Shown here: one piece after another, positions 1-64,000 of the stretch
How positions within the stretch are numbered: the stretch's first letter is position 1
How the letters are laid out: the number at the start of each line of letters is the position of its first letter
Source of the DNA: Vicinamibacterales bacterium
GTDB lineage: Bacteria; Acidobacteriota; Vicinamibacteria; Vicinamibacterales; CAVVIG01
Length of the DNA: 64,000 nt
Direction of reading: 5' to 3'
Assembly (NCBI GenBank): GCA_036004865.1
Contig: DASYQZ010000097.1
Span: 4,606-68,605 of the forward strand
Notes under the pieces: model-generated
What the model was told of the DNA's origin: nothing
The model's database searches: none
Seen by the model: only the letters and a program-made list of their open reading frames with translations
Position numbers and translations under genes: made by a program

Positions 1-1
1 C

Positions 2-394
2 ACCGGTCAGGCCAACCATCTCGGCGTGACGATCGAGGCCGACATCATCAAGCAGAAGCTGCCCGAGAACAACGGCGGCTTCAACGCGCTCAAATTCGGC
101 AAGACGCACAAGAAGGTCTACTCCGACCTCACGACGGACCACCCGATCGACTTGACGCGGTATCAGGTGGCGAATTGCTACATGGGTCGTGCTGGCTTGA
201 TCAACTCCGGCGGAGCGTCATCGGGTGAAAGCGACCTGAAGGAAGCCGTGAAGACGGCGGTCATCAACAAGCGCGCAGGGGGCATGGGTCTGATTTCCGG
301 CCGAAAAGCCTTTCAGCGTCCGGTGAACGAAGGCGTGCGTCTGTTGAATGCGATTCAGGACGTGTATCTCAACCCCGACATCACGATTGCCTGA
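2..394 (+). CDS. fbaB: class I fructose-bisphosphate aldolase (FbaB/DhnA type), C-terminal fragment; the 5' end lies outside the window
   Basis: The frame is open from the window edge. The tail ..[35 protein letters not shown] resembles the E. coli FbaB C-terminus as I recall it. Stop at 392-394. Confidence 0.7.
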
Positions 395-400
395 GCCGCG

Positions 401-1855
401 GTGAATACGTTCGGGACCGTAACGGCCGTGCTCGACGCCGTCAAACCGGCGGCGACCGTGTTGAGCGATCGTGTGCGCGTGACGAGTCCGGGTGCGGTCA
501 CCGGCGAGATGGTCGATCGGCTCGTCTGGACGTCGGTGTTCGGCCAGGACGCGGAGCTGCGCGGCACCTCTCGTTGGATTGTCCGCAGCCTGGCGGCGAC
601 GGCCGGCATCCGGCCCGCCTCCATTCAGGATTTGTACGCGGCGATGGGACGCGGCGAGGCCGGAGGCTTCACCGTCCCCGCCATCAACATCCGCGCGATG
701 GCGTACGACACCGCGCGCGCGGTGGTGCGCGCCGCAAACGCGCTGAACGCCCGTGCGCTGATTTTCGAAATCTCGCGCGGGGAGATGGGCTACACGGAAC
801 AGCGGCCGCACGAATACGCCGCGTCTGTGCTCGGCGCCGCGCTGCGCGAGGGATTCACCGGGCCGGTCTTCATTCAAGGCGATCACGTCCAGACCAACGC
901 GAAGAAATACCACAGCGCCGACAAGGACAAAGAGCTCGACGCGCTCCGCGCCCTCATCAGGGAAGAGCTCGCCGCGGGCTTCTACAACATCGACATCGAC
1001 GCCTCGACGCTCGTGGATCTCGAGAAGGCGACGCTCGACGAGCAGCAGGCGCTGAACACTTCGCTGGCGGCCGACTTCACCGCGTTCATCCGCCAGCATG
1101 AACCCGGCGGGATGACCGTGTCGGTCGGCGGCGAGATTGGCGAGGTCGGCGGCAAGAATTCCGACGTCCACGAACTGCGCGCCTTCATGAAAGGCTACAT
1201 CGCCGCGCTGAATGCGCGCGGCGCGGGCCTCCCCGGCATCAGCAAGATCAGCGTGCAGACGGGGACGGCGCACGGCGGGTTCGTCAACGCCGACGGCTCG
1301 GTGCGGACCGACGTGAAGATCGATCTGAAGACGCTCGAGGAGCTCTCGCGTGTCGCCCGGCAGGAGTACGGGCTCGCCGGCGCGGTGCAGCACGGCGCCT
1401 CGACGCTGCCGCCCGACGCGTTCGACGCGTTCCCGCGCGCCGGCGCCTGCGAGATCCACCTCGCCACCGACTTCCAGAACATCATTTACGAGCACGCGCG
1501 GTATCCGGCGGACCTGAAGTCCGAGATGTATGCCTGGCTGCGTGAACACGCCGCCGAAGAGCGTAAGCCGAACGACACCGAGGAGCAGTTCATCTACAAA
1601 ACGCGCAAGAAGGCGCTCGGTCCCTTCAAGAGCCGCATATGGGCCCTCGGAGACGAGGCGCGCCGGGCGATCGGCCAGTCGCTCGAGGAGCGCTTCTCGT
1701 TTCTGATGAAGCAGCTCAAGATCACCGACACCGCAGGCGTCGTGGCGAAGTACGTGAAGGCGCCGCAAATCCCGATCGATCGCGAAGCGGAGATCGTCGC
1801 CGCGGGCGGGACGATCACCCAGGCGGAGAAGGAAGCCAAAGGGCTGGCTGATTAG
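401..1855 (+). CDS. class II fructose/ketose-bisphosphate aldolase family protein (long form, 484 aa)
   Basis: GTG start 6 nt after the fbaB stop. Motifs FTVPAINI, IFEISRGE, IQGDHVQ and VQHGAST are typical of the class II aldolase fold. Confidence 0.65.
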   Translation: MNTFGTVTAVLDAVKPAATVLSDRVRVTSPGAVTGEMVDRLVWTSVFGQDAELRGTSRWIVRSLAATAGIRPASIQDLYAAMGRGEAGGFTVPAINIRAMAYDTARAVVRAANALNARALIFEISRGEMGYTEQRPHEYAASVLGAALREGFTGPVFIQGDHVQTNAKKYHSADKDKELDALRALIREELAAGFYNIDIDASTLVDLEKATLDEQQALNTSLAADFTAFIRQHEPGGMTVSVGGEIGEVGGKNSDVHELRAFMKGYIAALNARGAGLPGISKISVQTGTAHGGFVNADGSVRTDVKIDLKTLEELSRVARQEYGLAGAVQHGASTLPPDAFDAFPRAGACEIHLATDFQNIIYEHARYPADLKSEMYAWLREHAAEERKPNDTEEQFIYKTRKKALGPFKSRIWALGDEARRAIGQSLEERFSFLMKQLKITDTAGVVAKYVKAPQIPIDREAEIVAAGGTITQAEKEAKGLAD

Positions 1856-1856
1856 C

Positions 1857-2705
1857 GTGCACGGCAAAAACTGGGTTTCGTGGTGTCGTGTTTTCGTGGT
1901 TGCATTTGGTTTGAGCAGCAGCGGGGCGTGTGCTCATCACTACACGACCACTGGCCTGGTCCTGAAAGTCGATCCCCCCGCCTCGACGGTCACCATTTCC
2001 CACGACGCCTTCCCCGGATTCATGCACGCGATGGTCATGCCCTTCGACGTGAAGGGCGGCGCGCGTCACGAGAAGCTGACCGCCGGCGACCGCGTCCGCT
2101 TCCGGCTGTCGGTGAAGGGAACGCGATCGTGGGTCGATCGCGTCGAGGTGATTTCCGCTGCGCCGGTCGACGCCGGGCTGCAGCAGACGCCCGCGATTCC
2201 GGTGCTCGTGCCGGTGGGATCGCCACTGCCCGATTTCGAGCTGACGGATCAGGCGAACCGCCGGATCGCGCTCTCCGCGCTGAAAGGCAAAGTCGTCGCC
2301 ATCACGTTCATCTACACGCGCTGCCCGCTCCCCGACTACTGCCCGCGCATGGTCGCCAATTTCCGCCAGATCCGCGATCGATTTGCCGCGCGCATGGACA
2401 CCGACCTCGTGCTGCTGACCATCAGCTTCGATCCGAAGTTCGACACGCCCGACACGCTCGCGAGCTATGCGAGGTCGGAGCGCGCCGGCGGGCCCGGCTG
2501 GCATTTTCTGACCGGCGACGCCGCGAATGTCGAGCGCGTCTGCAACGCCTTCGGGATTCAGTACTGGCCGGAAGAAGGGATGATCACGCACTCGCTGCAG
2601 ACGGCCGTCATCGATCGCGACGGCCGGCTGGCAGCGACGGTAGAAGGGAAAGAGTTCTCGCCGAGGCAGCTCGGGGATCTCGTGGAGGCCGTGCTCGAAA
2701 AATAG
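1857..2705 (+). CDS. SCO1/SenC-family copper chaperone fused to an N-terminal CusF-like copper-binding domain
   Basis: The CusF-like segment is GLVLKVD..VTISHDAFPGFMHAMVMPFDV..LTAGDRVRF. The SCO thioredoxin-fold segment is KVVAITFIYTRCPLPDYCPRM ... ITHSLQTAVIDRDG. Start is uncertain: GTG 1857 or TTG 1911. Codons 8-17 are encoded by a dispersed repeat. Confidence 0.78.
   Translation: MHGKNWVSWCRVFVVAFGLSSSGACAHHYTTTGLVLKVDPPASTVTISHDAFPGFMHAMVMPFDVKGGARHEKLTAGDRVRFRLSVKGTRSWVDRVEVISAAPVDAGLQQTPAIPVLVPVGSPLPDFELTDQANRRIALSALKGKVVAITFIYTRCPLPDYCPRMVANFRQIRDRFAARMDTDLVLLTISFDPKFDTPDTLASYARSERAGGPGWHFLTGDAANVERVCNAFGIQYWPEEGMITHSLQTAVIDRDGRLAATVEGKEFSPRQLGDLVEAVLEK
1876..1906 (+). repeat. dispersed octamer repeat family F3, copy 1: (TTTCGTGN)3-GTTGCATT
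   Basis: tttcgtggtgtcgtgttttcgtggttgcatt; matches the copies at 15724-15754 and 18081-18103. Confidence 0.85.
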
Positions 2706-2723
2706 CCACCGTGGTGGAGAGGT

Positions 2724-4595
2724 TCACTGTCCGGCCGTTGACGTTCTCAGCCGCTGCACCTGCGGCAAATCGGCATCCGCGTTCGCCCACGCTTTCGCGG
2801 CGCGAGTGCGCGCGTCGCGCGCGTCCGCCGCTTTGCCGAGACCGTCGAGCGCCGCGCTGAGACCGAAGTAGGCGCGGCCGCTGCCCGGCTCGCGGCCGAG
2901 TGTTTCGCGATACGCCGCCTCCGCCGTCGCGAAGTCGCCGAGCGCGAGCGCCACGTTCGCCAGCCCTTCCGCGACCGGACGCGGATAGGACGGCGGCTCG
3001 GTGTACAGCATCGCCGCTTCGCGATCGGCGGCCTTCCGGAACAGCTCGTAACCTTTCTTCCGATCGCCGCCGCGTGCCGCGATTGCCGCTTCGAGCTCCT
3101 GCGCGCCGATGCTGATCGGTTCCTTCGTCGACGTCGCACCCTCGAGATCCTTCTGCATGTCGGCGAGCGTCGACGTCGCTTTCTCCATCTGACCGGTCGC
3201 GGCGTACGCCAGGCCGATCGCCCAGTGGCGCCACGCGTTCTGCTCCGGCTTGTCATACGTGGGAATCGTCCTGCCGTCGAGGATGTCGTTCCACTTCTCG
3301 AAGCGGACGAGCGTCTTGATCAGACCGAAGTAGCCCTGCCGCCAGGGTCCGGTCTGCGCGTTGCCGCCGCGCTCCCGCGGGTTCTCCTTGAACGTGAGCA
3401 GATGCTGCGCGCGCGTCATCGAGTCCTGATACCGCCCGCCGAGATTCAGCGAGTGAATCAGGAAGTGAACGTTGTGGCCGTGATGCCCGGTCGGATACAG
3501 CGTGTCGGCGTTGATCCAGGTCAGCTCGTTGTCGGCCGCGGCGGTGAACGACGCGATCGCTTCCTGAATCTTGTCGCTCTGCGCGTAGATGTGACCCGGC
3601 ATGTGCAGCGCGTGCGGGATGTTTGGAACGAGCTGGGCATACCGCTCGCACGCGCGCCACGCGGTGTCCGGCATCTTGCTGCCTTCGTACGCGTGAATCA
3701 GATAGTGGTGCGCGCCGAAATGCGCATCGTCTTTCTTGACCACGTCTTCGAGCAGCGCGATCGCTTCCATCGTGTGCGCGCGCGGATCTTTGCTGACCGA
3801 CTCGAACCCGTTGTCGAGCGCGAGGCCGAGCATCGACTTCGCGTCGAGGTCGTCCGGATACGCTGCGACGAGCTTGCGCAGCCCCGCGATGTACGCGGCG
3901 TCCGCATCTTCTCTGCTTCCAGGGTTGCCGGCCGCGCGCCGAGCCGCCTGTGCTTCGATGTACAGCCGCTCGCGATCGGTGACCTTGTCGCGCAGCGCCA
4001 TCGCCTTGGCGATCGCTTCGCGCGCGCGAATCTGCGGGTTGACCGCCGCGCCGTTCGTCGTTCGCACCACGGCGTCGCCCGAGGCCTCGGGCGCCGCGCC
4101 CGTTCCGCGGCCGGCGCCGGCGTTCGCCGCGTTGCGCATCAACTGGAACGCGGGGCGATAGTCGCCCGCCGCGCTGAGGGCGATGCACCAGTGCGCCATC
4201 GCCATGTCCGGATCGAGCTGCGCCGCCTGCGCGCACGAGCGCTCCGACTCCATGAACCAGAACGAATGAATTTGTGAAAGGCCCTGCAGGAAAAACTCCC
4301 GCGCCTCTTCGGATTTCGTCGTGACCGCGAAACGGGTCGACGTGCCCATCCCGGGCAGGAGCTTCGCCGGCAGCAGCGGCTGCGAGCCGGCGGGCACGAC
4401 GCACATGTCGGGTTCGCGGCGCGCCTGCGTCTGCTTGCCCGCCGCGATCACGTCCGACGACAACGTGGCAGACAAGAGAAGCGCCGCGACGCTGAAGCGG
4501 ATAGCCGTCGGTAACCAACGCCGCGAGCCGAAGGCGAGCGGTGGAAGGCGCTGGCGGCGGGGCCCCAGCGCAAAGTAAATGATGCTGCGTGTCAT
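2724..4595 (-). CDS. secreted tetratricopeptide-repeat protein
   Basis: 623-aa ORF with an N-terminal hydrophobic signal (SVAALLLSATLSS). TPR-like A/L/Y-rich helical repeats occur through the C-terminal half (..AEAAYRETLGREPGSGRAYFGLSAAL..). Confidence 0.6.
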   Translation of the reverse strand: MTRSIIYFALGPRRQRLPPLAFGSRRWLPTAIRFSVAALLLSATLSSDVIAAGKQTQARREPDMCVVPAGSQPLLPAKLLPGMGTSTRFAVTTKSEEAREFFLQGLSQIHSFWFMESERSCAQAAQLDPDMAMAHWCIALSAAGDYRPAFQLMRNAANAGAGRGTGAAPEASGDAVVRTTNGAAVNPQIRAREAIAKAMALRDKVTDRERLYIEAQAARRAAGNPGSREDADAAYIAGLRKLVAAYPDDLDAKSMLGLALDNGFESVSKDPRAHTMEAIALLEDVVKKDDAHFGAHHYLIHAYEGSKMPDTAWRACERYAQLVPNIPHALHMPGHIYAQSDKIQEAIASFTAAADNELTWINADTLYPTGHHGHNVHFLIHSLNLGGRYQDSMTRAQHLLTFKENPRERGGNAQTGPWRQGYFGLIKTLVRFEKWNDILDGRTIPTYDKPEQNAWRHWAIGLAYAATGQMEKATSTLADMQKDLEGATSTKEPISIGAQELEAAIAARGGDRKKGYELFRKAADREAAMLYTEPPSYPRPVAEGLANVALALGDFATAEAAYRETLGREPGSGRAYFGLSAALDGLGKAADARDARTRAAKAWANADADLPQVQRLRTSTAGQ

Positions 4596-4613
4596 AGCGC
4601 AATCATCTTAGAC

Positions 4614-4660
4614 AAAAAAAGGGCCGGAAGCTCAAGTGCTTTCACCTGAGCCGCCGGCCC
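4614..4660 (-). terminator. rho-independent terminator downstream of the lipoprotein gene
   Basis: On the minus strand, GGGCCGG (4660-4654) pairs with CCGGCCC (4627-4621) and is followed by T7 (4620-4614). A second 8-bp hairpin, GGCGGCCC/GGGCCGCC, lies at 4673-4693. Confidence 0.7.
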
Positions 4661-4709
4661 TCGCTGTTGTCAGGCGGCCCGTTGAGGGCCGCCATCATTG
4701 AGCGTTTGC

Positions 4710-5774
4710 TTACTCAATCCACGCGAAGGATCCGCGATCCCAGCGTCCACCGCCGCGGCTCCACGGAATCATGACGATGCGGGTGCGCTCGTGGACCGGC
4801 GCGTTGTTGTCCGCACGCGTCGAGCCGGCCGTGACCATGAAGCCGACCATCTCGCCGTCCTGCGGCTGGTAACCGTTGAACGGAGCCCAGTAGTTGTTGT
4901 AGAACCACCCGTTCGCGATTTCCATCGGGCTGCCGAGTCCCTTGTCGGTCTGGCAGGGACGCAGCCGCTCGCCGCCGGTGCCGTACCACTGACCGTTAAT
5001 CTTCTCGAAGATCCAGATCGTCGCTTCCTGCAGCGCCCCGCCCATGTCGACGCCGGGCCACCCGCAGCGCTTCGTGTGATCGATGTGGAAGTAGCCGCCG
5101 GTCATCGACAGATCGGTGATCTCCGAGGTCACCGCCCAGCCCCGCACGTCGGGGCTGCCGCCGACGATTCGCACGTTGTTCAGATTGAATCCGCCTGGAG
5201 CGGACGGCGGCGCGGGAGCCGGAGCGGGCTCCGGTTCCGGTTCAGGAGCCGGCGGCGGCGGCGGCGCCTGCGGCTGAGGCCGGCGCAGCGTCTCGTTGCC
5301 GCGAACCGGTCCGAGGCAGGTCGTGCCCGTGTACGACAGCGGCAGCGTGTAGCCGTTGTCTTCGACGGTGCCGTTCGCGGTCAGCTCGAAGTGGCAGCTC
5401 GGAGTGTTCGGAAGTCCGGTCGCATTGCCGCTGACGTTGATCGTCACGGCGTTGCCGTTGAGCGAACCGGTGCCGGAGGCGGACAGTTGCACACCACCGC
5501 CGCAGGTCGCCGTGAACGAGCCGGCGATCGCGGTCGCCGTCTGATTGGTCACCTGGAACTGGAAGTTGGTGCACGTGCCGGGGTCGGGCACGCTCGTCGG
5601 CGCGGCGCCGTTGCCCGACGACCACACACCCGTCATCGTCGGGGCGCTGGGCGTTGTCGATGTGTTCGTGGTCGGCGCGGTCGGCGCGATCACGCTGGTG
5701 GAATGTTCAAACCCGCACGCCGCCGTCAGCGCCGCCGCCACGAGTACGGCCGAGATGCTGGATACCTTGGTCAT
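4710..5774 (-). CDS. lipoprotein of unknown function (two domains joined by a Pro-rich linker)
   Basis: Signal peptide plus lipobox MTKVSSISAVLVAAALTAAC. Linker PQPQAPPPPPAPEPEPEPAPAPAPP. I do not recognise the Trp/Gly-rich C-terminal domain. Confidence 0.6.
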   Translation of the reverse strand: MTKVSSISAVLVAAALTAACGFEHSTSVIAPTAPTTNTSTTPSAPTMTGVWSSGNGAAPTSVPDPGTCTNFQFQVTNQTATAIAGSFTATCGGGVQLSASGTGSLNGNAVTINVSGNATGLPNTPSCHFELTANGTVEDNGYTLPLSYTGTTCLGPVRGNETLRRPQPQAPPPPPAPEPEPEPAPAPAPPSAPGGFNLNNVRIVGGSPDVRGWAVTSEITDLSMTGGYFHIDHTKRCGWPGVDMGGALQEATIWIFEKINGQWYGTGGERLRPCQTDKGLGSPMEIANGWFYNNYWAPFNGYQPQDGEMVGFMVTAGSTRADNNAPVHERTRIVMIPWSRGGGRWDRGSFAWIE

Positions 5775-5953
5775 TACAAACCTGTGTTGGTGCGTACAAC
5801 CCTGTACGCCCGGGAAACCGCAACGCCCATTTTTCCGAGTGAAAGTGAGAACCGCGCCGACGCTAGTGCAGATTGCCGGCCAGCCTGTCGCCTGAGTTCC
5901 TTATCGGCGCACGAATGCAGGTGCAGCAGCGTGCAGGAAGATACCGATCAGCT

Positions 5954-6499
5954 TCAATTGTGAACGGGATGACGAAAACCGTTCAGGTAATCGCGGAGAC
6001 CTTCCTGCGTGCTGCGGAATGCCAGATCGTCCCAGGGAATCGCGTCGCGGCTGAACACAGCCGTTTCCAGACACTCCTCGTCGATGCAGAGCTCGCCGCC
6101 GATGGGCGTCGCGGCATAGACGACGATGATCGGCGCGCGACCGGCGTAGGAGTAGATGTTGACGAGCGCGTCGAGCCGCACGTCGAGCCCGCATTCTTCG
6201 CGCGCCTCGCGTACCGCGGCGGCGGTCAGCGCCTCGCCGCGATCGACGTAGCCGCCGGGAAACACCCACTTGCCGTAGCCGGGATCGATCGCGCGTCGGA
6301 CGAGCACGAGGCCGCCGGCGTCCGTTTCGATGATCGTCCCCACGGCGATCTTCGGGTCCAGATAGAACACGAATCCGCACGCGGTGCAGACCGGACGCGC
6401 CGGTTCGCCGGCTTTCAGAACGCGCCGCTCGAGCGTCCCGCCGCACCGCGGACAGAACCGGTACGCATGCGAGTCGTCGTGGTGATGGAGATCATTCAT
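5954..6499 (-). CDS. NUDIX hydrolase with an N-terminal zinc ribbon
   Basis: Nudix box GGYVDRGEALTAAAVREAREECGL. Zinc ribbon CPRCGG..CTACG. The start is trimmed to ATG 6499 (MNDLHHH) because the upstream ORF extension runs through a heptamer array. Confidence 0.85.
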   Translation of the reverse strand: MNDLHHHDDSHAYRFCPRCGGTLERRVLKAGEPARPVCTACGFVFYLDPKIAVGTIIETDAGGLVLVRRAIDPGYGKWVFPGGYVDRGEALTAAAVREAREECGLDVRLDALVNIYSYAGRAPIIVVYAATPIGGELCIDEECLETAVFSRDAIPWDDLAFRSTQEGLRDYLNGFRHPVHN

Positions 6500-6501
6500 G
6501 A

Positions 6502-6657
6502 GATTGCAGATTGCAAATTGCAGAATGCAGATTGATTGCAGATTGCTGATTGGATTGTGCGGCTGTGCCGGACAGTCCGCAATTCGAAAATGCAATCTGC
6601 AAATCCCAATCTGCAATCAATCTGCAATCTGCAATTTGAAATCTGCAATGTACAATT
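6502..6657. repeat. palindromic tandem-heptamer array: (GATTGCA)n, a spacer, then (TGCAATC)n
   Basis: Left arm 6502-6557, right arm 6591-6657. The outer roughly 46 nt of the arms are reverse complements with 3 mismatches. The central spacer is itself a small hairpin. Confidence 0.9.
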
Positions 6658-6664
6658 CACGCTT

Positions 6665-7195
6665 ATGTCTATTCTGAAAGTCGCGCGCATGGGGCATCCG
6701 GTGCTGCGCGCGAAAGCGCGGGCGCTCGACAAGGGCGAGATCGGGAGCGCCGCGATTCAGAGGCTCATCGACGACATGATCGAGACGATGATCGAGTATC
6801 ACGGCGTCGGCCTCGCCGCGCCGCAGGTGCACGAGGCGGTGCGTCTCTTCGTCGCCGCGCTCGACGCGCCCCCCGAGGAAGGCGGCAAGGAGCCCGAACC
6901 GGTCGTGATCATCAATCCTGAGATTGTGCCCGTCGGCAGCGACACCGTCGAGGACTGGGAGGGGTGCCTGAGCATCCCGGAGATCCGCGGCCGCGTCCCG
7001 CGTGCGCGCGAGATCCGCGTGCGCGCCTTCGACCGGAAAGGCGATCGCGTCGAGCTGCGCGCGCACGATTTTCCGGCGCGCGTCATTCAGCACGAAACCG
7101 ATCATCTCGACGGCGTGCTGTTCCTCGATCGGATGCGATCGTTCGAGACGCTGGCCTTCCTCGACGAGTATTCGCGGTACTGGACTAAAGACTGA
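6665..7195 (+). CDS. def: peptide deformylase
   Basis: Motifs GVGLAAPQV, EGCLSIP and QHETDHLDG. Start trimmed to ATG 6665 (MSILKVARMGHPVL). Confidence 0.92.
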   Translation: MSILKVARMGHPVLRAKARALDKGEIGSAAIQRLIDDMIETMIEYHGVGLAAPQVHEAVRLFVAALDAPPEEGGKEPEPVVIINPEIVPVGSDTVEDWEGCLSIPEIRGRVPRAREIRVRAFDRKGDRVELRAHDFPARVIQHETDHLDGVLFLDRMRSFETLAFLDEYSRYWTKD

Positions 7196-8828
7196 GCCGC
7201 TTTTTCTCGAGCTGACGTTCGGACTGAAGCCGTTCGAGCTCGACTTCGGAGTGATCCGCGAACTGCATCGCCGCGGCGATGGCGCGGTGGCCGGCGTCGT
7301 CTGCGATGGCGCGGTGCATCAACTGGCAGATGCGCCGGTACGAGGGGTGCCCCTGGGGCCCGGTGCGCAGCTCGATGAGGTGCATCGCTTCGCGCGCGTT
7401 CATGTCCATGTAGAACCGCACGCGGTAGGCCATGACGACGGCGTACGGCGCGACGTCGCGCAGTTCGTGCGCGCGGAGCTGTTCGTAGAGCTCCGCGGAT
7501 CGATCCGTCACGCGCCGCCAATCGGCCAGCGCGCCGGCTTCCTCGATCGCCGCCGGCTCGGTGTAGCCGTGGCGCGTGCTGAGCGGCTGCCAGTCGAGCG
7601 TCAGCAGGCGATGGCGCTGCAGATCGCGGAAGGCGCCGTAGTCGGCGAGCACGTCGAAGCGATAGCTGGTGCGCTCGAACGCGCGGCCCGGCTTGTGGCG
7701 GCGGTTCCCGCGGCGCCCGACGTACGCCCGCAGCAGAGCGACGCGATCGTCGGCCGAGAGGCGGCGCGCCGCTTCCAACAACTGATCGTCCGGCAACGCC
7801 GACACCGGGTAGAGCGCGGCGGCCACGACCTTGAGCTCGCCGTCGGGATCGAAACCGGTCAGTGTGACCTCGTCGCGCGGGTCAGGCGCGAGGTCCTCGA
7901 CGAACGGATGCGCCACGGCGGCGAAATTGCGACGCGTCTCGGCGAGGTAGTCAATCCACCGGCCGCCGCGGTCCGGCTGATCGATCCGGGCGAGGAACGC
8001 AGGAATCACCTGACGGAGCTCGGTCAGGATCTGTTGGGCGCAGTCGCGCGCTTCCAGCAGCGGATGCGCGAACATCCGCAGCAGCAGCGCCTCGAACGCC
8101 TGACCGGTGCCGAAGAGGCCGACGTTCGATTGCGTCGCCGCCGGCAGCAGTCCGCGCAGCGTGTCGAGCGCTTTGGCGCGAATCACCGATTTGTAGACGG
8201 CGTCCGAATCAGCGGGCGACTTCGGATACTTCGCGCGGAAGTGCGATTCCATCGCCGGGATCCAGCGCGCATAGGTGTCGAACGCCTCGTCGAGCGTGCG
8301 GACGAACGCCTCGCGAAGGGGCGATCGAATGAGCTCGGCGGGGACGTGATATTTCCAGCGGCCGTCAGGCCGGTCGGTGTACGGCACGTAGCGCGTGGAC
8401 TGCTCGAGATACGCCATCAGGCGGCCCCATTCGAGCACTTTCGTCAGCACGTTCGAGACGCCTTCGCACGCGACGTGCGCGCCGCCGAGCTGCGCGACCG
8501 AGTCGTCTCCGTATTCGCTCAGGACGCGCGCGTAGAGTTTGTCGGCGCGCGCGGTGCCGACCGTGCTGGTGTGAGGCGAGGGGCCCGCGTTCGTCAACGC
8601 GGCTCCGTGCGCGAGATCTCCGACGAATTCGTCGAGGAAGAGGCGGCGGACCGATTTCGCGGATCGCGAGTAGCGCGCGAACAGCGCGCCCTTCACCGTC
8701 TCCGGCAAATTGGTCAGCGCGAAGACCGGGCGGTCCGTGTTGGTGAAGTACGGCGCGAGCGCGCGTGTCTCGTCCGGCGTGAACGTTTCGGCGGCCACAG
8801 TGGCCGCGTATTGTACCGCGGTCCACAC
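7185..8828 (-). CDS. double-length ThyX-like (FAD-dependent thymidylate synthase family) protein
   Basis: 547 aa. Contains N-terminal ALFARYSRS and C-terminal FRDLQRHRLLT segments that resemble ThyX motifs. The assignment is by motif recall only. Confidence 0.55.
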   Translation of the reverse strand: MWTAVQYAATVAAETFTPDETRALAPYFTNTDRPVFALTNLPETVKGALFARYSRSAKSVRRLFLDEFVGDLAHGAALTNAGPSPHTSTVGTARADKLYARVLSEYGDDSVAQLGGAHVACEGVSNVLTKVLEWGRLMAYLEQSTRYVPYTDRPDGRWKYHVPAELIRSPLREAFVRTLDEAFDTYARWIPAMESHFRAKYPKSPADSDAVYKSVIRAKALDTLRGLLPAATQSNVGLFGTGQAFEALLLRMFAHPLLEARDCAQQILTELRQVIPAFLARIDQPDRGGRWIDYLAETRRNFAAVAHPFVEDLAPDPRDEVTLTGFDPDGELKVVAAALYPVSALPDDQLLEAARRLSADDRVALLRAYVGRRGNRRHKPGRAFERTSYRFDVLADYGAFRDLQRHRLLTLDWQPLSTRHGYTEPAAIEEAGALADWRRVTDRSAELYEQLRAHELRDVAPYAVVMAYRVRFYMDMNAREAMHLIELRTGPQGHPSYRRICQLMHRAIADDAGHRAIAAAMQFADHSEVELERLQSERQLEKKRLSL

Positions 8829-8836
8829 GACGAAGA

Positions 8837-9556
8837 TTACATGTCAGAGTGAAGTCTGAGTTCACTCCGACCTCGCTCCGACTTCATTCCGACTCGTGTC
8901 GGAGTGAACTCTGACTTGAGTACGACTACGCCTAGCCGCTCGTGCCGCGACTCGTCCTCAACCGGGTTCGGCTTCAGTGTCGTCCAGCAGTTGCGAACGC
9001 TGTCCAGGTCCGCATCCGGGAGGGGATCAGCGCAAATCGCACGATGCGCCGCGCGGCGCTCTTCGTCGGTTGCGCCGAGTCCCAGATAAAGCTCGTGCGG
9101 GACGAGCCACTCGATCACCGCGCCAAGTCCATGCGCGCGGTAACTTGACCAATAATGCGCGTCCGGCGTCGCAACCATGCCCGCTCGCACGGGGTTCTGT
9201 TCGACGTACCTCAAACAAATGAGCCACTGCCGCTCATCCAGGAGGTGTTTCGCGCGATATCGACCCTCCCAGATGGTGCCCGTCCGACCGTACTTGCGAT
9301 TGAAATAACGGGTGTATCGCTCACCCAGCTGCTTCATCGCGCCGGCCATGGCCGTCTCGCTGTTGGGCGTCGCGATCAGATGGTAGTGCGTCGTCATCAC
9401 GACGAACGCGTGGACGGACGCGCCGTGGCATTCAGCTGCGGCTGCGAGGATCCTCAAGAAGACGTCACAATCTGCGTCTTGCGTGAAGATACCCATCCGG
9501 TTGTTCCCGCGGTTGTAGACGTGTGCGCTCACCTTCGGAAGATAGATTCGTCGCAT
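8837..9556 (-). CDS. REP-associated tyrosine transposase (RAYT; IS200/Y1 HUH family)
   Basis: HUH motif in VVMTTHYHLIATP. Catalytic Tyr region GTIWEGRYRAKHLLDE, plus YVEQNPVRAGM. The last roughly 25 codons are read out of the flanking inverted repeat, so the true C-terminus is uncertain. Confidence 0.8.
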   Translation of the reverse strand: MRRIYLPKVSAHVYNRGNNRMGIFTQDADCDVFLRILAAAAECHGASVHAFVVMTTHYHLIATPNSETAMAGAMKQLGERYTRYFNRKYGRTGTIWEGRYRAKHLLDERQWLICLRYVEQNPVRAGMVATPDAHYWSSYRAHGLGAVIEWLVPHELYLGLGATDEERRAAHRAICADPLPDADLDSVRNCWTTLKPNPVEDESRHERLGVVVLKSEFTPTRVGMKSERGRSELRLHSDM

Positions 9557-9767
9557 GTGAACCCCCGGCGATCAGTCTCAGCAATATCTGGTCTCAGCGA
9601 GATGCCAACGAAACTCGCGTGCTCGGTCGAACACGAGGCAGTTTCTGCCAACGCGACTTAACCGATCCGACGTGCCCGTAAGTCGTACTGAAGTCAGAGT
9701 TGAGTCAGAGTGAACTCCGACTCGAGTCGGACTTGAGTCGGAGTGATGTCGGAGTGAAGTCGGACTC
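8845..9767 (-). mobile_element. RAYT gene bracketed by roughly 90-bp imperfect terminal inverted repeats built from REP-like hairpins
   Basis: The reverse complement of 8845-8930 aligns with 9677-9767 (cgta(a)gtcgtact[c/g]aagtcagagtt..cactccgac..gagtcgg..). The arms contain palindromes such as CCGACTCGAGTCGG and begin with CGTAG / CGTAAG. Confidence 0.75.
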
Positions 9768-9780
9768 GTTACAATTGGGC

Positions 9781-9987
9781 ATGGTCTACATCTTCGGCAA
9801 GGACACGTGACCGTATACGCAAGCCGCCCGTGACGACTACCAGCGGCGGCACGTCGCGTTCGAGTACATCAACGTGAAAAAGAATCCCCCCGAATTGCAG
9901 CGGATGCTGGAGTTCAGCAAGGGACGCCGCGCGGTGCCCGTCATCGTCGACGAGGGGACGGTGACGATCGGGTTCGGCGGCACCTGA
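9781..9987 (+). CDS. small glutaredoxin-like protein with an in-frame TGA at the active-site position (candidate selenoprotein, or a pseudogene)
   Basis: ATG 9781. Translation is MVYIFGKDT-TGA(9808-9810)-PYTQAARDDYQRRHVAFEYINVKKNPPELQRMLEFSKGRRAVPVIVDEGTVTIGFGGT, ending at stop 9985-9987. The layout is a thioredoxin fold with cis-Pro VPV. The ORF is absent from the ORF track because of the TGA. Confidence 0.45.
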
Positions 9988-10028
9988 GGCGTCTAGCGCG
10001 GGGCTCCCATCCAGCGGAGACTCGCGTC

Positions 10029-10050
10029 CGGCCACGGTCTGTGGCCGTTT
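10029..10050 (+). terminator. weak hairpin terminator after the glutaredoxin-like ORF
   Basis: CGGCCAC (10029-10035), loop GGTCT, GTGGCCG (10041-10047), followed by TTT. Confidence 0.35.
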
Positions 10051-10069
10051 CGCTCGATATTCCAGCGAA

Positions 10070-10099
10070 TTTGACTGCTTTGTGAAAGTGTTCACACAA
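10070..10099 (+). promoter_or_regulatory. putative sigma70-type promoter overlapped by a CRP/FNR-type palindrome upstream of the ABC operon
   Basis: TTGACT at 10070-10075 and CACAAT at 10094-10099, with an 18-nt spacer. TGTGA-N6-TCACA lies at 10080-10095. The ATG at 10107 is only 7 nt after the -10 box, which suggests a leaderless or very short leader. Confidence 0.4.
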
Positions 10100-10106
10100 T
10101 AGCGCC

Positions 10107-10838
10107 ATGGCTCTCGTCGCCACGGCGACCATGATCGAGCTCGATCGCGTCACCCGGCAGTTCGCCGGCAAGCGTGATGTGGTCGCGCTCGACGCCGTCA
10201 GCGTCGCCATCCCGCGCGGCGAACTGGTCTCGATCATCGGTCCGTCCGGCTCCGGCAAGTCGACGCTCCTCAATCTCGTCGGCGGACTCGATCGCCCCAC
10301 CTCCGGCGAGGTCCGCGTCGACGGCGAGACGCTCTCCGGCCTCGCAGACGATGCGCTGACGCGCGTCCGGCGCGACAAGATTGGTTTCATCTTTCAGTTC
10401 TTCAATCTGCTGCCGACGCTGTCGTGCCTCGAGAACGTCGGCCTCCCGCTGCACCTGCGCGGCTGGCCGCGCAGGAAAGTCGACGAGCGCGCGCGTGAGC
10501 TGCTGCACCTCGTACAACTGGGCCATCGCCTCACGCACCTCCCAGAGGAGCTCTCCGGCGGCGAGCGCCAGCGCGTCGCCATCGCCCGCGCGCTCTCGAT
10601 CTATCCGCCGATCCTGCTGGCCGACGAACCGACCGGCAATCTCGACACCCGCACCGGCGACGAGATCCTGACGCTCATCCGCGATCTCCACACCCGTCTC
10701 AAATCCACCGTCGTCATTGTCACCCACGATCTGGACGTCGCTCAGAGCTGCGAGCGCACGATCGCGCTTCGCGACGGCCGCGTCATCGAAGATATCCGGC
10801 GAGGACATCAGACGGCCACGCCAGCGGAGCGGCCGTGA
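10107..10838 (+). CDS. ABC transporter ATP-binding protein (MacB/LolD type)
   Basis: Walker A GPSGSGKST, signature LSGGERQRVAIARAL, Walker B ILLADEPTGNLD, and the FIFQFFNLLP motif. Confidence 0.92.
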   Translation: MALVATATMIELDRVTRQFAGKRDVVALDAVSVAIPRGELVSIIGPSGSGKSTLLNLVGGLDRPTSGEVRVDGETLSGLADDALTRVRRDKIGFIFQFFNLLPTLSCLENVGLPLHLRGWPRRKVDERARELLHLVQLGHRLTHLPEELSGGERQRVAIARALSIYPPILLADEPTGNLDTRTGDEILTLIRDLHTRLKSTVVIVTHDLDVAQSCERTIALRDGRVIEDIRRGHQTATPAERP

Positions 10839-13396
10839 TTCTGCTGCGGCTCATCAGCTGGCCGTACTTCCGCAAGCACGTCCTGCGGACGCTGTTGACG
10901 ACGGCCGGCATCGTGCTGGGCGTCGCGGTGTTCGTCGGCATGCACACCGCGAATCAGAGCGTGCTGTTCGCCTTCTCGCGGACCGTCGATCGCATCGCCG
11001 GCAAGACCGAGCTCGAGGTGACGGCGGGCGAAACCGGATTCGACGAGAGCGTCCTCGAGAAAGTGCAAAGTGCATCGACGGTGCGAGTCGCCGTGCCGGT
11101 CATCGAAGCCATCGTCGATACGAACGCGCTCGATCGCCGGGGGCAGGGCAATGTCCTCGTCCTCGGTATCGACATGACCGGCGATCGCAGCCTCCGCGAG
11201 TACGAGCTCGAGAGCGGCGATGAAGCGATCGTCGACGATCCACTGGTGTTTCTCGCGCAGCCCGACTCGATCATCCTGGCGAAGGAGCTCGCCGACCGCA
11301 ACCATCTCGCGCCGGGGCAACGGCTGCCGCTCGGCACCGTCGAAGGGGTGAAGCCGTTCACGATCCGCGGCATCATGAAATCGACCGGACTCGCGAGCGC
11401 GTACGGCGGCAACCTCGCGGTGATGGACATTTACGCCGCGCAGAACATGTTCGGCCGCGGCCGGACGTTCGACCGGATCGATCTCGCGGTCAAGCCCGGC
11501 GTCACGCTCGCCGACAGCGAGCGGGAGCTGCGTGCGCTGCTGGGTCCGGGATTCCAGATCGATCCGCCGGCGGGCCGCGGCCGGCAGTTCGAGGCGATGC
11601 TGGCGGCGTACTCGATGATGGTGAACATCTCGAGCGCGTTCGCGCTGTTCATCGGCATGTTCATCATCTACAACGCGTTCGCGATCGCGGTGACCCAGCG
11701 GCGATCCGAAATCGGCATCCTGCGCGCGCTCGGCGCGACGCGGCGGCAGATTCGCTGGCTGTTTCTCGGCGAGAGCGCGGTGACGGGCCTGGTCGGCTCG
11801 CTGGGCGGACTTCTCTTCGGCGTCGTGATTGCCAGCGGCATCGCCGCATCGATCGGCACGTTGATCACCGACGTCTACGGCGTCGCCCAGCGCACCGACG
11901 AGATTGCGCGCAGCCCCACGCTGCTCGCGCTGGCGCTCGGCATCGGCGTCGTGACCAGCATCGTCGCCGCATGGATTCCGGCGCGCAACGCGGCGCGCGT
12001 CGACCCGGTGCAGGCGCTGCAGAAGGGCAAGTATCAGGTGCTGTCGGCGGGCGAGAGCCGCCTGCGCGCGGCGTGTGCGGCCATCCTCGGCGTTGCCTCG
12101 GTCGTGTGTCTCGCCGCCGGCCGATCGCGGCCCGTCTTCTACGCCGGATATTGTTTCGCGATCATCGCGTCGCTGCTGCTGAGCCCGCTGCTGTCGCTGG
12201 CGCTGTCGAAGGCGATTCGGCCGATCCTGAAATGGATCCGCCCGGTCGAAGGCGCGCTCGCCGCGGACAGCCTGATCCAGGCGCCGCGTCGGACGTCGGC
12301 GAGCGTCGCGGCGCTGATGCTGTCGCTCGCGCTCGTCGTCGCGTTCGGCGGGATGGCGCGCGCGAGCTACGTGGCGATCGTCGACTGGATGAACGTCGCG
12401 CTCAATCCCGATCTGTTCATCATCCCGTCACAGAATCTCACCATCCGCACGATTCGCTTCCCGAAGGAGATGGGGCCGCAGATCGCCGCCGTGCCGGGCG
12501 TCGCGCGCGTGCAGATGGTCCGCGACGCCCGCATCGTGTTCCGCGGGACGCCGATCATGGTCGTCGCCGTCGAAGTGAACAGCCTGGCGCAGACAGTGCG
12601 GCTCGATCCCGTGGCCGGCAATCGGGCGGACATGAACCGGCGCACGGCCGCCGGCGACGCGTTGATGGTGTCGGACAACCTCGCGCAGCTCCAGGATCTG
12701 CGGCTCGGCGACATGCTCGAGATCGCAGCGCCGAACGGCGTCATCCGGCTGCCGATCGCCGGCGTCATCGTCGACTACTCCGATCAGCTGGGCACGATCT
12801 TCATGGATCGATCGCTGTTCATCCGCTACTGGAGCGACGACACTGTGAACGTGTTCCGCGTCTATCTGCAGCCGGGGGCGCCTGCGCCGGAGGTGCGGCA
12901 GCGCATTCTCGAACGGTTTGCCGGCCAGCGTCAGCTGTTCGTGCTGACCAACGGCGAGATCAAGCGCTACATCCTCAAGATCACCGATCAGTGGTTCGGT
13001 CTCACGTCAGTGCAGATCGCGGTGGCAGTGCTCGTGGCGATTCTCGGAATCGTGAACACGCTGACTGTGTCGATCACGGATCGCCGCCGCGAGCTCGGCG
13101 TGCTGCAGGCCGTCGGCGGACTGCACGGGCAGATTCGGCGGACGATCTGGATCGAAGCGCTGAGCATCGGCGTGATCGGGCTCGTGCTTGGCTACGTGTT
13201 CGGCGCCATCAACCTCTATTACGTGCTGCAGGTCGTGCGTCACGACATCGCGGGCCTGCGGCTCGATTATCAGTTCCCGGTCGGGACGGTGCTCGCGCTC
13301 GTGCCGATCATTCTCGGCGCCGCGTTCGTCGCCGCGATCTGGCCGGCCGAATCAGCCGTGCACGGCTCTCTCGTAGAGGCGCTTGAGTACGAATGA
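10835..13396 (+). CDS. ABC transporter permease with duplicated FtsX domains (MacB-like)
   Basis: 853 aa. Two FtsX-type four-helix blocks carry RRSEIGILRALGATRRQI and RRRELGVLQAVGGLHGQI. GTGA overlap with the ATPase stop. Confidence 0.85.
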   Translation: MILLRLISWPYFRKHVLRTLLTTAGIVLGVAVFVGMHTANQSVLFAFSRTVDRIAGKTELEVTAGETGFDESVLEKVQSASTVRVAVPVIEAIVDTNALDRRGQGNVLVLGIDMTGDRSLREYELESGDEAIVDDPLVFLAQPDSIILAKELADRNHLAPGQRLPLGTVEGVKPFTIRGIMKSTGLASAYGGNLAVMDIYAAQNMFGRGRTFDRIDLAVKPGVTLADSERELRALLGPGFQIDPPAGRGRQFEAMLAAYSMMVNISSAFALFIGMFIIYNAFAIAVTQRRSEIGILRALGATRRQIRWLFLGESAVTGLVGSLGGLLFGVVIASGIAASIGTLITDVYGVAQRTDEIARSPTLLALALGIGVVTSIVAAWIPARNAARVDPVQALQKGKYQVLSAGESRLRAACAAILGVASVVCLAAGRSRPVFYAGYCFAIIASLLLSPLLSLALSKAIRPILKWIRPVEGALAADSLIQAPRRTSASVAALMLSLALVVAFGGMARASYVAIVDWMNVALNPDLFIIPSQNLTIRTIRFPKEMGPQIAAVPGVARVQMVRDARIVFRGTPIMVVAVEVNSLAQTVRLDPVAGNRADMNRRTAAGDALMVSDNLAQLQDLRLGDMLEIAAPNGVIRLPIAGVIVDYSDQLGTIFMDRSLFIRYWSDDTVNVFRVYLQPGAPAPEVRQRILERFAGQRQLFVLTNGEIKRYILKITDQWFGLTSVQIAVAVLVAILGIVNTLTVSITDRRRELGVLQAVGGLHGQIRRTIWIEALSIGVIGLVLGYVFGAINLYYVLQVVRHDIAGLRLDYQFPVGTVLALVPIILGAAFVAAIWPAESAVHGSLVEALEYE

Positions 13397-13475
13397 TCGC
13401 GTTTGTGATCGTGTGCGCGAGATCGAGTCTGAGAGATCGAGCATGAATGATAGAGACACACGAACACACGCAGCG

Positions 13476-13606
13476 GCGCCTGCGGCCATGCCTCGCGGTC
13501 TGCCGCGAGGCATCAGCGACAGGTCGCGGCGACTTGGCGGGGTCCCCAACGCGGCAGCCGCGTTGGGGTGCCCGTGGGGCCCCGCCGCCAGTGCAAAGAA
13601 GTTAGC
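13476..13606 (+). repeat. dispersed hairpin repeat family F1, copy A (longest)
   Basis: GCGCCTGCGGCCATGCC at the 5' end and GCCGCCAGTGCAAAGAAGTTAGC at the 3' end. It contains a 10-bp hairpin at 13489-13512 and an 11-bp hairpin, CCCCAACGCGG-cag-CCGCGTTGGGG. Confidence 0.85.
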
Positions 13607-13610
13607 GGGG

Positions 13611-14394
13611 GTGTGTGGCCGCGAGAGAGCAAGAGCCGTCGGCGTGATACTCCTCACAGTCCTGTTGTCTGTACCGCGAGCACCAAGCGGCGCCGACAAC
13701 GCGCGCCAGATCGTCGAAGAAGCGCAGAAGCGCACTGGCGCGAAGTCGCATCGCTACGAAGGGCTGCTGCAGGTGTTCGACTCGAAGGGCAACATCGGCG
13801 ACAAGCGCTGGACGTTCGAGCGGCTCGGCGCGCACGGCAACAGCAAGGCGGTCCTGCGATTCACCGCTCCCGCCGAGGTCAAGGGCGTCGCGCTGCTCGT
13901 CGTCAACCACCCGGATCGCGCGTCCGATCAATGGATGTGGACGCCGGCGCTCGAGCGCGATCGCCGGATCGCGCTGCAGGATCGCTCGACGCGGTTCTTC
14001 GGCACCGACTTCAGCTTCGAGGATCTCGAGGAGCGCGATGTCAACCAGTACGACTACACCCTCGCCGGGCGAGGAGCCGGTTGACGGCGCTGCATGCTGG
14101 AAGATCCAGTCGACGCCGAAAGAGTCCAAGTCGTCGCAGTACACGCGATCGATTGTCTGGATTCGCAAGGACACGTACTCCTTCCTGCGGATCGACAACT
14201 ACATCAATGATCAGACGGTGCGCCGGCTGACGTACCGCGACTACCAGAACGTGCAGGGCATCTGGACGGCGCGGCAGCTGGAGATGGCCGATCTTCGACG
14301 CGGCAGCCGCACGCGCCTGACGCTCGACAAGCTCGCCTACAACGTTCCGCTCAAGGACGAAGACTTCACGCTGCAGGCCATCCGCAGGCAATGA
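13611..14394 (+). pseudogene. LolA-like outer-membrane lipoprotein-sorting protein, split by a +1 frameshift at the G-run 14067-14069
   Basis: The first frame reads ..FEDLEERDVNQYDYTLAG then RGAG-stop. The second frame continues EEPVDGAACWKIQSTPKE..RIDNYINDQ... Removing one G from CCGGGC restores ..DYTLAGEEPVDG... The putative start is GTG 13611, just after repeat F1. Confidence 0.6.
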
Positions 14395-15707
14395 CGCGTG
14401 CGGCGGCCGTATGTGCGCTCGTGCTGTGGACGGCGCGCGCCAGCGCCCAGAGCGTCACGCAGCGCGGGTTTCTCGAGGGCACCGCGTTTGTCTATGCACA
14501 GGCTGCCCCCAACGACGACGTCCGCTTCGTCTCTGAGGTCCTGGCGCGAGAGGAAGTCTTCTTCAAGCCAGCGCCGTGGATTCAATTTGCCGGCGGCCTC
14601 GACTTCCGCGCGAGCTCGCACGATCACGTGGAGGACTCCTGGCGGCTCGATTTCAGCGATCGCACCCTGAAGCGTCCGCGGCTGTCGATCCGTCGTCTCG
14701 CGGCGACCGTGACTCGCGGCCGGTTCACGCTCGACATGGGGAAGCAGGTCATCCGCTGGGGCAAGACCGACATCGTGACGCCGACGGACCGCTTCGCGCC
14801 ACGCGACTTTCTGAACGTCGTCGACAACGAGCTCCTCGCCGTGACCGGCGCGCGCGGGGTCATTCAGGCGGATCAGGAGACGTTCGAGGTCGTGTGGCTT
14901 CCGCGGTTCACACCGAGCCGTGTGCCGCTCGTCGATCAACGATGGGCGCCACTTCCGCCGCTCGCGCGCGGCATCCCCATTGTCGACGCGAATGCGCCGC
15001 TGCCCGATGGATTGCAGACAGGACTGCGCTGGGGCCACGTCGGCAGCGCCATCGAATATTCACTGTCGTTCTTCGACGGCTTCAACCATTTGCCGAACAT
15101 GGACGCACTCACGACAATCAACGCAGAACCCGCAGAGCCTGCTTGCTCTGTGTGTTCTGCGGGTTCTGCGAATTCCGCCTCGATCGTCGTCCGCCGCATC
15201 TATCCGTCGATTCGCACCTACGGCGTCGACGCGGCCGTGCCGACGCGCTGGTTCACGATCAAGGGTGAGGCGGCGTACTTCACGAGCTCCTCCGTCGACA
15301 CAGACTTGTCCCTCCGAAGCGCCGAAGGCGCGAAGGGGGACGAGGACGTGCTGTACGTGCTGCAGCTCGAACGTCAAACAGGAGAATGGGTGCTGGTCGG
15401 CGGATACGCAGGCGAGGCGGTGACGGCGCGGCGCGCGGCGCTTACGTTCGCGCCGGACCGGGGGATGACACGTTCGATCGTCGCGCGTGCGTCGTACACG
15501 ATCGATCCGAACCGGAGCGTCGCGTTCGAAAGCGCCGTGCGGCAGAACGGCAACGGCGTGTATGCGAAGGCCGAGTACTCGCAGGCGCGCGGGCAACACT
15601 GGCGCGCGACGGTCACCGGCATCGTCATCGCCGGGAGCGAGGACGATTTTCTCGGGCAGTACCATCGCAATTCTCATGCGACAGTCGCGCTTCGCTATAG
15701 TTTCTAG
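14391..15707 (+). CDS. outer-membrane beta-barrel protein (unknown family)
   Basis: Signal peptide MTRAAAVCALVLWTARASAQS. Alternating beta-strand pattern and a C-terminal ..VALRYSF. ATGA overlap with the LolA-like stop. Confidence 0.6.
   Translation: MTRAAAVCALVLWTARASAQSVTQRGFLEGTAFVYAQAAPNDDVRFVSEVLAREEVFFKPAPWIQFAGGLDFRASSHDHVEDSWRLDFSDRTLKRPRLSIRRLAATVTRGRFTLDMGKQVIRWGKTDIVTPTDRFAPRDFLNVVDNELLAVTGARGVIQADQETFEVVWLPRFTPSRVPLVDQRWAPLPPLARGIPIVDANAPLPDGLQTGLRWGHVGSAIEYSLSFFDGFNHLPNMDALTTINAEPAEPACSVCSAGSANSASIVVRRIYPSIRTYGVDAAVPTRWFTIKGEAAYFTSSSVDTDLSLRSAEGAKGDEDVLYVLQLERQTGEWVLVGGYAGEAVTARRAALTFAPDRGMTRSIVARASYTIDPNRSVAFESAVRQNGNGVYAKAEYSQARGQHWRATVTGIVIAGSEDDFLGQYHRNSHATVALRYSF
15122..15170. 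repeat. intragenic palindromic octamer element: (CGCAGAAC)2, a 19-nt spacer, then (GTTCTGCG)2
   Basis: Perfect 15-bp inverted repeat, 15122-15136 against 15156-15170, lying in frame inside the barrel gene (encodes ..NAEPAEPACSVCSAGSANS..). Confidence 0.85.
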
Positions 15708-15723
15708 CGACCCATCAAATTCT

Positions 15724-15754
15724 TTTTCGCGCTTTCGTGTTTTCGTGGTTGCAT
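15724..15754 (+). repeat. family F3, copy 2
   Basis: tttcgcgctttcgtgttttcgtggttgcatt, lying between the barrel gene stop and the MBL hydrolase start. Confidence 0.85.
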
Positions 15755-15780
15755 TTGAGTTGGCTGACCGCCGAGCTGCC

Positions 15781-16605
15781 GTGTTCGATCCGCTTCTCTT
15801 GAGCGCGCACAACCCGAGCCCGATGACCGGCGCCGGCAACAACACATATCTGCTTGCCGGCGATCGCGGGACCTCGTCGTCCGTTGCGCTCGCCGTACTC
15901 ATTGACGCGGGCGTCGGCCATGCGCAGCATCTCGCCGACCTCGAGGCCGCCCTGGCCGCGCGGCACACGCGGCTCGATCGCGTCCTCGTGACGCACGGGC
16001 ATCGCGATCACGCTGAGGGCGCGCCTGCGCTCGCGGCGGCGCACCCGGGCGCGACCTTCTCGAAGTTGCCCTGGGCCGGACAGGACGAGCGATACGGCGT
16101 GCGCTGGCAGGCGATCGGCGACGGCGATGAAGTGCCCGCGGGCGACGAATCGCTGACCGTGCTGCACACACCGGGACATTCGCCCGATCACCTGGCCTTC
16201 TGGCATCAGCCCAGCCGCTCGATCTTCACCGGCGATCTCGTCGCGCTCGGCAGCAGCGTCATGATTCATTCGAGCCGCGGCGGCAATCTGGCGCAGTACC
16301 TCGCGTCGCTCGAGCGGGTGCTCGCGCTCGAGCCGCGGCGCCTGTTGCCAGCGCATGGGCCGATCGTGGAAGATCCGCGGGCGCTGCTGACCGGTTACCT
16401 CGAGCACCGCCGCTTTCGCGAGCGTCAGGTGATTGCCGCCCTTCGCGCCGGCCATTCGGATGTGCCCGCGATCGCGGAATCCATCTATGATGGTCTCGAC
16501 GCTGCGCTGATGCCGGCCGCGCGCGAAAACGTGCGCGCTCACCTGGAGAAGCTGAAATCCGACGGAACGGCTCACGAACACGAAGGGCGTTGGAGCTTGT
16601 TGTGA
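15781..16605 (+). CDS. MBL-fold metallo-hydrolase (hydroxyacylglutathione hydrolase-like)
   Basis: THGHRDHAEG metal motif, HTPGHSPDH, and N-terminal NPSPMTGAGNNTYLL. Start is GTG 15781 or TTG 15760; the longer ORF runs through repeat F3. Confidence 0.8.
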   Translation: MFDPLLLSAHNPSPMTGAGNNTYLLAGDRGTSSSVALAVLIDAGVGHAQHLADLEAALAARHTRLDRVLVTHGHRDHAEGAPALAAAHPGATFSKLPWAGQDERYGVRWQAIGDGDEVPAGDESLTVLHTPGHSPDHLAFWHQPSRSIFTGDLVALGSSVMIHSSRGGNLAQYLASLERVLALEPRRLLPAHGPIVEDPRALLTGYLEHRRFRERQVIAALRAGHSDVPAIAESIYDGLDAALMPAARENVRAHLEKLKSDGTAHEHEGRWSLL

Positions 16606-16638
16606 TTCTCGCTGGTGCGGGCACCGTTTGAGGCCACC

Positions 16639-18018
16639 ATGGACAACGTCATCGACTTCATCAACGTCAACCGCGATCGCTATCTCGACGAGCTCAAGGC
16701 GCTGCTGGCCATCCCGAGCATCAGCGCGCTGCCGCAGCATGCCGCCGACGTGAAGCGCTGCGCCGAGTGGTGCGCCGACGAGATGCGGCGCATCGGCCTG
16801 CAGAACGTCCGGCTCATCGACACGCCGGGCAATCCGGTCGTCTACGGCGACTGGCTGGGCGCCGAGGGCGCGCCGACGATTCTCTTCTACGGCCACTACG
16901 ACGTGCAGCCGGTCGACCCGCTCAATCTGTGGGAGTCGCCGCCGTTCGAGGCGACGATTCGCGACGGCGAGATCTACGCACGCGGATCGGCCGACGACAA
17001 GGGACAGGTCTTCATGCACTTCAAGGCGATCGAAGCGCATCTGAAGCAGAACGGCCGGCTGCCAGTGAACATCAAGATCATCCTGGAAGGCGAGGAGGAA
17101 GTCGGCAGCGAGCATCTCGACGATTTCATCCGCGCGCACAAGAGCGAGCTCGGCGCCAACGTCGTCGTCATCTCGGACTCGGCGATGTTCGACCGCGGCG
17201 TGCCGTCGATCTGCTACGGCCTTCGCGGTCTCGTGTACTTCCAGATCGATCTGCGCGGCAGCAAAACCGATCTCCACTCGGGATCGTTTGGCGGCGCCGT
17301 CGCGAACCCGGCGCTGGTGCTCGCGCAGGTGCTGTCGCAGATGAAGGATCGCGGCGGCCGCGTCAAGATTCCCGGTTTCTACGACGATGTGGTGCCGCTG
17401 ACTGACGAAGAACGCAAGGCATGGGCCTCGCTGCCGTTCAACGAGAAGAAGTACAAGAAGGACTTCGGCATCCCGAAGCTGTTCGGCGAGAGCGGCTACA
17501 CCACGCTCGAGCGCACCTGGGCACGGCCGACGTTCGAGATCAACGGGCTCCTCTCCGGCTTCACCGGCGAGGGCGCGAAGACGGTGCTGCCCGCCGTCTC
17601 GATGGCGAAGGTCAGCATGCGGCTCGTGCCGAACCAGAACCCGGACACCATCGCGAAATTGTTCGAAGACTACGTGAAGAAGATCACGCCGAAGACGGTG
17701 GAGCTGAAAGTCACGCGCATGCACGGCGGCAAGCCGTGGATGACGTCGTACGACAATCCGTTCGTGCAGGCCGCCGGCCGCGCCATTGAGAAAGGGTTCG
17801 GCAAGAGGCCGGTCTTCACGCGCGAGGGCGGATCGATTCCCGTGGTCTCGACGTTTCAGGAGGAGCTCGGCCTGCCGTCGGTGCTGTTCGGCGTCGGCCT
17901 GCCCGACGAGAACGCGCACGCGCCGAACGAGAAGCTCGACGTCTCGAACTTCCACAACGGCATCATCGCGTCCGCCATCCTGTACCAGGAGATTGCGTCG
18001 ATCGCGGTGCCTGCATAG
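16639..18018 (+). CDS. M20-family dipeptidase
   Basis: FYGHYDVQP, RGSADDKGQ, EGEEEVGS and HAPNE motifs. ATG 16639 is preferred over GTG 16615. Confidence 0.85.
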   Translation: MDNVIDFINVNRDRYLDELKALLAIPSISALPQHAADVKRCAEWCADEMRRIGLQNVRLIDTPGNPVVYGDWLGAEGAPTILFYGHYDVQPVDPLNLWESPPFEATIRDGEIYARGSADDKGQVFMHFKAIEAHLKQNGRLPVNIKIILEGEEEVGSEHLDDFIRAHKSELGANVVVISDSAMFDRGVPSICYGLRGLVYFQIDLRGSKTDLHSGSFGGAVANPALVLAQVLSQMKDRGGRVKIPGFYDDVVPLTDEERKAWASLPFNEKKYKKDFGIPKLFGESGYTTLERTWARPTFEINGLLSGFTGEGAKTVLPAVSMAKVSMRLVPNQNPDTIAKLFEDYVKKITPKTVELKVTRMHGGKPWMTSYDNPFVQAAGRAIEKGFGKRPVFTREGGSIPVVSTFQEELGLPSVLFGVGLPDENAHAPNEKLDVSNFHNGIIASAILYQEIASIAVPA

Positions 18019-18038
18019 CGGCGCTCGTCACGCCAAAG

Positions 18039-18103
18039 GCAACCACGACAACACGAAACCACGAAAAAGACCAATCGTGCTTTCGTGTTTTCGTGGTTGC
18101 ATT
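18039..18103. repeat. family F3, inverted pair (hairpin)
   Basis: gcaaccacgacaacacgaaa (18039-18058) is the reverse complement of tttcgtgttttcgtggttgc (18081-18100) at 19 of 20 positions. Confidence 0.85.
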
Positions 18104-18137
18104 CCACGCGGGAGCCGCATGTCGGCGTTGATGTAAA

Positions 18138-18827
18138 TTGTCCGCCGTGCCGAGACTCGACGGATTGCTGGATGCCCTCCAGAAGTTCTACGGGGCGCTG
18201 CCCAAGCCTCCTCGCGATCCGTTCACGCTCTTCGTCTGGGAAGTGCTGTCGACGCATTCGACGCCGCAGAAGCGCGATGCCGCCCTCGGCGCGTTGAGGC
18301 GCATTCCCGCGCTGACGCCCGATTCCATGTGGCGCGCGCCGAAGAAGAAGCTCGAAGAAAGCGTCAAGCTCGCCGGGCCGTACGGCGAGCAGCGGCTGAG
18401 CGCGCTCCGGACCGGCGTCGAGATCTTCCGCCGGGCGCCGAAGCTGCCGTCGATCATCCGCGGCCCGATCACGTTGGCGCGCCGCGCGCTGAAGGGCCTG
18501 CCGCAGATGGGCGAGGGGGGCGCGTACCGCATGCTGCTCTTCGCCGCCGATCAGCCGGTCCTGCCCATCGACGCGCGCGTCAGCCGCGTGGCGCGGCGCC
18601 TCGGGTACGGCGATGCGCAGGGCGATTTCGCGAAGACGGCGCGATCAGTACGCGAGGCGGTCTCGCGCGAGCTGCCGCCGGCGATCGACGCCTACCGCCG
18701 CGCGTTCCTCTACCTGTCACACCACGGCGCCGCGACGTGCACGGAGGCCGACCCGCACTGTCCCGTCTGTCCGGTGTTGTACGACTGTCCTGAGGGAAAG
18801 AAGCGCGTCAGCGTCTCAGTTCAATGA
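18138..18827 (+). CDS. HhH-GPD / endonuclease III-like protein with a 4Fe-4S cluster loop
   Basis: C-terminal CTEADPHCPVCPVLYDC (C-X6-C-X2-C-X5-C). Helical HhH-like core. Non-ATG (TTG) start. Confidence 0.6.
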   Translation: MSAVPRLDGLLDALQKFYGALPKPPRDPFTLFVWEVLSTHSTPQKRDAALGALRRIPALTPDSMWRAPKKKLEESVKLAGPYGEQRLSALRTGVEIFRRAPKLPSIIRGPITLARRALKGLPQMGEGGAYRMLLFAADQPVLPIDARVSRVARRLGYGDAQGDFAKTARSVREAVSRELPPAIDAYRRAFLYLSHHGAATCTEADPHCPVCPVLYDCPEGKKRVSVSVQ

Positions 18828-19718
18828 CGCAACGCGCCGGCGAAGCGCTTTGACGTGCTCCCAAATCTGCGCGTGCTCTTCGCGGTCGCCTTCGTCGACG
18901 TCGGCTTTGGCTGACAACTGCAGGTAGGCCTGGAGGTCGCGCAGCGCGGCTGAAAAATCCTTCAACTGATACGCCAGCAGTCCGCGGTCCCGCAGCTCGG
19001 TCGTGGCTGATGGATCGACAGCGAGCAGCAGCTCGGTCATGTCGCGCGCCTGCGGGTACGAGTGCATGTGGACGTAGGTGCGCTTCAGGTTCAGCAGCAT
19101 GCGCGCCAGAATCTGCGGCTTCGTCGCGTGGCCGCGCAGATACCGCTGCGACGTCTGTCCGTCGCCGGCGTGCCTGCGCAGCAGCTCGCGGCACGCGTCC
19201 TCGCTGAGCAGCGCGCCGCCGTGGTACGCGTCGATGATCAGATCCTCGGAGTACTGCAGGCCGCGCCTGGCCGGACACCGCAGCAGGAAGTGCCCCGGAA
19301 AGTTGATCCCTTCGACGTGGAGCCCCGCGCGGCGCGCGACCTCCATGTACAGCAGCGCGAGCGTGATGGGGATCCCGGTGCGCCGATCGAGGACCTCGTT
19401 CAGGAAGCTGTTCCGCGGATCCTCGTAGTGCACCTCGTTGCCGACGAAGCGCAGTTCGCCGAACAGGTAGTCGTTCATCGCAAGCACGCGCGCGTACCGA
19501 TCGGGATCGACGCGCGCCGGCGTGTCGCCGGGGACGATGGGGGCAGCGGCGACGCGGATCTTCGCCTCGCGGCCGAGCGCGTCCAGTTGATCCAGGTACG
19601 GCCCGGCGTCGAGCCGCGGATGCTCGACGCGCGCGATCATCAGCGCGGCGACGGCCAGGTCCGGGTCGGGGCTCAGCGCCGCGTGCGTGAAGGCGCGCAC
19701 GAACTGTTGGCGAATCAC
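18816..19718 (-). CDS. SirB1/UPF0162-type transglutaminase-like plus TPR protein
   Basis: ..NSFLNEVLDRRTGIPITLALLYMEVARRAGL..INFPGHFLL.. followed by a TPR-like tail. Confidence 0.6.
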   Translation of the reverse strand: MIRQQFVRAFTHAALSPDPDLAVAALMIARVEHPRLDAGPYLDQLDALGREAKIRVAAAPIVPGDTPARVDPDRYARVLAMNDYLFGELRFVGNEVHYEDPRNSFLNEVLDRRTGIPITLALLYMEVARRAGLHVEGINFPGHFLLRCPARRGLQYSEDLIIDAYHGGALLSEDACRELLRRHAGDGQTSQRYLRGHATKPQILARMLLNLKRTYVHMHSYPQARDMTELLLAVDPSATTELRDRGLLAYQLKDFSAALRDLQAYLQLSAKADVDEGDREEHAQIWEHVKALRRRVASLN

Positions 19719-19815
19719 GACGTACAGGATACCGCGTTCGTACAGAAAAAGGGCGGGGCACCGGCCCCGCCCGAGCTGACCACGAACGGCTGACAGCTGA
19801 GAGCCGACAGCTGAT

Positions 19816-22800
19816 CTACCAGTTCACGCGAACGCCGAACCGGATGACGCGCGGCGCCAACACCTGGCTGATGTTGTTCGCGATCGTCGAGTTCTGCTGC
19901 CGCTGAAACGCCAGCACAGTGTTCATGTTGCCCAGGTTGAACACGTCCATCGACGGAATGATGCGCGCCGTGCCGAACTTCACCGGACGCTCGACGTGGA
20001 AGTCGAGGTTCTGGTACGTCGGCAGCCGGTTGTCGCCAACCGGATCGAGCAGGACGTCGGCCGTGCCGCCGCCATTGGCCCGCGTCGCCTGACGGACGAA
20101 CGGTTCGAAGATGTATCCCTGCCGCGCGTTGTAGAACGCCGACACGTTGACGTCGCCCGGCAGCTGATAGAGACCGCTCACCTTGAACAGCCACTTCGCG
20201 TTCACGTAGACGTTGCCCAGGCCGCTGCCGGCGCTGGCGTAGTCATACTGGAACCCGTTGCGCGTCGCCAGGTTCGTCGGATCCTCGGGGATCGTGTTGG
20301 CGAAGGCGCCGCCGAACCCGTTGTTCACGATCGTGCTGGCGTACGACAGGCTGGTGTTCATCAGCCAGCGATTCGACAGGCGCTTGCGTGCGCCGAAGTC
20401 GAGACCGTTGAACGTGCGGTTGTACAGGTCGGACGAGAACGACGTCCGCTGCTGCACCCCCGGCACCTGGAAGTTCGGCTGGTAGTAGGTCACCTGCGGG
20501 CAGCGCGCGTTCTGCGCCGCGGGACACGTGCTCCCGGGCGCCGTGAACGACACCGCCGAGTAGTCGGAGGGGTCCAGACCGACGTAGTGATCGACCGTGA
20601 AGTTCGTGTACCGGCGCCACACGTAATTGACGCCCGCCGCGAACCCGGCGCCGATCTCGCGATCGATCCCGAGAATGAATTCGTCGGTGCGATCGTTCTT
20701 GAAGTTCGGGTCGACCGTGTTCGCCGTGCTGGGGTTCGACGGATCGTTCGGATCCCAGTTGCCGGTCACGGCGAGCGGGTTCCGGCCGTTCGTCGGGCCG
20801 AGCTGCACTTCGTTCGCCTGCACGAACTTGTCGCCGTTGACGTCGATCCACGGATAGCGGACGCTCACGCGGGTGACGGGGTTGAGAATGCCCGACACGC
20901 CGGCCGTGCCCACCTGGCCCCAGTAGCTCGCGTAGTTGGCCTTCGCCAGCGTCTTGCCGTCGCCCCGCAGATCGTACGTGAAGCCGACGCGCGGCGAGAT
21001 GTTGTTGAATGCAAATCCCGGATCGGCGCCGGGGAAGTTCACCGCCGGCAGCAGTTGCGGGAACATCGGATTCGCCGAGACCGACGAGGCCAGCGCCTGA
21101 TCGTGGTTGTAGTCGTACCGCACGCCGAGCTGCGTCGTCAGCCGGCCATGTGTGAGCGTGTCCTGCAGATACAGCGAGACGTTCAACAGATCGTACTGCG
21201 TGCCGCCGTCGCGCGTGACCTGCGCCTGACAGCCGGTCGCCGCCAGCGAGCAGTCGTTGTTGATGCTGGTCGGGAAGCGCGCCACGGCATTGCCGCCGGT
21301 GTGCGTCAAGCCGATGCTCTTCGCGTCCCTCCAGTAGCCGCCCATCCGGAACGCATGGTCGCCGCCGAGCGTGCCGGGCAGGAAGTAGTTGGCGTTGACG
21401 TTCAGGCTGTTCACCGGCCGGATGTTCACCGACTGACTGCCGTCCGGCGTCGACCGGCCGTTGATGCTGCCGGCGATGATGAAGATCGGCTGAACGTCGC
21501 GCAGCGCATCCTCGTGGAAGTCCAGGATGAAGTTGTTGCCGACGTGCGCGTACTGCACGTCGACGAGCAGGCGGTCGCTCGCGACCCACTGATCGCCGAA
21601 CTTGTAGGTCGGCGTCGGACCGGTGATCCAGCCCCACTTGCCGTAGAGGCTCGACACCGCGGCCTGACGCACGGTCGATTCGATCGGCGTCGTGTCGCTC
21701 GCGTTCCGCGCGTTGCGGACCTTCTTCGAGAACATGTTCCACAGGCTCAGCTTGTTGCCCTTGAAGAGCTGGACGTCGGCCTTGAGGTTCGTTGTCTGCA
21801 GCTCCGTCAGGTCGGTATTGAGGCACGCGTTCACGTCTTCGATCGGCGACGCGAGCGGGTTGGCTTTGATTGCCTGGCAGTTCGCGCTCGGCTGGAAGAA
21901 GCCGACCACGCCGACGCCGATGTTCTGCTTGCCGAACGCGCCCCAGACCCACGCGCGGCCCTTCTTGATCGGCCCGCCGACCTCGACGCCGTAGTCCTTG
22001 ATGTTCTGAATCGGGTTGCCGGACGAAGCGCCCTGATTGCGCTGCGCGTCGGTGATGTTCTGCGACTCGTACTTCTCGTCGGTCACGTAGAACCGCGACG
22101 ATCCCTTGAACCTGTCGCTGCCGCTCTTGGTGACGAGGTTGATGCCGACGCCGCCGGTCTGCTGCGTCACGTCGACGCCGCCGGTGTTGATCGTCATTTC
22201 CTCGAACGCGTCGAAGTCGTAGTAGGTGGGCGAGGCGCCTGTGGCCGCCATGTCGGTGATGTCGACACCGTCGACGGCCCACTTGTTGTTGAACGGATTG
22301 CCGCCGCGCGACACGTAGTTGGACTGCTGGCCCGACATGTTGCCGCCGACGTTCTCGCGGTCCATCGCGATGCCGGCCGTCTGCTGAAGGATGACCCACG
22401 GGTCGCGTGCCGAGGGAATGCTCTGCAGCAGCTCGTTGGTGAACGTCTGCTTCGTGCCGGTGTTGCGCGTGTCGACGATCGGACTCTCACCGGTGACCGT
22501 GATGGTCTCCTGCACGGTGGAGATGCCGAGCTGGGCGTTCACCTGCGCGCTGAAGCCGACGTTGACCTGAATGCCTTCGTTCACGACCGACTTGAAACCG
22601 GCGAGCTCGAACTTGACCGTGTATGTTCCGATGTTCAGACGCGGGAACTGATAGCTTCCCGTGTCGCTGGTGACTGCGGTCAGCGGCTGCAGCAGGTGTG
22701 GAGCGGCGAGCGTGACGGTGACGCCAGGCAGCACACCGCCTGACTGGTCGGTCACCTTGCCGAAGATCTCGCCGGTCTGCTGCTGAGCAGAGGCGAGCGC

Positions 22801-22851
22801 GCTCACGACGAACACCGCCGCGAGCGCGAGCACGAATGATCGAACTCTCAT
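19816..22851 (-). CDS. TonB-dependent receptor with an N-terminal carboxypeptidase-regulatory-like domain
   Basis: Signal MRVRSFVLALAAVFVVSALASAQ. GKVTDQSGGVLPGVTVTL..SDTGSYQFPRL.GTYTV. Long beta-barrel ending FGVRVNW. GGAGGAAGG Shine-Dalgarno sequence directly before ATG 22851. Confidence 0.82.
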   Translation of the reverse strand: MRVRSFVLALAAVFVVSALASAQQQTGEIFGKVTDQSGGVLPGVTVTLAAPHLLQPLTAVTSDTGSYQFPRLNIGTYTVKFELAGFKSVVNEGIQVNVGFSAQVNAQLGISTVQETITVTGESPIVDTRNTGTKQTFTNELLQSIPSARDPWVILQQTAGIAMDRENVGGNMSGQQSNYVSRGGNPFNNKWAVDGVDITDMAATGASPTYYDFDAFEEMTINTGGVDVTQQTGGVGINLVTKSGSDRFKGSSRFYVTDEKYESQNITDAQRNQGASSGNPIQNIKDYGVEVGGPIKKGRAWVWGAFGKQNIGVGVVGFFQPSANCQAIKANPLASPIEDVNACLNTDLTELQTTNLKADVQLFKGNKLSLWNMFSKKVRNARNASDTTPIESTVRQAAVSSLYGKWGWITGPTPTYKFGDQWVASDRLLVDVQYAHVGNNFILDFHEDALRDVQPIFIIAGSINGRSTPDGSQSVNIRPVNSLNVNANYFLPGTLGGDHAFRMGGYWRDAKSIGLTHTGGNAVARFPTSINNDCSLAATGCQAQVTRDGGTQYDLLNVSLYLQDTLTHGRLTTQLGVRYDYNHDQALASSVSANPMFPQLLPAVNFPGADPGFAFNNISPRVGFTYDLRGDGKTLAKANYASYWGQVGTAGVSGILNPVTRVSVRYPWIDVNGDKFVQANEVQLGPTNGRNPLAVTGNWDPNDPSNPSTANTVDPNFKNDRTDEFILGIDREIGAGFAAGVNYVWRRYTNFTVDHYVGLDPSDYSAVSFTAPGSTCPAAQNARCPQVTYYQPNFQVPGVQQRTSFSSDLYNRTFNGLDFGARKRLSNRWLMNTSLSYASTIVNNGFGGAFANTIPEDPTNLATRNGFQYDYASAGSGLGNVYVNAKWLFKVSGLYQLPGDVNVSAFYNARQGYIFEPFVRQATRANGGGTADVLLDPVGDNRLPTYQNLDFHVERPVKFGTARIIPSMDVFNLGNMNTVLAFQRQQNSTIANNISQVLAPRVIRFGVRVNW

Positions 22852-23046
22852 CCTTCCTCCTCGAAAATCGAAACGAAAGACTTGCAAAGTAATCCCGGAG
22901 TCGAACGATGTATCAGGCCCAAATCACGGTCCGGATTAGCCAGTATCACGGCCGCTCGTCCCGGTTGTAAAGGCGAATTGGTCATAGAGGTCTAAGGAGT
23001 ACGTCGGAATCCAATGACTTGGATTGAATCGGAACATGCGGACCGA

Positions 23047-23730
23047 TTACGTGGAGCAGAGCCGCGACAAATCGCTCAGATCCAAAGACTCGATCCTGTC
23101 GATGATCAGGTCGGCTTCGCCGAGCGCCGATCGTTCATAGGTTTGCGCAACGCCGACGGTGCGCAATCCAGCCGCCCGCGCCGACTCCAGTCCCCAGCGT
23201 GAGTCCTCGACCGCGACGCAGTCGGTTGCCGCCAGCACGTCACCGCTTTCGCGGCCGAGCAGTTCGACCGCGCGGCGATACGGTTCAGGTGCGGGCTTGC
23301 TGACCGGCGTGTCCTCGGCGGCGACGATGGCGGTGAAGCACGAGGTGAGCTGCTCGCGATCGAGCACCCGCCGGATTTCGGCGCCGAGTGCGCCGGACGC
23401 GATCGCGATCGGCACGGCGCCGGCGGCGCGTTTGATGACCTGCGCGGCGCCGGGAAACAGAATCGAGTGATGCCGCTCCAGCGCTTCGAGCCGCGCCGCC
23501 TTCTCGGTGATGAGCCGCTCGATGCGCACTGGCGTCCAGCCGCGTCCTCGATCCGCGCTCAGCATCCTGAAGACGCCCACGTCGTTGTACCCGAGATACC
23601 GCGCGTAGTAATCGCGCTCGCTGAGCGTGACGCCTTCGTTCGCGAGGACGTCCTGATAGGCGCGCAGATGCAGCGGCTCGCTGTTCGCGAGAACGCCGTC
23701 GAAGTCGAAGACGATCGCTCTCAGCGGCAC
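23047..23730 (-). CDS. HAD-superfamily hydrolase (beta-phosphoglucomutase-like)
   Basis: DFDGVLANSEP motif I, IASGA motif II, and VEDSRWG motif near the C-terminus. Confidence 0.85.
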   Translation of the reverse strand: MPLRAIVFDFDGVLANSEPLHLRAYQDVLANEGVTLSERDYYARYLGYNDVGVFRMLSADRGRGWTPVRIERLITEKAARLEALERHHSILFPGAAQVIKRAAGAVPIAIASGALGAEIRRVLDREQLTSCFTAIVAAEDTPVSKPAPEPYRRAVELLGRESGDVLAATDCVAVEDSRWGLESARAAGLRTVGVAQTYERSALGEADLIIDRIESLDLSDLSRLCST

Positions 23731-23731
23731 G

Positions 23732-24340
23732 CTACGTGTTCGGTTTCTTGAGTTTTTCGCCCGCGCGAACCGGGATCTTCAAACGGTTCTCTGACGGTGG
23801 AATCGGACATTCGTACGTCGGGTTGAAATAGCAGTACGGGTGATACGCGCGGTTGAAGTCCACCTTGTAGATCCCGGTCGCCGTGCGATCGAGATCCATG
23901 TAGCGCCCGCCGGGATAGGTTTCGGTGACGCTCGTCAGATCGTTGAACGGCACGAACAGTCGATCGAGCGTGCGCGTGTCGGCCTCGACGAACGCCGTCA
24001 GCTTGAGCGGCTGCCCCTTGAGCGAGAATTCCAGCGTGCCGACGCGCCGCATGTTCCGCTGCGTGCCGGTCGACGTTGGCATTTCCATGACCGATCGATC
24101 CTCGATCGTTTTGAGCTGGGCCGGCACGTCGTAGTCGGGATCGATCGGAAAGTACGCGAGGGGGAGAAACTCCGCGAGCTTCGCCTTGGGTATTGGACCG
24201 TCTGCCGTCTGAAACAGTGCATCCTTCGCCGCGCGATCGGCCGCGACCTTGACGGCGTAGTCCTTGGCTTCGGGGGGCGGGGGAGCTGAACAAGCGCCAA
24301 TCGATAGGCTCAGCACTATTCCGATCAGCCAGCCGCTCAT
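23732..24340 (-). CDS. DUF1684-family lipoprotein
   Basis: ..YPGGRYMDL..GIYKVDFNRAYHPYCYFNP.YECPIPP.EN. Signal and lipobox MSGWLIGIVLSLSIGAC. Start trimmed to ATG 24340 because the upstream extension is repeat F1. Confidence 0.75.
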   Translation of the reverse strand: MSGWLIGIVLSLSIGACSAPPPPEAKDYAVKVAADRAAKDALFQTADGPIPKAKLAEFLPLAYFPIDPDYDVPAQLKTIEDRSVMEMPTSTGTQRNMRRVGTLEFSLKGQPLKLTAFVEADTRTLDRLFVPFNDLTSVTETYPGGRYMDLDRTATGIYKVDFNRAYHPYCYFNPTYECPIPPSENRLKIPVRAGEKLKKPNT

Positions 24341-24365
24341 GCTTTCTCGCGACGCCTGCGCCCTG

Positions 24366-24456
24366 TCAACTTTTTTGCACTGGCGCCGGGGGCCCACCCC
24401 CGGCGCGAGCTGTCGCTGATGCGTCGCGGCGGACCGCGACGCATGGCCGCGGGCGC
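24366..24456 (-). repeat. family F1, copy B
   Basis: The reverse complement reads gcgcccgcggccatgcgtcgcggtccgccgcgacgcatcagcgacagctcgcgccgggggtgggcccccggcgccagtgcaaaaaagttgac. Confidence 0.85.
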
Positions 24457-24467
24457 TCATGACGTAC

Positions 24468-26258
24468 TCACGCGAACGGATACCCACCACGTGCCACCGT
24501 TTCATCCGCTAGGCGGCGTCTGAGTGCCGCCGTGTTGATGGGCGTCACCTTGATCAAGCGCCGCAGTGCGGCGAGCATCGTTCGGAGTATATCGCCGTCG
24601 ACGGTTGCGGCGAGCGCCTGGCGCGCCGACGCGTCGATGCGCATCGCGGCGTCGTTGACGAACACGCGCGCCGCGTCGACGTGGAGCGACGCGCGCGGAT
24701 TCTTTTGCGCGGCGGCCGCCGCGGCGCGCAGCACGGCGCTCTCGGCGGCGAACACGTCGATCAGGATGTCGGCTGCGTGCATCAGCACTTCCTGCTCGTC
24801 GGTCAGCTTCTGTCCGAACGTCTGCATTCCGAGGCCGAGCACCATCAGCGCGGTTTTCTTGAACGCCTCGACCGCGCGGCGCTCGTCGGCCAGCACGGAA
24901 TCGTCCGGCTCGGGGAGCGACGGCGGTCCGAGCAGTTCCTCCTGCAGCGCCTTGGCGGCCGGAATCAGCGCGAGGTCGCCTTTGACCGCGCGCCGCACCA
25001 GCATGCCGGGAATCAGCAGACGATTGATTTCGTTCGTCCCCTCGAAGATGCGATTGACGCGCGCGTCGCGGTAATGGCGCTCGGCCGGATAGTCCTTCAC
25101 GTAGCCGTTGCCGCCGTGAATCTGGATGTTCTCGTCGAGCACGTAGTTCAGCGCTTCGCTGCCGAGCACTTTCGCAATCGACGATTCGACGGCGTACTCC
25201 TCGAAGGCAGCGAGGGCCGCTGATCCATCGTTGTCGTCATGTGGAGTGGACGCGATCTGCGCGTCGACCAGACCGGCGGTCCGATAGAGCAGGCTCTCGA
25301 CGGCGTACTCGCGCACGACCATCTCGCCGATCTTGTGCTTGATGGCGCCGAAGTTCGCGATCGGCTGGCCGAACTGCCGGCGCGTGCCCGCGTACTTCGC
25401 GGCCTCGGCGATGGCGCCCTGCGCCCCGCCGCCGCACATCGCGCCGAGCTTGAACCGCGCGAAGTTCAGCACGTTGAACGCGACCTTGTGCCCCTTGCCG
25501 ACTTCGCCCAGCACGTTCGCTGCCGGCACCTTCACGTCCTGAAAGATGAGCGGCGTCGTCGACGACCCGTGCAGCCCCATCTTGTGCTCTTCCTTGCCGC
25601 TCTTGACGCCGAACCCGCGCTCGACGATGAAGGCCGTGAACTGCTCGCCGTCCACCTTCGCGAAGACGACGAACAGATCGGCGAAGCCGCCGTTGGTAAT
25701 CCACATCTTCTCGCCGTTCAGGAGGTAGCTCCCGTCGGCCTGGCGTGTCGCCCTGGTACGTGCGCCGAGTGCGTCGGAGCCCGATCCCGATTCGCTCAAG
25801 CCGTACGCGCCGATCAGCTCGCCGCTCAGCAGCTTCGGCAGGTACTGCTGTTTCTGCGCCTCGGTGCCGAACAGCACAATGGGCACCACGGTGAGGTTGG
25901 CGTGCGCCCCGAAGGCGGCGCCGAACGACGCCGAGCGCGCGAGCTTCTCGCTGACGACGAGGGACGTGACCTTGTCGAGCGCGAGGCCGCCGTACGCCTC
26001 CGGCACGTCGACGCCGAGCAGCCCGAGATCGGCGCCGCGCCGCACGAGCGTGCGCGCGAGATTCCAGTCTTTCTGCTCGAGCTGGTCGAGCACGGGCAGG
26101 ACTTCGTTGTCGACGAACGCCTGCGCGGTACGGCCGATCAACCGGTGCTCTTCGGTGAGACGCTCGGGCGTGAACACCGTATCAGCGTCGGCGGCCTGCA
26201 GCAGCCATTCGCCGCCGCGGAGAATCGATGTCGTCGTCGGAGCGGTCGTGGTAGGCAT
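24468..26258 (-). CDS. acyl-CoA dehydrogenase (long, FadE-like)
   Basis: 596 aa. ..GAYGLSESGSGSDA.., ..KMWITNGG.., ..IHGGNGYV.DYP.ERHYRDARV.RIFEGTNEI. Confidence 0.9.
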   Translation of the reverse strand: MPTTTAPTTTSILRGGEWLLQAADADTVFTPERLTEEHRLIGRTAQAFVDNEVLPVLDQLEQKDWNLARTLVRRGADLGLLGVDVPEAYGGLALDKVTSLVVSEKLARSASFGAAFGAHANLTVVPIVLFGTEAQKQQYLPKLLSGELIGAYGLSESGSGSDALGARTRATRQADGSYLLNGEKMWITNGGFADLFVVFAKVDGEQFTAFIVERGFGVKSGKEEHKMGLHGSSTTPLIFQDVKVPAANVLGEVGKGHKVAFNVLNFARFKLGAMCGGGAQGAIAEAAKYAGTRRQFGQPIANFGAIKHKIGEMVVREYAVESLLYRTAGLVDAQIASTPHDDNDGSAALAAFEEYAVESSIAKVLGSEALNYVLDENIQIHGGNGYVKDYPAERHYRDARVNRIFEGTNEINRLLIPGMLVRRAVKGDLALIPAAKALQEELLGPPSLPEPDDSVLADERRAVEAFKKTALMVLGLGMQTFGQKLTDEQEVLMHAADILIDVFAAESAVLRAAAAAAQKNPRASLHVDAARVFVNDAAMRIDASARQALAATVDGDILRTMLAALRRLIKVTPINTAALRRRLADETVARGGYPFA

Positions 26259-26296
26259 TGTGGACTCCCCTAGATTCTCTCAAAAATGTCGGCGGC

Positions 26297-27487
26297 TCAC
26301 AGTCGCTCGAAGATTCCCGCAGCTCCCATCCCGCCGCCGACGCACATCGTGACCATCCCATATCGCGCGTTGCGCCGCTTCATCTCGTGCAGAATCGTCG
26401 TCGTCAGCTTCGCGCCGGTACAGCCGAGCGGATGACCCAGCGCAATCGCCCCGCCGTTGACGTTCAGCCGATCGGGGTCGATCGGTAGCGCTTTGAGACA
26501 CGCGAGCACCTGCGCGGCAAATGCTTCGTTCAGCTCGATGAGATCGATTTGATCGAGCGTCAGGCCCGCGAGCTTGAGCGCCTTCTTGATGGCCGGCACG
26601 GGACCGATGCCGAACCGCTCGGGCTCGACGCCCGCCGTTGCGAACGTGACGAAGCGGGCGAGCGGCGTGAGGCCCCGCTCGCGTGCGAGCTCCGCGGACG
26701 TGACGATGACCGCGGCGGCCCCGTCGCTCGTCTGCGACGAGTTGCCGGCCGTGACGCTGCCGCTCGCGTGAAACGCCGGCCGGAGTTTTGCGAGCGCCTC
26801 GGCCGACGTATCCCGCCGCGGACCCTCGTCAACCGAGAACGTGATCTGTTTCGTCTTTGGCCTCGCGCTGCCGCCATTGGTCGGCTCGAGCACCGTCGCC
26901 GTGACGGGGACGATTTCTTCCGCGAACCGTCCGCTGTCGATCGCCGCGATCGCGCGCTGATGGCTGCGCAGCGCAAACGCGTCCTGTTCGTCACGCGAAA
27001 TGGCCGACTCGCGCGCGTGATTCTCGGCGACGAGGCCGGTGCTCAGGTAGACGTCGGGATATCTGTCGACGAGCGTCGGGTTCGGCGCGATCTTGTTCCC
27101 GCCCATCGGCACGAGGCTCATCGACTCGGTGCCGCCGGCGACGATCGTCGACGCGAAGCCGCACATCACGCGCTCGGCGGCGTACGCAATCGCCTGAAGA
27201 CCCGACGAACAGAACCGGTTCACCGTGACCGCCGAGGCTTCGACCGGAATGCCCGCGCGCAGGCTCGCGATGCGCGCCACGTTCATCCCCTGTTCCGCTT
27301 CCGGCATCGCGCACCCGAGAATGACGTCGTCGACGTCCGACGCGTTGATGCCGGGCGCGCGCTTCAGCGCTTCGCCGATTGCCGTGGCGGCGAGCTCGTC
27401 GGGCCGCGTGCCGCGGAGCGTGCCGCCCGGCGCTTTGCCGACGGCCGTGCGTGCCGCCGAGACGATGACTGCTTCTTTCATGACCAA
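26297..27487 (-). CDS. fadA: acetyl-CoA C-acyltransferase (thiolase)
   Basis: [10 protein letters not shown] (active-site Cys), [29 protein letters not shown]. Confidence 0.92.
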
Positions 27488-28146
27488 TCCCCCAACAAAT
27501 CTTCGATCGCGTCGGCGACCTCGCTGACTTTGCCGTCGAACAGATGATCGGCGCCGTCAATGACGACGAGCTCCTTCGGCTCGGCGCAGCGCGCGTAGAA
27601 CTCGCGCGTGTCCTTCAGCGGACAAATCTCGTCGCGCTCCGCCTGGATGAAGAACTTCGCTTGTGTGCTGCGCGCGACGGGTTCGAAGTCGTAACGCGAG
27701 ATCGGCAGGGCGATGCCGATGAGCGTCGCGACGCGCGGATCCTCGGCGCCAACCGTCAACGCGATGTACGACCCGAACGACATCCCTGCGGACCACAGCT
27801 TGGCGCCCGGATAACGCTCGCTCATGAAATCGAGTGCCGCACGAAAGTCGTCCATCTCGCCCGGACCGTTGCTGAACGATCCGTCGCTCGCGCCGGCGCC
27901 CCGGAAATTGAAGCGCAGCACCGCACAGCCGATCCGGCTGAGCGCCTTGGCGGCCTGATACACGACCTTCGTGTGCATCGTGCCGCCGTATTCGGTGTGC
28001 GGGTGACCGAAGACGACCGCGGCGCGCACACCGGCCGTGTGGCCCGTCTCGAGCAACCCATCGGTGCCCACGCCGCGCGCGGCCGCCGGCGCGTCGAGCA
28101 GCGCCTCCAACCGTCCCGCCGGTCCCGGAATATCAAGCAGCGGCAT
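27478..28146 (-). CDS. alpha/beta hydrolase
   Basis: GMSFGS nucleophile elbow, [12 protein letters not shown]-terminal DHLF. Start trimmed to ATG 28146 (MPLLDIPGP). Confidence 0.7.
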
Positions 28147-28879
28147 GACGTTGACCGTTGACGAAATCGCGCACCAGCGCCGCAAATGCGTCGGGACGCG
28201 TGATCGATCCGATGTGTCCCGTCCGCTCGATGACGGCGGCGCGCGCGTTGGGAATCAGCCGCGCGTACTCCGACGCGCCGTCGACCGGCACGACGTGATC
28301 CAGCGCGCGCTCGCCGGTGACGACGAGCGTCGGCGCGGTCACGCGAAGACAATCCGTCGTCAAGTCGGTCGTCGAGACCATCCGTGCGCGCGCGGCCATC
28401 TGCGAGAACGACACCGGCGCGCCGGGCAGTTCCCGCAGGACTCCGAGCCTGAGCGCCCATCGCGCCCGCCAGCTCGGCATCGCCGAGACGATTTCAGCGT
28501 GCAGCCGCCAGGGCGCTTCGGCGAAGAACAGCGGGCCGAAGATCCACGGGCACCGCAGATACAGCTGATGCCGCCGCCGCAGGCGGAGCCGGGGTGCCGG
28601 CGTCGACGCCAGTACGAGCGCGCTCGTGCGCTCGGGATGAACCGCCGCGAAGCGAACCGCGATGAGCCCGCCGAAGGACACGCCGCAGACGACGGCGCGA
28701 TCGACATGGTTGTCGTCGAGCCTGCGCGCGACCTGGGCGACGAAGTCGTCGAGCGTGCGCGCGGCGCCGAGCGAGAACGTCAGGACGCGGAACTCGCGCG
28801 ACAACGCGTCGACGGCCGGACGCATGTACTCCCAGCGGCCTTGAACGCCCGGCACGAGAATCAGGGGAGTGGCGGCCAT
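28133..28879 (-). CDS. alpha/beta hydrolase
   Basis: GVSFGG nucleophile elbow and ..ERTGHIG.. His region. Confidence 0.72.
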   Translation of the reverse strand: MAATPLILVPGVQGRWEYMRPAVDALSREFRVLTFSLGAARTLDDFVAQVARRLDDNHVDRAVVCGVSFGGLIAVRFAAVHPERTSALVLASTPAPRLRLRRRHQLYLRCPWIFGPLFFAEAPWRLHAEIVSAMPSWRARWALRLGVLRELPGAPVSFSQMAARARMVSTTDLTTDCLRVTAPTLVVTGERALDHVVPVDGASEYARLIPNARAAVIERTGHIGSITRPDAFAALVRDFVNGQRHAAA

Positions 28880-28894
28880 GGTCCTTGCTGCGCT

Positions 28895-31243
28895 TCAGTT
28901 CCTCAGCGGCTTGCCGGTTTTCAACGTGTGCTGGATCCGTTCCAGCGTCTTCCGCTCGCCGCACAGCTTCAGAAACGCTTCGCGCTCGAGGTCGAGCAGG
29001 TACTGCTCGCCAACCGTCGTCTGGTGCGGCAGCGATCCGCCGGCGAGCACGTTCGCGAGCGCGCGGCCGACCACGGCGTCGTGGTCGCTGATCCGGCCGG
29101 CGCGCCACGCGAGATGGACGCCGAGCTTCAACGCCGCGAGCACGTTCTCGCCGCCGACTGGAATCGCCGTGCGCGGCACAGAGCGCTGATAGCCTTCGCG
29201 CACGCGTTCGAGCGCAAATTCCTTCGCGTCGTCTATCAGCCGGTCGCGGTTCATCGTGATGCGATCGGCGTCGGTGAGGAAGCCGAGCCGCCTCGCGTCG
29301 GCGGCGCTGGTCGAGGCCTTCGCGAATCCGATGGTCTCGAAGACGCGCTGCACGAACGGCAGCAGATCGGTCTGAGGGCCCGGCACGACATGGCTTCCAG
29401 CCACCGCTCGCGCGAGCAGTTCCTTGCAGCCGCCGGCCGCGGGAATCAGCCCCACGCCGACTTCGACCTGACCGATGTAGCTTTCGGCCGCCGCCTGCAC
29501 GCGATCGCCGTGGAGCACGATTTCGCAGCCGCCGCCGAGCGTCAGGCCCGCGGGCGCGACGATGACCGGCACGTCGGCGTAGCGCAGCGCCATCGTCGTG
29601 TTCTGGAACGTCCGAATCATCAGGTCGATCTCGTCCCAGTTGCCTTCCTGCGCTTCCATGAGCAGCAGCATCAGGTTGGCGCCGACGGAGAAATTCTCGG
29701 CTTCGGTGAAGACGACCAGCGCGGCGAAATTCGCGGCCGCTTCCTTGACGCCCGCCTGCAGCATCTGCACGGTGTCGCCGCCGATCGCGTTCATCTTCGA
29801 GTGGAGCTCGACGGCGAGCACGCCGTCGCCGAGATCGACGAGGCTTGCGCCGGCATTGCGCTTGACGATCTTTTTTTCGCGGCCCTGCCGCCTCTGCGCC
29901 TCCGGCGCTTCGGCGAGCCTGGCCGAAGCTCGCCCGTCATCTTGGCGAGCGGAGGCCGGGACGGGCCGCGCAACGACGGTCACCGTGTCGTGCAGCCGCG
30001 AGGCGGCCCTTTCATCCCTCGACGAGCTCGGGATGCCCTGAGCGTGTCGACGGGCAGGACCGCCAACCGTTTCGACGACGGTGTCGTTGACCTCGTTGGG
30101 GCCGAGCGCTTCGAGCGTCTCGAACGGTCCGAGCGCCCATCCGAAGCCCCACTTCATCGCGCGATCGACATCGTCGTTCGAATACGCGATGTCGGGCGCG
30201 ACGCGCGCCGTGTAGAGCAACGTTGGCCCAAGCGTCTCCCGCAGAAACTGTCCGACGTTGTCGTTGCCGAAGAACAGCGTTTTGATCCGCTGACCCGGGT
30301 CCTCGATCGATCGCGCCGCGTCGAGGGACGGGAGTCGGGCGGACTGCTTCGGCCGATAGGTCAGCGTCGCGGGATCCAGCGTGAGGATCTCGGATCCTGA
30401 CTTCGTTTTTTCCCGCTTATAGAATCCCTGCCCCGCCTTCTCGCCGACCCATCCGCGCTCGACGAGCGAGCCGACGAGCGGCGGCACCGGCAGATTCAGG
30501 TTCTTCGCGACGTGCGCCAGCACGTCGATGCCGACGATGTCCGCCGTACGAAAGGTTGCGCTCTTCGGCCGGCCGAGCGCCGGACCTGTGATGGCGTCGA
30601 TTTCCTCGATCGTGTACCGGCCCGACTCGAGCGCGCGCAGCACCTGGACGACGCCGTACACGCCGATGTGATTCGCGATGAAGTTCGGCGAGTCCTTCGC
30701 AATCACGACGCCTTTGCCCAGCCGGTGATCCGCGAACGACGAGACGCGATCGACGACCGCCGAATCGGTGCCGGCTGCGGGAATCACTTCGAGCAGGTGC
30801 AGGTAGCGGGGCGGATTGAAGAAGTGCGTCCCGAGCCAGTGGCGCCGGAAATCGTCGGTGCGCCCCTCCGCGAGCGCCCCGATTGGGATGCCCGACGTGT
30901 TCGACGAGACGATGGTGCCCGCCCGCCGGACGCGGTCCACTTTTTCGAGCAGCGCACGCTTGACGTCGATCTGCTCGACCACGGCCTCCATGATCCAGTC
31001 GACGCCGGCGACGCGCGCGAGATCCGAGTCGAAGCCGCCGGTCGTGATGAGCGCCGCGGTCTCCGGTGTAAAGAACGGATCGGGCTTGAGCGCTCGCGCG
31101 CGCTTCAGCCCTTCGCGCGCGACGTCGGGGGTGAGATCGAGGAGCAGCGCCGGGACGCCGGCGTTCGCGAAGTGCGCCGCGATCTGCGCGCCCATGGTGC
31201 CGGCGCCGAGGACTGCGACCGATCGAATCGATCCGGATGTCAT
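28895..31243 (-). CDS. bifunctional 3-hydroxyacyl-CoA dehydrogenase / enoyl-CoA hydratase (FadN/FadB-like)
   Basis: N-terminal VLGAGTMGAQIA Rossmann motif. C-terminal crotonase region ..FSVGANL..PAGLTLGGGCEI. The interdomain linker carries repeat F2. ATGA overlap with the TetR stop. Confidence 0.9.
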   Translation of the reverse strand: MTSGSIRSVAVLGAGTMGAQIAAHFANAGVPALLLDLTPDVAREGLKRARALKPDPFFTPETAALITTGGFDSDLARVAGVDWIMEAVVEQIDVKRALLEKVDRVRRAGTIVSSNTSGIPIGALAEGRTDDFRRHWLGTHFFNPPRYLHLLEVIPAAGTDSAVVDRVSSFADHRLGKGVVIAKDSPNFIANHIGVYGVVQVLRALESGRYTIEEIDAITGPALGRPKSATFRTADIVGIDVLAHVAKNLNLPVPPLVGSLVERGWVGEKAGQGFYKREKTKSGSEILTLDPATLTYRPKQSARLPSLDAARSIEDPGQRIKTLFFGNDNVGQFLRETLGPTLLYTARVAPDIAYSNDDVDRAMKWGFGWALGPFETLEALGPNEVNDTVVETVGGPARRHAQGIPSSSRDERAASRLHDTVTVVARPVPASARQDDGRASARLAEAPEAQRRQGREKKIVKRNAGASLVDLGDGVLAVELHSKMNAIGGDTVQMLQAGVKEAAANFAALVVFTEAENFSVGANLMLLLMEAQEGNWDEIDLMIRTFQNTTMALRYADVPVIVAPAGLTLGGGCEIVLHGDRVQAAAESYIGQVEVGVGLIPAAGGCKELLARAVAGSHVVPGPQTDLLPFVQRVFETIGFAKASTSAADARRLGFLTDADRITMNRDRLIDDAKEFALERVREGYQRSVPRTAIPVGGENVLAALKLGVHLAWRAGRISDHDAVVGRALANVLAGGSLPHQTTVGEQYLLDLEREAFLKLCGERKTLERIQHTLKTGKPLRN
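29896..29962. repeat. dispersed hairpin repeat family F2, copy 1 (inside the FadB-like linker)
   Basis: gcgcctccggcgcttcggcgagcctggccgaagctcgc..ggcgagcggaggccgggac. The core palindrome is GCTTCGGC-gagcct-GCCGAAGC. Confidence 0.85.
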
Positions 31244-31878
31244 CGCGTCCGCGCACCGTTGAGGAACAAGTCGACCGCCGCGTCGGCGTCAGCCTCGAGC
31301 GCATATCGCCGGCGGCTCAGAATCCAGTTCGTCGCCATTTCGTCGAGCACGCCAAAGAACATCTTGGCGGCGACGGTCGGCTTCAGATCGGCGCGCAGGA
31401 GCTTCCGGCGCTGGCCGTCCTCGATGGCCTCCCGGATGAGACCGAGGTAATCGCGCAGCAGCGTCGACGAGAATCGCTCCATGAACTTCGTCGACTGCCG
31501 GAGCTCGACCTGAAAGACGACGGCGAGGTTGCGGTCACGCCCGAGACCGCCGAGGTGGAGCCGCGCGAAGCGGTGCAGCCGCTCGCGCGGATCGGTCGTG
31601 TCGGCCACGGCGGCGCGCACGCGGGCGAGCGCCTCGCGCATGGTGCGTTCGAAGATCGACACGAGCAGGTCGTCCTTGCTGCGGAAATAGAGGTAGACCG
31701 TGCCCGCGGCGACGCCTGCCGCGCGGGCGACGTCGGCCACCTGCGCGTTGAAGAAGCCGCGCTCGGCGAAGACATCGATGGCGGCGCGCAGGATGGCGTC
31801 TCGTTTCGGCCCCGCGATGGTTTCGGGGCGGCTTTTTCGGGCCGTGGCGGCGACTGGCATGACTGAATGAATAGTCAT
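31240..31878 (-). CDS. TetR/AcrR-family transcriptional regulator
   Basis: HTH region ILRAAIDVFAERGFFNAQVADVARAAGVAAGTVYLYFRSKDDLL. Alternative start at ATG 31860. Confidence 0.87.
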   Translation of the reverse strand: MTIHSVMPVAATARKSRPETIAGPKRDAILRAAIDVFAERGFFNAQVADVARAAGVAAGTVYLYFRSKDDLLVSIFERTMREALARVRAAVADTTDPRERLHRFARLHLGGLGRDRNLAVVFQVELRQSTKFMERFSSTLLRDYLGLIREAIEDGQRRKLLRADLKPTVAAKMFFGVLDEMATNWILSRRRYALEADADAAVDLFLNGARTR

Positions 31879-31907
31879 TCAGTCGGGCGGCCTCTGTCAA
31901 CTGTCGA

Positions 31908-31963
31908 GTGCTGGGTGCTGGTGCTCCGTGCCTTGGTGCTCCGCGCCCTGGTGCCTCGTGCGT
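31908..31963. repeat. degenerate tandem heptamer tract (GGTGCTS-like, about 8 units)
   Basis: gtgctgg gtgctg gtgctcc gtgcctt ggtgctcc gcgccct ggtgcct cgtgcgt, lying between the ABC-2 permease stop and the TetR start. Confidence 0.6.
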
Positions 31964-31965
31964 CG

Positions 31966-32760
31966 TCACCGCCAGCGTGTCAGGATGGATTCGCGTTCGA
32001 AGATTGCGACGCTGAACAGCGTCAGCAGAATCCAGACGCCGGCCAGACCGAGGCCGATCAGGCCGAGGGCGGTCGCCGACAGCCAGACCGTCCCCATGAA
32101 CTGCGCGATGAGCAGCGCCGACAGCGGGATGATGATCATGACGCCGAACTGCTGCGCCGTCCGCGGGTCGTTGACGCGCGACGAGATCACGATCGCTGAC
32201 TGCAGCGAGACGAGCGCCGCGGCGGGCGCGACGAGCAGCACGAGCGCCGCCGTCCTCGCGCTCGCCATCGCGCCCAGCACGCCGGATTCGCCGAAGAGCG
32301 CGATGCCGGCGAAGTACAGCGCCAGGCCGGTCAGCGATATGGCGAGCGTCGGCAGCAGCGCGCCGAGCACCTTCGCGACGAGCAGCTCGAGCGTCGTGAT
32401 CGGCGTGGCCAGCAGCGGTTCCAGCGTCCGCGCCTGCTTTTCGCCGACAACGGAGTGCGACGCGAGCGCCATCGCGCCCGTCACCGGAATCACGAGGAAC
32501 AGCATCAGGAACTGCTGAAAGAAGAACAGCTCGATCTGGCCGTCTTCGGAAAGCGTCTCGTGCGCGCCGATCAAGCGACTCAGCTTCAGCAGTTCGGTGT
32601 CCTCGCTCAACGCGTGCCCCGTCATCGACGGGAGCACGATGGCGATGCCGAAGGCCATGGCCAGCGTGAGCATCGTCACGATCACCACGGGCACGAGCGC
32701 CGTGCGATTCCTTGCAAGGTCCAGGAGTTCTTTGCCAACGAGAGCTCGAATGCGCGTCAC
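31966..32760 (-). CDS. ABC-2-type transporter permease
   Basis: 264 aa with six predicted TM helices. GTG start. Paired with the upstream ATPase. Confidence 0.7.
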   Translation of the reverse strand: MTRIRALVGKELLDLARNRTALVPVVIVTMLTLAMAFGIAIVLPSMTGHALSEDTELLKLSRLIGAHETLSEDGQIELFFFQQFLMLFLVIPVTGAMALASHSVVGEKQARTLEPLLATPITTLELLVAKVLGALLPTLAISLTGLALYFAGIALFGESGVLGAMASARTAALVLLVAPAAALVSLQSAIVISSRVNDPRTAQQFGVMIIIPLSALLIAQFMGTVWLSATALGLIGLGLAGVWILLTLFSVAIFERESILTRWR

Positions 32761-32771
32761 AGTTAATTCGC

Positions 32772-32839
32772 CATCTTTTTTGCACTGGCGGCGGGGCCCC
32801 CACCCCCCGCGCTGGGGGCCCCGGCATGGCCGCAGGCGC
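32772..32839 (-). repeat. family F1, copy C (short form lacking hairpin 1)
   Basis: The reverse complement reads gcgcctgcggccatgcc-ggggcccccagcgcggggggtgggggcccc-gccgccagtgcaaaaaagatgg. Confidence 0.8.
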
Positions 32840-32849
32840 TGCTGCGAAG

Positions 32850-33764
32850 TTAGCTGTCAGGCGCCTCACCTATCAGATGCAGATACGCATCTTCGAGCGC
32901 CGGTACTTCTTGGCGGACTTCGACGATTCGCGCACCTTCCGCCGCCAGCGCGCTGACGAGGGCGGGCGTCTCGTGTTCGGCGTTCGCCAGGCGCACCACG
33001 ATGGTGTTCCCGTCAATCGTGGCGTCGCGGTCGAATCGGCGCACGAGATCGAGGTGCGCGGCCGGATCGCCGGCGAGCTGGACGATGACGCGTCCGGTCC
33101 TCAGCCGCTGACGGAGCGACGCCGGGCTGTCGAGCGCGAGCAGGCGTCCGTGCAGCACGGCGACGCGATCGGCCAGGCGCTCCGCCTCGTCGAGGTTGTG
33201 CGTCGACACGAGAATGGAGCAGCCGGCCGCGCGCCGCTCGTCGAGGAGCGCGCGCACGCTGCGGGTGATTTCCGGATCGAGTCCCGACGTCGGCTCGTCG
33301 AGCAGCAGAATCCGAGGTTCGTGCAGGAGCGCCCGCGCAAGCGCGACTTTCTGCCGCATGCCCTTCGACAGCTCGGCGGCGCGAGTTGACGCGCGGTCGG
33401 CCAGCTCGAACAGATCGAGGGCGCGATCGATCACGGGTCCCTGATTCGCGAGCCCGTACAAGCCGGCGTAGACCCGCAGATTCTCGCGGACCGTGAGGCG
33501 ATCCCACAGGCCCGGCGCCTCGGTGAGGAAGCCGATCCGGCTTCGCAGGAGCGCGCCCGTGGCGCGCGTCAGCTGCACGCCGTCGATGGCGACCGTGCCG
33601 GTCGTCGGCGCGATCAGCCCCGCGAGCATCCGCATCGTCGTGGTCTTGCCCGCGCCGTTCGGCCCGAGCAGCGCGACGATCTCCGATCGGCCGACGTCGA
33701 AGCTCACATCGTCGACGACCACGCGCGATCCGAACCGTCGCGTGAGCCCGCGCGCGGCGATCAC
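32850..33764 (-). CDS. ABC transporter ATP-binding protein (ABC-2 / DrrA-like)
   Basis: Walker A GPNGAGKTT, signature LSKGMRQKVALARAL, Walker B ILLLDEPTSGLD. GTG 33764 forms a GTGA overlap with the upstream stop. Confidence 0.9.
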   Translation of the reverse strand: MIAARGLTRRFGSRVVVDDVSFDVGRSEIVALLGPNGAGKTTTMRMLAGLIAPTTGTVAIDGVQLTRATGALLRSRIGFLTEAPGLWDRLTVRENLRVYAGLYGLANQGPVIDRALDLFELADRASTRAAELSKGMRQKVALARALLHEPRILLLDEPTSGLDPEITRSVRALLDERRAAGCSILVSTHNLDEAERLADRVAVLHGRLLALDSPASLRQRLRTGRVIVQLAGDPAAHLDLVRRFDRDATIDGNTIVVRLANAEHETPALVSALAAEGARIVEVRQEVPALEDAYLHLIGEAPDS

Positions 33765-34774
33765 CGTTCGGAGAACTCGAAGAGGCCCGGCGTCACGAGG
33801 ATGCGATCGTTCTTGCCGAAGAACAGGCTGTTCGGCGTCAGGAGGCCGGCCGCGCGAAATTGCACGGTGCGGATCTTGTCGCCGTCGGCGTCGTACACGT
33901 ACGTGAACGGCGCGACGAACGAGATCCACAAATGGCCGTGCCGATCGACCGCGGCGGTGCGAATGGTCGGCTGCACGAGCGGCAGCTCGCCCTCGTCCGT
34001 CTTGCGCTTCGGCCACGTCGTCGGCAGCCTGCTCAGCACCTCGTCGACTTCGCGGCCCTGCACGTGGCGCTCGAAGACGAGCCGCCCCTCTCGATCGAAC
34101 TTCTGAAACATCGGCTCGCCGGTTTGAAACACGAAGAAGAATCCGCCGGACGGATCGACGAGGGGAATGCCGCTGTTCAGCGCAAGGTGCACCTCGCGGT
34201 CGTCTTCGTGGCGTGTGCGGCGGAGATTGCCGATGGTCCGGTTTGGAATCCCGCTCAGCGTGTACTCCGTGATGAGCCCGCCGGTGTCGGGCTGCGACAT
34301 CAGGATCGACCGGCCGGTGTACTGCAGCGATCCGATGCCGTTCAGCACGAAGTTCTCGAGCACGACGCGCGGCCGCATGCGTCCGGGCAGCAGAAAGCCG
34401 CCGATGCGAAACCCGGCGGGCGTGAAGATTTGAATCCGCTCGCGGCCGTTCGGAGCGTCCGCGACGACGAACGTGCCGTTCGGCTCGACCGCGAACGCGG
34501 TCGGATCGATGATGCGGCCCGACTCGGCGCCGATCTGGATGATCTCCCACGAGCTCGCCTGCTGCTCGTCGATGCCGTACACGGTGTGGCCGCGCCGGTC
34601 GAAGATGAAGTACTGACCTGACGACGACTGCTGGAATCCGGTCGGCTCGCGAAAGCGTCCGGCGACGTGCGCGGGGATGGCGCCGGCGGAGCGCAGCACG
34701 TCCGGCTTCAGCGCGGTGAGCGAGGGGACAACAAGAAAGCCACCGCAGAGAGCGCAGAGAACGCGGAGAATCAT
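33761..34774 (-). CDS. secreted beta-propeller-like protein (unknown family)
   Basis: Signal MILRVLCALCGGFLVVPSL. Repeated ..G.F.FD..G...V.D.. strand patterns. No catalytic motif recognised. Confidence 0.5.
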   Translation of the reverse strand: MILRVLCALCGGFLVVPSLTALKPDVLRSAGAIPAHVAGRFREPTGFQQSSSGQYFIFDRRGHTVYGIDEQQASSWEIIQIGAESGRIIDPTAFAVEPNGTFVVADAPNGRERIQIFTPAGFRIGGFLLPGRMRPRVVLENFVLNGIGSLQYTGRSILMSQPDTGGLITEYTLSGIPNRTIGNLRRTRHEDDREVHLALNSGIPLVDPSGGFFFVFQTGEPMFQKFDREGRLVFERHVQGREVDEVLSRLPTTWPKRKTDEGELPLVQPTIRTAAVDRHGHLWISFVAPFTYVYDADGDKIRTVQFRAAGLLTPNSLFFGKNDRILVTPGLFEFSER

Positions 34775-34805
34775 TGTGGCGCTGCGATCTCTGCGTGCTC
34801 GGCGG

Positions 34806-36977
34806 TTAGTATCTCGCGGTTTGACGTATGGCCTTCAGCACGTCAGATGACTGAGGAAGGATCGCTTCCTCGAGGTCCGGACAGTAGGCCACCGGCGCAT
34901 CGAGCGCGCCGACCCGCTTCACCGGCGCGTCGAGATGCTCGAAGAGCTCGCCGCCGATCCGCGCGGCCAGCTCGGCGCCGAAGCCGCACGTCAGTTGATC
35001 CTCGTGCGCGACGACGACGCGGTTCGTGCGCTTGACGTGTGTGGCGATCGTGTCCCAGTCGTACGGAGCGATGGTCCGGAGATCGAGCACCGCGACGCTG
35101 ATGTGATCTTTCTCGGCCTGATGCGCGGCGACCAGCGTCCGCTGCACGAGCGCGCCCCAGGTGACGACGAGCACGTGGTCCCCCTCGCGCCGCAGGCTCG
35201 CGCGGGCGAAAGGAATCATGAACTCTTTCCCGGGGTACTCGCCCTTGTTGTACGTCTGGCGGTACAGATGTTTGTGCTCGAGGAAGAGGACCGGGTCGTC
35301 GCACCGGATCGATGTGCGCAGCAGGCCCGCCGCGTCGACGGCATTCGAGGGAAACACGATGCGGATGCCGGGGCAGTGCGCGAAGATGCTCTCGCCCGAC
35401 TGGCTGTGATATGGTCCGCCGCCGCGCAGATAGCCGCCGATCGGCGTCCGGATGACGATCGGGCACTTCCAGGTGTTGCCCGACCGGTACCGCATCATCG
35501 TCAGCTCGTCGCGGATCTGCATCATCGCCGGCCAGATGTAGTCGAAGAACTGAATCTCGACCACCGGCTTCAGCCCGCGCGCCGCCATCCCGACGGCCCG
35601 GCCGACGATGCTCGCTTCTGCGAGGGACGAGTTGAAGACGCGATCGTCGCCGAACATCCGCTGCAGGCCGTGCGTCAGCTTGAAGACGCCGCCTTTGCCG
35701 GGGACGACCGGCAGCGCCTCTTTCTTGCTCGCGTCGGCGACGTCCTCGCCGAAGACGACGATGCGCGCGTCGCGCGTCATTTCGTCTTTCAGCGTGCGGT
35801 TGATCGCCGCGACGACCGTGTCCGGTTTGCCTTCGGGCTGCGCCGGCGTGTCGAATGCAGACGAGCAGGGGTCGACGTCGGGGGAGTACACCCAGAGCGT
35901 CGCGCTGTCTTTCGATGGTTTGGGCGCGGCGAGCGCCTTCGTCGCCGCTTCGTTGACTTCCTGCTCGACTTCGGCCGCCATCTCGGCCAGCGTCTCGTCG
36001 GAGGCCAGACCGTTCTGTTTCAGGAACTCGGCGAACCGCTTGATCGGATCGCGCCGGGCTTCCGCCTCGCGTTCCGCCGGCGGCTTGTACAGCTTCTCGT
36101 CGTCCGACAGCGAGTGGGAATACGGACGAATGACCTTCGCGTGGACGAACGCCGGACCTTTGCGCGCGCGGACGTAGGCGGCCGCCTCGCGCATCGTCCG
36201 AAGGCTCTCGAAGAAATCGGTGCCGTCGATCGACTCGACGAACAGTCCGGGGAACGATCGCACGAGCTTCGAGATGTCGCCGCCTGCCGTCTGCACTTCG
36301 ACCGGCACCGAAATCGCGTAACCGTTGTCCTCGACGAGGAACAGGACCGGGAGATTCTTGGCGCACGTCGTGTTGAGCGCCTCCCAGAATTCGCCCTCGC
36401 TCGTCGCGCCTTCGCCGAGCGAGACGTACGTGATCTCGTCGTCGCGCGATCGCTCGCGGCGATCCGGAATCTGCGGCACGCGGCTGTAGATGACGCCCGC
36501 TTCCGCCGCGCCAACGGCGTGGAGCACCTGCGTGCCGGTGGGACTGGAGCCGCTGATGATATTCAGTTTGGTGCTGCTCCAGTGCGAGGGCATCTGCCGG
36601 CCGCCGGAATTGGGGTCGTCCTTGGCGCCGACGGCGGCGAGCAGCATGTCGAGCGGCGTCATCCCGAGCTGCAGGCACAGCGCGCGATCGCGATAGTACG
36701 GACAGAACCAGTCGTAGCCGGGTCTCAGCGTCAGGCCCGCGGCCACGAGGACCGCTTCGTGGCCGGCGCCGCTGATTTGAAAAAAGATATGACTCTGATT
36801 TTTGAGCTGGATTTCCTTGTCGTCGAGCTTGCGCGACAGGAGCATGCAGCGATGGACGGCGAGCAGCTGGGCCGGAAGCAGGTCCAACTCTACACCGCTC
36901 GATTGACTCGCGGCGCTCGATTGACTCGCGGCCGGGTGCGCCCCCACGCTGCTGCCGTTGACAGCGGTCGCTTTCAT
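34806..36977 (-). CDS. fused alpha/beta E1 component of a 2-oxoacid (branched-chain-type) dehydrogenase
   Basis: 723 aa. The TPP-binding alpha part has ..[15 protein letters not shown]... The beta part has ..VFGEDV...GGVF..T.GL. and ..[15 protein letters not shown]. Confidence 0.85.
36897..36932. repeat. perfect 18-bp tandem duplication in the 5' end of the E1 gene
   Basis: gctcgattgactcgcggc x2, encoding [12 protein letters not shown]. Confidence 0.9.
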
Positions 36978-37138
36978 CTCACCGCATTATAGCGATCAAC
37001 CGACATCACGCGATTGCCCGCACGTACGAAGAGAACGGCACCCATGTCAGGAACTCCCAGGGCCGCTGCTGGCGCCTCTCCACGTGGCGGCATGATACAG
37101 AAACCACGATCACGCCCGACGATATAATCGGCGGCCAT

Positions 37139-37501
37139 ATGAGCACCCAGACCGTTCGCCTGCACCGGTGGGACGAGATCGCGCTCGAAAAAGTGACCGA
37201 GATGCTGTCGCGGAAAATCGTGACCGGCGAGCGCGAGATGATCGCGCAGATTTATTTGAAGCGCGGCTGCCTCGTGCCGATGCACTCGCACGAGAGCGAA
37301 CAGATGACCTACATCCTGCAGGGCGCGCTGAAGTTTCTCGTCGGCGGCGAGGAAATCACGGTGCGAGAAGGCGAGGTGCTCCACATTCCGTCATGGGTGG
37401 AGCATCAGGCCGAGGCGCTCGACGACACGTTCGAGCTCGACGTGTTCAGCCCGATCCGGCAGGATTGGCTGGATCACACCGACGATTATTTTCATCGGTG
37501 A
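37139..37501 (+). CDS. cupin-domain protein
   Basis: ..PMHSHESEQMTYILQG.. and ..VLHIPSWVEHQAEA.. (two-His cupin motifs). TATAAT at 37125-37130. Confidence 0.8.
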   Translation: MSTQTVRLHRWDEIALEKVTEMLSRKIVTGEREMIAQIYLKRGCLVPMHSHESEQMTYILQGALKFLVGGEEITVREGEVLHIPSWVEHQAEALDDTFELDVFSPIRQDWLDHTDDYFHR

Positions 37502-37514
37502 TCCGCGGCGGCTC

Positions 37515-37574
37515 GTAGCGCAGGCCTTCAGGCCTGCCAACAGCCGGCCGGGCAGCCCTGAAGGGCTGCGCTAC
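37515..37574. repeat. GTAG-type REP doublet (REPIN-like) between convergent genes; probably a bidirectional terminator
   Basis: GTAGCGCAGGCCTTCAGGCCTGCC, an 11-nt spacer, then GGGCAGCCCTGAAGGGCTGCGCTAC. Each arm is also a perfect 7-bp hairpin on its own. Confidence 0.75.
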
Positions 37575-40285
37575 TCGTCGCGCAGCGCGACCATCGGATC
37601 GAGGCGCAGCGCGGTCAGAGCCGGAACGATCGCGGCGAGCGCCGCTGCGGCGAGCAAGGCGAGAACCGTGGCCGTGAACGTGATCGGATCGATGGGGCTG
37701 ACGCCGAAGAGCAGCGCGCGAATGAGGTGACCGCCGGCCGCGGCAAGCAGCAGGCCGATCGCGCCGCCGGCCGCCACCGGCCTGAGCCCCTGCCCGACAA
37801 TCATCCGGAGTAAATCCGTTCGATTCGCACCGAGCGCGACGCGAATGCCGATTTCGCGCAGCCGCCGGCTGACGGAGAACGCGACGACGCCGTAGAGACC
37901 GCTGCAGGCCAGAACGAGGCCCATCAGGCCGAGCGCGGCGGCCGCCGCCGCGGCGATTCGGACCGGCGATAGCGCGAGGCGAACGTTCTCTTCGATCGAC
38001 TTGATCGAGACGAGCAGGTTTGGATCAGCCTCCGCCACGCGGGCGCGCAGCACGCTGACCACCGCCTCGGTGCGGCCGTCGTGCGCGATGAGCAGCCTGC
38101 CTTCCATGAAGCCGCGGATCGGCGTGTAGACCTTCGGACGGATCCGCCGGTCGACGGCGATGCCGCTCGTCGTCGCGACAACGCCGACGATTTCGTCGTC
38201 GCCGTCCTCGTCGCGGCCGAGGCGCACGAACCGGCCCAGCGGATCGGCGTCGCCGAATCGCGCGCGCGCGAATCGCTCGTCGACGACCGCGGCTCGCGCC
38301 CCGCGCCGCACGTCGTCGAGCGTGAAGCCGCGCCCGCGCAGGACGGCGACGCGCATCGTCTTGAAGTACTCGCCGCCCACCTGCTCGCATGCGACGTCGA
38401 ACCGCTCGGACGGCCGGCCGTCGGCGCCGATCGTCCTGGCGCGCATGCCGCAGCCGCCGAGCAGCGGATCGTTGACCGTCATCGATACGCCGACGACGCC
38501 CGCGCTCTGCGCGACGGCGTCGCGAAGGTTCATCAAGAGACGGCCGGCCGGTTCCGCCGTGTATTGCTCCTGCTGAAGGTTGAACGACGCAATCAGCACG
38601 TTGTCGGCGCGTTGACCGAGATCCATGCGCAGCGCGCGATCCAGACCGCGCACCAGCAGCCCCGCGTTCACGAGCAGGACGAGCGTGATGGCCGTCTGGC
38701 CGGCCACGAGCGCGCTTTGAAGCGGGATGCGCCATCCCGGCAGCGACCGGATGCCGCGCTCGGTCTTCAACGCAGGCGTCAAATCCCTGCGAATGAGCCG
38801 GAGCGCAGGGACGCTCCCGAAGAACAGACTCGTCGCGAGCGACACGGTGAGCGTGTAGGCGACGATCCACCAGTCGGGAGAGAGATCGATCTGGTGTCCG
38901 GTCATGGCGCTCTTGGGCACCGACGCGAGGACGAAGCGCGCGGCGGCCTGCGACAACATCAGGCCGATCACACCGCCGAGGGCGCCGATGACCGCGCTCT
39001 CGGTGAGGAACTGCCGCAACAAGCGCGCGCGGCCGGCGCCGAGCGAGACGCGAATCGCAATCTCGCGCCGCCGTCCGAGACCGCGCGCGAGCAGCATGTT
39101 CGCGACGTTCGCGCAGGCGATCAGCAAGACGAGGGAGACCGCGAGAAACGCGATCGCCATCACCGGCGCGCCGTTCTGCATGATCATCGGATAGTTGAGA
39201 AACGCGCCCGGCGACACGACGACGGTCGCCGTTCGATCGGGATTGTGCGGCAGCAGCGACTGCTGGCCGAGCACCGAGAGCTCGGCGCGCATCGCCGAAT
39301 CGGAGACGCCGGGTCTGCGCCGCGCGAGGATTTGAATCCAGCCGAACGTCGGCTCGTCGATCAGCATGCCGCCGGGCCGCGTAATGGCCTGCATGGTGTA
39401 GGGGAGCCACACGTCCGGCGTGACGACGAGCGGTCCCGTCGCGTCCGCGTCGGCAACGCCGACGATCGTGAACGGCGTCCGATTCAGGTTGACCGTTCGG
39501 CCGACGACGTCCTGTGCGGCGCCGAACTGTTGTTGCCATGTTGCCCACGACAACACGACGAGCGGCGCCGATCCAGGCGTCTTCGTTTCGTCGGCCGTGA
39601 AGAACCGGCCGAGCGCCGGCCTGGCGCCGATGAGCGGCAACAGGTTCTCGGACACGAGCTGAGCGCGAAGCTGTCCGCCCGCGGCGCACGTGCAGCTCAA
39701 TGACGCCTCGGCGACTGCCGCGAGATCGGCGGTTCGCGACTGCGATCGCATGAACACGAACTCGGGGAACGAAACGAAGTACGGAGTGCCATACGTGCCG
39801 CGCGAGCCGCCGCCGCGCGTCGACATGAAGACGTTCCGGATGGTGCCCGGATCCTTCACGGGCAGCGGGCGGAGCACGAGTGCGTAGACGAGCGTCACGA
39901 GCCCCGCGTTGACGGCGACGCCGAGCGCGATGGCGACGATGGCCGTCGACGCGAACACGGGCGTGCGCCGGAGACTGCGCCATGCGTACGTCAGATCGCG
40001 CGCCAGATCGTCGACGAGCGCCAACGGCCGCGCATCGCGGATTTGTTCCTTGTACTTGTCGACGCCGCCGAATTCGAGGCGCGCGCGGCGCTCGGCGTCG
40101 GCCGGGTTGAGGCCGCGGCGTACGTGATCGTCGATCCGGCTCCTGAGGTGAAACGCGAGCTCCTCGTCCAGGTCGCGTTCGAAGCGATGTCCCGCCTCCG
40201 CTCGCTCACCTCTCGAGCGAGCTTCGGCGAGGCTCGCCGAAGCGCCGGAGGCGCGAAGGCGGCGGCGGCGAAACAGGCGCCACAT
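37571..40285 (-). CDS. ADOP-family permease (duplicated FtsX domains) with a PadR-associated N-terminal prefix domain
   Basis: MWRLFRRRRL..ERDLDEELAFHL..GLNPADAERRARLEFGGV..DLTYAWRSLRRTPVFA. Two FtsX blocks (RRREIAIRVSLGAGR, RLREIGIRVALGANR). ATG 40285 lies 2 nt after the PadR stop. Confidence 0.85.
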   Translation of the reverse strand: MWRLFRRRRLRASGASASLAEARSRGERAEAGHRFERDLDEELAFHLRSRIDDHVRRGLNPADAERRARLEFGGVDKYKEQIRDARPLALVDDLARDLTYAWRSLRRTPVFASTAIVAIALGVAVNAGLVTLVYALVLRPLPVKDPGTIRNVFMSTRGGGSRGTYGTPYFVSFPEFVFMRSQSRTADLAAVAEASLSCTCAAGGQLRAQLVSENLLPLIGARPALGRFFTADETKTPGSAPLVVLSWATWQQQFGAAQDVVGRTVNLNRTPFTIVGVADADATGPLVVTPDVWLPYTMQAITRPGGMLIDEPTFGWIQILARRRPGVSDSAMRAELSVLGQQSLLPHNPDRTATVVVSPGAFLNYPMIMQNGAPVMAIAFLAVSLVLLIACANVANMLLARGLGRRREIAIRVSLGAGRARLLRQFLTESAVIGALGGVIGLMLSQAAARFVLASVPKSAMTGHQIDLSPDWWIVAYTLTVSLATSLFFGSVPALRLIRRDLTPALKTERGIRSLPGWRIPLQSALVAGQTAITLVLLVNAGLLVRGLDRALRMDLGQRADNVLIASFNLQQEQYTAEPAGRLLMNLRDAVAQSAGVVGVSMTVNDPLLGGCGMRARTIGADGRPSERFDVACEQVGGEYFKTMRVAVLRGRGFTLDDVRRGARAAVVDERFARARFGDADPLGRFVRLGRDEDGDDEIVGVVATTSGIAVDRRIRPKVYTPIRGFMEGRLLIAHDGRTEAVVSVLRARVAEADPNLLVSIKSIEENVRLALSPVRIAAAAAAALGLMGLVLACSGLYGVVAFSVSRRLREIGIRVALGANRTDLLRMIVGQGLRPVAAGGAIGLLLAAAGGHLIRALLFGVSPIDPITFTATVLALLAAAALAAIVPALTALRLDPMVALRDE
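40189..40254. repeat. family F2, copy 2 (inside the ADOP N-terminal prefix; opposite orientation to copy 1)
   Basis: The reverse complement reads gcgcctccggcgcttcggcgagcctcgccgaagctcgc..gagcgagcggaggcgggac. Confidence 0.85.
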
Positions 40286-40287
40286 GG

Positions 40288-40674
40288 TCACACCTCCTCG
40301 GGTTTCGCACGGAGCGCGGTGCCGATCGCGGCCACGAGCCGCTCCCACCATTCGGTTTCTTCACGGAGACGCTTCCGTCCGGCAGCGGTCAGCCGGTAGT
40401 ATTTGGCTCGACGGTTGTTGTCGGACGTGCCCCATTCGGTCGCGACGAGGCGCTGGCGCTGGAGGCGATACAACGCAGGATAGAGGGCGCCCTGCTCGAT
40501 CGCGAGCGCGTCGCCGGTGATCTGCTCGATTCTGAGGAGGATGCCGTAGCCGTGCAGCGGCCCGAGAGAGATCGCCTTCAGGATGAGCAGGTCGAGCGTG
40601 CCCGGCAGCAGTTCCGCGGCGTTGTCCACAGGGTCCACAGGGTCCACAGGGTCCACCGTGTCCCTCGGGGCCAT
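40288..40674 (-). CDS. PadR-family transcriptional regulator
   Basis: LDLLILKAISLGPLHGYGILLRIEQ..GALYPALYRLQRQRLV...RRAKYYRLTAAGRKRL. Confidence 0.9.
   Translation of the reverse strand: MAPRDTVDPVDPVDPVDNAAELLPGTLDLLILKAISLGPLHGYGILLRIEQITGDALAIEQGALYPALYRLQRQRLVATEWGTSDNNRRAKYYRLTAAGRKRLREETEWWERLVAAIGTALRAKPEEV
40624..40668. repeat. in-frame 9-bp tandem repeat in PadR codons 5-19
   Basis: gtccacagg x3, then gtccaccgt and gtccctcgg. Encodes (DPV)3 on the minus strand. Confidence 0.9.
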
Positions 40675-40751
40675 CGGCGACTCCTAAGTTGGTTAGGCAA
40701 GGTAGCGCCGCTCTCCTAAGTTGTCAAGGAGAAGCCGTTTTTAGAGGGTAC

Positions 40752-42941
40752 ATGAGACAAGGCACAGTCGTTCTGACGTTGGCCGCCGCGACGCTCGGCG
40801 CTGTCCTGGTGTCCGCGCAAAACAACGCCGCTCCGCCGTCACGTCTGCGCGGATTCTCGGTGGCGTCCAGCGCGTCCGAGCTCGAGCGCGAACGGATGTT
40901 CCAGGCCATGCCCGACGCGAAGCTCGCCGAAGCGGATTTCGACGTGATGACGGCCGAGCCGCATCACACCGGCTCGCCGTACGAGATCAAGCTGGCCGAT
41001 TACGTCGCCGATCGGTTCAAGACGTTCGGCTTCGACGTCTCGCGCGACGAGTACAGCGTGCTGCTGCCGTGGCCCGGCGAGCGCCGCCTCGACATCGTCG
41101 GGCCCGACCCGGTGAAGCTCGAGGTGGAGGAAGAAAAGATCCGCGGCGATCAATGGGCCGACATGCCCGGCATCCTGCCGGCCTACAACGCATACTCGCC
41201 GTCGGGCGACGTCACCGGCGAGATCGTCTACGTCAACTTCGGCATCCCCTCGGATTACGACACGCTGCAGAAGCTCGGCATCGACGTGAAGGGCAAGATC
41301 GTGCTCGCGCGCTACGGCGGAAGCTGGCGCGGGATCAAACCGAAAGTCGCGGCGGAGCACGGCGCCGTCGCCTGCCTCATTTATTCAGATCCGCACGAGG
41401 ACGGCTACTTCCAGGGCGAGGTGTATCCCGACGGTCCGTTTCGCGGCTGGGGGATGATTCAGCGCGGCAGCGTGATGGACATGCCGCGCTATCCCGGCGA
41501 TCCGTCGACACCCGATCGTCCATCGAAGCCGGGCGTGGCGCGGATTCCGATGGATCAGATCAAAACCTTCTCGCCTATTCCGGTGCAGCCGCTGTCGTAT
41601 CGCGACGGTGTCGAGCTGCTGAAGCGTCTCAAGGGTCCCGTTGCGCCGGAAGCGTGGCGCGGCGCGCTGCCGATCACCTACCACGTGGGTCCGGGTCCTG
41701 CGAGCGTCCACGTCAAACTGCAGATGGACTACGCGCAGCGGCGCGTGATCAACGTCGTCGGACGGATCGCGGGTCGCGAGTCTCCCGACGAGTGGGTCAT
41801 CGTCGGATCGCATCGCGATGCGTGGACGTTCGGCGCGTCGGATTCAGTCAGCGGTCACGTGTCGATGATGAGCGTGGCGCGTGCGTTCAGCGACATGATG
41901 AAGGCCGGCTGGAGGCCGCGCCGCACGTTGATCTTCGTGAGCTGGGACGGCGAGGAGCAGGGGCTGCTCGGATCGACGGAATGGGTGGAGGAGTTTGCGA
42001 CCGAGCTGCGGGCGAAGACCGCCGTGTACGTGAATCGCGATGCCGGTGCGGGCGGCTTGAACTTCAACAGCAGCGCGGTCCATTCGCTGACGCCGTTCGT
42101 CCACGAGCTGGCCCAGTCGATTCGGCCGGCGGGAGAGTCGAAGACCCTGTATGAAGGGTGGCTTGCCCGGGTGCGCGAACAGGCGCCGAAGCAGGAGGGT
42201 CAACCACCGCCGGCCGAGACCATCAAAACGCCGCCGGTGGGCGCGCTCGGATCGGGATCGGACTACACGGCATTTCTTGATCATGTCGGCATCACGTCGC
42301 TCGACATGGGCTTGAACGGTACCGGGGGCGACGGTACGTATCACTCCACGTACGACAATCCGTCGTGGTTCAAGAAATACATCGATCCTCAGTTCAAGTA
42401 CAGCGTTCTCGCCGCGCAGGTGACCGGCGTCGCGCTGCTGCGGCTCGTCGACGCCGAGGTGCTGCCGTTCGACGACGAGTCATATGGCAAGCAGATCCTC
42501 GAGTACGTGAACGAGATCGAGCAGCAGGCGACCAAGGCGTCGACGCCCGAAGCAAAAAATGACGCGAAGAAGATCGATTTCCGTGGATTGAAAGCCGCCG
42601 CCGAGAGCTTCGCGAAGGCGGGCGCCGATCTCCGCCGCCGCGCCGATGAAGTCGTACTACAGTCCGACTCCAGTCAGGCTGCAGCACGACTCATTGCAAT
42701 TCGTGACATCAATCACCGGCTGATGATGGCGGAGCGCGATCTGATCGAGCCACAGGGGCTGCCGGACCGGCCGTGGTTCCGGCACGTGATTTACGCGCCG
42801 GGGCTGTACACGGGCTACGGCGTGAAGACCATTCCCGGCGTGCGCGAGGCGGTCGATGCCGGCAACTATGCGCGCGCGGCCGATCAGGCGGCGATCGTCA
42901 TCCGCGCGCTGCAGCGCGCCGCGAAGACGCTATGGCCATAG
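40752..42941 (+). CDS. M28-family peptidase (glutamate carboxypeptidase II / transferrin-receptor-like)
   Basis: Signal MRQGTVVLTLAAATLGAVLVSAQ. PA domain, then ..GSHRDAW.FGA.D..SG.. and ..SWDGEEQGLLGSTEW.E.. C-terminal dimerisation-like helices. Confidence 0.85.
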   Translation: MRQGTVVLTLAAATLGAVLVSAQNNAAPPSRLRGFSVASSASELERERMFQAMPDAKLAEADFDVMTAEPHHTGSPYEIKLADYVADRFKTFGFDVSRDEYSVLLPWPGERRLDIVGPDPVKLEVEEEKIRGDQWADMPGILPAYNAYSPSGDVTGEIVYVNFGIPSDYDTLQKLGIDVKGKIVLARYGGSWRGIKPKVAAEHGAVACLIYSDPHEDGYFQGEVYPDGPFRGWGMIQRGSVMDMPRYPGDPSTPDRPSKPGVARIPMDQIKTFSPIPVQPLSYRDGVELLKRLKGPVAPEAWRGALPITYHVGPGPASVHVKLQMDYAQRRVINVVGRIAGRESPDEWVIVGSHRDAWTFGASDSVSGHVSMMSVARAFSDMMKAGWRPRRTLIFVSWDGEEQGLLGSTEWVEEFATELRAKTAVYVNRDAGAGGLNFNSSAVHSLTPFVHELAQSIRPAGESKTLYEGWLARVREQAPKQEGQPPPAETIKTPPVGALGSGSDYTAFLDHVGITSLDMGLNGTGGDGTYHSTYDNPSWFKKYIDPQFKYSVLAAQVTGVALLRLVDAEVLPFDDESYGKQILEYVNEIEQQATKASTPEAKNDAKKIDFRGLKAAAESFAKAGADLRRRADEVVLQSDSSQAAARLIAIRDINHRLMMAERDLIEPQGLPDRPWFRHVIYAPGLYTGYGVKTIPGVREAVDAGNYARAADQAAIVIRALQRAAKTLWP

Positions 42942-43393
42942 ATCGACAGCGCCTCGGGCTGACGCTGCTGCGCCTCTGCATCGGCGTCTTCTTTCTCTTC
43001 GAGGGCCTCGGCAAGATCCGATGGCTGACCGATTCGTCGATCCTCGCCGGTCAGTTCGCGGAGTGGTCGCAGACCGCCGCGGCCGGCTCGATCCCTCAGA
43101 CCTACTTACAGCGGATCGCGGTCCCCGGCGTCGCCATCTTCGCGCGGCTGGTCCCGCTGGGCGAGCTGACGTGCGGCGTCGCGCTCGTGCTCAACTTCTG
43201 GACGCCGCTGTTCGCGTTCATCGCGTTCTTCATGGCGCTGAACTTTCAGATCGCGAGCGGCGCCGTTTTCAAGTACAGCTTCCTGACGAGCGGCTACGGA
43301 TTGCCGGTGCTCGGCTCGACGCTCGCGCTCGCACTGACCGGATCGAGCAAACCGAGACCGAAACAGCCAAAGGCGAAACTGGAAAGGAGCTGA
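42932..43393 (+). CDS. DoxX-family membrane protein
   Basis: LLRLCIGVFFLFEGLGKI and four TM helices. ATG 42932 overlaps the M28 stop. Confidence 0.65.
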   Translation: MAIDRQRLGLTLLRLCIGVFFLFEGLGKIRWLTDSSILAGQFAEWSQTAAAGSIPQTYLQRIAVPGVAIFARLVPLGELTCGVALVLNFWTPLFAFIAFFMALNFQIASGAVFKYSFLTSGYGLPVLGSTLALALTGSSKPRPKQPKAKLERS

Positions 43394-43422
43394 AACCTGA
43401 GAGCCGATAGCTGAGCGCCGAC

Positions 43423-44169
43423 CTAATGGACGCGACGGTCCCAGTCGTTCGCGCCGCGCCCGCCGGAGTACACGTCGAACTTCTTGCGGACGCGATTGAT
43501 CTTCCACTTCAAGTAGCGGTACTTCAGTTCCGCCAGTGGATGCATCCGCGCGCCTTTGAGGTACAGATAGCCGACCACGAGCCCGCCCAGATGCGTCGCG
43601 CTCGCGACGCCCCCCGACGGTCCGAGCGACGACAAGAACGCGATCGCACCCATGATCGCGACAAAGACCTTCGCCGGAACCGGGAAGACGAAATACATGT
43701 AAATCGGGCGATCAGGAAAATACAGGCCGTACGCCAGCAGCAGACCGTAAATCGCGCCGGATGCGCCGATGATGTTCGAACGGTAAAGCTGCTGCGCGAA
43801 CCCGAACGGCAGCAGCGAGAAGAAGACCGTCAGCAGTCCGGCCCCGACGCCCGTGACGAAATAGAACTTCAGAAAGTATCGTGTGCCCCAGGTGCGCTCG
43901 AGCTCCGTCCCGAACATCCAGAGCGCGAGCATGTTGAACACGATGTGGAAGACGCCGCCGTGCAGGAACATGTAGGTCGCGATCTGCCAGACCCACACAT
44001 TTCGCACGACGAAGACGGGATGTAACCCGAGCACGTCCGTGATGATCGGGAAAAAGATCTGCCCGACGAACATCACGACGTTTGCGCCGATGAGCGCCTT
44101 CAGCGCGGTCGAGAGGGGACCAGGACCAAAGGAGAACGAGGAGACGTACGGAGAAGGATAACGGCGCAT
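43423..44169 (-). CDS. rhomboid-family intramembrane serine protease
   Basis: ..YMFLHGGVFHIVFNMLALW.FG..E.., catalytic GASGAIYGLL, and ..HLGGLVVGYL. Confidence 0.87.
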   Translation of the reverse strand: MRRYPSPYVSSFSFGPGPLSTALKALIGANVVMFVGQIFFPIITDVLGLHPVFVVRNVWVWQIATYMFLHGGVFHIVFNMLALWMFGTELERTWGTRYFLKFYFVTGVGAGLLTVFFSLLPFGFAQQLYRSNIIGASGAIYGLLLAYGLYFPDRPIYMYFVFPVPAKVFVAIMGAIAFLSSLGPSGGVASATHLGGLVVGYLYLKGARMHPLAELKYRYLKWKINRVRKKFDVYSGGRGANDWDRRVH

Positions 44170-44228
44170 CTCAAAGGTCCGGATCGTACTATATCCGGAC
44201 AAAGCGGCGGCTCGCCGCTTGGCATCGA

Positions 44229-45854
44229 TTACCTGCTCAGCAACTTCCGTACCCGTACTCTCAGCATCGCGATCATCTCGTCGAATTCGGCAATGCGCAA
44301 AAGCTTCGCTGTCATGCCGAGAACAGTCAGTGCACCGACAATCGACGCCGTCAGCCTGACGACTTGAACGGTCACCGTTACCCCTGGTGTGAACACGTTC
44401 ATGACACGATCGACCACGAACGCTGCGCACGCCATCACGGCCGCCGCGATGGTGACTTTGACCAGCACGGCTGTGAGCCGGCGTCCCTCGAGACCTTCCA
44501 ATTGCCGCCGCAGGAGCCACACGAGCGCCGCGCCGTTGGCGACGGCCGCGATCGACGTGCCGAGCGCGAGTCCCAGAAATCCCATCGAGCGGACCAGCAT
44601 GACGCTGACTAGCACGTTCAGCACGATCGTGCCCGCGCTGACGAGGACCGGCACCCGGCTTCGGCCGATCGCGTAGAACGCCGGCGAGGCGATGCGCGCA
44701 GCCGAATAGCCGACGAGGCCGGCGGCATACAGCCGGACTGCTGCGGCCGTCGCGTCGGTGTCGGCCGGCAGAAACTGTCCGCGCTCGAACAACAGACGGA
44801 CGATCGGCGTCGCGAGCGCGATCAGGCCGAGCGTCGCCGGCACGTTCACGATCAACATCATCGCGAGGCCGCGCGACAGCGTGTCGCGAATTCCCGCCGC
44901 GTCGTCAGTTGCCGCGTGACGCGAGACGGCGGGCAGCACGGCCGTTCCGATCGAGACGCCGAAGAGTCCAATCGGCAGATACATGAGCCGGAACGCATAG
45001 GACAGCCACGAGACGGCGCCTGTCCCCTGACTGGTCGCCAGCAGTGTGTTGACGAAGATGTTCACCTGCGTCGCGGCGAGGCCGATCGTGCCGGGTCCCA
45101 TCAGCAGCAGCACCTGCTTCAGTCCCGCGTCGCGCGGATCGACGGTCGCTTCGTAGCGAAATCCTTCGCGCCGGAGCGACGGCCACTGAATGGCCGCCTG
45201 TCCGACACCGCCGACCAGCGCGCCGATCGCGATCGCCATGATGCGCGGCTCGCCGATCGCAGGCATCAGCGGCACGAGCGCGAACGCGCAGGCGATCGTG
45301 GCGACGTTGAACATCGCCGGCGCGAGCGCCGGCCAGAAATAATGGTGCAGCGAGTTGAGCATGCCCATCGACGCCGCGGCGATCGCCACGGTCGTGAGAA
45401 ACGGCAGCATCACGCGCGTCATGCGAACGGTGAGCGTCAGCTTCCCCGGCACGCTCCCGTAGTCGCCGGCGTACATCGTCACGAGCGGTTCGGCGAACAG
45501 CATGCCGGCCGCGACGAGCCCGCCCGTCACCAGCAGCAACGCATTCAGCACGTTGTTGCCCAGACGCCACGCCTCGCGCTTGCCGTGCAACGTGAGGTAG
45601 CGAGTGAACGTGGGCACGAACGCCGAGCTCATCGCGCCTTCTGCGAACAGATCGCGCCCGAGGTTCGGAATGCGGAACGCGACGATGAACGCGTCCATGT
45701 CGTTGCCCGCGCCGAACAGCGCGGCCAGGACTTGATCGCGCGCGAGACCGAGAACGCGGCTGGCGAGCGTCGCGACTCCGGTCACGCCAGCCGATCGCAC
45801 CAGATGTTCGGATGTGGACACCGTGTCCGATTTCGACGAGCTCGACGGCGTCAT
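44229..45854 (-). CDS. murJ: lipid II flippase MurJ
   Basis: ..LASRVLGLARDQVLAALFGAGNDMDAFIVAFRIPNLGRDLFAEGAMSSAFVP.F.. and 14 TM helices. ATG 45854 is preferred; GTG 45878 is possible. Confidence 0.9.
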   Translation of the reverse strand: MTPSSSSKSDTVSTSEHLVRSAGVTGVATLASRVLGLARDQVLAALFGAGNDMDAFIVAFRIPNLGRDLFAEGAMSSAFVPTFTRYLTLHGKREAWRLGNNVLNALLLVTGGLVAAGMLFAEPLVTMYAGDYGSVPGKLTLTVRMTRVMLPFLTTVAIAAASMGMLNSLHHYFWPALAPAMFNVATIACAFALVPLMPAIGEPRIMAIAIGALVGGVGQAAIQWPSLRREGFRYEATVDPRDAGLKQVLLLMGPGTIGLAATQVNIFVNTLLATSQGTGAVSWLSYAFRLMYLPIGLFGVSIGTAVLPAVSRHAATDDAAGIRDTLSRGLAMMLIVNVPATLGLIALATPIVRLLFERGQFLPADTDATAAAVRLYAAGLVGYSAARIASPAFYAIGRSRVPVLVSAGTIVLNVLVSVMLVRSMGFLGLALGTSIAAVANGAALVWLLRRQLEGLEGRRLTAVLVKVTIAAAVMACAAFVVDRVMNVFTPGVTVTVQVVRLTASIVGALTVLGMTAKLLRIAEFDEMIAMLRVRVRKLLSR

Positions 45855-45880
45855 ACCGACGACCGGCGAGCGTAGCACAC

Positions 45881-45910
45881 AAAAAAAGAGGCCCTCTTTG
45901 CAGAGGGCCT
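45881..45910 (-). terminator. rho-independent terminator after the YqeY-domain gene
   Basis: Minus strand reads AGGCCCTC-tgcaaa-GAGGGCCT followed by CTTTTTTT. Confidence 0.8.
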
Positions 45911-45984
45911 AAAGGAGGATGGATGAGAGGGCTTGTTTTGGCCGTCTCGGAGCCTTAGACGAATGACCCGCCGCAAAAGTTGTG

Positions 45985-46431
45985 TTACGACAGCTTCTGC
46001 TTCACAAGTTCGTTGACGGTCTTGCCGTCGACGCTTTGCCCGGCGAGCTTCGCCATCGCCGCTTTCATCACGCGCCCCATGTCTTTCACCGATGACGCGC
46101 CGGTTTCAGCGATGGCGTCGGCAATCGCGCGCTCGATGTCCGCACGATCGGCCGCGGGTGGCAGGTAGGTTTCGAGCACACGAATCTCCGCGGTTTCCTT
46201 ATCGACGAGATCCTGTCGTCCGCCTTTCGTGAACTGCTCGATGGAATCTTTACGCTGCTTGACGAGAGAGCCGACCACCTGAGCCGCTTCGTTGTCGTCG
46301 AGCGCGCGTCCGCGCTCGACTTCACGATTCATCAACGCGGCTTTGAGCATGCGTAGCGCGCCGAGACGCACCACGTCCCGCTTGCGCATCGCGTCCGCGA
46401 TGGCAGTGGTCACTTCGTCCAGGAGTGACAC
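45985..46431 (-). CDS. GatB/YqeY-domain protein
   Basis: ..AMRKRD..RLGALRMLKAAL.N.EVE....L.D.E...V....VKQRKDSIEQF..GGR.DLV.KE..E..VLE.YLP. Confidence 0.9.
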   Translation of the reverse strand: MSLLDEVTTAIADAMRKRDVVRLGALRMLKAALMNREVERGRALDDNEAAQVVGSLVKQRKDSIEQFTKGGRQDLVDKETAEIRVLETYLPPAADRADIERAIADAIAETGASSVKDMGRVMKAAMAKLAGQSVDGKTVNELVKQKLS

Positions 46432-46450
46432 GGGAGAACGCTTTTGAAAA

Positions 46451-47212
46451 CTACTGGCCTTCAGGACCGCCAGGCCGACGCACGGGTTGTCCCGGCTGGA
46501 TGATTTGTCCGGGCTGCCCGGGCTGCTGCGCCGGTTGAACGATCATGCCCGGTATGGCAACGCCGCCAGACGGCGCGGTCGGATACACGCCGGGCTGCGC
46601 CGGCTGCTGCGGCACGGCGCCGTTCGTTCCCGGCGGCATCACTTGCGGCGCGATGACCTGCGGCTGGGGGAACGCGTTGAACACTGGTCCGCGCGGATTC
46701 GGGACGCCACCGACAACGCCACCATTCGGCATGGCGACGTTCGGCATCGGAACGTTCGGCGCAGGACGTTCATCTTCAACGTCGTCATCGACCGGCGGCG
46801 GCGTGAATTGCGGCTGCGCGAATGTCGGCGTCGACGGTTGAGGAGCCATCGCCTGCCGCGGCGCCGCGCTGGTCGGCATCACCACGATGCGGTCGTATCG
46901 CGAGAGGTTGGCGACGGGAACCTGACGTGCCGCCGTCATGAACCCGCTGACCGATCGCAGGAGCAGGTCGAGCGCCTGCTGTTCCGGCATATTCGTGAGC
47001 TCGATCGTCATCGGGCCGCCCGGGATGCGCTCGACGTTCACGATTTTGGTCTGGCCGATTCGCGCCCATTCCGTGAGGATTTGGCGGAGCGTCGCATCCT
47101 TCGCGACGACGGACACGCGCCCATCCTGCATCGTCACCTTCACTTCCGCAAACGCGGTTGAGGCGCTCAGCAGCAACACGGCGACGAGGCTGGTCAGGAG
47201 GTGCATCCTCAT
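46451..47212 (-). CDS. secreted protein with an STN/secretin-N-like domain and a Pro/Gln-rich tail
   Basis: Signal MRMHLLTSLVAVLLLSASTAFA. ..VVAKDATLRQILTEWARIGQTKIVNVE..MTIELTNMPEQQALDLLLRS.. Low-complexity PQ-rich C-terminus. Confidence 0.5.
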   Translation of the reverse strand: MRMHLLTSLVAVLLLSASTAFAEVKVTMQDGRVSVVAKDATLRQILTEWARIGQTKIVNVERIPGGPMTIELTNMPEQQALDLLLRSVSGFMTAARQVPVANLSRYDRIVVMPTSAAPRQAMAPQPSTPTFAQPQFTPPPVDDDVEDERPAPNVPMPNVAMPNGGVVGGVPNPRGPVFNAFPQPQVIAPQVMPPGTNGAVPQQPAQPGVYPTAPSGGVAIPGMIVQPAQQPGQPGQIIQPGQPVRRPGGPEGQ

Positions 47213-47265
47213 ATTTGGACTCAGTCAGTATACGCGCGGCCTGGGGTCATTCCAAGCAGAGCCGG

Positions 47266-48228
47266 CTATTTCTTTCGGAAGTATTCGATCACCTGCACAA
47301 GAATGTCATCGAGCGTATTCCTGGGCTCATAGCCGATGAGCTCCCGGACGCGCTTGAGGCAAGGCACGCGCCGCGGCATGTCCTCGAAACCGGACTCATA
47401 GGCCTCGTCGTAAGGGATGAACTTGATGGGTGATTTCGAGCCCGTCAGGTCCCGGACACGCTCGGCCAGCTGCACGATCGTCACCTCTTGCGTATTCCCG
47501 ACGTTGATGACCTGTCCGATCGCGCGCGGTTCCTTTACGAGCTTCAACAGGGCACCGACGACATCGACGACGTGCGTGAACGAGCGCGTCTGCGTGCCGT
47601 CCCCAAATACCGTGATCGGTTCGCCGGCGAGCGATTGACGCACGAAGTTCGGGATGACCATTCCGTACTGGCCGGTTTGACGCGGTCCCACCGTGTTGAA
47701 GAAACGCACGATGATGACGGGCAGCTTGCGCTCTTTCCAGTACGCGAGCGCGAGGAACTCGTCGATGGCCTTGCTGCACGCGTACGCCCAGCGATGCTTC
47801 GGCGTCGGGCCCATGACGAGATCGGCGTCCTCGCGGAACGGGACGTCGTTGCTCTTGCCGTACACCTCGGACGTCGACGCGAGCACGACGAGCTTCTTCT
47901 TCTTGTTTGCGTGCTTGAGGACGACTTCCGTGCCGTGCACGTTGTTCTCGATGGTGTGCACCGGCTGCTCGACGATCAACTTCACGCCGACCGCCGCCGC
48001 GAGATGAAAGACGACGTCGCTGCGGTCGATGAGCTCTGCGAGCAGCATTTCGTTGTTCACGGTGTCGATGAAGTACTCGAAGCCGGGTTTCCCTTTGAGA
48101 TGCGAGATGTTGTCGATCGATCCCGTCGACAGGTTGTCGAGAATCAGGACCTCGTCGCCCTGTGCGAGCAACGCGTCGGAAAGATGCGATCCGATGAAGC
48201 CGGCTCCGCCGGTGACTAACGCACGCAC
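47266..48228 (-). CDS. NAD-dependent sugar-nucleotide decarboxylase/epimerase (UXS / ArnA C-terminal-like SDR)
   Basis: VTGGAGFIGSHL, STSEVYG, and the ..WAYACSK.. YxxxK motif. Confidence 0.85.
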   Translation of the reverse strand: MRALVTGGAGFIGSHLSDALLAQGDEVLILDNLSTGSIDNISHLKGKPGFEYFIDTVNNEMLLAELIDRSDVVFHLAAAVGVKLIVEQPVHTIENNVHGTEVVLKHANKKKKLVVLASTSEVYGKSNDVPFREDADLVMGPTPKHRWAYACSKAIDEFLALAYWKERKLPVIIVRFFNTVGPRQTGQYGMVIPNFVRQSLAGEPITVFGDGTQTRSFTHVVDVVGALLKLVKEPRAIGQVINVGNTQEVTIVQLAERVRDLTGSKSPIKFIPYDEAYESGFEDMPRRVPCLKRVRELIGYEPRNTLDDILVQVIEYFRKK

Positions 48229-49340
48229 TCGTCCGTCCTTTCAAACGCGCTGACCGCCGCGGCGACGTCGCGCACCTCGTCCTCGCTGAGCGCGGGATGC
48301 AGCGGCAGCGACAGCACTTCCTCACAGACGCCGCTCGCCACGCGACAGCAATCGGCCGGCGCCATGCCGGCCAGCGCCGGCTGACGCGGAATCGGCAGCG
48401 GATAGTGAATCAGGGTTTCGATGCCGCGCGCCGCCAGATGCGCCTGGAGATCGTAACGTGCGGCGCTGCGCACGACGAACAGATGGTACACATGTCCGGG
48501 ATCGCGTTCGGGCGGCACCGACACCGGCGCATTCACGAGCGCCGCGCGATATGCGGCGGCGAGGCGGCGGCGCCGCTCGGTCCACGCGCGGAGCCGCGGC
48601 AGGCGTGCGCGCAGGATGGCCGCCTGCATTTCGTCGAGCCGCGAATTGATCCCCGCCTCGCGATGCTGATAGCGATCGGTCTGCCCGCCGTTGCGCAGCC
48701 GCTCGATCTTTTCGGCCAGCGCCGCTTGGTTGGTGATGACCGCGCCGCCGTCGCCGAGCGCGCCCAGATTTTTCGTCGGGTAGAAGCTGAAGGCGCCCGC
48801 GACGCCGATCGTGCCGACGGGCCGTCCGCCCGCGGTGGCGAGATGCGCCTGGCAGCAATCCTCGACGATCTGCAACTGGTGCTGTGCCGCGATCGCCGCG
48901 ATCGCCGTCATGTCCGCCGGCTGACCGTAGAGATGCACCGGCAGCACGGCGCGCGTGCGCGTCGTGATCGCGCGTTCGATCTGATGCGGATCGAGCGTGA
49001 GGCGCTCGGGGTCGATGTCGGCGAAGACAGGCCGCGCGCCCACCATCATGATGGCGAGCGCGGTGTAGGCCGCCGAAAGCGGCGTGGTGATGACTTCGTC
49101 GCCCTCGCCGATACCGAGCGCGCGGAGAATCAGCGCGATCGCGTCGGTGCCGGTGCCGACGCCGACCGCGTGCGCGGCCCCCATCGCCGCCGCGAACTCG
49201 GCCTCGAAGGCCTCGACTTCCGGTCCGAGCACGAACCAGCCGCTGGCGACGACGCGATCGATCGCGCTCTTCACGGCGGCTGCGTCTTCGCTTCCCGGGG
49301 CGGGCACCAGCGACAGGAACGGCAGGCGCGGGCCGGTCAC
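48216..49340 (-). CDS. DegT/DnrJ/EryC1/StrS (ArnB-like) PLP-dependent sugar aminotransferase
   Basis: ..GWFVLGPEV.AFE.EFA...G..HAVGV.TGTDA..L.. and ..FSFYPTKNLGALGDGG... Start trimmed to GTG 49340 because the longer ORF reads through an F1 repeat module. Confidence 0.88.
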   Translation of the reverse strand: MTGPRLPFLSLVPAPGSEDAAAVKSAIDRVVASGWFVLGPEVEAFEAEFAAAMGAAHAVGVGTGTDAIALILRALGIGEGDEVITTPLSAAYTALAIMMVGARPVFADIDPERLTLDPHQIERAITTRTRAVLPVHLYGQPADMTAIAAIAAQHQLQIVEDCCQAHLATAGGRPVGTIGVAGAFSFYPTKNLGALGDGGAVITNQAALAEKIERLRNGGQTDRYQHREAGINSRLDEMQAAILRARLPRLRAWTERRRRLAAAYRAALVNAPVSVPPERDPGHVYHLFVVRSAARYDLQAHLAARGIETLIHYPLPIPRQPALAGMAPADCCRVASGVCEEVLSLPLHPALSEDEVRDVAAAVSAFERTDECVR

Positions 49341-50401
49341 ACGCGCTCCGATCGGCCACCCCAACGCGGCTGCCGCGTTGCGGACCCCGGCGCGTCGCGC
49401 GGGTCGAGGTACTGCCCGAGGTTCTGGCGATAGAACTCGACCGTCCGCCGCAAGCCCTCGGCGAGCGTGATCGCCGGCCTCCATCCGGTCGTGCGTGTGA
49501 ATTTCGACGAATCGGTGTAGATGCTGCCGATGTCAATCGCAATCTTCTCGGGCGGCCAGTCCACGTACTCGACGCGTCCCGATCCCGCGACGTCGATGAG
49601 CAGCGACGTCAATTGACGGTGGCTGATCGCCTCGTCGCCTCCGACGTTGAACGCCTCGCCGTTGACGGCGTCGCTCGCGCCGGCGCGCAGAAACGCATCC
49701 GCCGCGTCGTCGACGAACACGAAGTCGCGTAGCTGCGAGCCGTCGCCGTAGATCTGGATCGTCGCGTCTTCGATCGCGAGCCGAATGAACCACGCGACGA
49801 AACCCTGTCGATTGTGTTTGATCAGCTGACGTGGCCCGTAGACGTTCGTGAGCCGCAGCGAGCAGGCGCGCACGCCAAACACATTGTTGTACACAAGGTG
49901 GTAATACTCGCCCGCCGCCTTGTTGATGCCGTTGACGTCGGTCGGCCGCACGAGGTGCGTTTCGTCGACCGGCAGCGAGCCGGGCTTGCCGTAGACCTGC
50001 CGCGTGCCGGCGAACACGACCTTGACGCCGGGATTGTGATTGCGGCACGCCTCCAGCACCGTCAGCTGGCTGCGGCAGTTGATTTCCAGATCCGTGTACG
50101 GATCCCGCATGCTGTCGATGTGGCTCACCTGTCCGGCGAGATTGAAGATCACGTGGCGATCGCGCACCAGATAGTTCATCGTCGACTGCTGGCGGATGTC
50201 GGCGACGTTCACGCGCAGGCGATCGGCGATGCCGTCGATGTTGAACAGGTTGCCGCCGTAGTCCGGGATGAGCGAGTCGACGAGCAGCACGTCGGCGCCC
50301 AAATCGACGAGTACGCGCGCGAGGTTGCTGCCGATGAATCCGAGGCCGCCGGTGATCATCACACGACGGCCGCGGTAGAACTCGCGGTAGTCCACCGTCA
50401 C
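49337..50401 (-). CDS. NAD-dependent epimerase/dehydratase (SDR)
   Basis: ITGGLGFIGSNL and the ..YYHLVY../..INKAAGE.. catalytic region. GTG 50401 forms a GTGA overlap with the upstream GT2 stop. The last roughly 20 codons are repeat-derived. Confidence 0.85.
   Translation of the reverse strand: MTVDYREFYRGRRVMITGGLGFIGSNLARVLVDLGADVLLVDSLIPDYGGNLFNIDGIADRLRVNVADIRQQSTMNYLVRDRHVIFNLAGQVSHIDSMRDPYTDLEINCRSQLTVLEACRNHNPGVKVVFAGTRQVYGKPGSLPVDETHLVRPTDVNGINKAAGEYYHLVYNNVFGVRACSLRLTNVYGPRQLIKHNRQGFVAWFIRLAIEDATIQIYGDGSQLRDFVFVDDAADAFLRAGASDAVNGEAFNVGGDEAISHRQLTSLLIDVAGSGRVEYVDWPPEKIAIDIGSIYTDSSKFTRTTGWRPAITLAEGLRRTVEFYRQNLGQYLDPRDAPGSATRQPRWGGRSERV
49361..49398 (-). repeat. isolated hairpin module of family F1
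   Basis: ccaccccaacgcggctgccgcgttgcggaccccgg matches the inner hairpin of copy A (13545-13575) in reverse complement. Confidence 0.75.
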
Positions 50402-51204
50402 GGGCGCGGCGGGCTGGGATACACGCGATTGGCCGGATCGGACGCTGTCTGAGCGAGCGGTCGCACGCCTGGCCGCTGATGCTCGTGGCGGATGACGAGC
50501 GCGAACCAGAGGATCAGCAGATCCCGGCCCGTTCTGGCGAGACGCCGGACGTTGAAGAACTGCGACTTGCCGAACGCGCGGTGGTAATGGTGCACCGGCA
50601 CTTCGACGATCCGGAAACCGCCGTCCTGGATCTTCTTCATCATCTCGACGCAGATGATGCCGCTCGTCTTCTCGAGGTTGATGCGCTCGAAAATCCTGCG
50701 GCGCATCAGACGAAAATCGCAGTCGACGTCGCGCAGCTTCAGACCGAACAGGATGCTGACGACGTAGTGGTAGACGCGCCCGATGACGACGCGATGCAGC
50801 GGATCGGCGCGGCTGATCTTGTAGCCGTTCACGAGGTCGGCCTCCGGCGTCATCGTGCGCCACAGCGCCGTCAACTCCGTCGGGTCGTACTGCGCATCGC
50901 CGTCCGTATAGAAGATCAGTTCTTTGGTCGCGGAGCGGAAGCCGGTCTGCAGCGCCGCGCCGTAATCGCGATTGATCGGATGGTGCACCGCGCGTACCTG
51001 CGGATACGTCCGCGCCAGCTCGTCGGCGATGTCCGCCGTTCCGTCGGCGCTGCCGTCGTCGACGATGATGATCTCGAAGTCCGGCGTCAGCTCAGACGCG
51101 GTCTTCACCGCGCGGATCACCATGCTCGCGATGGTGCCGCTGTCGTTGTACGCCGGGAAGAAGACGCTCAGCCCCGCGGGCTTCTTGGCGGGAGACCCTG
51201 GCAT
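50398..51204 (-). CDS. family 2 glycosyltransferase (ArnC/DPM1-like polyprenyl-phosphate sugar transferase)
   Basis: LSVFFPAYND...IIIVDDGSADGT...YTDGDAQYDP. Start trimmed to ATG 51204. Confidence 0.85.
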   Translation of the reverse strand: MPGSPAKKPAGLSVFFPAYNDSGTIASMVIRAVKTASELTPDFEIIIVDDGSADGTADIADELARTYPQVRAVHHPINRDYGAALQTGFRSATKELIFYTDGDAQYDPTELTALWRTMTPEADLVNGYKISRADPLHRVVIGRVYHYVVSILFGLKLRDVDCDFRLMRRRIFERINLEKTSGIICVEMMKKIQDGGFRIVEVPVHHYHRAFGKSQFFNVRRLARTGRDLLILWFALVIRHEHQRPGVRPLAQTASDPANRVYPSPPRP

Positions 51205-51254
51205 GTAAAAAGTGCCTAAACCATAGCACGAACAGGAAGCCGGATCATGGGCCT

Positions 51255-51986
51255 TCAGGGCTGCCATCGCGTGATGAGCCGCCACGGCGTGAGCGCCGAC
51301 TCGAACAGCACGCGTCCCGACATCTTCGATTGTCCCTGCCGCCGCTCGACGAACGTGATGGGCACTTCGGCGATGCGCGATCCGAGCCTCTGCGCGACGT
51401 ACAGCATCTCGACGAGAAACGAATAGCCATCCGACGTGAACCGATCGAGCGGCAGCGACGCGAGCGTGGCGCGCCGCCAGCAGCGGTAGCCGCTCGTACA
51501 GTCGTGCACGCTCAGGCGTGTGATGAACCTGACGTAGGCGTTCGCGAAGCGGCTGAGAGCGCGGCGGCGCTTCGGCCAGTTGACGATGCCGCCGCCGGGA
51601 ATGTACCGCGATCCCAGCACGACGTCGGCGCGCGCCGTCGCCGCGATCAGATCCGGAAGGTGCCGCGGATCGTGTGAGAGGTCGGCGTCCATCTGGCAGA
51701 TGACGTCGACGGGACGCTCGATGGCGCGCCGGATGCCGTCGATGTACGAGCGCCCGAGCCCCGGCCGCTCCGTGCGGTGCATCACGTCGATTCGGTTCGG
51801 GTGCCGGCGCGCGAGCGCATCCGCCACCTCGCCCGTTCCGTCCGGCGACGCATCGTCGACGACGAGCAGCGTGACATTCGGATAGTTCATCAGCGCGTCG
51901 ACCAGGAGCGGCAGGTTGTCCCGTTCGTTGAACGTCGGCACGATGACGAGCGCGGCGGATCCGCCCGCCGGGTTCGGCGCCGTCAC
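51255..51986 (-). CDS. polyprenol-phosphate mannose synthase-like GT2
   Basis: LVIVPTFNERDNL..LVVDDASPDGT..QMDADLSHDP..GSRY..GG. GTG 51986 forms a GTGA overlap with the upstream stop. Confidence 0.85.
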   Translation of the reverse strand: MTAPNPAGGSAALVIVPTFNERDNLPLLVDALMNYPNVTLLVVDDASPDGTGEVADALARRHPNRIDVMHRTERPGLGRSYIDGIRRAIERPVDVICQMDADLSHDPRHLPDLIAATARADVVLGSRYIPGGGIVNWPKRRRALSRFANAYVRFITRLSVHDCTSGYRCWRRATLASLPLDRFTSDGYSFLVEMLYVAQRLGSRIAEVPITFVERRQGQSKMSGRVLFESALTPWRLITRWQP

Positions 51987-52840
51987 CGGCGTCCTTCGAA
52001 CCGGAGCGACGAGATCTGCTCCGAGACGAGGCCCACCAGGAAGATCACGACGCTCAACAAAATGAGCAGCACGGATGAGTTCGTCACGTGCGATTGCGTG
52101 GCGATCGTCCACATTGCATACGCCGCGCCGATCAGGAAGGCGGCGGCGCTGATCGGCAGAAAGATGCGCAGCGGACTGAAAATCGTGATGACCTTCAGCA
52201 GGATCAGCAGAAACCTGACGCCGTCCGATCCCAGTCGGATCTTCGACTTCCCCTGCCGCCGCGCGGCATCGATTGGCTCGAAGCGCACGCTGTATCCCGC
52301 TTTGATGAAGGCCAGCGTGGTCGTCGTCGGCGTGGAGAATCCGTTCGGCAGCAGATGCAGGAACTCGAGCAGGTGCTCGCGGCGCGCCGCGCGAAATCCG
52401 GATGTGAGATCGGCAATCGGCTGTTCGGTCAGGTAGCTCGCGATCCAGTTCAACGCCGAGTTTCCCAGCCGCCGCGCCTGGCTCGCCTGGCTCTCCGTCG
52501 ATCGCGCGCCGACGACGAGATCGTAGTCGGCGAGCTGCGCCACGAGCCGGACGGCATCGGACGGCTGATGCTGACCATCGGCGTCGACGATCAGGACGAA
52601 CGAACCCGCCGCATGGCGAACTCCCGTTTTCACTGCCGCGCCGTTCCCTTTGTTGTACGGATGACGAATCACCTGCGCGCCCGCCGCCGACGCTCTCGCA
52701 CCGGTGTCGTCGGTCGATCCGTCGTCCACGACGAGGATCTCGCGCCACGAACCGGCGCTTCGCAAGTCGGCGACGAGCGCCGCGATGGATGCCGCTTCGT
52801 TGAATGCGGGGATGATGATCGATGTCTCGGCCGGTGCCAT
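51983..52840 (-). CDS. family 2 glycosyltransferase with a C-terminal membrane anchor
   Basis: SIIIPAFNE..ILVVDDGSTDDT..VDADGQHQP.., followed by two C-terminal TM helices. Confidence 0.85.
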   Translation of the reverse strand: MAPAETSIIIPAFNEAASIAALVADLRSAGSWREILVVDDGSTDDTGARASAAGAQVIRHPYNKGNGAAVKTGVRHAAGSFVLIVDADGQHQPSDAVRLVAQLADYDLVVGARSTESQASQARRLGNSALNWIASYLTEQPIADLTSGFRAARREHLLEFLHLLPNGFSTPTTTTLAFIKAGYSVRFEPIDAARRQGKSKIRLGSDGVRFLLILLKVITIFSPLRIFLPISAAAFLIGAAYAMWTIATQSHVTNSSVLLILLSVVIFLVGLVSEQISSLRFEGRR

Positions 52841-52853
52841 GGGCGGTCAGCTC

Positions 52854-53912
52854 TCAGCCTTCGCCGTTCGCGGACTCCATCAATCGTTGCACCACGCCAT
52901 CCCAGGTGATCGACCGGGCGCGATCGTACCCCGCGTCGCCGAGGCTTCGAGCGCGCGCGCGGTCGGCCGCGAGTCGCGAGATGCCGGCTCCAAACGATTC
53001 GGGCGTCGGCTCGGCAACCAGGCCGTTCACGCCGTCTTCGACGAACTCCAGCGGACCGCCGGCGTCGCCGGTGGTGACGACCGGTTTGCGCGCGAGAAAC
53101 GCCTCGAGCGTCACATAGCCGTAGTCCTCGTCGAACGGCGGAAAGACGACCCCGAGCGCGCCGGCGTACAACCGTACCAGGTGCTCGGCGTCGACGCGGC
53201 CGGCGAACGTGACGCGATCGGCGACGCCTGCGGTCACCGCCGTTTCGGCGAGCTGTTCACGCAGCGGACCCTCGCCGACGACGAGGAGCCGGACGGCGCG
53301 ATCGGCATGCGCGAGCGCGCGAATGATCAGATCGACGCGTTTGTTCGCTTCGAGCCGGCCGACCGACAACACGTAGTCGCCGTACGGACCGGCGCGCAGC
53401 GCGCCGGCAAGCGGCGGCGGGTGATAGAGCGGTTCGGCCGTGATGCCGTTGTAGCGTTCGAGCCGCGCCGCGATGGTGCGCGCGATGGTGAAGAGCCGCG
53501 CCGACTCCGTCAGCATCTCCCGATCGAGCGCGATGAGCGTATCGCGGAGCCGCACGTCCGCTTCCTCGTGCGTGAACTCGCTGTACGGCGTGCCGCACAA
53601 ATCGTAAATCGGGCGGTGCTGGTGGCAGAGCCAGGTCACTTTGTTTGGATGGCGCACGAAGTACGTCGGGAATTTCGTCGCGATGACGGTGTCGATGCGC
53701 GTGCCGTTGGTCTCGGAGAGATCGACGAGCCGCCAGGCCGCCGCCTGCGCGAGCAGCTCCGCTTTCGGATACCACTTGAACGGAATCGACACGCGCTCGG
53801 CGCGGTACCCGTGGCGCCGGAGCTCGTCGACGAGGCTGCGCACGAGCAGTTCGGCGCCGCCGTGCACGAACGGCACCTGAGCCTCGCACACGAGAACGCT
53901 ACGACTCGGCAT
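52854..53912 (-). CDS. family 4 (GT-B) glycosyltransferase
   Basis: ..VGRLE.NKR.DL...A......L.VVGEGP.. and ..EDYGYV.LEAF...KPVV....GGP.EFV.DG.NG. Confidence 0.85.
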   Translation of the reverse strand: MPSRSVLVCEAQVPFVHGGAELLVRSLVDELRRHGYRAERVSIPFKWYPKAELLAQAAAWRLVDLSETNGTRIDTVIATKFPTYFVRHPNKVTWLCHQHRPIYDLCGTPYSEFTHEEADVRLRDTLIALDREMLTESARLFTIARTIAARLERYNGITAEPLYHPPPLAGALRAGPYGDYVLSVGRLEANKRVDLIIRALAHADRAVRLLVVGEGPLREQLAETAVTAGVADRVTFAGRVDAEHLVRLYAGALGVVFPPFDEDYGYVTLEAFLARKPVVTTGDAGGPLEFVEDGVNGLVAEPTPESFGAGISRLAADRARARSLGDAGYDRARSITWDGVVQRLMESANGEG

Positions 53913-54056
53913 CTGGTAATCGGGTAATCGGGTAATCGGGTAATCGGATTGTGCGATTGCACCACATCGTCGTTGTCGAGGCCATCACGGATTCATCGCG
54001 GCCCAATCCAGCAATCAATTACCCGATTACCAGATTACCCAATTACCAGATTCACC
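53913..54056. repeat. palindromic tandem-octamer array: (GGGTAATC)4, a roughly 70-nt spacer, then (GATTACCM)4
   Basis: The left arm (53913-53949) and right arm (54017-54056) are reverse complements at 31 of 34 aligned positions. The inner edge of the left arm is GGATTGTGCG, identical to 6552-6561. Confidence 0.9.
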
Positions 54057-54059
54057 TGC

Positions 54060-55169
54060 TCACGTGGCGAAACGGAAATTGATGATGTCGCCGTCCAGCA
54101 CGACGTAGTCCTTGCCCTCGAGCCGGACCTCGCCGTGATCGCGGCACGCGGCCATCGTGCCGCGCGCGATCAGGTGGTCGTAGCTGACGACTTCGGCGCG
54201 GATGAAGCCCCGCTGGATGTCGCTGTGAATCTCGCCTGCCGCGAGTTGCGCGGCCGTTCCGCGCGGAATCGACCACGCGCGGCATTCGTCTTCGCCGACG
54301 GTGAAGAACGAAATGTAGCCGAGCAGATCGTAGCTCGCGCGGATGACGCGATCGAGACCCGACTCGGCGAGGCCGAGATCCGTGAGAAACGCCGCGGCGT
54401 CGGCCGGGTCCAGTTGCGCGATCTCGAGCTCGATTTTCGCGCACACGGCGGCCGCCGCGGTCCCGGCGCGAGTGAGGAACGGCGTCAGGCCCGCCGCGTC
54501 CGCCGCGCGATCGATGCGCGTCGCCGCTTCGCCGCCGGCGGACAGATCGGCTTCGTCGAGATTGATCACGATCAACAGCGGCTTGGCGGAGAGGAACTGG
54601 AATCCGCGCAGCCGCTTCAAGTCTTCACCTTTCAGATCGAGCGAGCGCAGCGGTCGTCCTTCTTCGAGCGCCGCCTTGCACGTCATCAGCACGTCGCGCT
54701 CGCGCTCCAGATCCGCCGACCGGTTTTTCTTGAGATCTTTTTCGAGGCGTTCGAGGCGCCGCTCGGCGACGCCGAGGTCCGCGAGGATCAGCTCGTCCTC
54801 CATGGCCTGCGCATCACGCGCGGGGTCGATGGATCCCGATGGATGCGCGACCGCGGGATCGCGGAACGCGCGCAGCACGTGGACCAGAGCGTCCGCATTC
54901 TTGTAGGCGACGACGTCGACCAGCGCTTTGGCGCCGCCGCCGGCTCCCGTCGCCGCGAGATCGGTGAACTCGACCGTCGCCGGCACGCGCTTCCGCGGGT
55001 TGTACATCGCCGTCAGCCGGTCGAGCCGCGCGTCGGGCACCTTCGAGATGCCGACCGACGTCTCTCCCTTGCCGTGCGCGGCGCGCGCCGTCTCCCGCGC
55101 ACTGGTCATGAGCTGAAAGAGGGTGGTTTTTCCGCTGGATGCGAATCCGATGAGAGCGGCCCGCAGCAT
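54060..55169 (-). CDS. ychF: redox-regulated ATPase YchF
   Basis: GFASSGKTTLF P-loop. ..VEFTDLAG/A.., ..VHVLRAF.., and C-terminal TGS-like ..GKDYVV.DGDIINFRF. Confidence 0.92.
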   Translation of the reverse strand: MLRAALIGFASSGKTTLFQLMTSARETARAAHGKGETSVGISKVPDARLDRLTAMYNPRKRVPATVEFTDLAATGAGGGAKALVDVVAYKNADALVHVLRAFRDPAVAHPSGSIDPARDAQAMEDELILADLGVAERRLERLEKDLKKNRSADLERERDVLMTCKAALEEGRPLRSLDLKGEDLKRLRGFQFLSAKPLLIVINLDEADLSAGGEAATRIDRAADAAGLTPFLTRAGTAAAAVCAKIELEIAQLDPADAAAFLTDLGLAESGLDRVIRASYDLLGYISFFTVGEDECRAWSIPRGTAAQLAAGEIHSDIQRGFIRAEVVSYDHLIARGTMAACRDHGEVRLEGKDYVVLDGDIINFRFAT

Positions 55170-55309
55170 GAGTCGAGCCCCGGATGGTACCACCGACCCT
55201 GACAACCGCAATTGTCAGAGGGTCTGACCAGTCAGACTCGTGACAATTCGCGAGGGCGAGGAAACGGCCGAAAATTAGGCGCAACTTACTGACGGGGTGG
55301 ATTTTGCGG

Positions 55310-55338
55310 TTGACATCCCGTCGAGCCTCTCCTACCAT
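55310..55338 (+). promoter_or_regulatory. putative mraZ (dcw) promoter
   Basis: TTGACA at 55310-55315, a 17-nt spacer, then TACCAT at 55333-55338. Confidence 0.55.
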
Positions 55339-55342
55339 TTCT

Positions 55343-55367
55343 GTGGGTTTTTGTGGCGAAAAGTGGA
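55343..55367 (+). promoter_or_regulatory. three GTGG[GCA] direct repeats with 10-bp periodicity (MraZ-box-like operator)
   Basis: GTGGG at 55343, GTGGC at 55353, GTGGA at 55363, immediately downstream of the -10 element. Confidence 0.6.
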
Positions 55368-55386
55368 GAGAAGGTCGGGGTGTCTC

Positions 55387-55827
55387 GTGTTTAGGGGCCA
55401 CGAGATCGCCCGGATTGATGATAAGGGGCGACTCAAGGTGCCGAACGTCTTCCGGTCCTTCCTCGAGTCCAAGTACGGCCGCGAGGTCTTCCTGACGAGC
55501 CTCATGGGGGAGAACGTTCGCCTCTATCCGATGCCGGTCTGGTTGGACCTCGAAGAGAAGCTCGGAAAAATGCCGTCGACGCATCCCTCGCGCCTGCGAT
55601 TCCTCGATCGTGTGAATTACTACGGTCAGCCCGCCGAGCTCGACACGCAGGGACGCGTGCTGATTCCGGTTCGCCTCCGCGAGACCGCCACGATGAGCGG
55701 CGACGTCGACGTGCTCGGCCAATACAACTACCTCGAGTTCTGGAACCACGATCGCTTCCTGACCAAGCTCCAGCGCGATCCGTACACCGATGACGATGCG
55801 CGCGCCCTGTCGGAGTTCGGGATCTGA
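55387..55827 (+). CDS. mraZ: transcriptional regulator MraZ
   Basis: VFRGHEIARIDDKGRLKVP..F and a second SpoVT/AbrB-like half, DTQGRVLIP..LR. GTG start. Confidence 0.9.
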   Translation: MFRGHEIARIDDKGRLKVPNVFRSFLESKYGREVFLTSLMGENVRLYPMPVWLDLEEKLGKMPSTHPSRLRFLDRVNYYGQPAELDTQGRVLIPVRLRETATMSGDVDVLGQYNYLEFWNHDRFLTKLQRDPYTDDDARALSEFGI

Positions 55828-56744
55828 TGACGCACGTCCCGGTCATGACCGCCGAGGTGCTGCAGTTTCTTCGCCCCGAACGTGGCGGGCTTTTCGTCGA
55901 CTGCACGGTCGGCCTCGGCGGACACGCCCGCGCGCTCCTCGAGGCCGGCGCGACACGCCTCATCGGTCTCGATCGCGACGCGGACGCGCTGGCCATCGCA
56001 CGCGAGACGCTCGCGCCGTTTGGCGATCGCGTGCGGCTGGTGCACGCCGACTACCGCGCGATCGACGAAGTGCTCGATCGCGAGCACGTGGATCGGATCG
56101 ACGGCGCGCTCGCGGATCTCGGGGTCTCGTCGCTGCAGTTCGACACGCCAGGCCGCGGCTTCAGCTTTCAGCGCGACGAGCAGCTCGACATGCGGATGGA
56201 TCGCAGCGGCGGCGAATCGGCCGCGGATCTGGTCGCGCGATCGACCGAGCGCGAGCTCGCCGACGCGATATTTCAATACGGCGAGGAGCGTTTTTCCCGC
56301 CGGATCGCGCGCGCGATCGTCGAGGCGCGGACGAGCGCGCCCGTCCAGACTACCGGACAGCTCGCGTCGATTGTGCGCCGGGCAACACGTCATTCCCAGG
56401 CGCGCCACAGCCGGCCGGGCCGGCGGTCGATGCGCCTCGATCCGGCGACGCGGACGTTTCAGGCGCTGCGCATCTGGGTGAATGAGGAGCTCGAGGGGCT
56501 CGATCGTTTTCTCGAGGCCGCGGTTCGCCGCCTGCGCGCCGGCGCGCGGCTCGTCGTCATCACGTTTCACTCGCTCGAGGATCGGATCGTGAAGCACACG
56601 CTCCGCGCGCTCGAGCGCAGAGAAGACGCGGCGGTGAAGGTGCTGACGAAGAAACCGGTCGTGCCGACGGACGAGGAAGTGCAGCGAAACCCGCGAGCGA
56701 GAAGCGCGAAGCTTCGCGCCGCGGAGCGGATCGGACCGGAATAG
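55827..56744 (+). CDS. rsmH: 16S rRNA (cytosine1402-N4)-methyltransferase RsmH
   Basis: HVPVM..EV...L.P..GG.FVDCT.G.GGHA, DLGVSS.Q.D...RGFSF, FHSLEDR.VK. Confidence 0.93.
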   Translation: MTHVPVMTAEVLQFLRPERGGLFVDCTVGLGGHARALLEAGATRLIGLDRDADALAIARETLAPFGDRVRLVHADYRAIDEVLDREHVDRIDGALADLGVSSLQFDTPGRGFSFQRDEQLDMRMDRSGGESAADLVARSTERELADAIFQYGEERFSRRIARAIVEARTSAPVQTTGQLASIVRRATRHSQARHSRPGRRSMRLDPATRTFQALRIWVNEELEGLDRFLEAAVRRLRAGARLVVITFHSLEDRIVKHTLRALERREDAAVKVLTKKPVVPTDEEVQRNPRARSAKLRAAERIGPE

Positions 56745-56798
56745 AGGCCGGTCCCTACGAAGGGAGGGGACGGTCTTCAGACCGTCCCCGGAGGCGAC

Positions 56799-57194
56799 GT
56801 GGACGATATGGAACCATTCGAGTACGCCATCAAGAAGGACGTGCGCAACAACCCGATCGTCCGCGAGGTCGACGAGGAGCGGCAGCGCGAGCTGTGGAAA
56901 TCGGTCGGCGTGGCCGGCTTTCTCGTGCTCGTCCTGCTCTTCTCGGCCTGGCAGCACTTCGAACTGCTGCGTCACGGTTATCAGATCGAGGAGATGCAGC
57001 GCCAGCGGGCCGCCGAGGACGAGGCCGGCCGGCGGCTGCGCCTCGAGATCGAGACGCTGAAAGCGCCGAAGCGGATCGAGGCGCTCGCCACCGGGCAGCT
57101 GCATCTCGTCGCCCCCACGCGCGAGGACGCCATCATCCTCGAGCGTGTCGTGCCGGCCGAACCGCCGGCGAAATCGGTCGTCGCGCGCCGGTAA
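56799..57194 (+). CDS. ftsL: cell division protein FtsL-like
   Basis: Position between rsmH and ftsI. A single TM helix (VGVAGFLVLVLLFSAW) followed by a coiled coil. GGAGG lies 5 nt before GTG 56799. Confidence 0.65.
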   Translation: MDDMEPFEYAIKKDVRNNPIVREVDEERQRELWKSVGVAGFLVLVLLFSAWQHFELLRHGYQIEEMQRQRAAEDEAGRRLRLEIETLKAPKRIEALATGQLHLVAPTREDAIILERVVPAEPPAKSVVARR

Positions 57195-59201
57195 ATGACG
57201 GCCCCCGGGACGATCGACTGGCGCGCCATCGTCAAGCGCCGCACGCGCGAGGCAGCGGTCGTGCTCGCCTTGTGGACCTCGGGCATCGAAGCGCGCCTCG
57301 TCTATCTGCAGATCTTCCGGCAGGCCGATCTCGCCGCGCGCGCCGACAAGCAGCAGCGGCGGACGATCGAGCCGCCCGCCAAGCGCGGCGACATCGTCGA
57401 TCGCCGCGGCCGCGTGCTTGCGACGAGCGTCGACGCCGACACGATCATCGCGGTCCCGTCGGAAATCACCGACCCGGACGTCGTCGTCGCGAAGTTGTGC
57501 GCCGCGTTCGGCGACTGCTCCGCGAAGGAACGGCAGACGCTCGTCGAGCGGCTCGGGCGCGGTGGCGCATTCAGCTACGTGCGCCGGCAGATTTCGCCCG
57601 ACGAAAAACGCCGCGTCGAAGCGATGAATCTCGACGGCATCGGCTTCATCACGGAGAGCAAGCGCTTCTATCCGAACCGTGAGCTCGCCGCGCACCTGCT
57701 CGGATGGGTCGGCATCGACAACAAGGGACTGAGCGGTCTCGAGTACGCGTACGACCCGCAAATCCGCGGCAAGCCCGGCAAGCTGCTGGTGCAGACCGAC
57801 GCGCGCCGCCACGCGTACAGCCGCACCGAGTGGCCGGCCACTGCGGGATCGACCGTCGAGCTCACGATCGACGAATACCTGCAGCACGTCGCCGAGCGCG
57901 AACTGCACGCAGGCGTTGTCGCGAACCGCGCGGAAGGCGGCACCGCGATCATCGTGAATCCGCACACCGGCGAGATTCTCGCGATGGCGAACGAGCCGAC
58001 GTTCAATCCGAACGCCTATCGCGAGTTCGACGACAGCGCGCGCCGGAATCGCGCCGTCCAGGATCTCTACGAGCCTGGTTCGACGTTCAAGGTGGTGACC
58101 GCGTCGGCGGCGATCGAAGAGAACGTGATACCAATCGATACGATGATCAACACGAGTCCCGGCGTGCTCCGCATCGCGGGCCGGGCGAAGCCGATCACCG
58201 AAGCGAGCCACCACGACTACGGCGTGCTGTCGTTCACCGACGTCATCGTTCGGTCCAGCAACGTCGGCGCGGTCAAGATCGGCTTCCGAGTCGGCACCGA
58301 GCGCCTGAGCCGCTACGTCGCCCGCTTCGGATTCGGCCGTCCGGTCTCATCCGATTTCCCCGGCGAGAGCCCGGGGATCGTCTGGGATCCGGCGAAGTGG
58401 ACTGAGAGCGCGCTTGCGTCTGTGGCGATGGGCTATCAGGTCGCCGTGACTCCCCTTCAGATGGTGTCCGCGGTCAGCTCGGTCGCCAACGGCGGCGAGC
58501 TGGTCGAACCGCGCGTCATCAGGGCGGTGTATCGCGACAATCGTCGATACGCCGTGCGGCCGAAGATCGTCCGCCGGGCGATCAGCGCCGACACCGCCGC
58601 GACGTTGACGACGATCATGGAAGGCGTCGTGGCGAACAAGCGCGGCACCGCGACGCGCGCGCAGATCCCCGGCTACACGATCGCTGGAAAGACAGGCACG
58701 GCCGCCAAGCTGATCAACGGCCACTATTCAACATCGAATTACAACGCCTCGTTCGTCGGCTTCGTGCCGTCTCGCAATCCGGCCGTCGCGATCATCGTCG
58801 TGACCGACTCGCCGCACGTGTACCCGAACACCGGCGGATTTGTCTCGGCGCCAGTGTTCAAGAGGATCGCCGAGGCGACGCTGCAGTATCTGGGTGTCGC
58901 GCCCAACGTCGATCCCGCGCCGGCGGTGATGGTCGCGCGTCACGACGAGTCGGCCAGCAACCCCACCGCCGATTCCGGAACGATCGAACCCACCGTGAGC
59001 CTCGTGGCCGACGGACCGCCCGGCACCGTGCCCGATCTCCACGGCATGAGCGCACGTGAAGCGGTTCGCAAGCTGGTGAGACTCGGCATGCACGCACAGC
59101 CGTCCGGCGACGGCTTCGTCGTCTCGCAGGAGCCGCCGGCGGGCGCGCCGCTCGAACCCGGCACCGTGTGCCATCTCGTCCTCGACCGGAGACCGCGGTG
59201 A
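57195..59201 (+). CDS. ftsI: penicillin-binding protein (FtsI-type D,D-transpeptidase) with a C-terminal PASTA domain
   Basis: STFK (active-site Ser), SSN, KTGTA. C-terminal PASTA-like VPDLHGMSAREAVRKL. Confidence 0.9.
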   Translation: MTAPGTIDWRAIVKRRTREAAVVLALWTSGIEARLVYLQIFRQADLAARADKQQRRTIEPPAKRGDIVDRRGRVLATSVDADTIIAVPSEITDPDVVVAKLCAAFGDCSAKERQTLVERLGRGGAFSYVRRQISPDEKRRVEAMNLDGIGFITESKRFYPNRELAAHLLGWVGIDNKGLSGLEYAYDPQIRGKPGKLLVQTDARRHAYSRTEWPATAGSTVELTIDEYLQHVAERELHAGVVANRAEGGTAIIVNPHTGEILAMANEPTFNPNAYREFDDSARRNRAVQDLYEPGSTFKVVTASAAIEENVIPIDTMINTSPGVLRIAGRAKPITEASHHDYGVLSFTDVIVRSSNVGAVKIGFRVGTERLSRYVARFGFGRPVSSDFPGESPGIVWDPAKWTESALASVAMGYQVAVTPLQMVSAVSSVANGGELVEPRVIRAVYRDNRRYAVRPKIVRRAISADTAATLTTIMEGVVANKRGTATRAQIPGYTIAGKTGTAAKLINGHYSTSNYNASFVGFVPSRNPAVAIIVVTDSPHVYPNTGGFVSAPVFKRIAEATLQYLGVAPNVDPAPAVMVARHDESASNPTADSGTIEPTVSLVADGPPGTVPDLHGMSAREAVRKLVRLGMHAQPSGDGFVVSQEPPAGAPLEPGTVCHLVLDRRPR

Positions 59202-60724
59202 TGACATGGGCGGAGCTGCACCTCATGCTTCGCGACCGCGGCATCGTCCGCGCGGGCGATGCGGTGAGGGCAGAAGCCTCGGTCGGACCCGTCTCGGGGA
59301 TTGCCTACGACTCGCGAACGGTGAAGCCGGGCGACATCTTCGTGGCGCTCAAAGGTCAGCACGCGGACGGCACGGCGTTCGTGCGGCAGGCGATCGAACG
59401 GGGCGCCCTGGCGATCGTGTCCGAGGAGCCGGCGCCTCCGGACGTGCGCGTGCCGTGGGTGAGCGTGGGCGATGCGCGGCTCGCGCTCGCCGTGATCGCG
59501 GCGGCATTCCACCGGAATCCAAGCCGCGAGATGCAGGTGGTCGGCATCACCGGCACGAACGGCAAAACAACAATCGGATATCTGCTCGCCTCGATCTTCG
59601 AGAGCGCAGGCGTTCGCTGCGGCGTGCTCGGCACCGTCGTGTACCGCGTGGGACCCGGCGAGCGCGACGTGCGCGAAGCGGCGCGGACGACGCCCGAGGC
59701 GCCCGACGTGCAGGCGATGCTGCGCGAAATGGTCGATCGCGGCTGCGGCGCGTGCGCGATGGAAGTGTCGTCGCACGCGCTGACACTTCGCCGTGTGGAC
59801 GACATGACGTTCGCCGCCGCCGTGTTCACGAACCTCACGCGCGACCACCTGGACTTCCATCCGAACATGGAAGCCTACTTTCGAGCGAAGCGCCGGCTGT
59901 TCGAGATGCTGCCGCCCGATGCGCCCAGCGTGTTGAACGTCGACGATCCACGCGGGCCCGCGCTCGTCGAGGCAGGCGGCCGTCCGTTGACGTACGCGAT
60001 CAATCGGCCGGCCGACGTCACCTCGGGACCGTTGTCGTTCTCGCTCGAAGGACTGACGTTCGACGTGCGCACGCCGCGTGGAACGGTGCAGATCCGCTCG
60101 AAGCTCGTCGGCCGTCCGAACGTCTACAACATTCTCGCGGCCGCGGCGACGGCCACGGCGCTCGGCCTGCCGTTCGACGCGATCGAGCGCGGCATCGCAG
60201 CGCTCGACGGTGTGCCCGGACGGTTTCAGATGGTCTCCAGTGCGAAGGACGAAGTCACGGTCGTCGTCGACTACGCGCACACCGACGACGCGCTCCGGAA
60301 TCTGCTGGAGACGGCCCGTCCGCTCGCGCGAGGACGCCTCATCACCGTGTTCGGCTGCGGCGGCGATCGCGACCGCACGAAGAGGCCGTTGATGGGCGCC
60401 GTCGCCGGCCGGCTCAGCGATGTGATCGTGATGACGTCGGACAACCCGCGCAGCGAGGACCCCGGGCGGATCATCGACGAAATTCAGCGCGGGATCACGC
60501 CCGACACCCGCAAAGCGGGCGGGCAGCCCCCGCTGACCATCGTCGATCGGCGCGCGGCGATCGCGAAGGCGATCGAGGTCGCGAAGCCGGGCGATCTGGT
60601 GCTCGTCGCGGGCAAGGGACACGAGAAGTATCAGGTAATCGGCGACAAGACATTGCCGTTCGACGACGTCGCCGTCGCGCGCGACGCGCTGGCGCGCCGC
60701 CGGACGAATTCGGGCGTGGTGTGA
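59201..60724 (+). CDS. murE: UDP-N-acetylmuramoyl-L-alanyl-D-glutamate--2,6-diaminopimelate ligase
   Basis: GITGTNGKTT, the DNPR motif (TSDNPRSEDP), and ..VDYAHTDDAL... ATG 59201 overlaps the ftsI stop (TGATG). Confidence 0.92.
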   Translation: MTWAELHLMLRDRGIVRAGDAVRAEASVGPVSGIAYDSRTVKPGDIFVALKGQHADGTAFVRQAIERGALAIVSEEPAPPDVRVPWVSVGDARLALAVIAAAFHRNPSREMQVVGITGTNGKTTIGYLLASIFESAGVRCGVLGTVVYRVGPGERDVREAARTTPEAPDVQAMLREMVDRGCGACAMEVSSHALTLRRVDDMTFAAAVFTNLTRDHLDFHPNMEAYFRAKRRLFEMLPPDAPSVLNVDDPRGPALVEAGGRPLTYAINRPADVTSGPLSFSLEGLTFDVRTPRGTVQIRSKLVGRPNVYNILAAAATATALGLPFDAIERGIAALDGVPGRFQMVSSAKDEVTVVVDYAHTDDALRNLLETARPLARGRLITVFGCGGDRDRTKRPLMGAVAGRLSDVIVMTSDNPRSEDPGRIIDEIQRGITPDTRKAGGQPPLTIVDRRAAIAKAIEVAKPGDLVLVAGKGHEKYQVIGDKTLPFDDVAVARDALARRRTNSGVV

Positions 60725-62133
60725 GCGACATTCCGTTGACCGCAGCGTGGGTCGCTGCGGCGGTGGCAGGAAACATCGTCGGCGGCGACGCGTCGCGCGA
60801 ATTGGACGGTGTGTCAATCGACACACGGACGATTCGTGAGGGCGAATTGTTTATCGCCATTCGCGGCGAGCGCTTCGATGGCGCGGACTTCGCAGCCGCC
60901 GCGATTGAGGCCGGCGCCGCGGGCGTGATTGTGCCGCGCGGGACACAGGTGGCGGCGGATGACCCGGGGCGGCCGGTCGTGCCGGTGGTGATCGAAGTCG
61001 ACGACACGACCTCCGCGCTTCAGGCGCTCGCGCATGCCGTGCGGCGCGAAGCGGGCACCAAGGTCGTGGCCATCACGGGCAGCGCCGGGAAGACGACGAC
61101 GAAGGAAGTGACCAGTGAGTTTCTGGCGTCGCGGTACCGCGTGATCCGCAACCGCGGAAACCTGAACAACCACATCGGGCTGCCCCTGTCGCTCATCGAG
61201 CTGCGGCACCGGCCGGAGATCGCGGTGGTCGAGCTGGGCATGAACCACGCGGGGGAAATCAGCACGCTGGTACGGGTCGCCGAGCCGGACGTCCGTGTAT
61301 GGACCAACGTCGGCGAGGCGCATCTCGGCTTCTTCGCGTCGACGGACGCGATTGCCGACGCGAAGGCGGAAATTTTCGAGCGCGCCGCGCCATCGACCGT
61401 GCTGGTCGCCAACGCGGACGACGATTTGATCGTGGCGCGGCTGCCGCGCTACGTGGGCCGCCTCGTGACGTTCGGGATCGACCGCGAGGCGGACGTGCGT
61501 GCGACCACTGTCGTCGATCGCGGCATCGCCGGGACGAGCGCGCGCGTGACGACGCCGCGCGGCCGCATCGACATCGAGACGCCGCTCATCGGGCGCGGCA
61601 ATCTCGCGAACGTTCTGGCGGCGACGGCGACGGCGATCGAGTTCGACGTGCCGCTGGCCACGGTGGCGGAGCGGGCCGCGCGGCTGAAGCCCGCGTCGCA
61701 TCGCGGCGAGATCGTGCGCCTCGCGAGCGGCGCGACGGTGATTGACGACAGCTACAACGCGAACCCGACCGCCGTCACGGGCGCGCTCGAGGTGCTGTCC
61801 GGCGCGGAGGCGTCCCGGCGGATTGCCGTGCTTGGCGAGATGCTCGAGCTCGGCGATCGCGCCGCCGATCTGCACGCCGGCGTCGGCCGGGCGGCGGCAA
61901 GGAATCGCGTCGACCTGTTGTTCACCGTCGGAGGCGGCTCGGCGGCCGTGCTCGCCGACGCCGCAGTCGGCGCCGGCATGTCGCGCGATCGCGTGCGTCA
62001 CTTCGCGACGAGCGACCAGGCGGCCGACGCAGTCGCGGCCGTCGTCCGGAGTGGCGACGTCGTGCTCGTCAAAGGATCGCGCGGGGTGAAAACGGATCGC
62101 GTGGTGGATCGGCTGAAGGCGGAGCGCGCCTGA
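60721..62133 (+). CDS. murF: UDP-N-acetylmuramoyl-tripeptide--D-alanyl-D-alanine ligase
   Basis: ITGSAGKTTTKE, ..ELGMNH.GEI.., ..DDSYNANP... GTG 60721 forms a GTGA overlap with the murE stop. Confidence 0.9.
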   Translation: MSDIPLTAAWVAAAVAGNIVGGDASRELDGVSIDTRTIREGELFIAIRGERFDGADFAAAAIEAGAAGVIVPRGTQVAADDPGRPVVPVVIEVDDTTSALQALAHAVRREAGTKVVAITGSAGKTTTKEVTSEFLASRYRVIRNRGNLNNHIGLPLSLIELRHRPEIAVVELGMNHAGEISTLVRVAEPDVRVWTNVGEAHLGFFASTDAIADAKAEIFERAAPSTVLVANADDDLIVARLPRYVGRLVTFGIDREADVRATTVVDRGIAGTSARVTTPRGRIDIETPLIGRGNLANVLAATATAIEFDVPLATVAERAARLKPASHRGEIVRLASGATVIDDSYNANPTAVTGALEVLSGAEASRRIAVLGEMLELGDRAADLHAGVGRAAARNRVDLLFTVGGGSAAVLADAAVGAGMSRDRVRHFATSDQAADAVAAVVRSGDVVLVKGSRGVKTDRVVDRLKAERA

Positions 62134-63221
62134 TGATCTATCACCTCTTGTATCCGTTCCACGCCCAGATCCCGGTGCTGAACGTGACCCGCTACATCAC
62201 GTTCCGCACCGCGGCGGCGAGCCTCACCGCGCTCGCGATCAGCCTCGTGCTCGGCCCGTGGATGGTGCGCAAGCTGCGCGAGTTTCAGATCGGCCAGGTC
62301 ATCCGGGCCGAAGGGCCGCAGACCCACAAGCCCAAGGCCGGCACGCCGACGATGGGCGGCCTGCTGATTCTGACGGCGGCCCTGGTGCCGACGCTGCTCT
62401 GGGCGGATCTGACGAACATCTACGTGTGGATCGCCGTGATCACGACGGCGGGCTTCGGCGCGATTGGATTCGCGGACGACTATCTCAAGATCGTCCGGCG
62501 GTCCCATCACGGTCTCCGGCCGCGCTACAAGATGGGCAACCAGATCCTGATCGGGGTGGCGGTCGGCATCGTGCTTCTGATCCTCAACGCGAAGGGACTC
62601 TACAACACCCGGCTCATCTTTCCGTTCTTCAAGAACCTGATTCCGGAACTGGGCTGGTGGTACTTGGCATTCGCGGCCTTCGTGCTCGTGGCGGTCTCGA
62701 ACGCCGTGAATCTCACCGACGGCCTCGACGGGCTCGCCATCAGCACGTTTGCGATTGCGGCGGGTGCGTACACGGCGCTCGCCTACGTCACGGGACACCG
62801 CGTCTTTGCCGAGTATCTGCTGCTCGTGCGCTTTGCGCCGGCGGCGGAGCTGACGATCTTCTGCGGCGCCCTCGTCGGTGCGTCGCTCGGGTTCCTCTGG
62901 TACAACTCGTACCCCGCCGAAATTTTCATGGGCGACGTCGGCTCGCTGGCGCTGGGCGCCTCGCTCGCCGTCGTCGCGATCCTGATCAAGCAGGAGCTGC
63001 TGCTGCCGATCGTCGGCGGCGTGTTCGTGCTCGAAGCGCTGTCGGTGATTCTGCAGGTCGGCTACTTCAAGGCGACGGGCGGCAAGCGTCTGTTCCGGAT
63101 GGCGCCGCTGCATCACCATTTCGAGTTGATCGGATGGAGCGAGCCGAAGGTGATCACGCGCTTCGTGATCGTCGGGATCATCTTCGCGCTGTTCAGTCTC
63201 GCGACGTTGAAACTTCGCTGA
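62133..63221 (+). CDS. mraY: phospho-N-acetylmuramoyl-pentapeptide transferase
   Basis: ..K.GTPTMGG.., ..NAVNLTDGLDGLA.., ..FMGDVGSLALG.., ..APLHHHFEL.GW.E. Confidence 0.95.
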   Translation: MIYHLLYPFHAQIPVLNVTRYITFRTAAASLTALAISLVLGPWMVRKLREFQIGQVIRAEGPQTHKPKAGTPTMGGLLILTAALVPTLLWADLTNIYVWIAVITTAGFGAIGFADDYLKIVRRSHHGLRPRYKMGNQILIGVAVGIVLLILNAKGLYNTRLIFPFFKNLIPELGWWYLAFAAFVLVAVSNAVNLTDGLDGLAISTFAIAAGAYTALAYVTGHRVFAEYLLLVRFAPAAELTIFCGALVGASLGFLWYNSYPAEIFMGDVGSLALGASLAVVAILIKQELLLPIVGGVFVLEALSVILQVGYFKATGGKRLFRMAPLHHHFELIGWSEPKVITRFVIVGIIFALFSLATLKLR

Positions 63222-63222
63222 A

Positions 63223-63250
63223 GGGATTGGGGATTAGGGATTTGGGATTC
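63223..63250 (+). repeat. tandem heptamer tract (GGGATTN)4 at the mraY-murD junction
   Basis: gggattg gggatta gggattt gggattc. It overlaps the putative TTG start of murD. Confidence 0.85.
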
Positions 63251-64000
63251 GACGTCGCGAACAAACGGGTGACGGTCGCCGGCGCGGCGCGAAGCGGGAT
63301 CGCGGCCGCCGAGCTGCTCGCGCGTCGAGGCGCGCACGTCACGTTGTCGGAGGCTCGTCCCGAGGCGCCGGAAACGGAGCCGCTCAGAGCGCTCGGCGTG
63401 CGGCTCGAGCTCGGCGGCCATCAGGTGGAGACGTTCACGCGCGCGGACCTCGTCGTGCTGAGTCCGGGCGTGCCGCCCGAGCAGCCGGCGATGCAGGCCG
63501 CGCGCGATCGCGGCGTGCCCGTCATCGCCGAGATCGAGCTCGCGTTTCGCTGGCTGCAGGGGCGCGTGATCGCCATCACGGGTACGAAAGGCAAATCGAC
63601 GACGACAGTGCTGACCGGGCGCATTCTCGAGACGGCGGGCTTCAAGGTGACGGTCGGCGGCAACATCGGCGCGCCGCTCAGCGCGCAGGTGTCGCAATCG
63701 ACGCCCGACACGTTCCACGTCGTCGAGGCCAGCAGCTTTCAGCTCGAGCAGATCGACGCCTTTCATCCGTGGATTGCCGTGATGCTGAATTTCTCGCCGG
63801 ACCATCTCGATCGCCACCCGACGGTCGAGGCCTACGCGTCGGCGAAGGGACGCATCTTCGAGAACCAGGAGGCCGGCGACTGGGCGGTGATCAACGCGGA
63901 CGATCCGGCGGTGCTCGAGCTTGCGCGGCGCGGGCGCGCGCGCACGCGCCTGTTCTCGAAAGAGACGCCGCTCGGGGACGGCACGGTCATCGAGCAGGGA
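63242..64000 (+). CDS. murD: UDP-N-acetylmuramoylalanine--D-glutamate ligase, N-terminal part (runs off the window)
   Basis: My own translation gives ..NKRVTVAGAARSGIAAAELL.. and ..ITGTKGKSTTT... The frame is open to the window end. The start (TTG 63242) is tentative. Confidence 0.85.
   Translation, partial: MGFDVANKRVTVAGAARSGIAAAELLARRGAHVTLSEARPEAPETEPLRALGVRLELGGHQVETFTRADLVVLSPGVPPEQPAMQAARDRGVPVIAEIELAFRWLQGRVIAITGTKGKSTTTVLTGRILETAGFKVTVGGNIGAPLSAQVSQSTPDTFHVVEASSFQLEQIDAFHPWIAVMLNFSPDHLDRHPTVEAYASAKGRIFENQEAGDWAVINADDPAVLELARRGRARTRLFSKETPLGDGTVIEQG

Follow-up and report, generated by a model that had tools for sequence, protein, structure and literature searches.

A hairpin-rich repeat family in the operon spacers of soil Vicinamibacteria, probably co-transcribed and retained where it is compatible with expression

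Three gene spacers in a 64,000-nt stretch of Vicinamibacterales DNA (the window, coordinates of which count from its first letter) hold related GC-rich hairpin elements, each reading in the direction of transcription and ending shortly before the next start codon, which raises the question of why a repeat should occupy such sites, and in that orientation. We refer to the element as F1. The reading we prefer, at a probability of about 0.55, is that F1 is a co-transcribed intercistronic repeat resembling MIRU and BIME elements which is retained where it is compatible with expression, its role in RNA and translation being predicted from sequence. Vicinamibacteria are abundant but barely studied soil bacteria, and we found no account of their repeat content in the literature.

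An earlier note on this DNA had described three copies with common termini. These are real: a search of the window for the exact terminal sequences, GCGCCYGCGGCCATGC on the 5' side and GCCAGTGCAAARAAG on the 3' side, returned the three F1 copies and no other site, and a combined two-end pattern matches copies B and C, with 0.00 matches expected in shuffled sequence. The copies, their parts and their neighbours are:

13476–13601, plus strand: F1 copy A, 126 nt, type I scaffold with the element M2 nested in the HP3 loop (73.7 bits); neighbours, FtsX/MacB permease (stop 13396) and LolA-like gene (probable GTG start 13611)
13476–13487, plus strand: conserved single-stranded 5' end of copy A, GCGCCTGCGGCC, near-invariant in 20 and in 85 aligned copies
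13488–13513, plus strand: HP1 of copy A, 11-bp stem ATGCCTCGCGG / CCGCGAGGCAT, loop TCTG
13516–13527, plus strand: HP2 mini-hairpin of copy A, GCGA-CAGG-TCGC, with an A-U to U-A compensation at the inner pair
13536–13574, plus strand: nested M2 of copy A, stem CCCCAACGCGG (13544–13554), loop CAG, stem CCGCGTTGGGG (13558–13568), flanked by GGCGGGGT and TGCCCG
13575–13586, plus strand: HP3 3' arm of copy A, TGGGGCCCCGCC, its 5' arm partner separated by the M2 insertion
13587–13607, plus strand: single-stranded 3' tail of copy A, GCCAGTGCAAAGAAG, and 3' extension TTAGCG
24370–24456, minus strand: F1 copy B, canonical 87-nt type I form (105.4 bits); neighbours, ACAD (stop 24470–24468) and DUF1684 (ATG 24340–24338)
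24337–24369, minus strand: mini-ORF of copy B, ten codons from a TTG directly 3' of the A-tract, its TGA overlapping the DUF1684 ATG (ATGA)
32775–32839, minus strand: F1 copy C, 65 nt, internal-deletion derivative (36.9 bits), consisting of the 5' end and the M2 left arm, then a fusion to HP3 and the 3' tail; neighbours, ABC ATPase (TAA stop 10 nt upstream of the element) and ABC-2 permease (GTG 32760)
32763–32774, minus strand: mini-ORF of copy C, ATG GCG AAT TAA, directly 3' of the A-tract and ending 2 nt before the permease GTG
49352–49392, minus strand: solo M2, core 49359–49383, CAG loop on the minus strand

The gene labels proposed earlier were confirmed, namely FtsX/MacB permease followed by LolA_like, ACAD by DUF1684, ABC_tran by ABC-2 permease and Epimerase by DegT aminotransferase, and the next start codon, expected 5–35 nt beyond each element, was measured at 9 nt (A), 29 nt (B), 14 nt (C) and ~18 nt (solo M2). 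A covariance-model match at 10400–10490 (24 bits) was spurious, lying antisense in the coding region of an ABC ATPase and without the conserved ends. A complete element runs from the 5' end AGCGCCTGCGGCC through HP1 (of a short or a long type), the HP2 mini-hairpin and HP3 to a single-stranded tail ending in GCCAGTGCAAAAAAG, it carries a CAAAAAAG tract, and its canonical lengths are 87 and 99 nt. About half of the members extend ~6–8 nt beyond AAAAAAG, as (A/T)TGGCG or (T)AAGACAG.

The 11-bp hairpin of copy A had been taken for an extra module of F1; it belongs instead to a second, independent REP-like hairpin element, M2, which nests in F1 at two positions and also occurs solo. More than 20 nested M2 copies were found, each oriented like its F1 host, and M2 has its own insertion polymorphism, as it is present in the F1 of locus L266, the ACAD gene of which is 97% identical to that in the window, and absent from the window copy. 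The reported recurrence of the hairpin holds at the solo copy, which matches with one mismatch and has its loop on the sense strand of the genes; this copy lies within the last 22 codons of the epimerase ORF, and the TGA of that ORF overlaps the DegT GTG start (GTGA) at 49340–49337. The statement that copy C lacks hairpin 1 was too simple, since copy C is an internal deletion of an M2-bearing copy such as L210.

Beyond the window, a two-end scan of 185,579 species genomes recovered five true F1 copies in four Acidobacteriota/Vicinamibacteria MAGs (68 matches in genome contigs, 63 by chance), and metagenomes yielded 75 F1 loci, all of them family members, with about 66–67 distinct sequences. 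Scans after a single-end attempt used longer or combined patterns; the 16-mer 5' end gave chance matches only in viral contigs, among the at least 120 matches listed. The description of F1 as a modular dispersed repeat family is thereby borne out, and F1 is a lineage-specific, previously undescribed short-repeat family of soil Vicinamibacteria (Acidobacteriota). By our own tally the density is ~1 copy per 20–30 kb (three in the 64-kb window and ~12 extra in roughly 330 kb), which implies a few hundred copies per genome. Sites are mostly single-copy, arrays of two or three copies being exceptional and all head-to-tail (L185 with three copies, L193, L222 and L247), whilst the only inverted pair (L241) looks like an assembly artefact.

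A compensated change in HP1, tgcCtcgcgg/ccgcgaGgca in copy A and tgcGtcgcgg/ccgcgaCgca in copy B, had been pointed out in the earlier note; the sequences confirm it, and stem-preserving substitution proved to be a property of the whole family rather than a single case. In the type I alignment 97.3% of cells are paired and five pairs are compensated, which none of 500 shuffles equalled; column pair 54/71 in HP3 is G-C in 14 copies and C-G in six, and never mismatched, column 71 being the only one of the two that the search pattern constrained. Across 85 distinct copies pairing holds in 92.3% of cells, both partners vary in 17 of the 22 pairs, and 167 cells are compensated (again 0 of 500 shuffles), compared to 31–60% pairing in slid controls, and all 11 pairs of HP1 change on both sides somewhere in the family. 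An RNAfold suggestion for L185, in which the 5' end pairs over long range with the HP3 3' arm, was rejected because column 71 covaries with column 54, within HP3, and column 4 is invariant. A K-turn reading of the tandem G.A pairs was also rejected, there being no 3-nt bulge.

A count on the fixed structure gave 27 G.U against 10 A.C pairs and so favours the sense strand, although the G.U excess could instead stem from a transcription-linked C-to-T bias, and pair counts from minimum-free-energy folds gave no separation of sense from antisense RNA. On the sense strand the loops read GGGA (a GNRA loop), UCCG (a UNCG loop) and UCUG. Stem variants GA/GA alternate with TC/GA and GA/TC, and hairpin-templated DNA correction of quasi-palindromes can be a source of such compensatory double changes; the covariation by itself is compatible with a constraint at the RNA level, with a constraint on single-stranded-DNA hairpins and with quasi-palindrome correction.

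Orientation was described in the earlier note as always with transcription, and this stands as a strong bias rather than as a rule. All three window copies are sense, and family-wide ~84% of copies point with the downstream gene whilst ~16% are antisense (42:8 in the first set, p = 1.2 × 10−6; 9 of 11 sense among copies found without the search pattern; about 51:10 overall). Random orientation combined with uncompensated stems, named in the earlier note as the mark of an ordinary decaying repeat, was thus looked for, and the family exhibits the reverse on both counts. Genes at the loci were called by our own codon-usage scoring rather than by an annotation pipeline, and where both flanks could be called with confidence the contexts were ++ in 22 cases, −− in four, −+ in two and +− in none, with no convergent context among the 28. 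The proposed intra-operon position is the commonest, but some copies (L199/L258, L213 and L192) lie behind a divergent gene, in the 5' leader of the downstream gene, from which we conclude that orientation tracks the downstream gene. GC skew shows no switch in the window, yet copy A is on the plus strand and copies B and C on the minus strand within 20 kb, so that in the window orientation follows transcription, and an account based on the replication strand is unsupported there.

The placing of F1 between its neighbours is narrow. The upstream stop codon precedes the element in 33 of 35 sense loci, at 2–146 nt (median 12 nt), and only at L144 does the upstream ORF read across the whole element, ending in GTGA on the next start. 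From the A-tract/3' end to the next start the distance is 0–55 nt, with a median of about 13 nt (our own tally from the listed flanks). Stop triplets are depleted on the sense strand, with 22 against 84 ± 7 expected and 64 on the antisense strand, and a consensus scan found no terminator-like or promoter-like site at 13476–13606, 24366–24456 or 32772–32839. The downstream genes are functionally unrelated and include rplK, moaC, yicC, transporters and dehydrogenases.

Of 50 sense loci, 26 have a start codon directly behind the A-tract, as do 3 of 10 antisense loci, and the difference is not significant. Nine of these 26 codons are in frame with the main ORF, for example in moaC (L135, L227), and at L202, L209, L223 and L263 the post-A-tract start is in frame with signal peptides. 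A further 14 open a mini-ORF, and in seven of these the mini-ORF terminates on the real start through ATGA, TTGA or TGATG (window copy B, the yicC loci L206, L210 and L246, and L212, L230 and L242). This stop-start overlap amounts to 7 of 12 (5 of 10 with yicC orthologues collapsed) against a chance that we estimate at ~0.25–0.3 per right-frame locus (p ~0.04–0.15); the coupling of mini-ORFs to the downstream start is suggestive, and any function of the mini-ORFs behind copies B and C is putative.

Under our preferred reading, the sense orientation would persist mainly because only that one suits expression, although the ~16% of antisense copies, which are evidently tolerated, weigh against this. 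The sense strand would be compatible with expression in having almost no stop triplets and no terminator, and sense placing would set stable hairpins 5' of the sole single-stranded stretch rich in A, which itself adjoins the ribosome start site. Once in the mRNA, the hairpins may serve as an intercistronic stabiliser or insulator, and the A-tract, which frequently brings along an ATG or TTG, may provide a pad for landing or re-initiation, the codon behind it being presumably either the real start or the start of a 3–19-codon mini-ORF, half of which end on the real start. In this way, where two genes once overlapped and were then separated by the element, the downstream one would stay translated.

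The nearest parallel in organisation is the MIRU (mycobacterial interspersed repetitive unit) as summarised from Supply et al. 1997 in PMC12548453, where MIRUs are short intergenic repeats within operons, oriented with transcription and sometimes in tandem, that are inserted at start codons and contain a short ORF which, at −4 spacing, is coupled to the gene downstream. F1 shares the co-orientation, the adjacency to start codons and the tandem arrays, and the ATGA/TTGA overlaps of 7 of 14 mini-ORFs suggest a similar coupling. It differs in belonging to a different phylum, the likeness to MIRU being drawn from organisation, in its very stable GC hairpins with covarying stems, in being mostly present as one copy per site rather than as a VNTR, and in having no element ORF over the upstream stop, which lies a median 12 nt before the element. 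With the BIME and REP elements of Enterobacteria and Pseudomonas F1 has in common that they are high-copy, extragenic, GC-rich palindromes in mosaic, modular combinations; REP/BIME are co-transcribed with their neighbours and thought to stabilise mRNA. As F1 fits into operons like a MIRU and resembles a BIME in its hairpin content, we place it near both, and it would represent a second, unrelated example of the MIRU idea, that of an in-operon repeat which runs with transcription and ends on the next start. ERIC/IRU and the Neisseria Correia elements are summarised in PMC3049150 as ~100–150 bp long, co-transcribed in operons and able to affect mRNA in an orientation-dependent way, which in ERIC involves an RNase E site and in Correia cleavage by RNase III. 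In that summary they have terminal inverted repeats and one long hairpin, Correia also TA duplications and IHF sites, whereas F1 has no terminal inverted repeats and exhibits a strong genomic orientation bias.

F1 also behaves as repetitive, recombining DNA, and this bears on a somewhat unlikely but substantial alternative, that F1 is a purely selfish, non-autonomous transposon of the REP/RAYT or IS200/IS605 (PATE) type, moving as single-stranded DNA with its hairpins and single-stranded ends as transposase recognition and cleavage signals, and that the bias merely records purged harmful insertions, with no host function. A comparison of orthologous operons, as had been proposed, found sites with and without the element. 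In the ACAD-to-DUF1684 spacer F1 stands in the sense orientation in the window, L266, L269 and L196 and is inverted in the related lineages L267 and L268, and L270–L272 have G-rich repeats there, whilst the ATPase-to-permease junction is filled in the window and L248 and empty (GTGA or ATGA overlaps) in L272 and L268, these junctions being too diverged for nucleotide-exact insertion boundaries. Clean hairpin deletions and mosaic copies occur among the members, and copies at unrelated loci are 95% identical. The F1 DNA is probably mobile, and these polymorphic sites, the two orientations in one spacer, the tandem arrays, the nested M2, the mosaics and the high identity all speak for a selfish element, as do the alternating GA/GA, TC/GA and GA/TC stems, which suit hairpin-templated DNA correction, and the G.T excess on one strand, which suits a single active DNA strand.

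The geometry points the same way. The ends of IS200/IS605 elements have subterminal hairpins without terminal inverted repeats; in F1 GCGCCTGCGGCC at the 5' end is not the inverted complement of GCCAGTGCAAAAAAG at the 3' end, so there are no terminal inverted repeats, 12 nt separate the hairpins from the 5' end and 15 nt separate them from the 3' end, and conservation is strongest in the single-stranded ends. PATEs are likewise strand-specific, with subterminal hairpins and conserved single-stranded outer sequence (PMC6006769). F1 departs from PATEs, however, in that its locus flanks hold no conserved tetra- or pentanucleotide target 5' of the element, the 5' flanks being variable except that they share an A at −1 and, in about 40% of cases, CAGCA, and in that orientation in the window follows transcription rather than replication. 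Compared with a classical MITE, F1 shares the presence/absence polymorphism at orthologous sites but lacks terminal inverted repeats and any consistent direct repeat in its flanks, hence no target-site duplication was found.

Nor does F1 carry the marks of RAYT-type REPs, which are 20–40 bp palindromes tagged at one end by an unpaired GTAG or CGTC (PMC3733652). Taken alone, M2 looks REP-like in its 11-bp stem, 3-nt loop and occurrence in nested and solo copies, but no such tag is present, the feet of HP1, HP3 and M2 being GGCC|ATGCC, CGCG|GCGGGG and GGGGT|CCCC. F1 further differs from REP/BIME in its conserved single-stranded ends and three unlike hairpins, in its head-to-tail arrays without inverted-pair (REPIN) organisation, and in lying upstream of starts with none confidently convergent, whereas REPs are found chiefly 3' of coding regions, convergent sites included. 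The placing of F1 argues against the selfish alternative. Parasitic repeats typically accumulate between convergent genes (PMC3049150), and F1, found in 0 of 28 confident contexts of that kind and sitting just upstream of start codons, has the opposite of this usual refuge. The pneumococcal BOX (boxA-boxB-boxC), RUP and SPRITE repeats resemble F1 in being modular, with variable modules, co-transcribed and a source of spurious ORF calls, yet they are enriched between convergent genes (PMC3049150) and F1 lies between co-directional ones. In addition, no transposase with F1-like ends was noticed in passing in the locus sequences.

A stronger version of a host role, which we consider rather doubtful, would make F1 a domesticated 'intercistronic expression module' whose RNA is read by a dedicated factor, or else a repeat that spreads in a manner coupled to transcription, with operon tuning genome-wide. 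In the former case an RNase or RNA-binding protein would recognise the covarying hairpins and invariant single-stranded ends, and processing, stability and independent translation start might thereby be set at a few hundred junctions per genome; in the latter, the coupling of spread to transcription would explain the sense bias mechanistically. Such a tuning system would be peculiar to Vicinamibacteria and could draw on alternative spacer fillers, among them F1, F2 relatives and sense-strand G-rich (GGGCAGGT)n arrays. If an RNA role proves true, F1 would offer natural parts (hairpins, A-tract and start codon) with which to insulate or restart translation in high-GC bacteria.

It is very unlikely that F1 is instead a dedicated cis-regulatory RNA, that is, a non-mobile leader, vertically conserved in front of the genes of a regulon, with a protein, sRNA/Hfq or ligand as its binding partner. 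F1 always lies 5' of a gene, its stems covary, its sense loops are of the GNRA/UNCG type, the A-tract behind the hairpin would be a candidate Hfq or S1 site, and the same gene families are found downstream in different lineages (moaC at five loci, yicC at three to four, DUF1684 and ABC-2 permease). Against such a leader stand the copy number implied by the density and the unrelated functions of the downstream genes, as well as the orthologous sites, which are empty, inverted or filled with other repeats, and the survival of a copy through clean HP1 deletion and M2 insertion. Rfam gave no match at the gathering score in the window, and none even at E ≤ 1 in four element-bearing loci.

Translation of the element itself, in the frame ...GCA AAA AAG, whether into a small peptide or into an extension at the N- or C-terminus of a neighbouring protein, comparable to the Rickettsia RPEs, is highly improbable. 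Over 62 copies that frame contains one stop triplet and the remaining frames contain 11 and 10, but long open frames are common by chance at 66–75% GC, and the upstream gene stops before the element in nearly all sense loci (33 of 35). At L144, where the upstream ORF does cross, the 81-nt variant L229 differs by 6 nt and keeps the frame; elsewhere the frame is broken by the 85-nt and 124-nt forms and by 13 of the 23 derived lengths, the 10 of 23 distinct forms that are multiples of three representing no excess. In favour of translation, solo M2 lies within the epimerase ORF tail, moaC in L207, L239 and L259 shows no start codon upstream of its conserved LSHVD motif as far back as the element, and in L267 and L268 the antisense element seems to supply the DUF1684 N-terminus; the internal ATG is, however, absent from type II copies, and the encoded residues change freely with the compensatory stem changes.

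A transcription signal (intrinsic terminator, attenuator or mobile promoter) is scarcely credible despite the GC-rich hairpins between genes and the copies that read AAAAAAGTTGACA, resembling an UP element followed by a −35 box, as the consensus scan was blank for terminators and promoters at the three window copies, the hairpins are followed on the sense strand by an A-run and not a T-run (the antisense T-run precedes them), and the start codon lies 0–30 nt past the putative −35, leaving no room for a −10 and a transcript start. An integron attC site was also rejected, since the 3' flanks do not fit GTTRRRY and the flanking genes are syntenic operon partners across lineages.

Whichever way F1 is retained, it yields variable markers between close strains, and it systematically corrupts gene calls in Vicinamibacteria genomes. 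The earlier note had proposed that the elements inflate ORF predictions, and this holds for DUF1684, which is called at 242–270 aa in JGI annotations because the ORF runs through F1, but not for the epimerase tail over M2, which is genuine, its frame having no earlier stop.

The three copies of F1, a family of GC-rich hairpin repeats, were found where the earlier note had placed them, and share a 16-base 5' end (GCGCCYGCGGCCATGC) and a 15-base 3' end (GCCAGTGCAAARAAG) whose perfect matches in the 64-kb window are confined to these copies; shuffled sequence is expected to give 0.00 matches to the two-end pattern. Pfam and precomputed annotations agree with the flanking genes it had named, and the compensated pair described in the first hairpin (HP1) is present, copy A having C-G where copy B has G-C.

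13476-13601, plus strand: F1 copy A, with a nested M2 hairpin; FtsX/MacB permease to LolA-like gene
24370-24456, minus strand: F1 copy B; ACAD to DUF1684
32775-32839, minus strand: F1 copy C; ABC ATPase to ABC-2 permease
49359-49383, minus strand: solo M2 hairpin; epimerase to DegT aminotransferase

The 'extra hairpin' of copy A, which recurs at the last of these sites with one mismatch, is real, yet it is a separate element (M2, an 11-bp stem with a CAG loop) and not an F1 module. At the solo site the plus strand shows CTG in the loop, so that M2, read in its CAG orientation, lies on the minus strand, which is sense for the local genes. Here (minus strand, 49337-49400) the epimerase ORF has no stop ahead of M2 and reads through it, so M2 lies within the coding tail, adding 22 amino acids (DPRDAPGSATRQPRWGGRSERV), and the stop-start overlap is kept, the final TGA overlapping the DegT GTG start (GTGA). 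Copy C (65 nt) had been described as a different set of modules; it consists instead of the 5' end and the M2 left arm fused straight to the third hairpin (HP3), and is a deletion derivative of a copy like that in L210 (L-numbers denote other genome or metagenome loci compared with the window). Downstream of copy A, in the region 13611-14230, the LolA-like ORF is only 157 amino acids long, covers just positions 1-78 of a Pfam profile with 184 positions and is overlapped by a second ORF in another frame (13568-14230); this could reflect a frameshift, pseudogene or sequence error near 14050.

On the sense strand, F1 is built as follows.

5' end: AGCGCCTGCGGCC
HP1, type I: 11-bp stem, loop UCUG, UCCG or GGGA; 87-nt element
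HP1, type II: 15-bp stem, 7-8 nt loop; 99-nt element
HP2: mini-hairpin, GCGA-NAGN-TCGC
HP3: GCG[G/C]CGGGG-GUGG-GGCCCCG[C/G]CGC
3' tail: CAGUGCAAAAAAG

The tail is followed by (A/T)TGGCG in about half of the copies and by (T)AAGACAG in another group. A search of the two-end pattern against 185,579 species-representative genomes gave 68 matches, 63 by chance and five real, all five in Acidobacteriota/Vicinamibacteria MAGs. A metagenome search with a 22-base 3'-end pattern returned 75 loci, all 75 members of the F1 family; 67 loci were unique once duplicates had been taken out, and the element occurs in them in 66 distinct sequences. Copies at unrelated loci share a mean of 95% identity. A covariance model from type I copies was used to find further copies outside the selection imposed by the search patterns.

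The copies had been described as always co-oriented with transcription. With flank strand called by codon frequencies trained on 129 long ORFs drawn from the loci themselves, the downstream gene was on the F1 strand at 42 unique loci with a confident call and on the opposite strand at eight (p=1.2e-6), and 9 of 11 copies found by the covariance model, and so not pattern-selected, were sense. The sense bias is therefore real; 'always' is wrong, as eight copies are antisense and F1 is inverted in L267 and L268. Where both flanks were confidently called, contexts were ++ in 22 cases, -- in four, -+ in two and +- in none. Because F1 also lies behind divergent genes (L199/L258, L213, L192), its orientation tracks the downstream gene, and the GC skew keeps a single sign throughout the window though copy A is on the plus strand and copies B and C on the minus, which argues that orientation here follows transcription and not replication. 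The start codon lies 0-55 nt past the A-run of the tail (A-tract). In contrast, the small repeats BOX, RUP and SPRITE are enriched between convergent genes (PMC3049150). By eye, and in small counts, about half of the proteins downstream of sense F1 open with a signal peptide, lipobox or transmembrane segment (window copies A, B and C; L192, L202, L209, L223, L225, L236, L263), which seems commoner than expected.

HP1 is cleanly missing in L255, L236 and L235 (60-63 nt), nearly all of F1 is gone from the 42-nt copy in L234, and two or three copies stand head to tail in L185, L193, L222 and L247. Nested M2 takes one of two places in F1, ahead of HP1 or inside the loop of HP3, co-oriented with its host in more than 20 cases, and is solo in the window, L185 and L203. 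Orthologous loci were fetched via ACAD homologues (84-97% identity).

Occupants of the ACAD-to-DUF1684 spacer
Window, L001: F1, sense
L266 (ACAD 97% identity): F1, sense, with M2 and a C.C mismatch in HP1
L269, L196: F1, sense
L267, L268: F1, inverted
L270, L271, L272: without F1; arrays of (GGGCAGGT)n or (GGTGGGTCA)n, G-rich on the sense strand

The C.C mismatch in L266 points to conversion from another copy. The ABC ATPase-to-permease junction holds F1 in the window and L248, an unrelated hairpin in L269, and is empty in L272 and L268, with a GTGA or ATGA overlap. In the inverted copies (L267:5150-5290, L268:11815-11935) the only in-frame start of the DUF1684 lipoprotein signal peptide lies within the antisense element (ATGCCTCGCCTCGG...), which seems to encode the DUF1684 N-terminal region. 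Two near-identical inverted copies 340 nt apart in L241:1974-2433, with the same flanks and scattered 1-nt indels, look like an assembly artefact.

It is all but certain that the family exists, that its orientation is biased and that its structure is conserved. Our best-supported reading, to which we give a probability of roughly 0.55, is that F1 is a co-transcribed intercistronic repeat, which would spread or recombine as repetitive DNA and would mainly be kept where its orientation suits expression, with a role in RNA and translation that we infer; a sense copy presents hairpins, then its sole A-rich single-stranded stretch, then a start codon.

Pairing holds in 97.3% of the cells of the type I alignment, where five pairs changed on both sides, a result reached by 0 of 500 shuffles; one HP3 pair, of which the search pattern fixed only the 3' partner, is G-C in 14 copies, C-G in six and mismatched in none. 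A model-based alignment of 85 distinct copies, biased toward the model's own structure, has 92.3% of cells paired, 17 of 22 pairs changed on both sides and 167 compensated cells, with 0 of 500 shuffles as good and slid controls 31-60% paired. Random orientation together with a lack of stem-preserving substitutions, the outcome that the earlier note set against its claim, is thus not the pattern found (42:8 sense, 17 of 22 pairs changed on both sides). The excess of G.U over A.C pairs (27 vs 10) and the GNRA/UNCG-type loops of the sense strand suggest that it is the folding strand, compatible with RNA or single-stranded DNA. The most frequent non-Watson-Crick state is a tandem G.A/A.G within C-GA-G, alternating with TC/GA, GA/TC and GC/GC, which fits a tolerated sheared pair and hairpin-templated correction in DNA equally well. 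Such correction is compatible with the main rival, a less likely one, in which F1 would be wholly selfish, a transposon moving as single-stranded DNA with hairpins used by a transposase; F1 shows neither the fixed target nor the replication-strand bias of IS200/IS605 derivatives, and neither the terminal inverted repeats nor the target duplication of MITEs.

As a co-transcribed repeat, F1 is nearest in make-up to BIME/REP, but carries no GTAG or CGTC tag and lacks the inverted pairs or convergent sites that REP requires; in its mode of fitting in it is nearest to MIRU, from which it differs in having no upstream-stop overlap and in being mostly single copies. It belongs with the small co-transcribed intergenic repeats, its bias to start-codon-proximal, sense-oriented sites being unusual, and is a solid, testable lead in an understudied phylum and not a new principle. 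Folding of the sense strand might also be read as a dedicated regulatory RNA, which is unlikely; Rfam had no match in the window and none even at E<=1 in four element-bearing loci, and no description of F1 was found in Rfam or the searchable literature.

Sense-strand stop triplets number 22 against 84 +/- 7 expected (antisense 64). A translated element is an unlikely identity for F1; the upstream stop precedes F1 in 33 of 35 sense loci, by a median of 12 nt, and at one locus (L144, L204, L237, L229) the upstream ORF spans the whole of F1 and ends GTGA on the next start. ATG, TTG or GTG stands immediately past AAAAAAG in 26 of 50 sense loci. In nine of them this codon shares the reading frame of the downstream ORF and is its apparent start (such as moaC in L135 and L227, signal peptides in L202, L209, L223 and L263), and in 14 it opens a mini-ORF of 3-19 codons. 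Half of these (7/14) overlap the real start codon with their stop, as ATGA, TTGA or TGATG (window copy B; three yicC loci, where the mini-ORFs differ in length; L212, L230, L242), overlaps that are suggestive only at an estimated chance rate of 0.25-0.3, and three more stop 2-8 nt short of it (2 nt at window copy C). Elsewhere the A-tract leads into a Shine-Dalgarno-like AAGGAG or AGAGGA. In the moaC loci L207, L239 and L259 the stretch from the F1 tail to LSHVD, a motif conserved in MoaC, contains no ATG, GTG or TTG, and the F1 frame (...GCA AAA AAG) stays open into moaC; MoaC may start within or upstream of F1 in these lineages.

That F1, placed as it is between genes, acts as a transcription signal is unlikely, as a consensus scan found no terminator-like or promoter-like site at any of the three window copies. 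A clean intrinsic-terminator-like hairpin at 19751-19772 (minus strand), GGGCGGGGC-CGGT-GCCCCGCCC followed by TTTTT, shows the form of real terminators in this genome, and the F1 hairpins are unlike it.

A related second family, F2, runs from a GCGAGCG-type hairpin through GCGCGGGGGTGGGGCCCCGCGC to a purine-rich tail that ends at the start codon (L266:127-230, L267:438-545, L267:3180-3320); it occupies the 3HCDH-to-abhydrolase spacer in L266 and L267, a spacer of just 15 nt (AGCGCAGCAAGGACC) in the window lineage (L001:3302-3316). A recurring short hairpin of GGCCTGAAAGGCC or GGCTAAAGCC type, then CGCGCTAC(A/G), sits between the upstream gene and F1, just 5' of F1, in L202, L212, L234 and L256. 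The G-rich arrays (L270:11790-11850, L271:9485-9610, L272:11786-11850), with up to about 17 tandem units, also border F1 in L134, L197, L205, L216, L218 and L220; such arrays might fold into G-quadruplexes and do not stop gene callers, which run through them.

Follow-up and report, generated by a model that had tools for sequence, protein, structure and literature searches.

Selfish palindromes within genes have been known since the work on the RPEs of Rickettsia in 2000; what is new in the present case is the phylum and the type of element. As far as the cited accounts describe them, RPEs are 'protein-coding palindromes' (Ogata et al. 2000 and 2002), i.e. selfish DNA that is tolerated, 105-146 bp long, in AT-rich obligate intracellular Alphaproteobacteria, with nearly half of the first-described copies lying in ORFs (PMC10969869, PMC2229807). 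The repeat described here resembles RPEs, as so described, in being a dispersed palindrome that is found both between genes and in frame within unrelated conserved genes, at sites compatible with the fold of the protein, and in having insert-free orthologues. However, it is 54-72 nt long with 76% GC, belongs to free-living soil Acidobacteriota and has ~10% of its copies in genes; judged from the hosts and GC content given in those descriptions, homology between the two would be unexpected. In-frame events comparable to those reported below are already known from Rickettsia and other bacteria.

Two further classes of repeat are similar in other respects. A classical REP consists of one hairpin of 20-40 nt, is tagged at its end with GTAG or CGTC and is often linked to a RAYT gene, and intragenic GTAG/CGTC-tagged REPs in Opitutus terrae, Thauera and others encode 20-30 aa, some of them at the N-termini of ORFs (Di Nocera et al. 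2013, PMC3733652). Like REPs, the present repeat is a small, GC-rich and mostly intergenic palindrome with G:T pairs in its stems and some copies in genes; unlike REPs, its unit is a compound structure of three or four helices. In one subfamily GTAGCGCG is found 5' of the unit, but the copies analyzed in detail here lack the tag. ORF-carrying bacterial MITEs include ERIC, the 107-bp Correia element and YPAL (Delihas 2007 and 2008); these are 100-170 bp long and typically have a TA or other target-site duplication and a recognisable parent IS (PMC2229807). The likeness to MITEs is that our repeat is non-autonomous and that its terminal inverted repeats form a long stem; the differences are that its one clean filled/empty pair has no duplication and that no parent IS is known for it. 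IS1397 and ISKpn1 are autonomous IS3-family elements that target the loops of REPs (palindromic units). What they have in common with the present repeat is entry at the apical loop of a GC-rich hairpin already in place, although the present repeat is a non-coding unit of 72 nt.

The Vicinamibacterales rank with the most abundant bacteria of soil, and to our knowledge their repeat content is essentially undescribed. We analyzed a stretch of 64,000 nucleotides from a member of this order (the window), in which two copies of the repeat lie in frame in two unrelated genes. Our preferred reading, to which we assign a probability of roughly 0.85, is that each copy stems from a separate and recent insertion of a selfish, non-autonomous, REP/MITE-like palindromic repeat and is tolerated in its gene; the repeat would then be a new addition to the known class of protein-coding palindromes.

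Two in-frame copies and their empty sites

The two copies and the genes that they involve are as follows.

29888..29959, plus strand: repeat copy 1, 72 nt, canonical orientation, antisense to the FadN-like gene, 80.2 bits
40191..40262, minus strand: repeat copy 2, 72 nt, canonical orientation, sense to the permease gene, 92.3 bits
28895..31243, minus strand: host gene 1, a FadN-type 3-hydroxyacyl-CoA dehydrogenase/enoyl-CoA hydratase fusion of 782 aa (Pfam and NCBIfam)
37571..40285, minus strand: host gene 2, coding for a duplicated permease of the ADOP family (904 aa; TIGR03434, 709.8 bits)
40288..40674, minus strand: gene for an acidobacterial-type PadR regulator, its stop 2 nt before the permease ATG (TGAccATG)

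The sequence-only reading that preceded this analysis had described an element of ~66 nt, in two inverted copies, within two minus-strand genes whose proteins read opposite strands of it without a stop or a frameshift. Both copies are present, copy 1 being antisense and copy 2 sense to its gene, both lie in frame, and the translations given for them were correct; the true unit is 72 nt and the coordinates had been off by a few bases. Read on the minus strand, copy 1 is codon-aligned and forms FadN-like residues 429-452 (PASARQDDGRASARLAEAPEAQRR), and copy 2 forms permease residues 8-32 (RRLRASGASASLAEARSRGERAEAG); 24-25 aa are added, with the reading frame intact in both genes. Translation of both inserts is probable, judging from ORF continuity and orthology, and the tryptic peptides predicted from it include PVPASAR, ASARLAEAPEAQR and LAEAPEAQR over the FadN-like insert and ASGASASLAEAR over the permease insert.

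Both copies run from CCGCCTYYGC to GSRRAGGCSGG and the unit has a GC content of 76%. The unit pattern with both arms matched twice in the window and never in 100 shuffles, the 29-mer core likewise matched twice in the window and not at all in the shuffles, and both copies are covered by an inverted pair of the window (I1; 80 nt, 83%). A covariance model (R1), trained on 56 family members, scored the canonical strands at 92.3 and 80.2 bits and the reverse strands at 50.7 and 32.4 bits, and found no third copy in the window. Neither a terminator-like nor a promoter-like site was found at copy 1 or copy 2.

In the FadN-like protein the 3HCDH_N and 3HCDH domains occupy residues 8-276 and the ECH domain residues 473-615 (Pfam/NCBIfam); the insert sits in the interdomain linker, which varies in length from 0 to ~100 aa among orthologues (alignment A2). 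The insert is absent from 17 of the 18 aligned orthologues, one of them 97% identical, and is present in a 99%-identical one (P0001). Relative to the filled gene, exactly 72 nt are missing from the 97%-identical orthologue (P0002) and from P0003, and comparison with the loci L001 and L002 shows copy 1 as a clean insertion of 72 nt. There is no target-site duplication at copy 1, i.e. no flank is doubled, in this one clean filled/empty pair. The ancestral codon at the site was probably CAG, as suggested by P0007-9. Nearby, at 30013-30035, an older linker segment contains the palindrome CATCCCGAGCTCGTCGAGGGATG, which was found again neither in the rest of the window nor in 116 loci. An AlphaFold2 model of the FadN-like protein (19-sequence alignment) had a mean pLDDT of 42 and was unusable for placing the insert, and a PDB sequence search with the protein matched the dehydrogenase half only, giving no full-length FadN-type structure for the linker.

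In the permease the insert follows the first 7 codons (MWRLFRR) and precedes the RFERDLDEEL helix, which belongs to the permease prefix domain (residues 33-83 correspond to positions 9-59 of the NCBIfam profile perm_prefix_1). It is missing in all 15 aligned homologues save the 99%-identical one (P0121). The orthologues P0122-P0127 lack the 25 aa (75 nt), orthologues without the 75 nt being 68-84% identical, and L115 and L116 provide empty sites at the nucleotide level; the same insert recurs in an independent assembly (L239), which matches the window with 99.8% identity across 18 kb. Compared with the orthologues, the copy 2 insertion is 75 nt (40190-40264) and adjoins a CGCCGC run, which leaves its boundaries, and with them any target-site duplication, ambiguous. 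The 32-aa N-terminal peptide, as a query too short and compositionally biased, gave 2 matches in a HMMER search of 1.84 billion representative proteins, both 97% identical to it over the matched stretch.

The alignments of both proteins thus agree with the proposal of the sequence-only reading that these are lineage-specific insertions. It had also allowed that distant orthologues might contain the same residues, which are absent there, and that the permease might start downstream of 40189. A permease start at 40285 is supported instead, because the PadR stop lies 2 nt before the permease ATG; this junction and the N-terminal MWRLFRR are kept in orthologous loci, the PadR-permease arrangement is also found in L115, L116 and L239, and the insert contains no in-frame ATG, GTG or TTG.

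The repeat family and its probable hairpin targets

The exact core of the repeat was found in at least 112 genome stretches and at least 120 metagenome stretches (at least 230 in all). The genome matches listed are nearly all titled Vicinamibacterales or Acidobacteriota, and the metagenome matches come from soil. All of the family copies were collected via the exact 22-base core and the sample is therefore biased; the covariance model found ~20 more diverged copies in 705 kb, and the copy number of the family is roughly 1 per 30-35 kb. The family is carried by roughly 60 MAGs, and a single contig of 3.66 Mb (CAWJYM010000004.1) has at least 5 exact-core matches. One exact-core match in HrpB_C (L091) has no arms and adds no length, and was therefore left out as native or chance. 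The core had no match in the literature searched, and Rfam 15 gave no family at the gathering threshold in the window, nor, for 8 loci searched up to E = 1, any that fell on the elements. The family appears to be undescribed so far.

About 85-90% of the copies among the matches listed lie outside ORFs. The flanking genes are co-directional (46 copies sense, 24 antisense), convergent (25) or divergent (15). The intragenic census used a GC3 heuristic together with Pfam in place of real gene annotation; on this basis 30 of the 205 evaluable copies pass the GC3 test for lying inside an ORF, and ~17-20 independent intragenic events have either a Pfam domain to each side of the copy or a domain that is split by it. 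Beyond the window ~15 host genes carry an in-frame insert, and intragenic hosts include LigD, RlmN, a Ser/Thr kinase, IspDF, MnmG, Lhr, TamB and PALP enzymes. The copy census, i.e. a dispersed and mostly intergenic repeat, and the empty orthologue sites together support the suggestion of the sequence-only reading that a REP/MITE-type element is tolerated as a low-complexity insertion. Both window copies would then occupy harmless sites (a hypervariable interdomain linker, and the Arg-rich cytoplasmic tail of the permease, 7 codons from its start), and purifying selection would have cleared most other genic insertions, leaving ~10% of copies in genes. Filled/empty allele pairs among near-identical natural populations also make the family usable as a strain marker.

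Copy 1 is bracketed by the two halves of a shorter, pre-existing hairpin.

29878..29885, plus strand: left half of the target hairpin, CGCGGCCC, 8-bp stem, whose loop received copy 1
29963..29970, plus strand: right half of the target hairpin, GGGCCGCG, partner of 29878..29885

The corresponding empty site in L001 (1577-1597, CGCGGCCCgtcaaGGGCCGCG) folds with -12.7 kcal/mol (z -4.1, with 0/200 shuffles equally stable), and the filled site forms a cloverleaf on the same 8-bp stem. A second case of insertion into a loop is provided by the filled/empty comparison of L114 with L238; in L114 a 7-nt direct repeat, GCACGGC, bounds a larger composite. Across the family, flanking stems of at least 7 bp were found for 23% of copies as against 1.2% in shuffled flank pairings. 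For copy 2 the target would be a weak hairpin at best, its empty sites folding with a z of about -1.2 to -1.5.

These observations suggest that GC-rich hairpins already present, often those of other palindromic repeats, take up the unit in their loops. The candidate for its mobilisation is a trans-acting enzyme working on hairpin or single-stranded DNA, rather than classical DDE cut-and-paste, because of the entry into loops and the lack of a target-site duplication in one clean case. An inverted pair of copies (L101/L148) encloses a pantothenate kinase gene and a biotin-ligase-like gene, with no transposase and no RAYT inside; the idea that this pair is a REPtron was dropped, as the enclosed genes are housekeeping genes.

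Fold of the unit and possible RNA function

In this modular family the constant hairpin is GCTTCGGCGAGCCTNGCCGAAGC and the outer stem is CCGCCTYCGC/GCGRAGGCSGG, to which side hairpins may be added. The outer stem is made by 10-bp terminal inverted repeats that are 96% paired, and units are 54-72 nt long with two or three internal hairpins, i.e. beyond the single 20-40-nt REP palindrome. The window unit has a multi-hairpin or cloverleaf fold with energies of -43 to -46 kcal/mol. Across 56 units 94% of cells are paired, and compensatory changes occur in 4 of the 5 pairs of hairpin 2 and in 2 of the 3 pairs of hairpin 0, with a compensatory variant of hairpin 1 (GCTACGGCG/CGCCGTAGC). Position 34, in the loop, covaries in strictly Watson-Crick fashion with position 70 of the 3' arm (C:G 144, G:C 24, A:T 4); position 70 is 2 nt from the 3' end, and its presumed outer-stem partner, position 2, never varies. 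The outer stem has a T7:G65 wobble in 45 of the 56 units. In one subfamily (e.g. L005, L061, L082, L112) GTAGCGCG lies directly 5' of the unit; both window copies are without it and have host sequence as flanks.

The unit is also compatible with translation. Whichever of the six frames is taken, 85-95% of 181 units lack a stop in it, the arm-to-arm length is a multiple of three in 155 of 195 units, and the abundant architectures (72, 60, 57, 54, 69 and 66 nt) are all multiples of three. Frame-preserving insertion is therefore nearly automatic, with no need for selection. A bolder interpretation, which we regard as unlikely, is that the family represents an undescribed kind of hairpin-invading mobile palindrome, made translation-compatible by evolution. 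Entry into hairpin loops with no doubled target would fit this. Its lengths and six open frames may reflect lineage-level selection for harmlessness in coding DNA, and by analogy with IS200/IS605 (IS608) HUH single-strand transposition the 34:70 pair could be an internal 'guide' to the end of the element that sets the cleavage site.

Covariation in several helices is also what would be seen if the element were above all a structured RNA, either cis-regulatory or an sRNA motif, the intragenic copies of which act on mRNA stability, pausing or processing. The outer-stem T:G wobble means that one strand folds better than the other, covariance scores are ~40 bits higher on the canonical strand, and the sense orientation is more frequent than the antisense between co-directional genes (46 vs 24). 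Copy 2 would be the clearest case, as its RNA fold has a z of -2.8, with a sense-strand hairpin of -46 kcal/mol from 24 nt past the start codon. However, copies are found in either orientation and in all genomic contexts, among them antisense within genes, as is copy 1, and the mRNA fold at copy 1 is no better than shuffles (z -0.86). Copy density, nesting in other palindromes and filled/empty alleles among close relatives are hallmarks of a mobile repeat, and no Rfam family matches. We therefore consider a mainly RNA-based role quite improbable, and prefer the tolerated selfish repeat, to which the covariation, the wobble and the 46:24 orientation bias could add an RNA-level function.

The encoded peptide

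Both window copies are read in the frame whose peptide is small and rich in Ala, Ser, Leu and Glu, and the sense reading (ASASLAEA) is nearly identical to the antisense reading (ASARLAEA) because the core is palindromic. This Ala-rich frame is used by 12 of the 17-20 intragenic copies (p ~0.002-0.013), the remainder comprising 2-5 in the second frame and 3 in the third, and the family as a whole is read in both orientations and all three frames. The first seven intragenic cases had suggested the Ala-rich frame as a strict rule, but the larger Pfam-checked census shows a bias.

The frame bias, together with the single ASA(S/R)LAEA core that is obtained from both orientations, would be expected if the peptide were positively selected, i.e. 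if the repeat had been domesticated as a useful linker or interaction motif. Against this, both of the remaining frames are represented by well-supported host genes (the IspDF linker, a kinase domain, the LigD OB domain, PMT_2-TPR and LMF1), the inserts are limited to one shallow lineage, their sites vary freely in length among orthologues, and unrelated inserts gather in the same linkers. Purifying selection against Arg/Pro-rich peptides would explain the bias equally well, and the bias fits a filter for tolerable peptides. With six frames usually open, a unit length divisible by three and a moderate Ala-rich bias as the only signal, the suggestion in the sequence-only reading that the insert might be 'selected' found no support, and we judge positive selection of the peptide to be very improbable. 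The weakest alternative is that nothing was inserted, the copies being ancestral coding sequence or low-complexity matches due to chance or convergence, or that they are an assembly artefact. It is effectively refuted already: although the 23-nt core occurs once as seemingly native coding sequence in HrpB_C, without arms or added length, and core-only chance matches are thus possible in GC-rich genes, the window copies share the full 72-nt architecture with both arms (0 expected), orthologues give clean empty sites, and the permease insert recurs in the independent assembly.

The family also amounts to a natural experiment in tolerance, in which certain protein sites and peptide frames accept insertions of 18-43 residues; among the hosts are a kinase catalytic core, the LigD OB domain and RlmN. 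To gene callers and homology tools these segments will look like lineage-specific low-complexity inserts or spurious N-terminal extensions.

Two copies of the F2 repeat and their host genes

A search of the 64-kb window with a gapped arm pattern (CCGCCTYYGC, 25-55 nt, GSRRAGGCSGG) returned exactly two sites of the GC-rich palindromic repeat F2, with none expected from shuffles. A 29-mer core search returned the same two sites, and in the output of a repeat finder they form the longest inverted pair of the whole window (80 nt, 83%). A covariance model of the family, built on 56 members, scored copy 1 at 80.2 bits (+) and copy 2 at 92.3 bits (-), with 32.4 and 50.7 bits on the reverse strands, and found no further convincing copies in the window. 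All of these searches agree on the two copies proposed in the sequence-only reading, which had placed them at 29896-29962 and 40189-40254; the element was right and the boundaries were off by a few bases. The copies and their host genes are:

29888-29959, plus strand: F2 copy 1, 72 nt
40191-40262, minus strand: F2 copy 2, 72 nt
28895-31243, minus strand: FadN-like ORF, 782 aa; residues 8-276 hold 3HCDH_N and 3HCDH, residues 473-615 an enoyl-CoA hydratase domain
37571-40285, minus strand: ADOP-family duplicated permease ORF (TIGR03434, 709.8 bits)

The domain order of the 782-aa ORF is FadN-type, i.e. dehydrogenase first, and the copy 1 unit is codon-aligned and forms residues 429-452. In the permease, residues 33-83 align to positions 9-59 of the perm_prefix_1 profile, an offset that points to additional residues close to the N-terminus. 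The end of an acidobacterial PadR gene is separated by 2 nt from the permease ATG at 40285. Since orthologous permease loci share the resulting TGAccATG junction and the MWRLFRR N-terminus, and the insert has no in-frame start codon, the permease start is placed upstream of the element and not downstream of 40189, the alternative considered in the sequence-only reading. Copy 2 therefore lies within the permease coding sequence and makes up residues 8-32. Because the two units have opposite orientations while both genes run on the minus strand, the two proteins read opposite strands of the element, as had been claimed.

Alignment with orthologues identified filled and empty alleles for both proteins, in keeping with lineage-specific insertion. 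The closest database relatives of the FadN-like protein form a length series of 782 aa (99% identical), 755 aa (97% in the alignment), 737 aa, 728 aa and shorter. At the DNA level, the 755-aa and 737-aa orthologues align continuously with the window apart from exactly 72 nt that they lack, between ...GGCCCGTC and (A/C)AGGGCCGC. In the window the insert is followed by the codon CAG (Q), and Q is also found in more distant orthologues (QGR, proteins P0007-9), which makes this a clean 72-nt insertion without a duplicated flank. Six permease orthologues (879 aa, 68-84% identical) begin MWRLFRR(Q/N/S/D)RFERD and have no insert; the 25 extra residues occur in the window and in one 99%-identical protein, and correspond to 75 nt between TTTCGCCGC and CAxCGC. 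The permease insert is identical in L239, an independent JGI assembly that matches the window at 99.8-99.9% identity over 18 kb, and sibling metagenomes in the same series supplied the empty alleles. These comparisons indicate that both window copies are insertions. Neither has subfamily-specific flanks, and as both are bordered by host gene sequence, the 72-nt unit is the inserted entity here.

Size, architecture and fold of the family

Further copies, for which the sequence-only reading had proposed a search, were plentiful. An exact 22-base core, GCTTCGGCGAGCCTNGCCGAAGC, was found in at least 112 stretches in a genome scan (one genome per species) and in at least 120 stretches in a metagenome scan. 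Among the genome matches listed, nearly all titles were Vicinamibacterales, Luteitalea or Acidobacteriota/Acidobacteria gp6, and several shared one MAG. The covariance model added ∼20 copies without the exact core in 705 kb of core-bearing loci, roughly one per 30-35 kb, which agrees with two in the 64-kb window. No Rfam family matches the element, and the literature search found no paper containing the core sequence or describing repeats in Vicinamibacteria.

The family is built of modules, among them a central hairpin that is constant and the outer stem CCGCCTYCGC/GCGRAGGCSGG. The 5' hairpin is small (GCGCC-NNN-GGCGC, variable loop) and longer in other architectures, the 3' hairpin (CTCGC-N9-11-GCGAG) occurs in the 72-nt type but not in the 57-nt and 60-nt types, and many copies are embedded in longer subfamily-specific flanks. 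One locus, L091 (2827-2849), carries an exact 23-nt core as apparently native coding sequence (LASASLAEAL) in the HrpB_C domain of a helicase, with no arms and no added length; having the core only, it was rejected as an intragenic insertion, and is either chance or a hint at the origin of the core.

When 56 distinct 72-nt units were fitted to a cloverleaf-like model, 94% of cells were standard pairs, against 36-49% with slid partners. The stems are conserved and the loops hypervariable, and compensatory changes were seen in four of five pairs of the 3' hairpin, in two of three pairs of the 5' hairpin and, in diverged copies, in the central hairpin, where GCTACGGCG/CGCCGTAGC replaces GCTTCGGCG/CGCCGAAGC. 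The outer stem contains a T:G wobble in 45 of the 56 units, so that one strand folds better than the other.

Position 34, the sole variable core base (N, in the loop of the constant hairpin), covaries with position 70, the base that varies in the 3' arm (GGC-N'-GG): C:G 144, G:C 24, A:T 4, T:G 1 and G:T 2, with only 5 mismatches. Position 2, the nominal outer-stem partner of position 70, is always C, and an alternative helix of 32-37 with 67-72 is 99.7% paired. Taken together, the covariation and the invariant position 2 imply a helix that competes with the cloverleaf. This covariation was unexpected.

Insertion into genes, unit length and target sites

Copies were scored as ORF-internal when GC3 periodicity on both flanks was in the same frame with no stops through the element, which held for 30 of 205 unique copies that could be evaluated. 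The ORFs spanning them were then scanned with Pfam for validation (domains on both sides, or a split domain with extra length). Several other GC3 candidates had no Pfam support, or had the element at or before the probable start.

Independent host genes confirmed by Pfam
Two PALP enzymes
MnmG
Amine oxidase
Prephenate dehydrogenase
Lhr
RlmN
Molybdopterin/4Fe-4S oxidoreductase
TamB
LigD, two different sites
IspDF linker
Ser/Thr kinase, between the HRD and DFG motifs
PMT_2-TPR protein
LMF1

Family members are thus also found inside catalytic domains (L125 370-2574 (-) and L219 5348-7954 (+)): one is a 43-aa insert in the OB domain region of LigD, the other the kinase insert, placed after the HRD catalytic loop and before the DFG motif, and both are read in non-Ala frames. 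The genic share of copies is ∼8-15% although most DNA in the host genomes is coding, which implies that genic sites are either strongly purged by purifying selection or avoided as targets. In intergenic DNA, among copies with both neighbours classified, orientation bias is mild: 46 copies are sense and 24 antisense between co-directional genes, 25 lie between convergent and 15 between divergent genes, a pattern that resembles that of REPs in general (PMC3733652).

It had been observed that neither window copy introduces a stop or a frameshift. This holds, and since any one of the six frames lacks stops in 85-95% of 181 units (five are open in each window copy) and the length is a multiple of three, it is the default outcome rather than a coincidence. 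Among validated intragenic events, including both window copies, 12 use the ASASLAEA (sense) or ASARLAEA (antisense) frame, the two peptides being nearly identical because the core is palindromic. A single invariant frame was rejected, as a second frame is used 2-5 times and a third 3 times (p about 0.002-0.013 relative to equal use). Measured from arm to arm, 155 of 195 unique units (∼80%) have a length divisible by three, as do 122 of 162 once all candidate intragenic loci are removed, counts in which copies are mutually non-independent. Nine of the 12 architectures with at least three members are 3n, and ±1 variants are rare; across the family (loci L003-L236) the 3n lengths are 72, 60, 57, 54, 69, 66, 81 and 84 nt, clearly intergenic copies included. 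The bias suggests, but does not prove, that units are constrained to be frame-neutral.

Without its unit, the copy 1 site forms a perfect 8-bp hairpin, CGCGGCCC-gtcaa-GGGCCGCG (-12.7 kcal/mol, z -4.1; none of 200 shuffles is as stable); copy 1 occupies the loop, and the filled site adopts a cloverleaf fold atop the same stem. This hairpin is part of an older lineage-specific palindromic linker stretch, HAQGIPSSSRDERAASRLHDTVTVVARPV (residues 400-428, window 29960-30046), present in the window and in orthologues P0001 and P0002, partly in P0003 and in similar form in P0008, and absent from P0004-6 and distant homologues, which have ...LQILKSAKD... instead. The stretch, which adjoins copy 1, is rich in hairpins, e.g. 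CATCCCGAGCTCGTCGAGGGATG at 30013-30035, and is not repeated elsewhere in the window or in 116 fetched loci. In the LigD linker of related Vicinamibacterales, L237 has no insert, L238 has a different palindromic insert (translated GERLRLHRAEDEEIRGEVSASVRAGGG) that ends in the hairpin GCGCCGGGGGTGGGGCCCCGGCGCC, and L114 (1761-3926) carries a composite in which an F2 unit is nested in the loop of the L238-type terminal hairpin. The L114 composite is bordered on both sides by the 7-nt direct repeat GCACGGC, which may be a target duplication of the larger element. Perfect flanking stems of at least 7 bp occur in 23% of all copies, compared with 1.2% when flanks are randomly re-paired; the copy 2 target is a weak hairpin only. 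Insertion into hairpin loops is therefore supported, but is not universal.

F2 behaves as do Rickettsia palindromic elements, intragenic REPs and ORF-bearing MITEs such as ERIC, the 107-bp Correia element and YPAL (PMC10969869, PMC2229807, PMC3733652). A strict REP is a single 20-40-nt hairpin with a terminal GTAG or CGTC tag, which the F2 unit is not; the target duplication of MITEs is missing in the one clean case; and no mobilising enzyme was found (the inverted copy pair in locus L101 flanks only housekeeping genes). We therefore file F2 with the palindromic repeats already known to be tolerated in frame within genes, and in no named family. Of the proposal that it is a REP/MITE-type element tolerated or selected as a protein insertion, toleration is supported rather than selection. 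The phenomenon is ∼25 years old; what is new is the element family and its phylum, together with the clean allele pairs, the covariation of positions 34 and 70, the 3n bias and the use of hairpin loops as targets.

Other repeats in the window

Other GC-rich palindromic families (13476-13643 with 24328-24456, 13529-13574 with 49353-49398, and 13576-13607 with 32769-32800) have arms of 32-70 nt that are 74-91% complementary and, unlike the F2 copies, are all intergenic by the GC3 frame test. AT-richer composite repeats (8843-8927 and 9682-9766; 6503-6649; 53911-54051) are intergenic inverted pairs of short periodic units, such as the ∼11-nt GTCAGAGTGAA/GTCGGAGTGAA, ATTGCAGATTGCAA and GGTAATC/GATTACC. 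An 18-nt tandem repeat, CCGCGAGTCAATCGAGCG (AASQSS if translated), lies at ∼36896-36932, inside or at the 5' end of the ORF 34806-36977 (-); two copies in the window and at least five in the otherwise 99.8%-identical contig L239 make it an in-frame polymorphism in copy number between populations that are nearly identical. At 1876-1913, 15725-15762 and 18073-18110 the window carries, each time in the same orientation, a conserved 38-nt motif, TTTCGYGNTNTCGTGTTTTCGTGGTTGCATTT (74-87% identity); two of the three occurrences lie a short way upstream of coding sequence, so the motif may act as a shared promoter or operator.

Follow-up and report, generated by a model that had tools for sequence, protein, structure and literature searches.

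A conserved repeat-built hairpin between ychF and a glycosyltransferase gene in Acidobacteriota

Why would two neighboring genes on the same strand be separated by a spacer built of short inverted repeats, and would such a spacer act as DNA, as RNA, or not at all? The question is raised by a locus in a 64-kb stretch of acidobacterial DNA (hereafter the window, meaning the whole stretch that was analyzed). Here, ychF is followed by GT4, a glycosyltransferase gene, across 147 bases made of 8-base tandem repeats. A preliminary description had recognized a palindromic octamer array at this position and listed an insulator, a terminator, a processing site, and a protein-binding array as possible roles. 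We find that the spacer is a real, evolutionarily conserved hairpin built from repeats. Modeling and comparison across relatives suggest regulation of the downstream gene through RNA as the most likely role of this hairpin.

Anatomy and predicted fold of the ychF-GT4 spacer

The upstream cistron encodes a 369-aa YchF product (Pfam YchF-GTPase_C, E = 9e-34) for which a database record with exactly identical sequence exists; the closest YchF relative, at 94% identity, belongs to "Acidobacteria bacterium 13_1_40CM_65_14." By its YchF relatives, the window comes from a soil acidobacterium of the order Vicinamibacterales. The downstream cistron matches Pfam Glycos_transf_1 (E = 1e-28), a family-1 glycosyltransferase, and its start codon is backed by the N-termini of homologs. 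The ORF next after GT4 is GT2. The features of the locus, in the direction of transcription, are as follows.

54060..55169, minus strand: ychF, upstream cistron (stop TGA at 54060-54062; probable start ATG at 55169; the mechanical ORF extends to a TTG at 55211)
54052..54059, minus strand: linker of 8 nt from the ychF stop to the stem base, holding a degenerate fifth unit (sequence and fold)
54012..54051, minus strand: 5' arm of the transcript, octamers CTGGTAAT TGGGTAAT CTGGTAAT CGGGTAAT plus TTGATTG (Tandem Repeats Finder, inverted repeat, and fold)
53947..54011, minus strand: hairpin interior, an inner layer of GATTG/CAATC repeats and a central loop that is not conserved (fold and ortholog comparison)
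53913..53946, minus strand: 3' arm of the transcript, three octamers GATTACCC plus GATTACCAG, directly upstream of the GT4 AUG
52854..53912, minus strand: GT4 glycosyltransferase, downstream cistron, a 352-aa ORF (start ATG at 53910-53912)

Two inverted arrays of about four octamers each (GGTAATCG / GATTACCN), at 53911-53946 and 54012-54051, fill the spacer from 8 nt past the ychF stop to the GT4 ATG. On the plus strand, positions 53910-53955 read CAT followed by CTGGTAATCGGGTAATCGGGTAATCGGGTAATCGGATTGTGCG. Divided into units, the GT4 CAT (53910-53912) is followed by CTGGTAAT CGGGTAAT CGGGTAAT CGGGTAAT CGG and then ATTGTGCGATTGCACC. At the other end, 54017-54062 closes with CAATTACCCGATTACCAGATTACCCAATTACCAGATTCACCTGC followed by TCA, and the complement at 54018-54051 reads ATTACCCG ATTACCAG ATTACCCA ATTACCAG, with the ychF stop (TCA, 54060-54062) 8 nt beyond it. 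Tandem Repeats Finder assigned the left array (53911-53947) a period of 8, with 4.6 copies and 96% matches. The right array (54018-54052) was assigned either a period of 8, with 4.4 copies and 81% matches, or a period of 16 with 94% matches. The inverted repeat arms (53911-53944 and 54018-54051) are 34 nt long, 94% complementary, and 73 nt apart; the left arm adjoins the GT4 start codon without a gap. The strong complementarity noted in the preliminary description therefore holds, with the count corrected from 31/34 to 32/34 by the repeat finder. Its placement of the right arm's end 3 nt from the ychF stop applies only if the degenerate fifth unit (GATTCACC, 54049-54056) is counted; the well-matched arm stops at 54051, 8 nt from the stop codon. 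G+C content is 66% for the window, about 37-49% for the arrays, and about 45% for the hairpin arms.

The spacer is not an assembly artefact and is stable on the timescale sampled, since its sequence recurs unchanged in two independent JGI metagenome contigs whose YchF is also identical, and is the same in all three assemblies of the population. An exact look-up of the GT4 protein, aimed at strain-level changes in copy number, gave no match.

Folding of the sense RNA gave a minimum free energy of -88.2 kcal/mol (z = -9.0), with 0 of 200 shuffled sequences as stable; the antisense strand gave z = -9.2. The predicted stem of ~59 bp, with 53 Watson-Crick and 6 G-U pairs, has its 5' foot 8 nt past the ychF UGA and takes in the first two bases (A and U) of the GT4 start codon at its other end. 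Its helices run unbroken for 19 and 16-20 bp and, with a single mismatch, form a duplex of the kind cut by RNase III. Both the octamer palindrome and the long minus-strand hairpin recognized earlier are thus upheld, the first by the sequence, the period of 8, and the inverted arms as well as by the fold. As in hmw-type hairpins (see below), the repeat array is an arm of a long, stable predicted RNA hairpin upstream of the gene.

Orthologous junctions and sequence constraint

Genomes and metagenomes yielded 73 related ychF-GT4 junctions for measurement. The stop and start codons share a 4-nt ATGA overlap in 25 of the 73, and the spacer is 25 nt or shorter in 45. Tandem repeats make up every one of the 16 spacers that exceed 85 nt. 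Comparison of orthologous spacers, as proposed in the preliminary description, showed that 14 of these 16 loci (10 distinct sequences) hold a homologous GGTAAT palindrome. The remaining two are a palindrome of CACGAAG units (L091) and a spacer of direct arrays (L022); elsewhere, a 9-mer repeat family is found at the same junction (L027). The GGTAAT element is also carried by the partial contigs L105 and L106, and a collapsed 36-nt version of it is present in L101/L102. The homologous palindromes are those of the window (WIN), L001, L090, L093, L103, L106, L113, L130/132/133, L135, L146, and L147. They follow a common architecture, stop-N(0-10)-(NGGTAATN)3-5 ... (GATTACCN)4-ATG, in which the final unit GATTACCAG directly before the ATG is conserved. 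From the outside inward, the shared plan comprises three to five (N)GGTAAT(N) units, a GATTG layer, a loop of 0-130 nt, CAATC units, and four GATTACCN. The element is homologous across at least 10 lineages. In neighbor-joining trees of both flanking proteins, palindrome-bearing lineages are interspersed with ATGA-overlap lineages. The window, for example, is sister to L081, which has a 3-nt spacer, and L001 is sister to L089, which has the ATGA overlap (spacer of -4). Such a distribution calls for repeated gain and loss, or for recombination.

Constraint within the element is uneven. Across nine lineages, identity is 85% over the 34 nt upstream of the ATG (3' arm) and 71% over the 45 nt downstream of the stop codon (5' arm). 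In the middle region it is 50%, compared with 46% for shuffled sequence, so that the loop is effectively random. For reference, four-fold degenerate sites of GT4 are 60% identical, with a chance expectation of 43%. In nine of 10 lineages, the unit count of the 3' arm is precisely four, in phase with the ATG. With folds anchored at the ATG, double-sided compensatory changes were found at ~12 of 38 stem positions, a count biased toward pairing because the register was picked by energy minimization. Examples include C-G to A-U at -26, -18, and -10; G-C to A-U at -17 and -9; and position -14, where U-A, G-C, and C-G all occur. One such event can be seen between the near-identical contigs L130 and L132/L133, which differ by one unit (8 nt) in the 5' arm only and so show slippage in action. 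Alignment of the orthologs thus shows an element that keeps its pairing, conserves the sequence of its arms, and lets its loop vary; constraint is strongest in the arm beside the start codon. The higher conservation of the 3' arm than of the 5' arm argues for a side-specific function by the start codon over a symmetric one.

The predicted folds of the orthologs agree with this picture in stability and leave the transcribed strand unmarked. All 12 orthologs folded were more stable than their shuffles, 11 with z between -3.3 and -8.9; the collapsed form L101 gave z = -1.4. The AUG is unpaired in the predicted folds of L135 and L146. The sense strand was the more stable in 9 of the 12 orthologs, and comparison of sense and antisense free energies across 29 palindromes of the wider class (described below) gave no consistent sense-strand advantage. 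Counts of G-U/A-C oppositions in 10 orthologs were 49/5 for sense and 46/9 for antisense, a difference too small to mark the transcribed strand.

A further feature of the preliminary description was the 10-mer GGATTGTGCG, shared with a heptamer palindrome at 6501-6649 and suggested to be a common core of the two. The 10-mer is indeed exact at 6552-6561 and 53946-53955, and a third exact copy lies in coding DNA at 39240; 0.14 exact copies are expected per window. Two composition-shuffled regions of equal size share some 10-mer in 2.9% of trials. With one mismatch allowed, the window contains 9 matches against 7.5 expected. In orthologous elements, GGATTGTGCG takes the form of tandem GATTGTGC units adjoining the outer arm (GGATTGTGCGATTGTGCG in L130/L132/L133, GATTGCGCG in L103, and CGCAATCCCGCAATC in L090), which places it in the inner GATTG/CAATC layer. 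The closest orthologous palindrome (L001) lacks it, and none of ~30 other repeat palindromes carries it. Arrays of GCAATC/GATTGC were otherwise seen only at 6501-6649 and in the L090 ortholog. The 10-mer accompanies tandem arrays in the ychF-GT4 orthologs. Across 80 related loci it has five further exact copies, all in non-repetitive sequence with no adjacent arrays, and a dispersed recognition core was rejected. From these comparisons, GGATTGTGCG is part of the inner layer, whose unit type also builds the heptamer palindrome. Its recurrence in tandem units stands, and a status as a unique recognition core does not.

Proposed role in GT4 expression and competing explanations

A consensus scan of 53700-54300 found 0 sigma-70-like promoters and 0 terminator-like sites, while TATAAT boxes and U-tract terminators are present elsewhere in the window. 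No Shine-Dalgarno sequence precedes GT4, and inspection of the 3' arm by eye revealed no -24/-12 (sigma-54) motif and no plausibly placed TANNNT of a leaderless promoter. The absence of promoter- and terminator-like sites, together with the ATGA coupling in relatives, leads us to infer a single transcript spanning ychF, the spacer, and GT4, with the hairpin forming in that mRNA. Our tentative model is that of an intercistronic RNA hairpin whose 3' arm serves as the GT4 leader; either RNase III, by cutting it, or ribosomes arriving at the ychF stop may open the hairpin. The element would lie within a ychF-GT4-GT2 transcription unit. The 3' arm, (GAUUACCN)4-AUG, would provide an SD-less 32-nt leader, a putative translation-initiation region. 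The 5' arm would act as an "anti-leader," a complement sequestering the leader plus AUG, and translation of GT4 would need the stem to open. Along one route, RNase III would cut the long duplex, freeing the leader and splitting the ychF and GT4 segments of the mRNA. Along the other, the stem would open when ribosomes terminate at the helix base, where the ychF stop lies. The helix base would also juxtapose the ychF stop and the GT4 start, so termination-reinitiation coupling could persist, and the hairpin arrangement would stand in for the ATGA stop/start overlap of relatives. The repeat structure itself may arise and persist through replication slippage and arm-to-arm templated correction. 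Among the roles listed in the preliminary description, a processing site is the one that we favor.

Several observations count against an RNA-level reading. Palindromes of the same architecture lie between divergent genes (6501-6649, flanked by NUDIX-like and deformylase-like genes, as named by eye from N-terminal translations) and between convergent genes (L013, L046, and L052), where a single transcript cannot account for the architecture. In the window, the stem starts 8 nt past the stop, and a terminating ribosome therefore need not melt it. The unpaired AUG in the predicted folds of L135 and L146, the weak wobble asymmetry, and the lack of a consistent sense-strand advantage in stability also weaken this reading. 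Compensatory changes, moreover, can also stem from DNA-level template switching without selection on the RNA.

The palindrome may instead have no function of its own, with slippage expanding the octamers, quasipalindrome correction keeping the arms complementary, and the hairpin being tolerated at gene junctions by folding out of the way. We consider such a neutral or selfish repeat unlikely, if a serious contender. It would fit the dominance of arrays with periods of 7 or 8 (period 7, the commonest array length, accounts for 82 of 182), the ~30 palindromes with many different units in 1.06 Mb, and the occurrence of elements in every gene orientation. The absence of an RNA-strand signature, the patchy presence among close relatives, the one-unit, single-arm difference between L130 and L132, and the collapsed 36-nt remnant in L101/L102 fit as well. 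What it explains poorly is the retention of the 3' arm sequence and its four-unit count across lineages only 60% identical at four-fold sites, while the loop is randomized. Conservation of the 3' arm above the 5' arm would be unexpected for a symmetric neutral process, and the spacer is identical in three assemblies of one population. Conservation of the unit sequence itself, beyond pairing, could also reflect a role of the DNA, the octamer arrays binding a regulator or nucleoid protein, or extruding a cruciform that affects transcription or supercoiling of the glycan cluster. To this we give little credence, even though GGTAAT octamer palindromes occur at non-orthologous loci in distant Acidobacteriota (L056, L046, and L068). 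In L056, a Candidatus Angelobacter MAG with a YchF 48% identical, the GGTAAT arm is nearly identical to that of the window and sits at a different locus. Units of this type extend to viral contigs: (GGTAATNN)3 was found in 33 distinct IMG/VR contigs of 23-63% G+C, 7 of them with an inverted partner within 400 nt, compared with 1/45 for scrambled controls (0/20 and 1/25). The same architecture between the divergent genes at 6501-6649 would likewise suit action as DNA. Against it, an 8-bp period runs out of helix phase and would not present the repeats on one face for a protein, and the two arms are unequally conserved. Other palindromes of the class have unrelated units, which no single factor would read, and no candidate binding protein was found.

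The interspersion of palindrome and ATGA-overlap lineages in both flanking-gene trees would also follow from a mobile, non-autonomous palindrome of the REPIN or MITE kind inserting at stop/start junctions, although homologous recombination between strains could give the same patchy pattern. Other repeat families hold the same junction (L091 and L027), a related family has three near-identical 28-nt copies in the window against 0.02 expected, and a Y1/RAYT-like transposase gene lies at 8837-9556, flanked by inverted 11-mer arrays. Those arrays are of a different repeat (GTCGGAGTGAA-type 11-mers), not GGTAAT. In ~0.8 Mb of Vicinamibacterales sequence, the GGTAAT element occurs only at the ychF-GT4 junction. 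Comparison with the empty site in L081 revealed no target-site duplication or flanking direct repeat, and the loops share no common sequence, their interiors being unalignable. We therefore regard mobility as hardly probable. Highly improbable, in our assessment, is a terminator or insulator separating ychF from the glycan cluster, despite the very stable predicted hairpin straight after a stop codon and the analogous position of Xanthomonas arrays near the end of the upstream ORF. A canonical intrinsic terminator is ruled out by the lack of a U tract: directly after the stem come the AUG and the GT4 coding sequence, reading AUGCCGAGUCG. Nor does the element match a short G+C-rich stem with a 3-8 nt loop, given its AT-rich ~59-bp stem, ~45% G+C arms, and 65-nt interior. 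U-tract terminators are used elsewhere in the genome, the scan described above found neither a terminator-like site nor a GT4 promoter inside or downstream of the element, and relatives couple ychF and GT4 by the ATGA overlap. In its canonical form, the terminator option of the preliminary description is accordingly rejected.

A wider class of repeat palindromes and known systems

The spacer element has counterparts elsewhere. Scanning the window plus 80 acidobacterial loci (1.06 Mb) for inverted array pairs with periods of 6-12 returned 32, or about one per 33 kb in Acidobacteriota loci. Between co-directional genes, the median distance is 4 nt from the stop codon to the start of the arrays and 15 nt from their end to the next start codon. 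The units differ between loci and recur across genomes, with GGTAAT, AGTACC, AGCT-type, AACTG-type, and CACGGAG units among them. Our literature searches on acidobacterial heptamer and inverted repeats retrieved no prior description of such palindromes. We entertain, as a distinctly doubtful extension, that they form a distinct, actively maintained class of "intervening elements" in acidobacterial operons and mRNAs, apparently present also in phages whose hosts are unrelated, the ychF-GT4 element being a cargo-less member co-opted as a GT4 leader. Such elements would colonize stop/start junctions and turn over between unit families. Hairpin-templated correction would keep the pairing, and RNase III would excise or open them, as it does the intervening sequences (IVSs) of rRNA. 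They would also be the natural home of genes for Avd-like, four-helix-bundle IVS proteins, which might bind or propagate the elements.

Since 2007, the intergenic DNA of bacteria has been known to be enriched in tandem repeats of heptamers and octamers; to our knowledge, no function has been assigned to this excess. The closest precedents for the spacer element are the inverted GGGAATC pairs of Xanthomonas and the hmw repeat hairpin of Haemophilus. Xanthomonas campestris and X. axonopodis contain inverted pairs of GGGAATC heptamer arrays, mostly of four units, with 70-75 convergent pairs able to form stem-loops (Rehm et al. 2015, PMC4692102). About 90% of those arrays are intergenic, near the end of the upstream ORF, and their length varies between related species (PMC4692102). 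The resemblance extends to four G-rich units per arm (GGGAATC compared with GGGTAATC here, and an exact GGGAATC in L113) and to an intergenic position, with convergent arrays 73 nt apart and the 5' arm 8 nt past the ychF stop. The Xanthomonas unit, however, is a heptamer (GGGANTN) present genome-wide, whereas the period here is 8 and other loci of the same genomes have unrelated units. The GGTAAT element is confined to one locus in the 64-kb window, with none beyond the ychF-GT4 junction in related Vicinamibacterales loci. It also differs from the Xanthomonas arrays in filling the entire stop-to-start spacer, its 3' arm adjoining the start codon. The focus of the Xanthomonas study was G-quadruplex potential (PMC4692102), which is weak and not conserved here. 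At least four G3 tracts with short loops on one strand would be needed, while the plus-strand arm has three GGG tracts and the sense 5' arm two, and in orthologs the tracts are broken by TGG, GAG, and GGAT.

In Haemophilus influenzae hmw1A, a heptamer array forms one arm of a long 5'-UTR hairpin, RNase III cleavage of which raises expression, and slippage alters the number of repeats (Rapun-Araiz et al. 2025, PMC12721329). By analogy, the mechanism proposed for the window element would be that of an RNase III-cleaved repeat hairpin. In hmw, only the left arm is a repeat array, the right arm being a G-rich region, whereas both arms are arrays here. The hmw hairpin occupies a monocistronic 5'-UTR downstream of a promoter, while the present element lies between two cistrons. 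Finally, hmw is phase-variable, its copy number changing widely, in contrast to the four units of the 3' arm in nearly all lineages here.

Intergenic arrays near SD-less start codons are also known from TAACTGA repeats and cyanobacterial STRR heptamers. TAACTGA direct repeats lie upstream of start codons in Beggiatoaceae, Cyanobacteria, and Bacteroidetes (MacGregor 2015, PMC4679880), only a few nucleotides from SD-less start codons, and a translational role has been proposed (PMC4679880). Related units, AACTGAG and CAGTTCT, occur in acidobacterial palindromes. TAACTGA is a single conserved heptamer, and its sets are nearly all direct (169 direct and one indirect; PMC4679880), unlike the hairpin-forming inverted pairs here. 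REPs and REPINs are likewise palindromic and extragenic, often inverted doublets forming long hairpins, and a RAYT-like gene is present in the window. They are, however, high-copy, near-identical units of 20-40 nt, whereas the window element has 8-nt tandem units and is single-copy in the sequence examined. The single GGTAAT locus in the window and related Vicinamibacterales loci does not fit a REP/REPIN. A MITE is also set aside: inverted arms are present, while a target-site duplication and a conserved interior were not seen. No Rfam 15 family matched the window at gathering thresholds, the sole hit (E = 8.7) being attributable to chance.

Palindromes of this class, which fill gene junctions across the phylum, have been little studied. 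The ychF-GT4 locus is a tractable one, combining a conserved element of clear polarity, natural "empty" ATGA-overlap alleles in close relatives, and a testable RNA mechanism. If the leader model is true, operons of a dominant soil phylum would be shown to use long repeat-built hairpins in place of translational coupling. It would further give a handle on ~200 similar elements per genome (extrapolated from the 32 in 1.06 Mb) and on the unexplained link of palindromes with widespread IVS-protein genes.

The IVSs of 23S rRNA resemble the repeat palindromes in that inverted terminal repeats form a stem around the insert. They differ in lying in rRNA, while the window element is in an mRNA spacer, without an ORF. 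A decayed IVS-protein cassette was rejected for the window element, as its 65-nt interior contains no ORF and tblastn with two IVS proteins detected no remnant in the window at E <= 1.

Separately, genes of the 23S-rRNA-IVS-protein family (PF05635, Avd-like) were observed inside palindromes of the same architecture, a link between IVS proteins and repeats of which our literature search found no prior description. At the ychF-IVP-zip locus of Terriglobia, the arms are of AGTACC units in L043, L061, and L258-L264 and of CAGTTCT units in L075; AGTACC arms without an IVS-protein gene are found in L073. Viral contigs also hold IVS-protein cassettes, two of which, as read from their translated flanks, appear to interrupt a PglX-like ORF.

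Genes enclosed by inverted repeat arrays

In Terriglobia, a gene for a four-helix-bundle "23S rRNA IVS protein" (PF05635; bAvd-like) has ychF on one side and a gene for a ZIP transporter (zip) on the other. Inverted heptamer arrays enclose this gene, the first at the ychF stop and the last reaching the zip start. At one comparison locus (L073, 7124-7207), arms of the same AGTACC type are present and the IVS-protein gene is absent. Inverted tandem arrays also flank IVS-protein genes in viral contigs from IMG/VR, with GAAGTGG, GTGGTTA, and GGAACNAA as units. The IVS-protein genes are as follows.

L043 7079-7564; L061 7088-7590; L075 7109-7591; L258-L264: Terriglobia, ychF-zip loci
L254 and L255, about 1000-1570; L256, about 600-1040; L257, about 1080-1700: viral contigs

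The cassette in L254 and L256 appears to interrupt an ORF, which we read as encoding a putative PglX-like methyltransferase based on the translated flanks (...YAVGCMFGRYSLD / cassette / ...DNVIPI.D...). Within the window, a Y1 transposase ORF that looks RAYT-like (REP-associated transposase type) lies between inverted arrays, a layout shared with the IVS-protein genes. These arrays are also palindromic locally.

8837-9556, minus strand: IS200-like Y1 transposase ORF, 239 aa (Pfam PF01797, E = 2e-9)
8861-8894 and 9680-9764: inverted 11-mer arrays on either side of the ORF, units TTCACTCCGAC / GTCGGAGTGAA

Arrays adjoining start codons and at the ychF-GT4 junction

A heptamer palindrome separates a divergent gene pair in the window.

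6501-6649: heptamer palindrome, arms (GATTGCA)n and (TGCAATC)n, stem of ~61 bp

Read by eye, its left neighbor is a NUDIX-like gene, the start of which (CAT, 6498-6500) directly adjoins the array, and its right neighbor is a deformylase-like gene with its ATG at about 6676. Because the palindrome is symmetric, both genes have a sense-oriented TGCAATC array upstream.

Palindromic pairs of octamer arrays likewise adjoin start codons in several viral contigs (L163, L165, L166, L178, and L196). Arrays of the (GGTAATNN)n octamer occur in IMG/VR contigs L163-L205, spanning a G+C content of 23% to 63%, and in one of these (L177) a GGTAAT palindrome has a CAGTTCT array immediately alongside. For the window's glycosyltransferase gene GT4, the public gene call (L161/L162, 4294-5316, corresponding to window 52854-53876; 340 aa) begins 36 nt inside the reading frame that opens with the ATG at 53912. 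Both the N-termini of homologs and the conserved junction between array and ATG support this upstream ATG as the start. In other lineages, unrelated repeat structures occupy the ychF-GT4 junction.

L027 7106-7248: 9-mer palindrome, GGTACGTCG type
L022 7090-7188: direct GAACCTT arrays
L091 1272-1401: CACGAAG palindrome

Repeats after stop codons and other motifs in the window

Three near-identical copies of a 28-nt motif, CGTGYTTTCGTGTTTTCGTGGTTGCATT, sit directly 3' of plus-strand gene stop codons. Its 15-mer core occurs exactly three times in the window versus 0.02 expected, and a full complementary arm (AACCACGA units) is found only at the third copy, giving a hairpin at 18041-18098. The CACGAAG palindrome of L091 is related to this motif.

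1879-1906, 15728-15755, and 18076-18103: 28-nt motif
63222-63249: (AGGGATT)x4 array, beginning 0 nt past the stop of ORF 62133-63221
40624-40656: perfect 9-nt repeat GTCCACAGG, 3.7 copies, within the coding sequence of ORF 40288-40674 (minus strand)

No inverted partner was seen for the AGGGATT array. Its unit is similar to the Nostoc GGGGA(T/C)T repeats and, when reversed, to the GGGAATC repeats of Xanthomonas. Translation of the 9-nt repeat gives an N-terminal (VDP)n tract in the product of its ORF. Exact TATAAT hexamers occur at 36977 (minus strand) and 37139 (plus strand), with the ATGs of divergent genes 8-10 nt downstream, a spacing that points to mRNAs with no leader or a very short one in the source organism.
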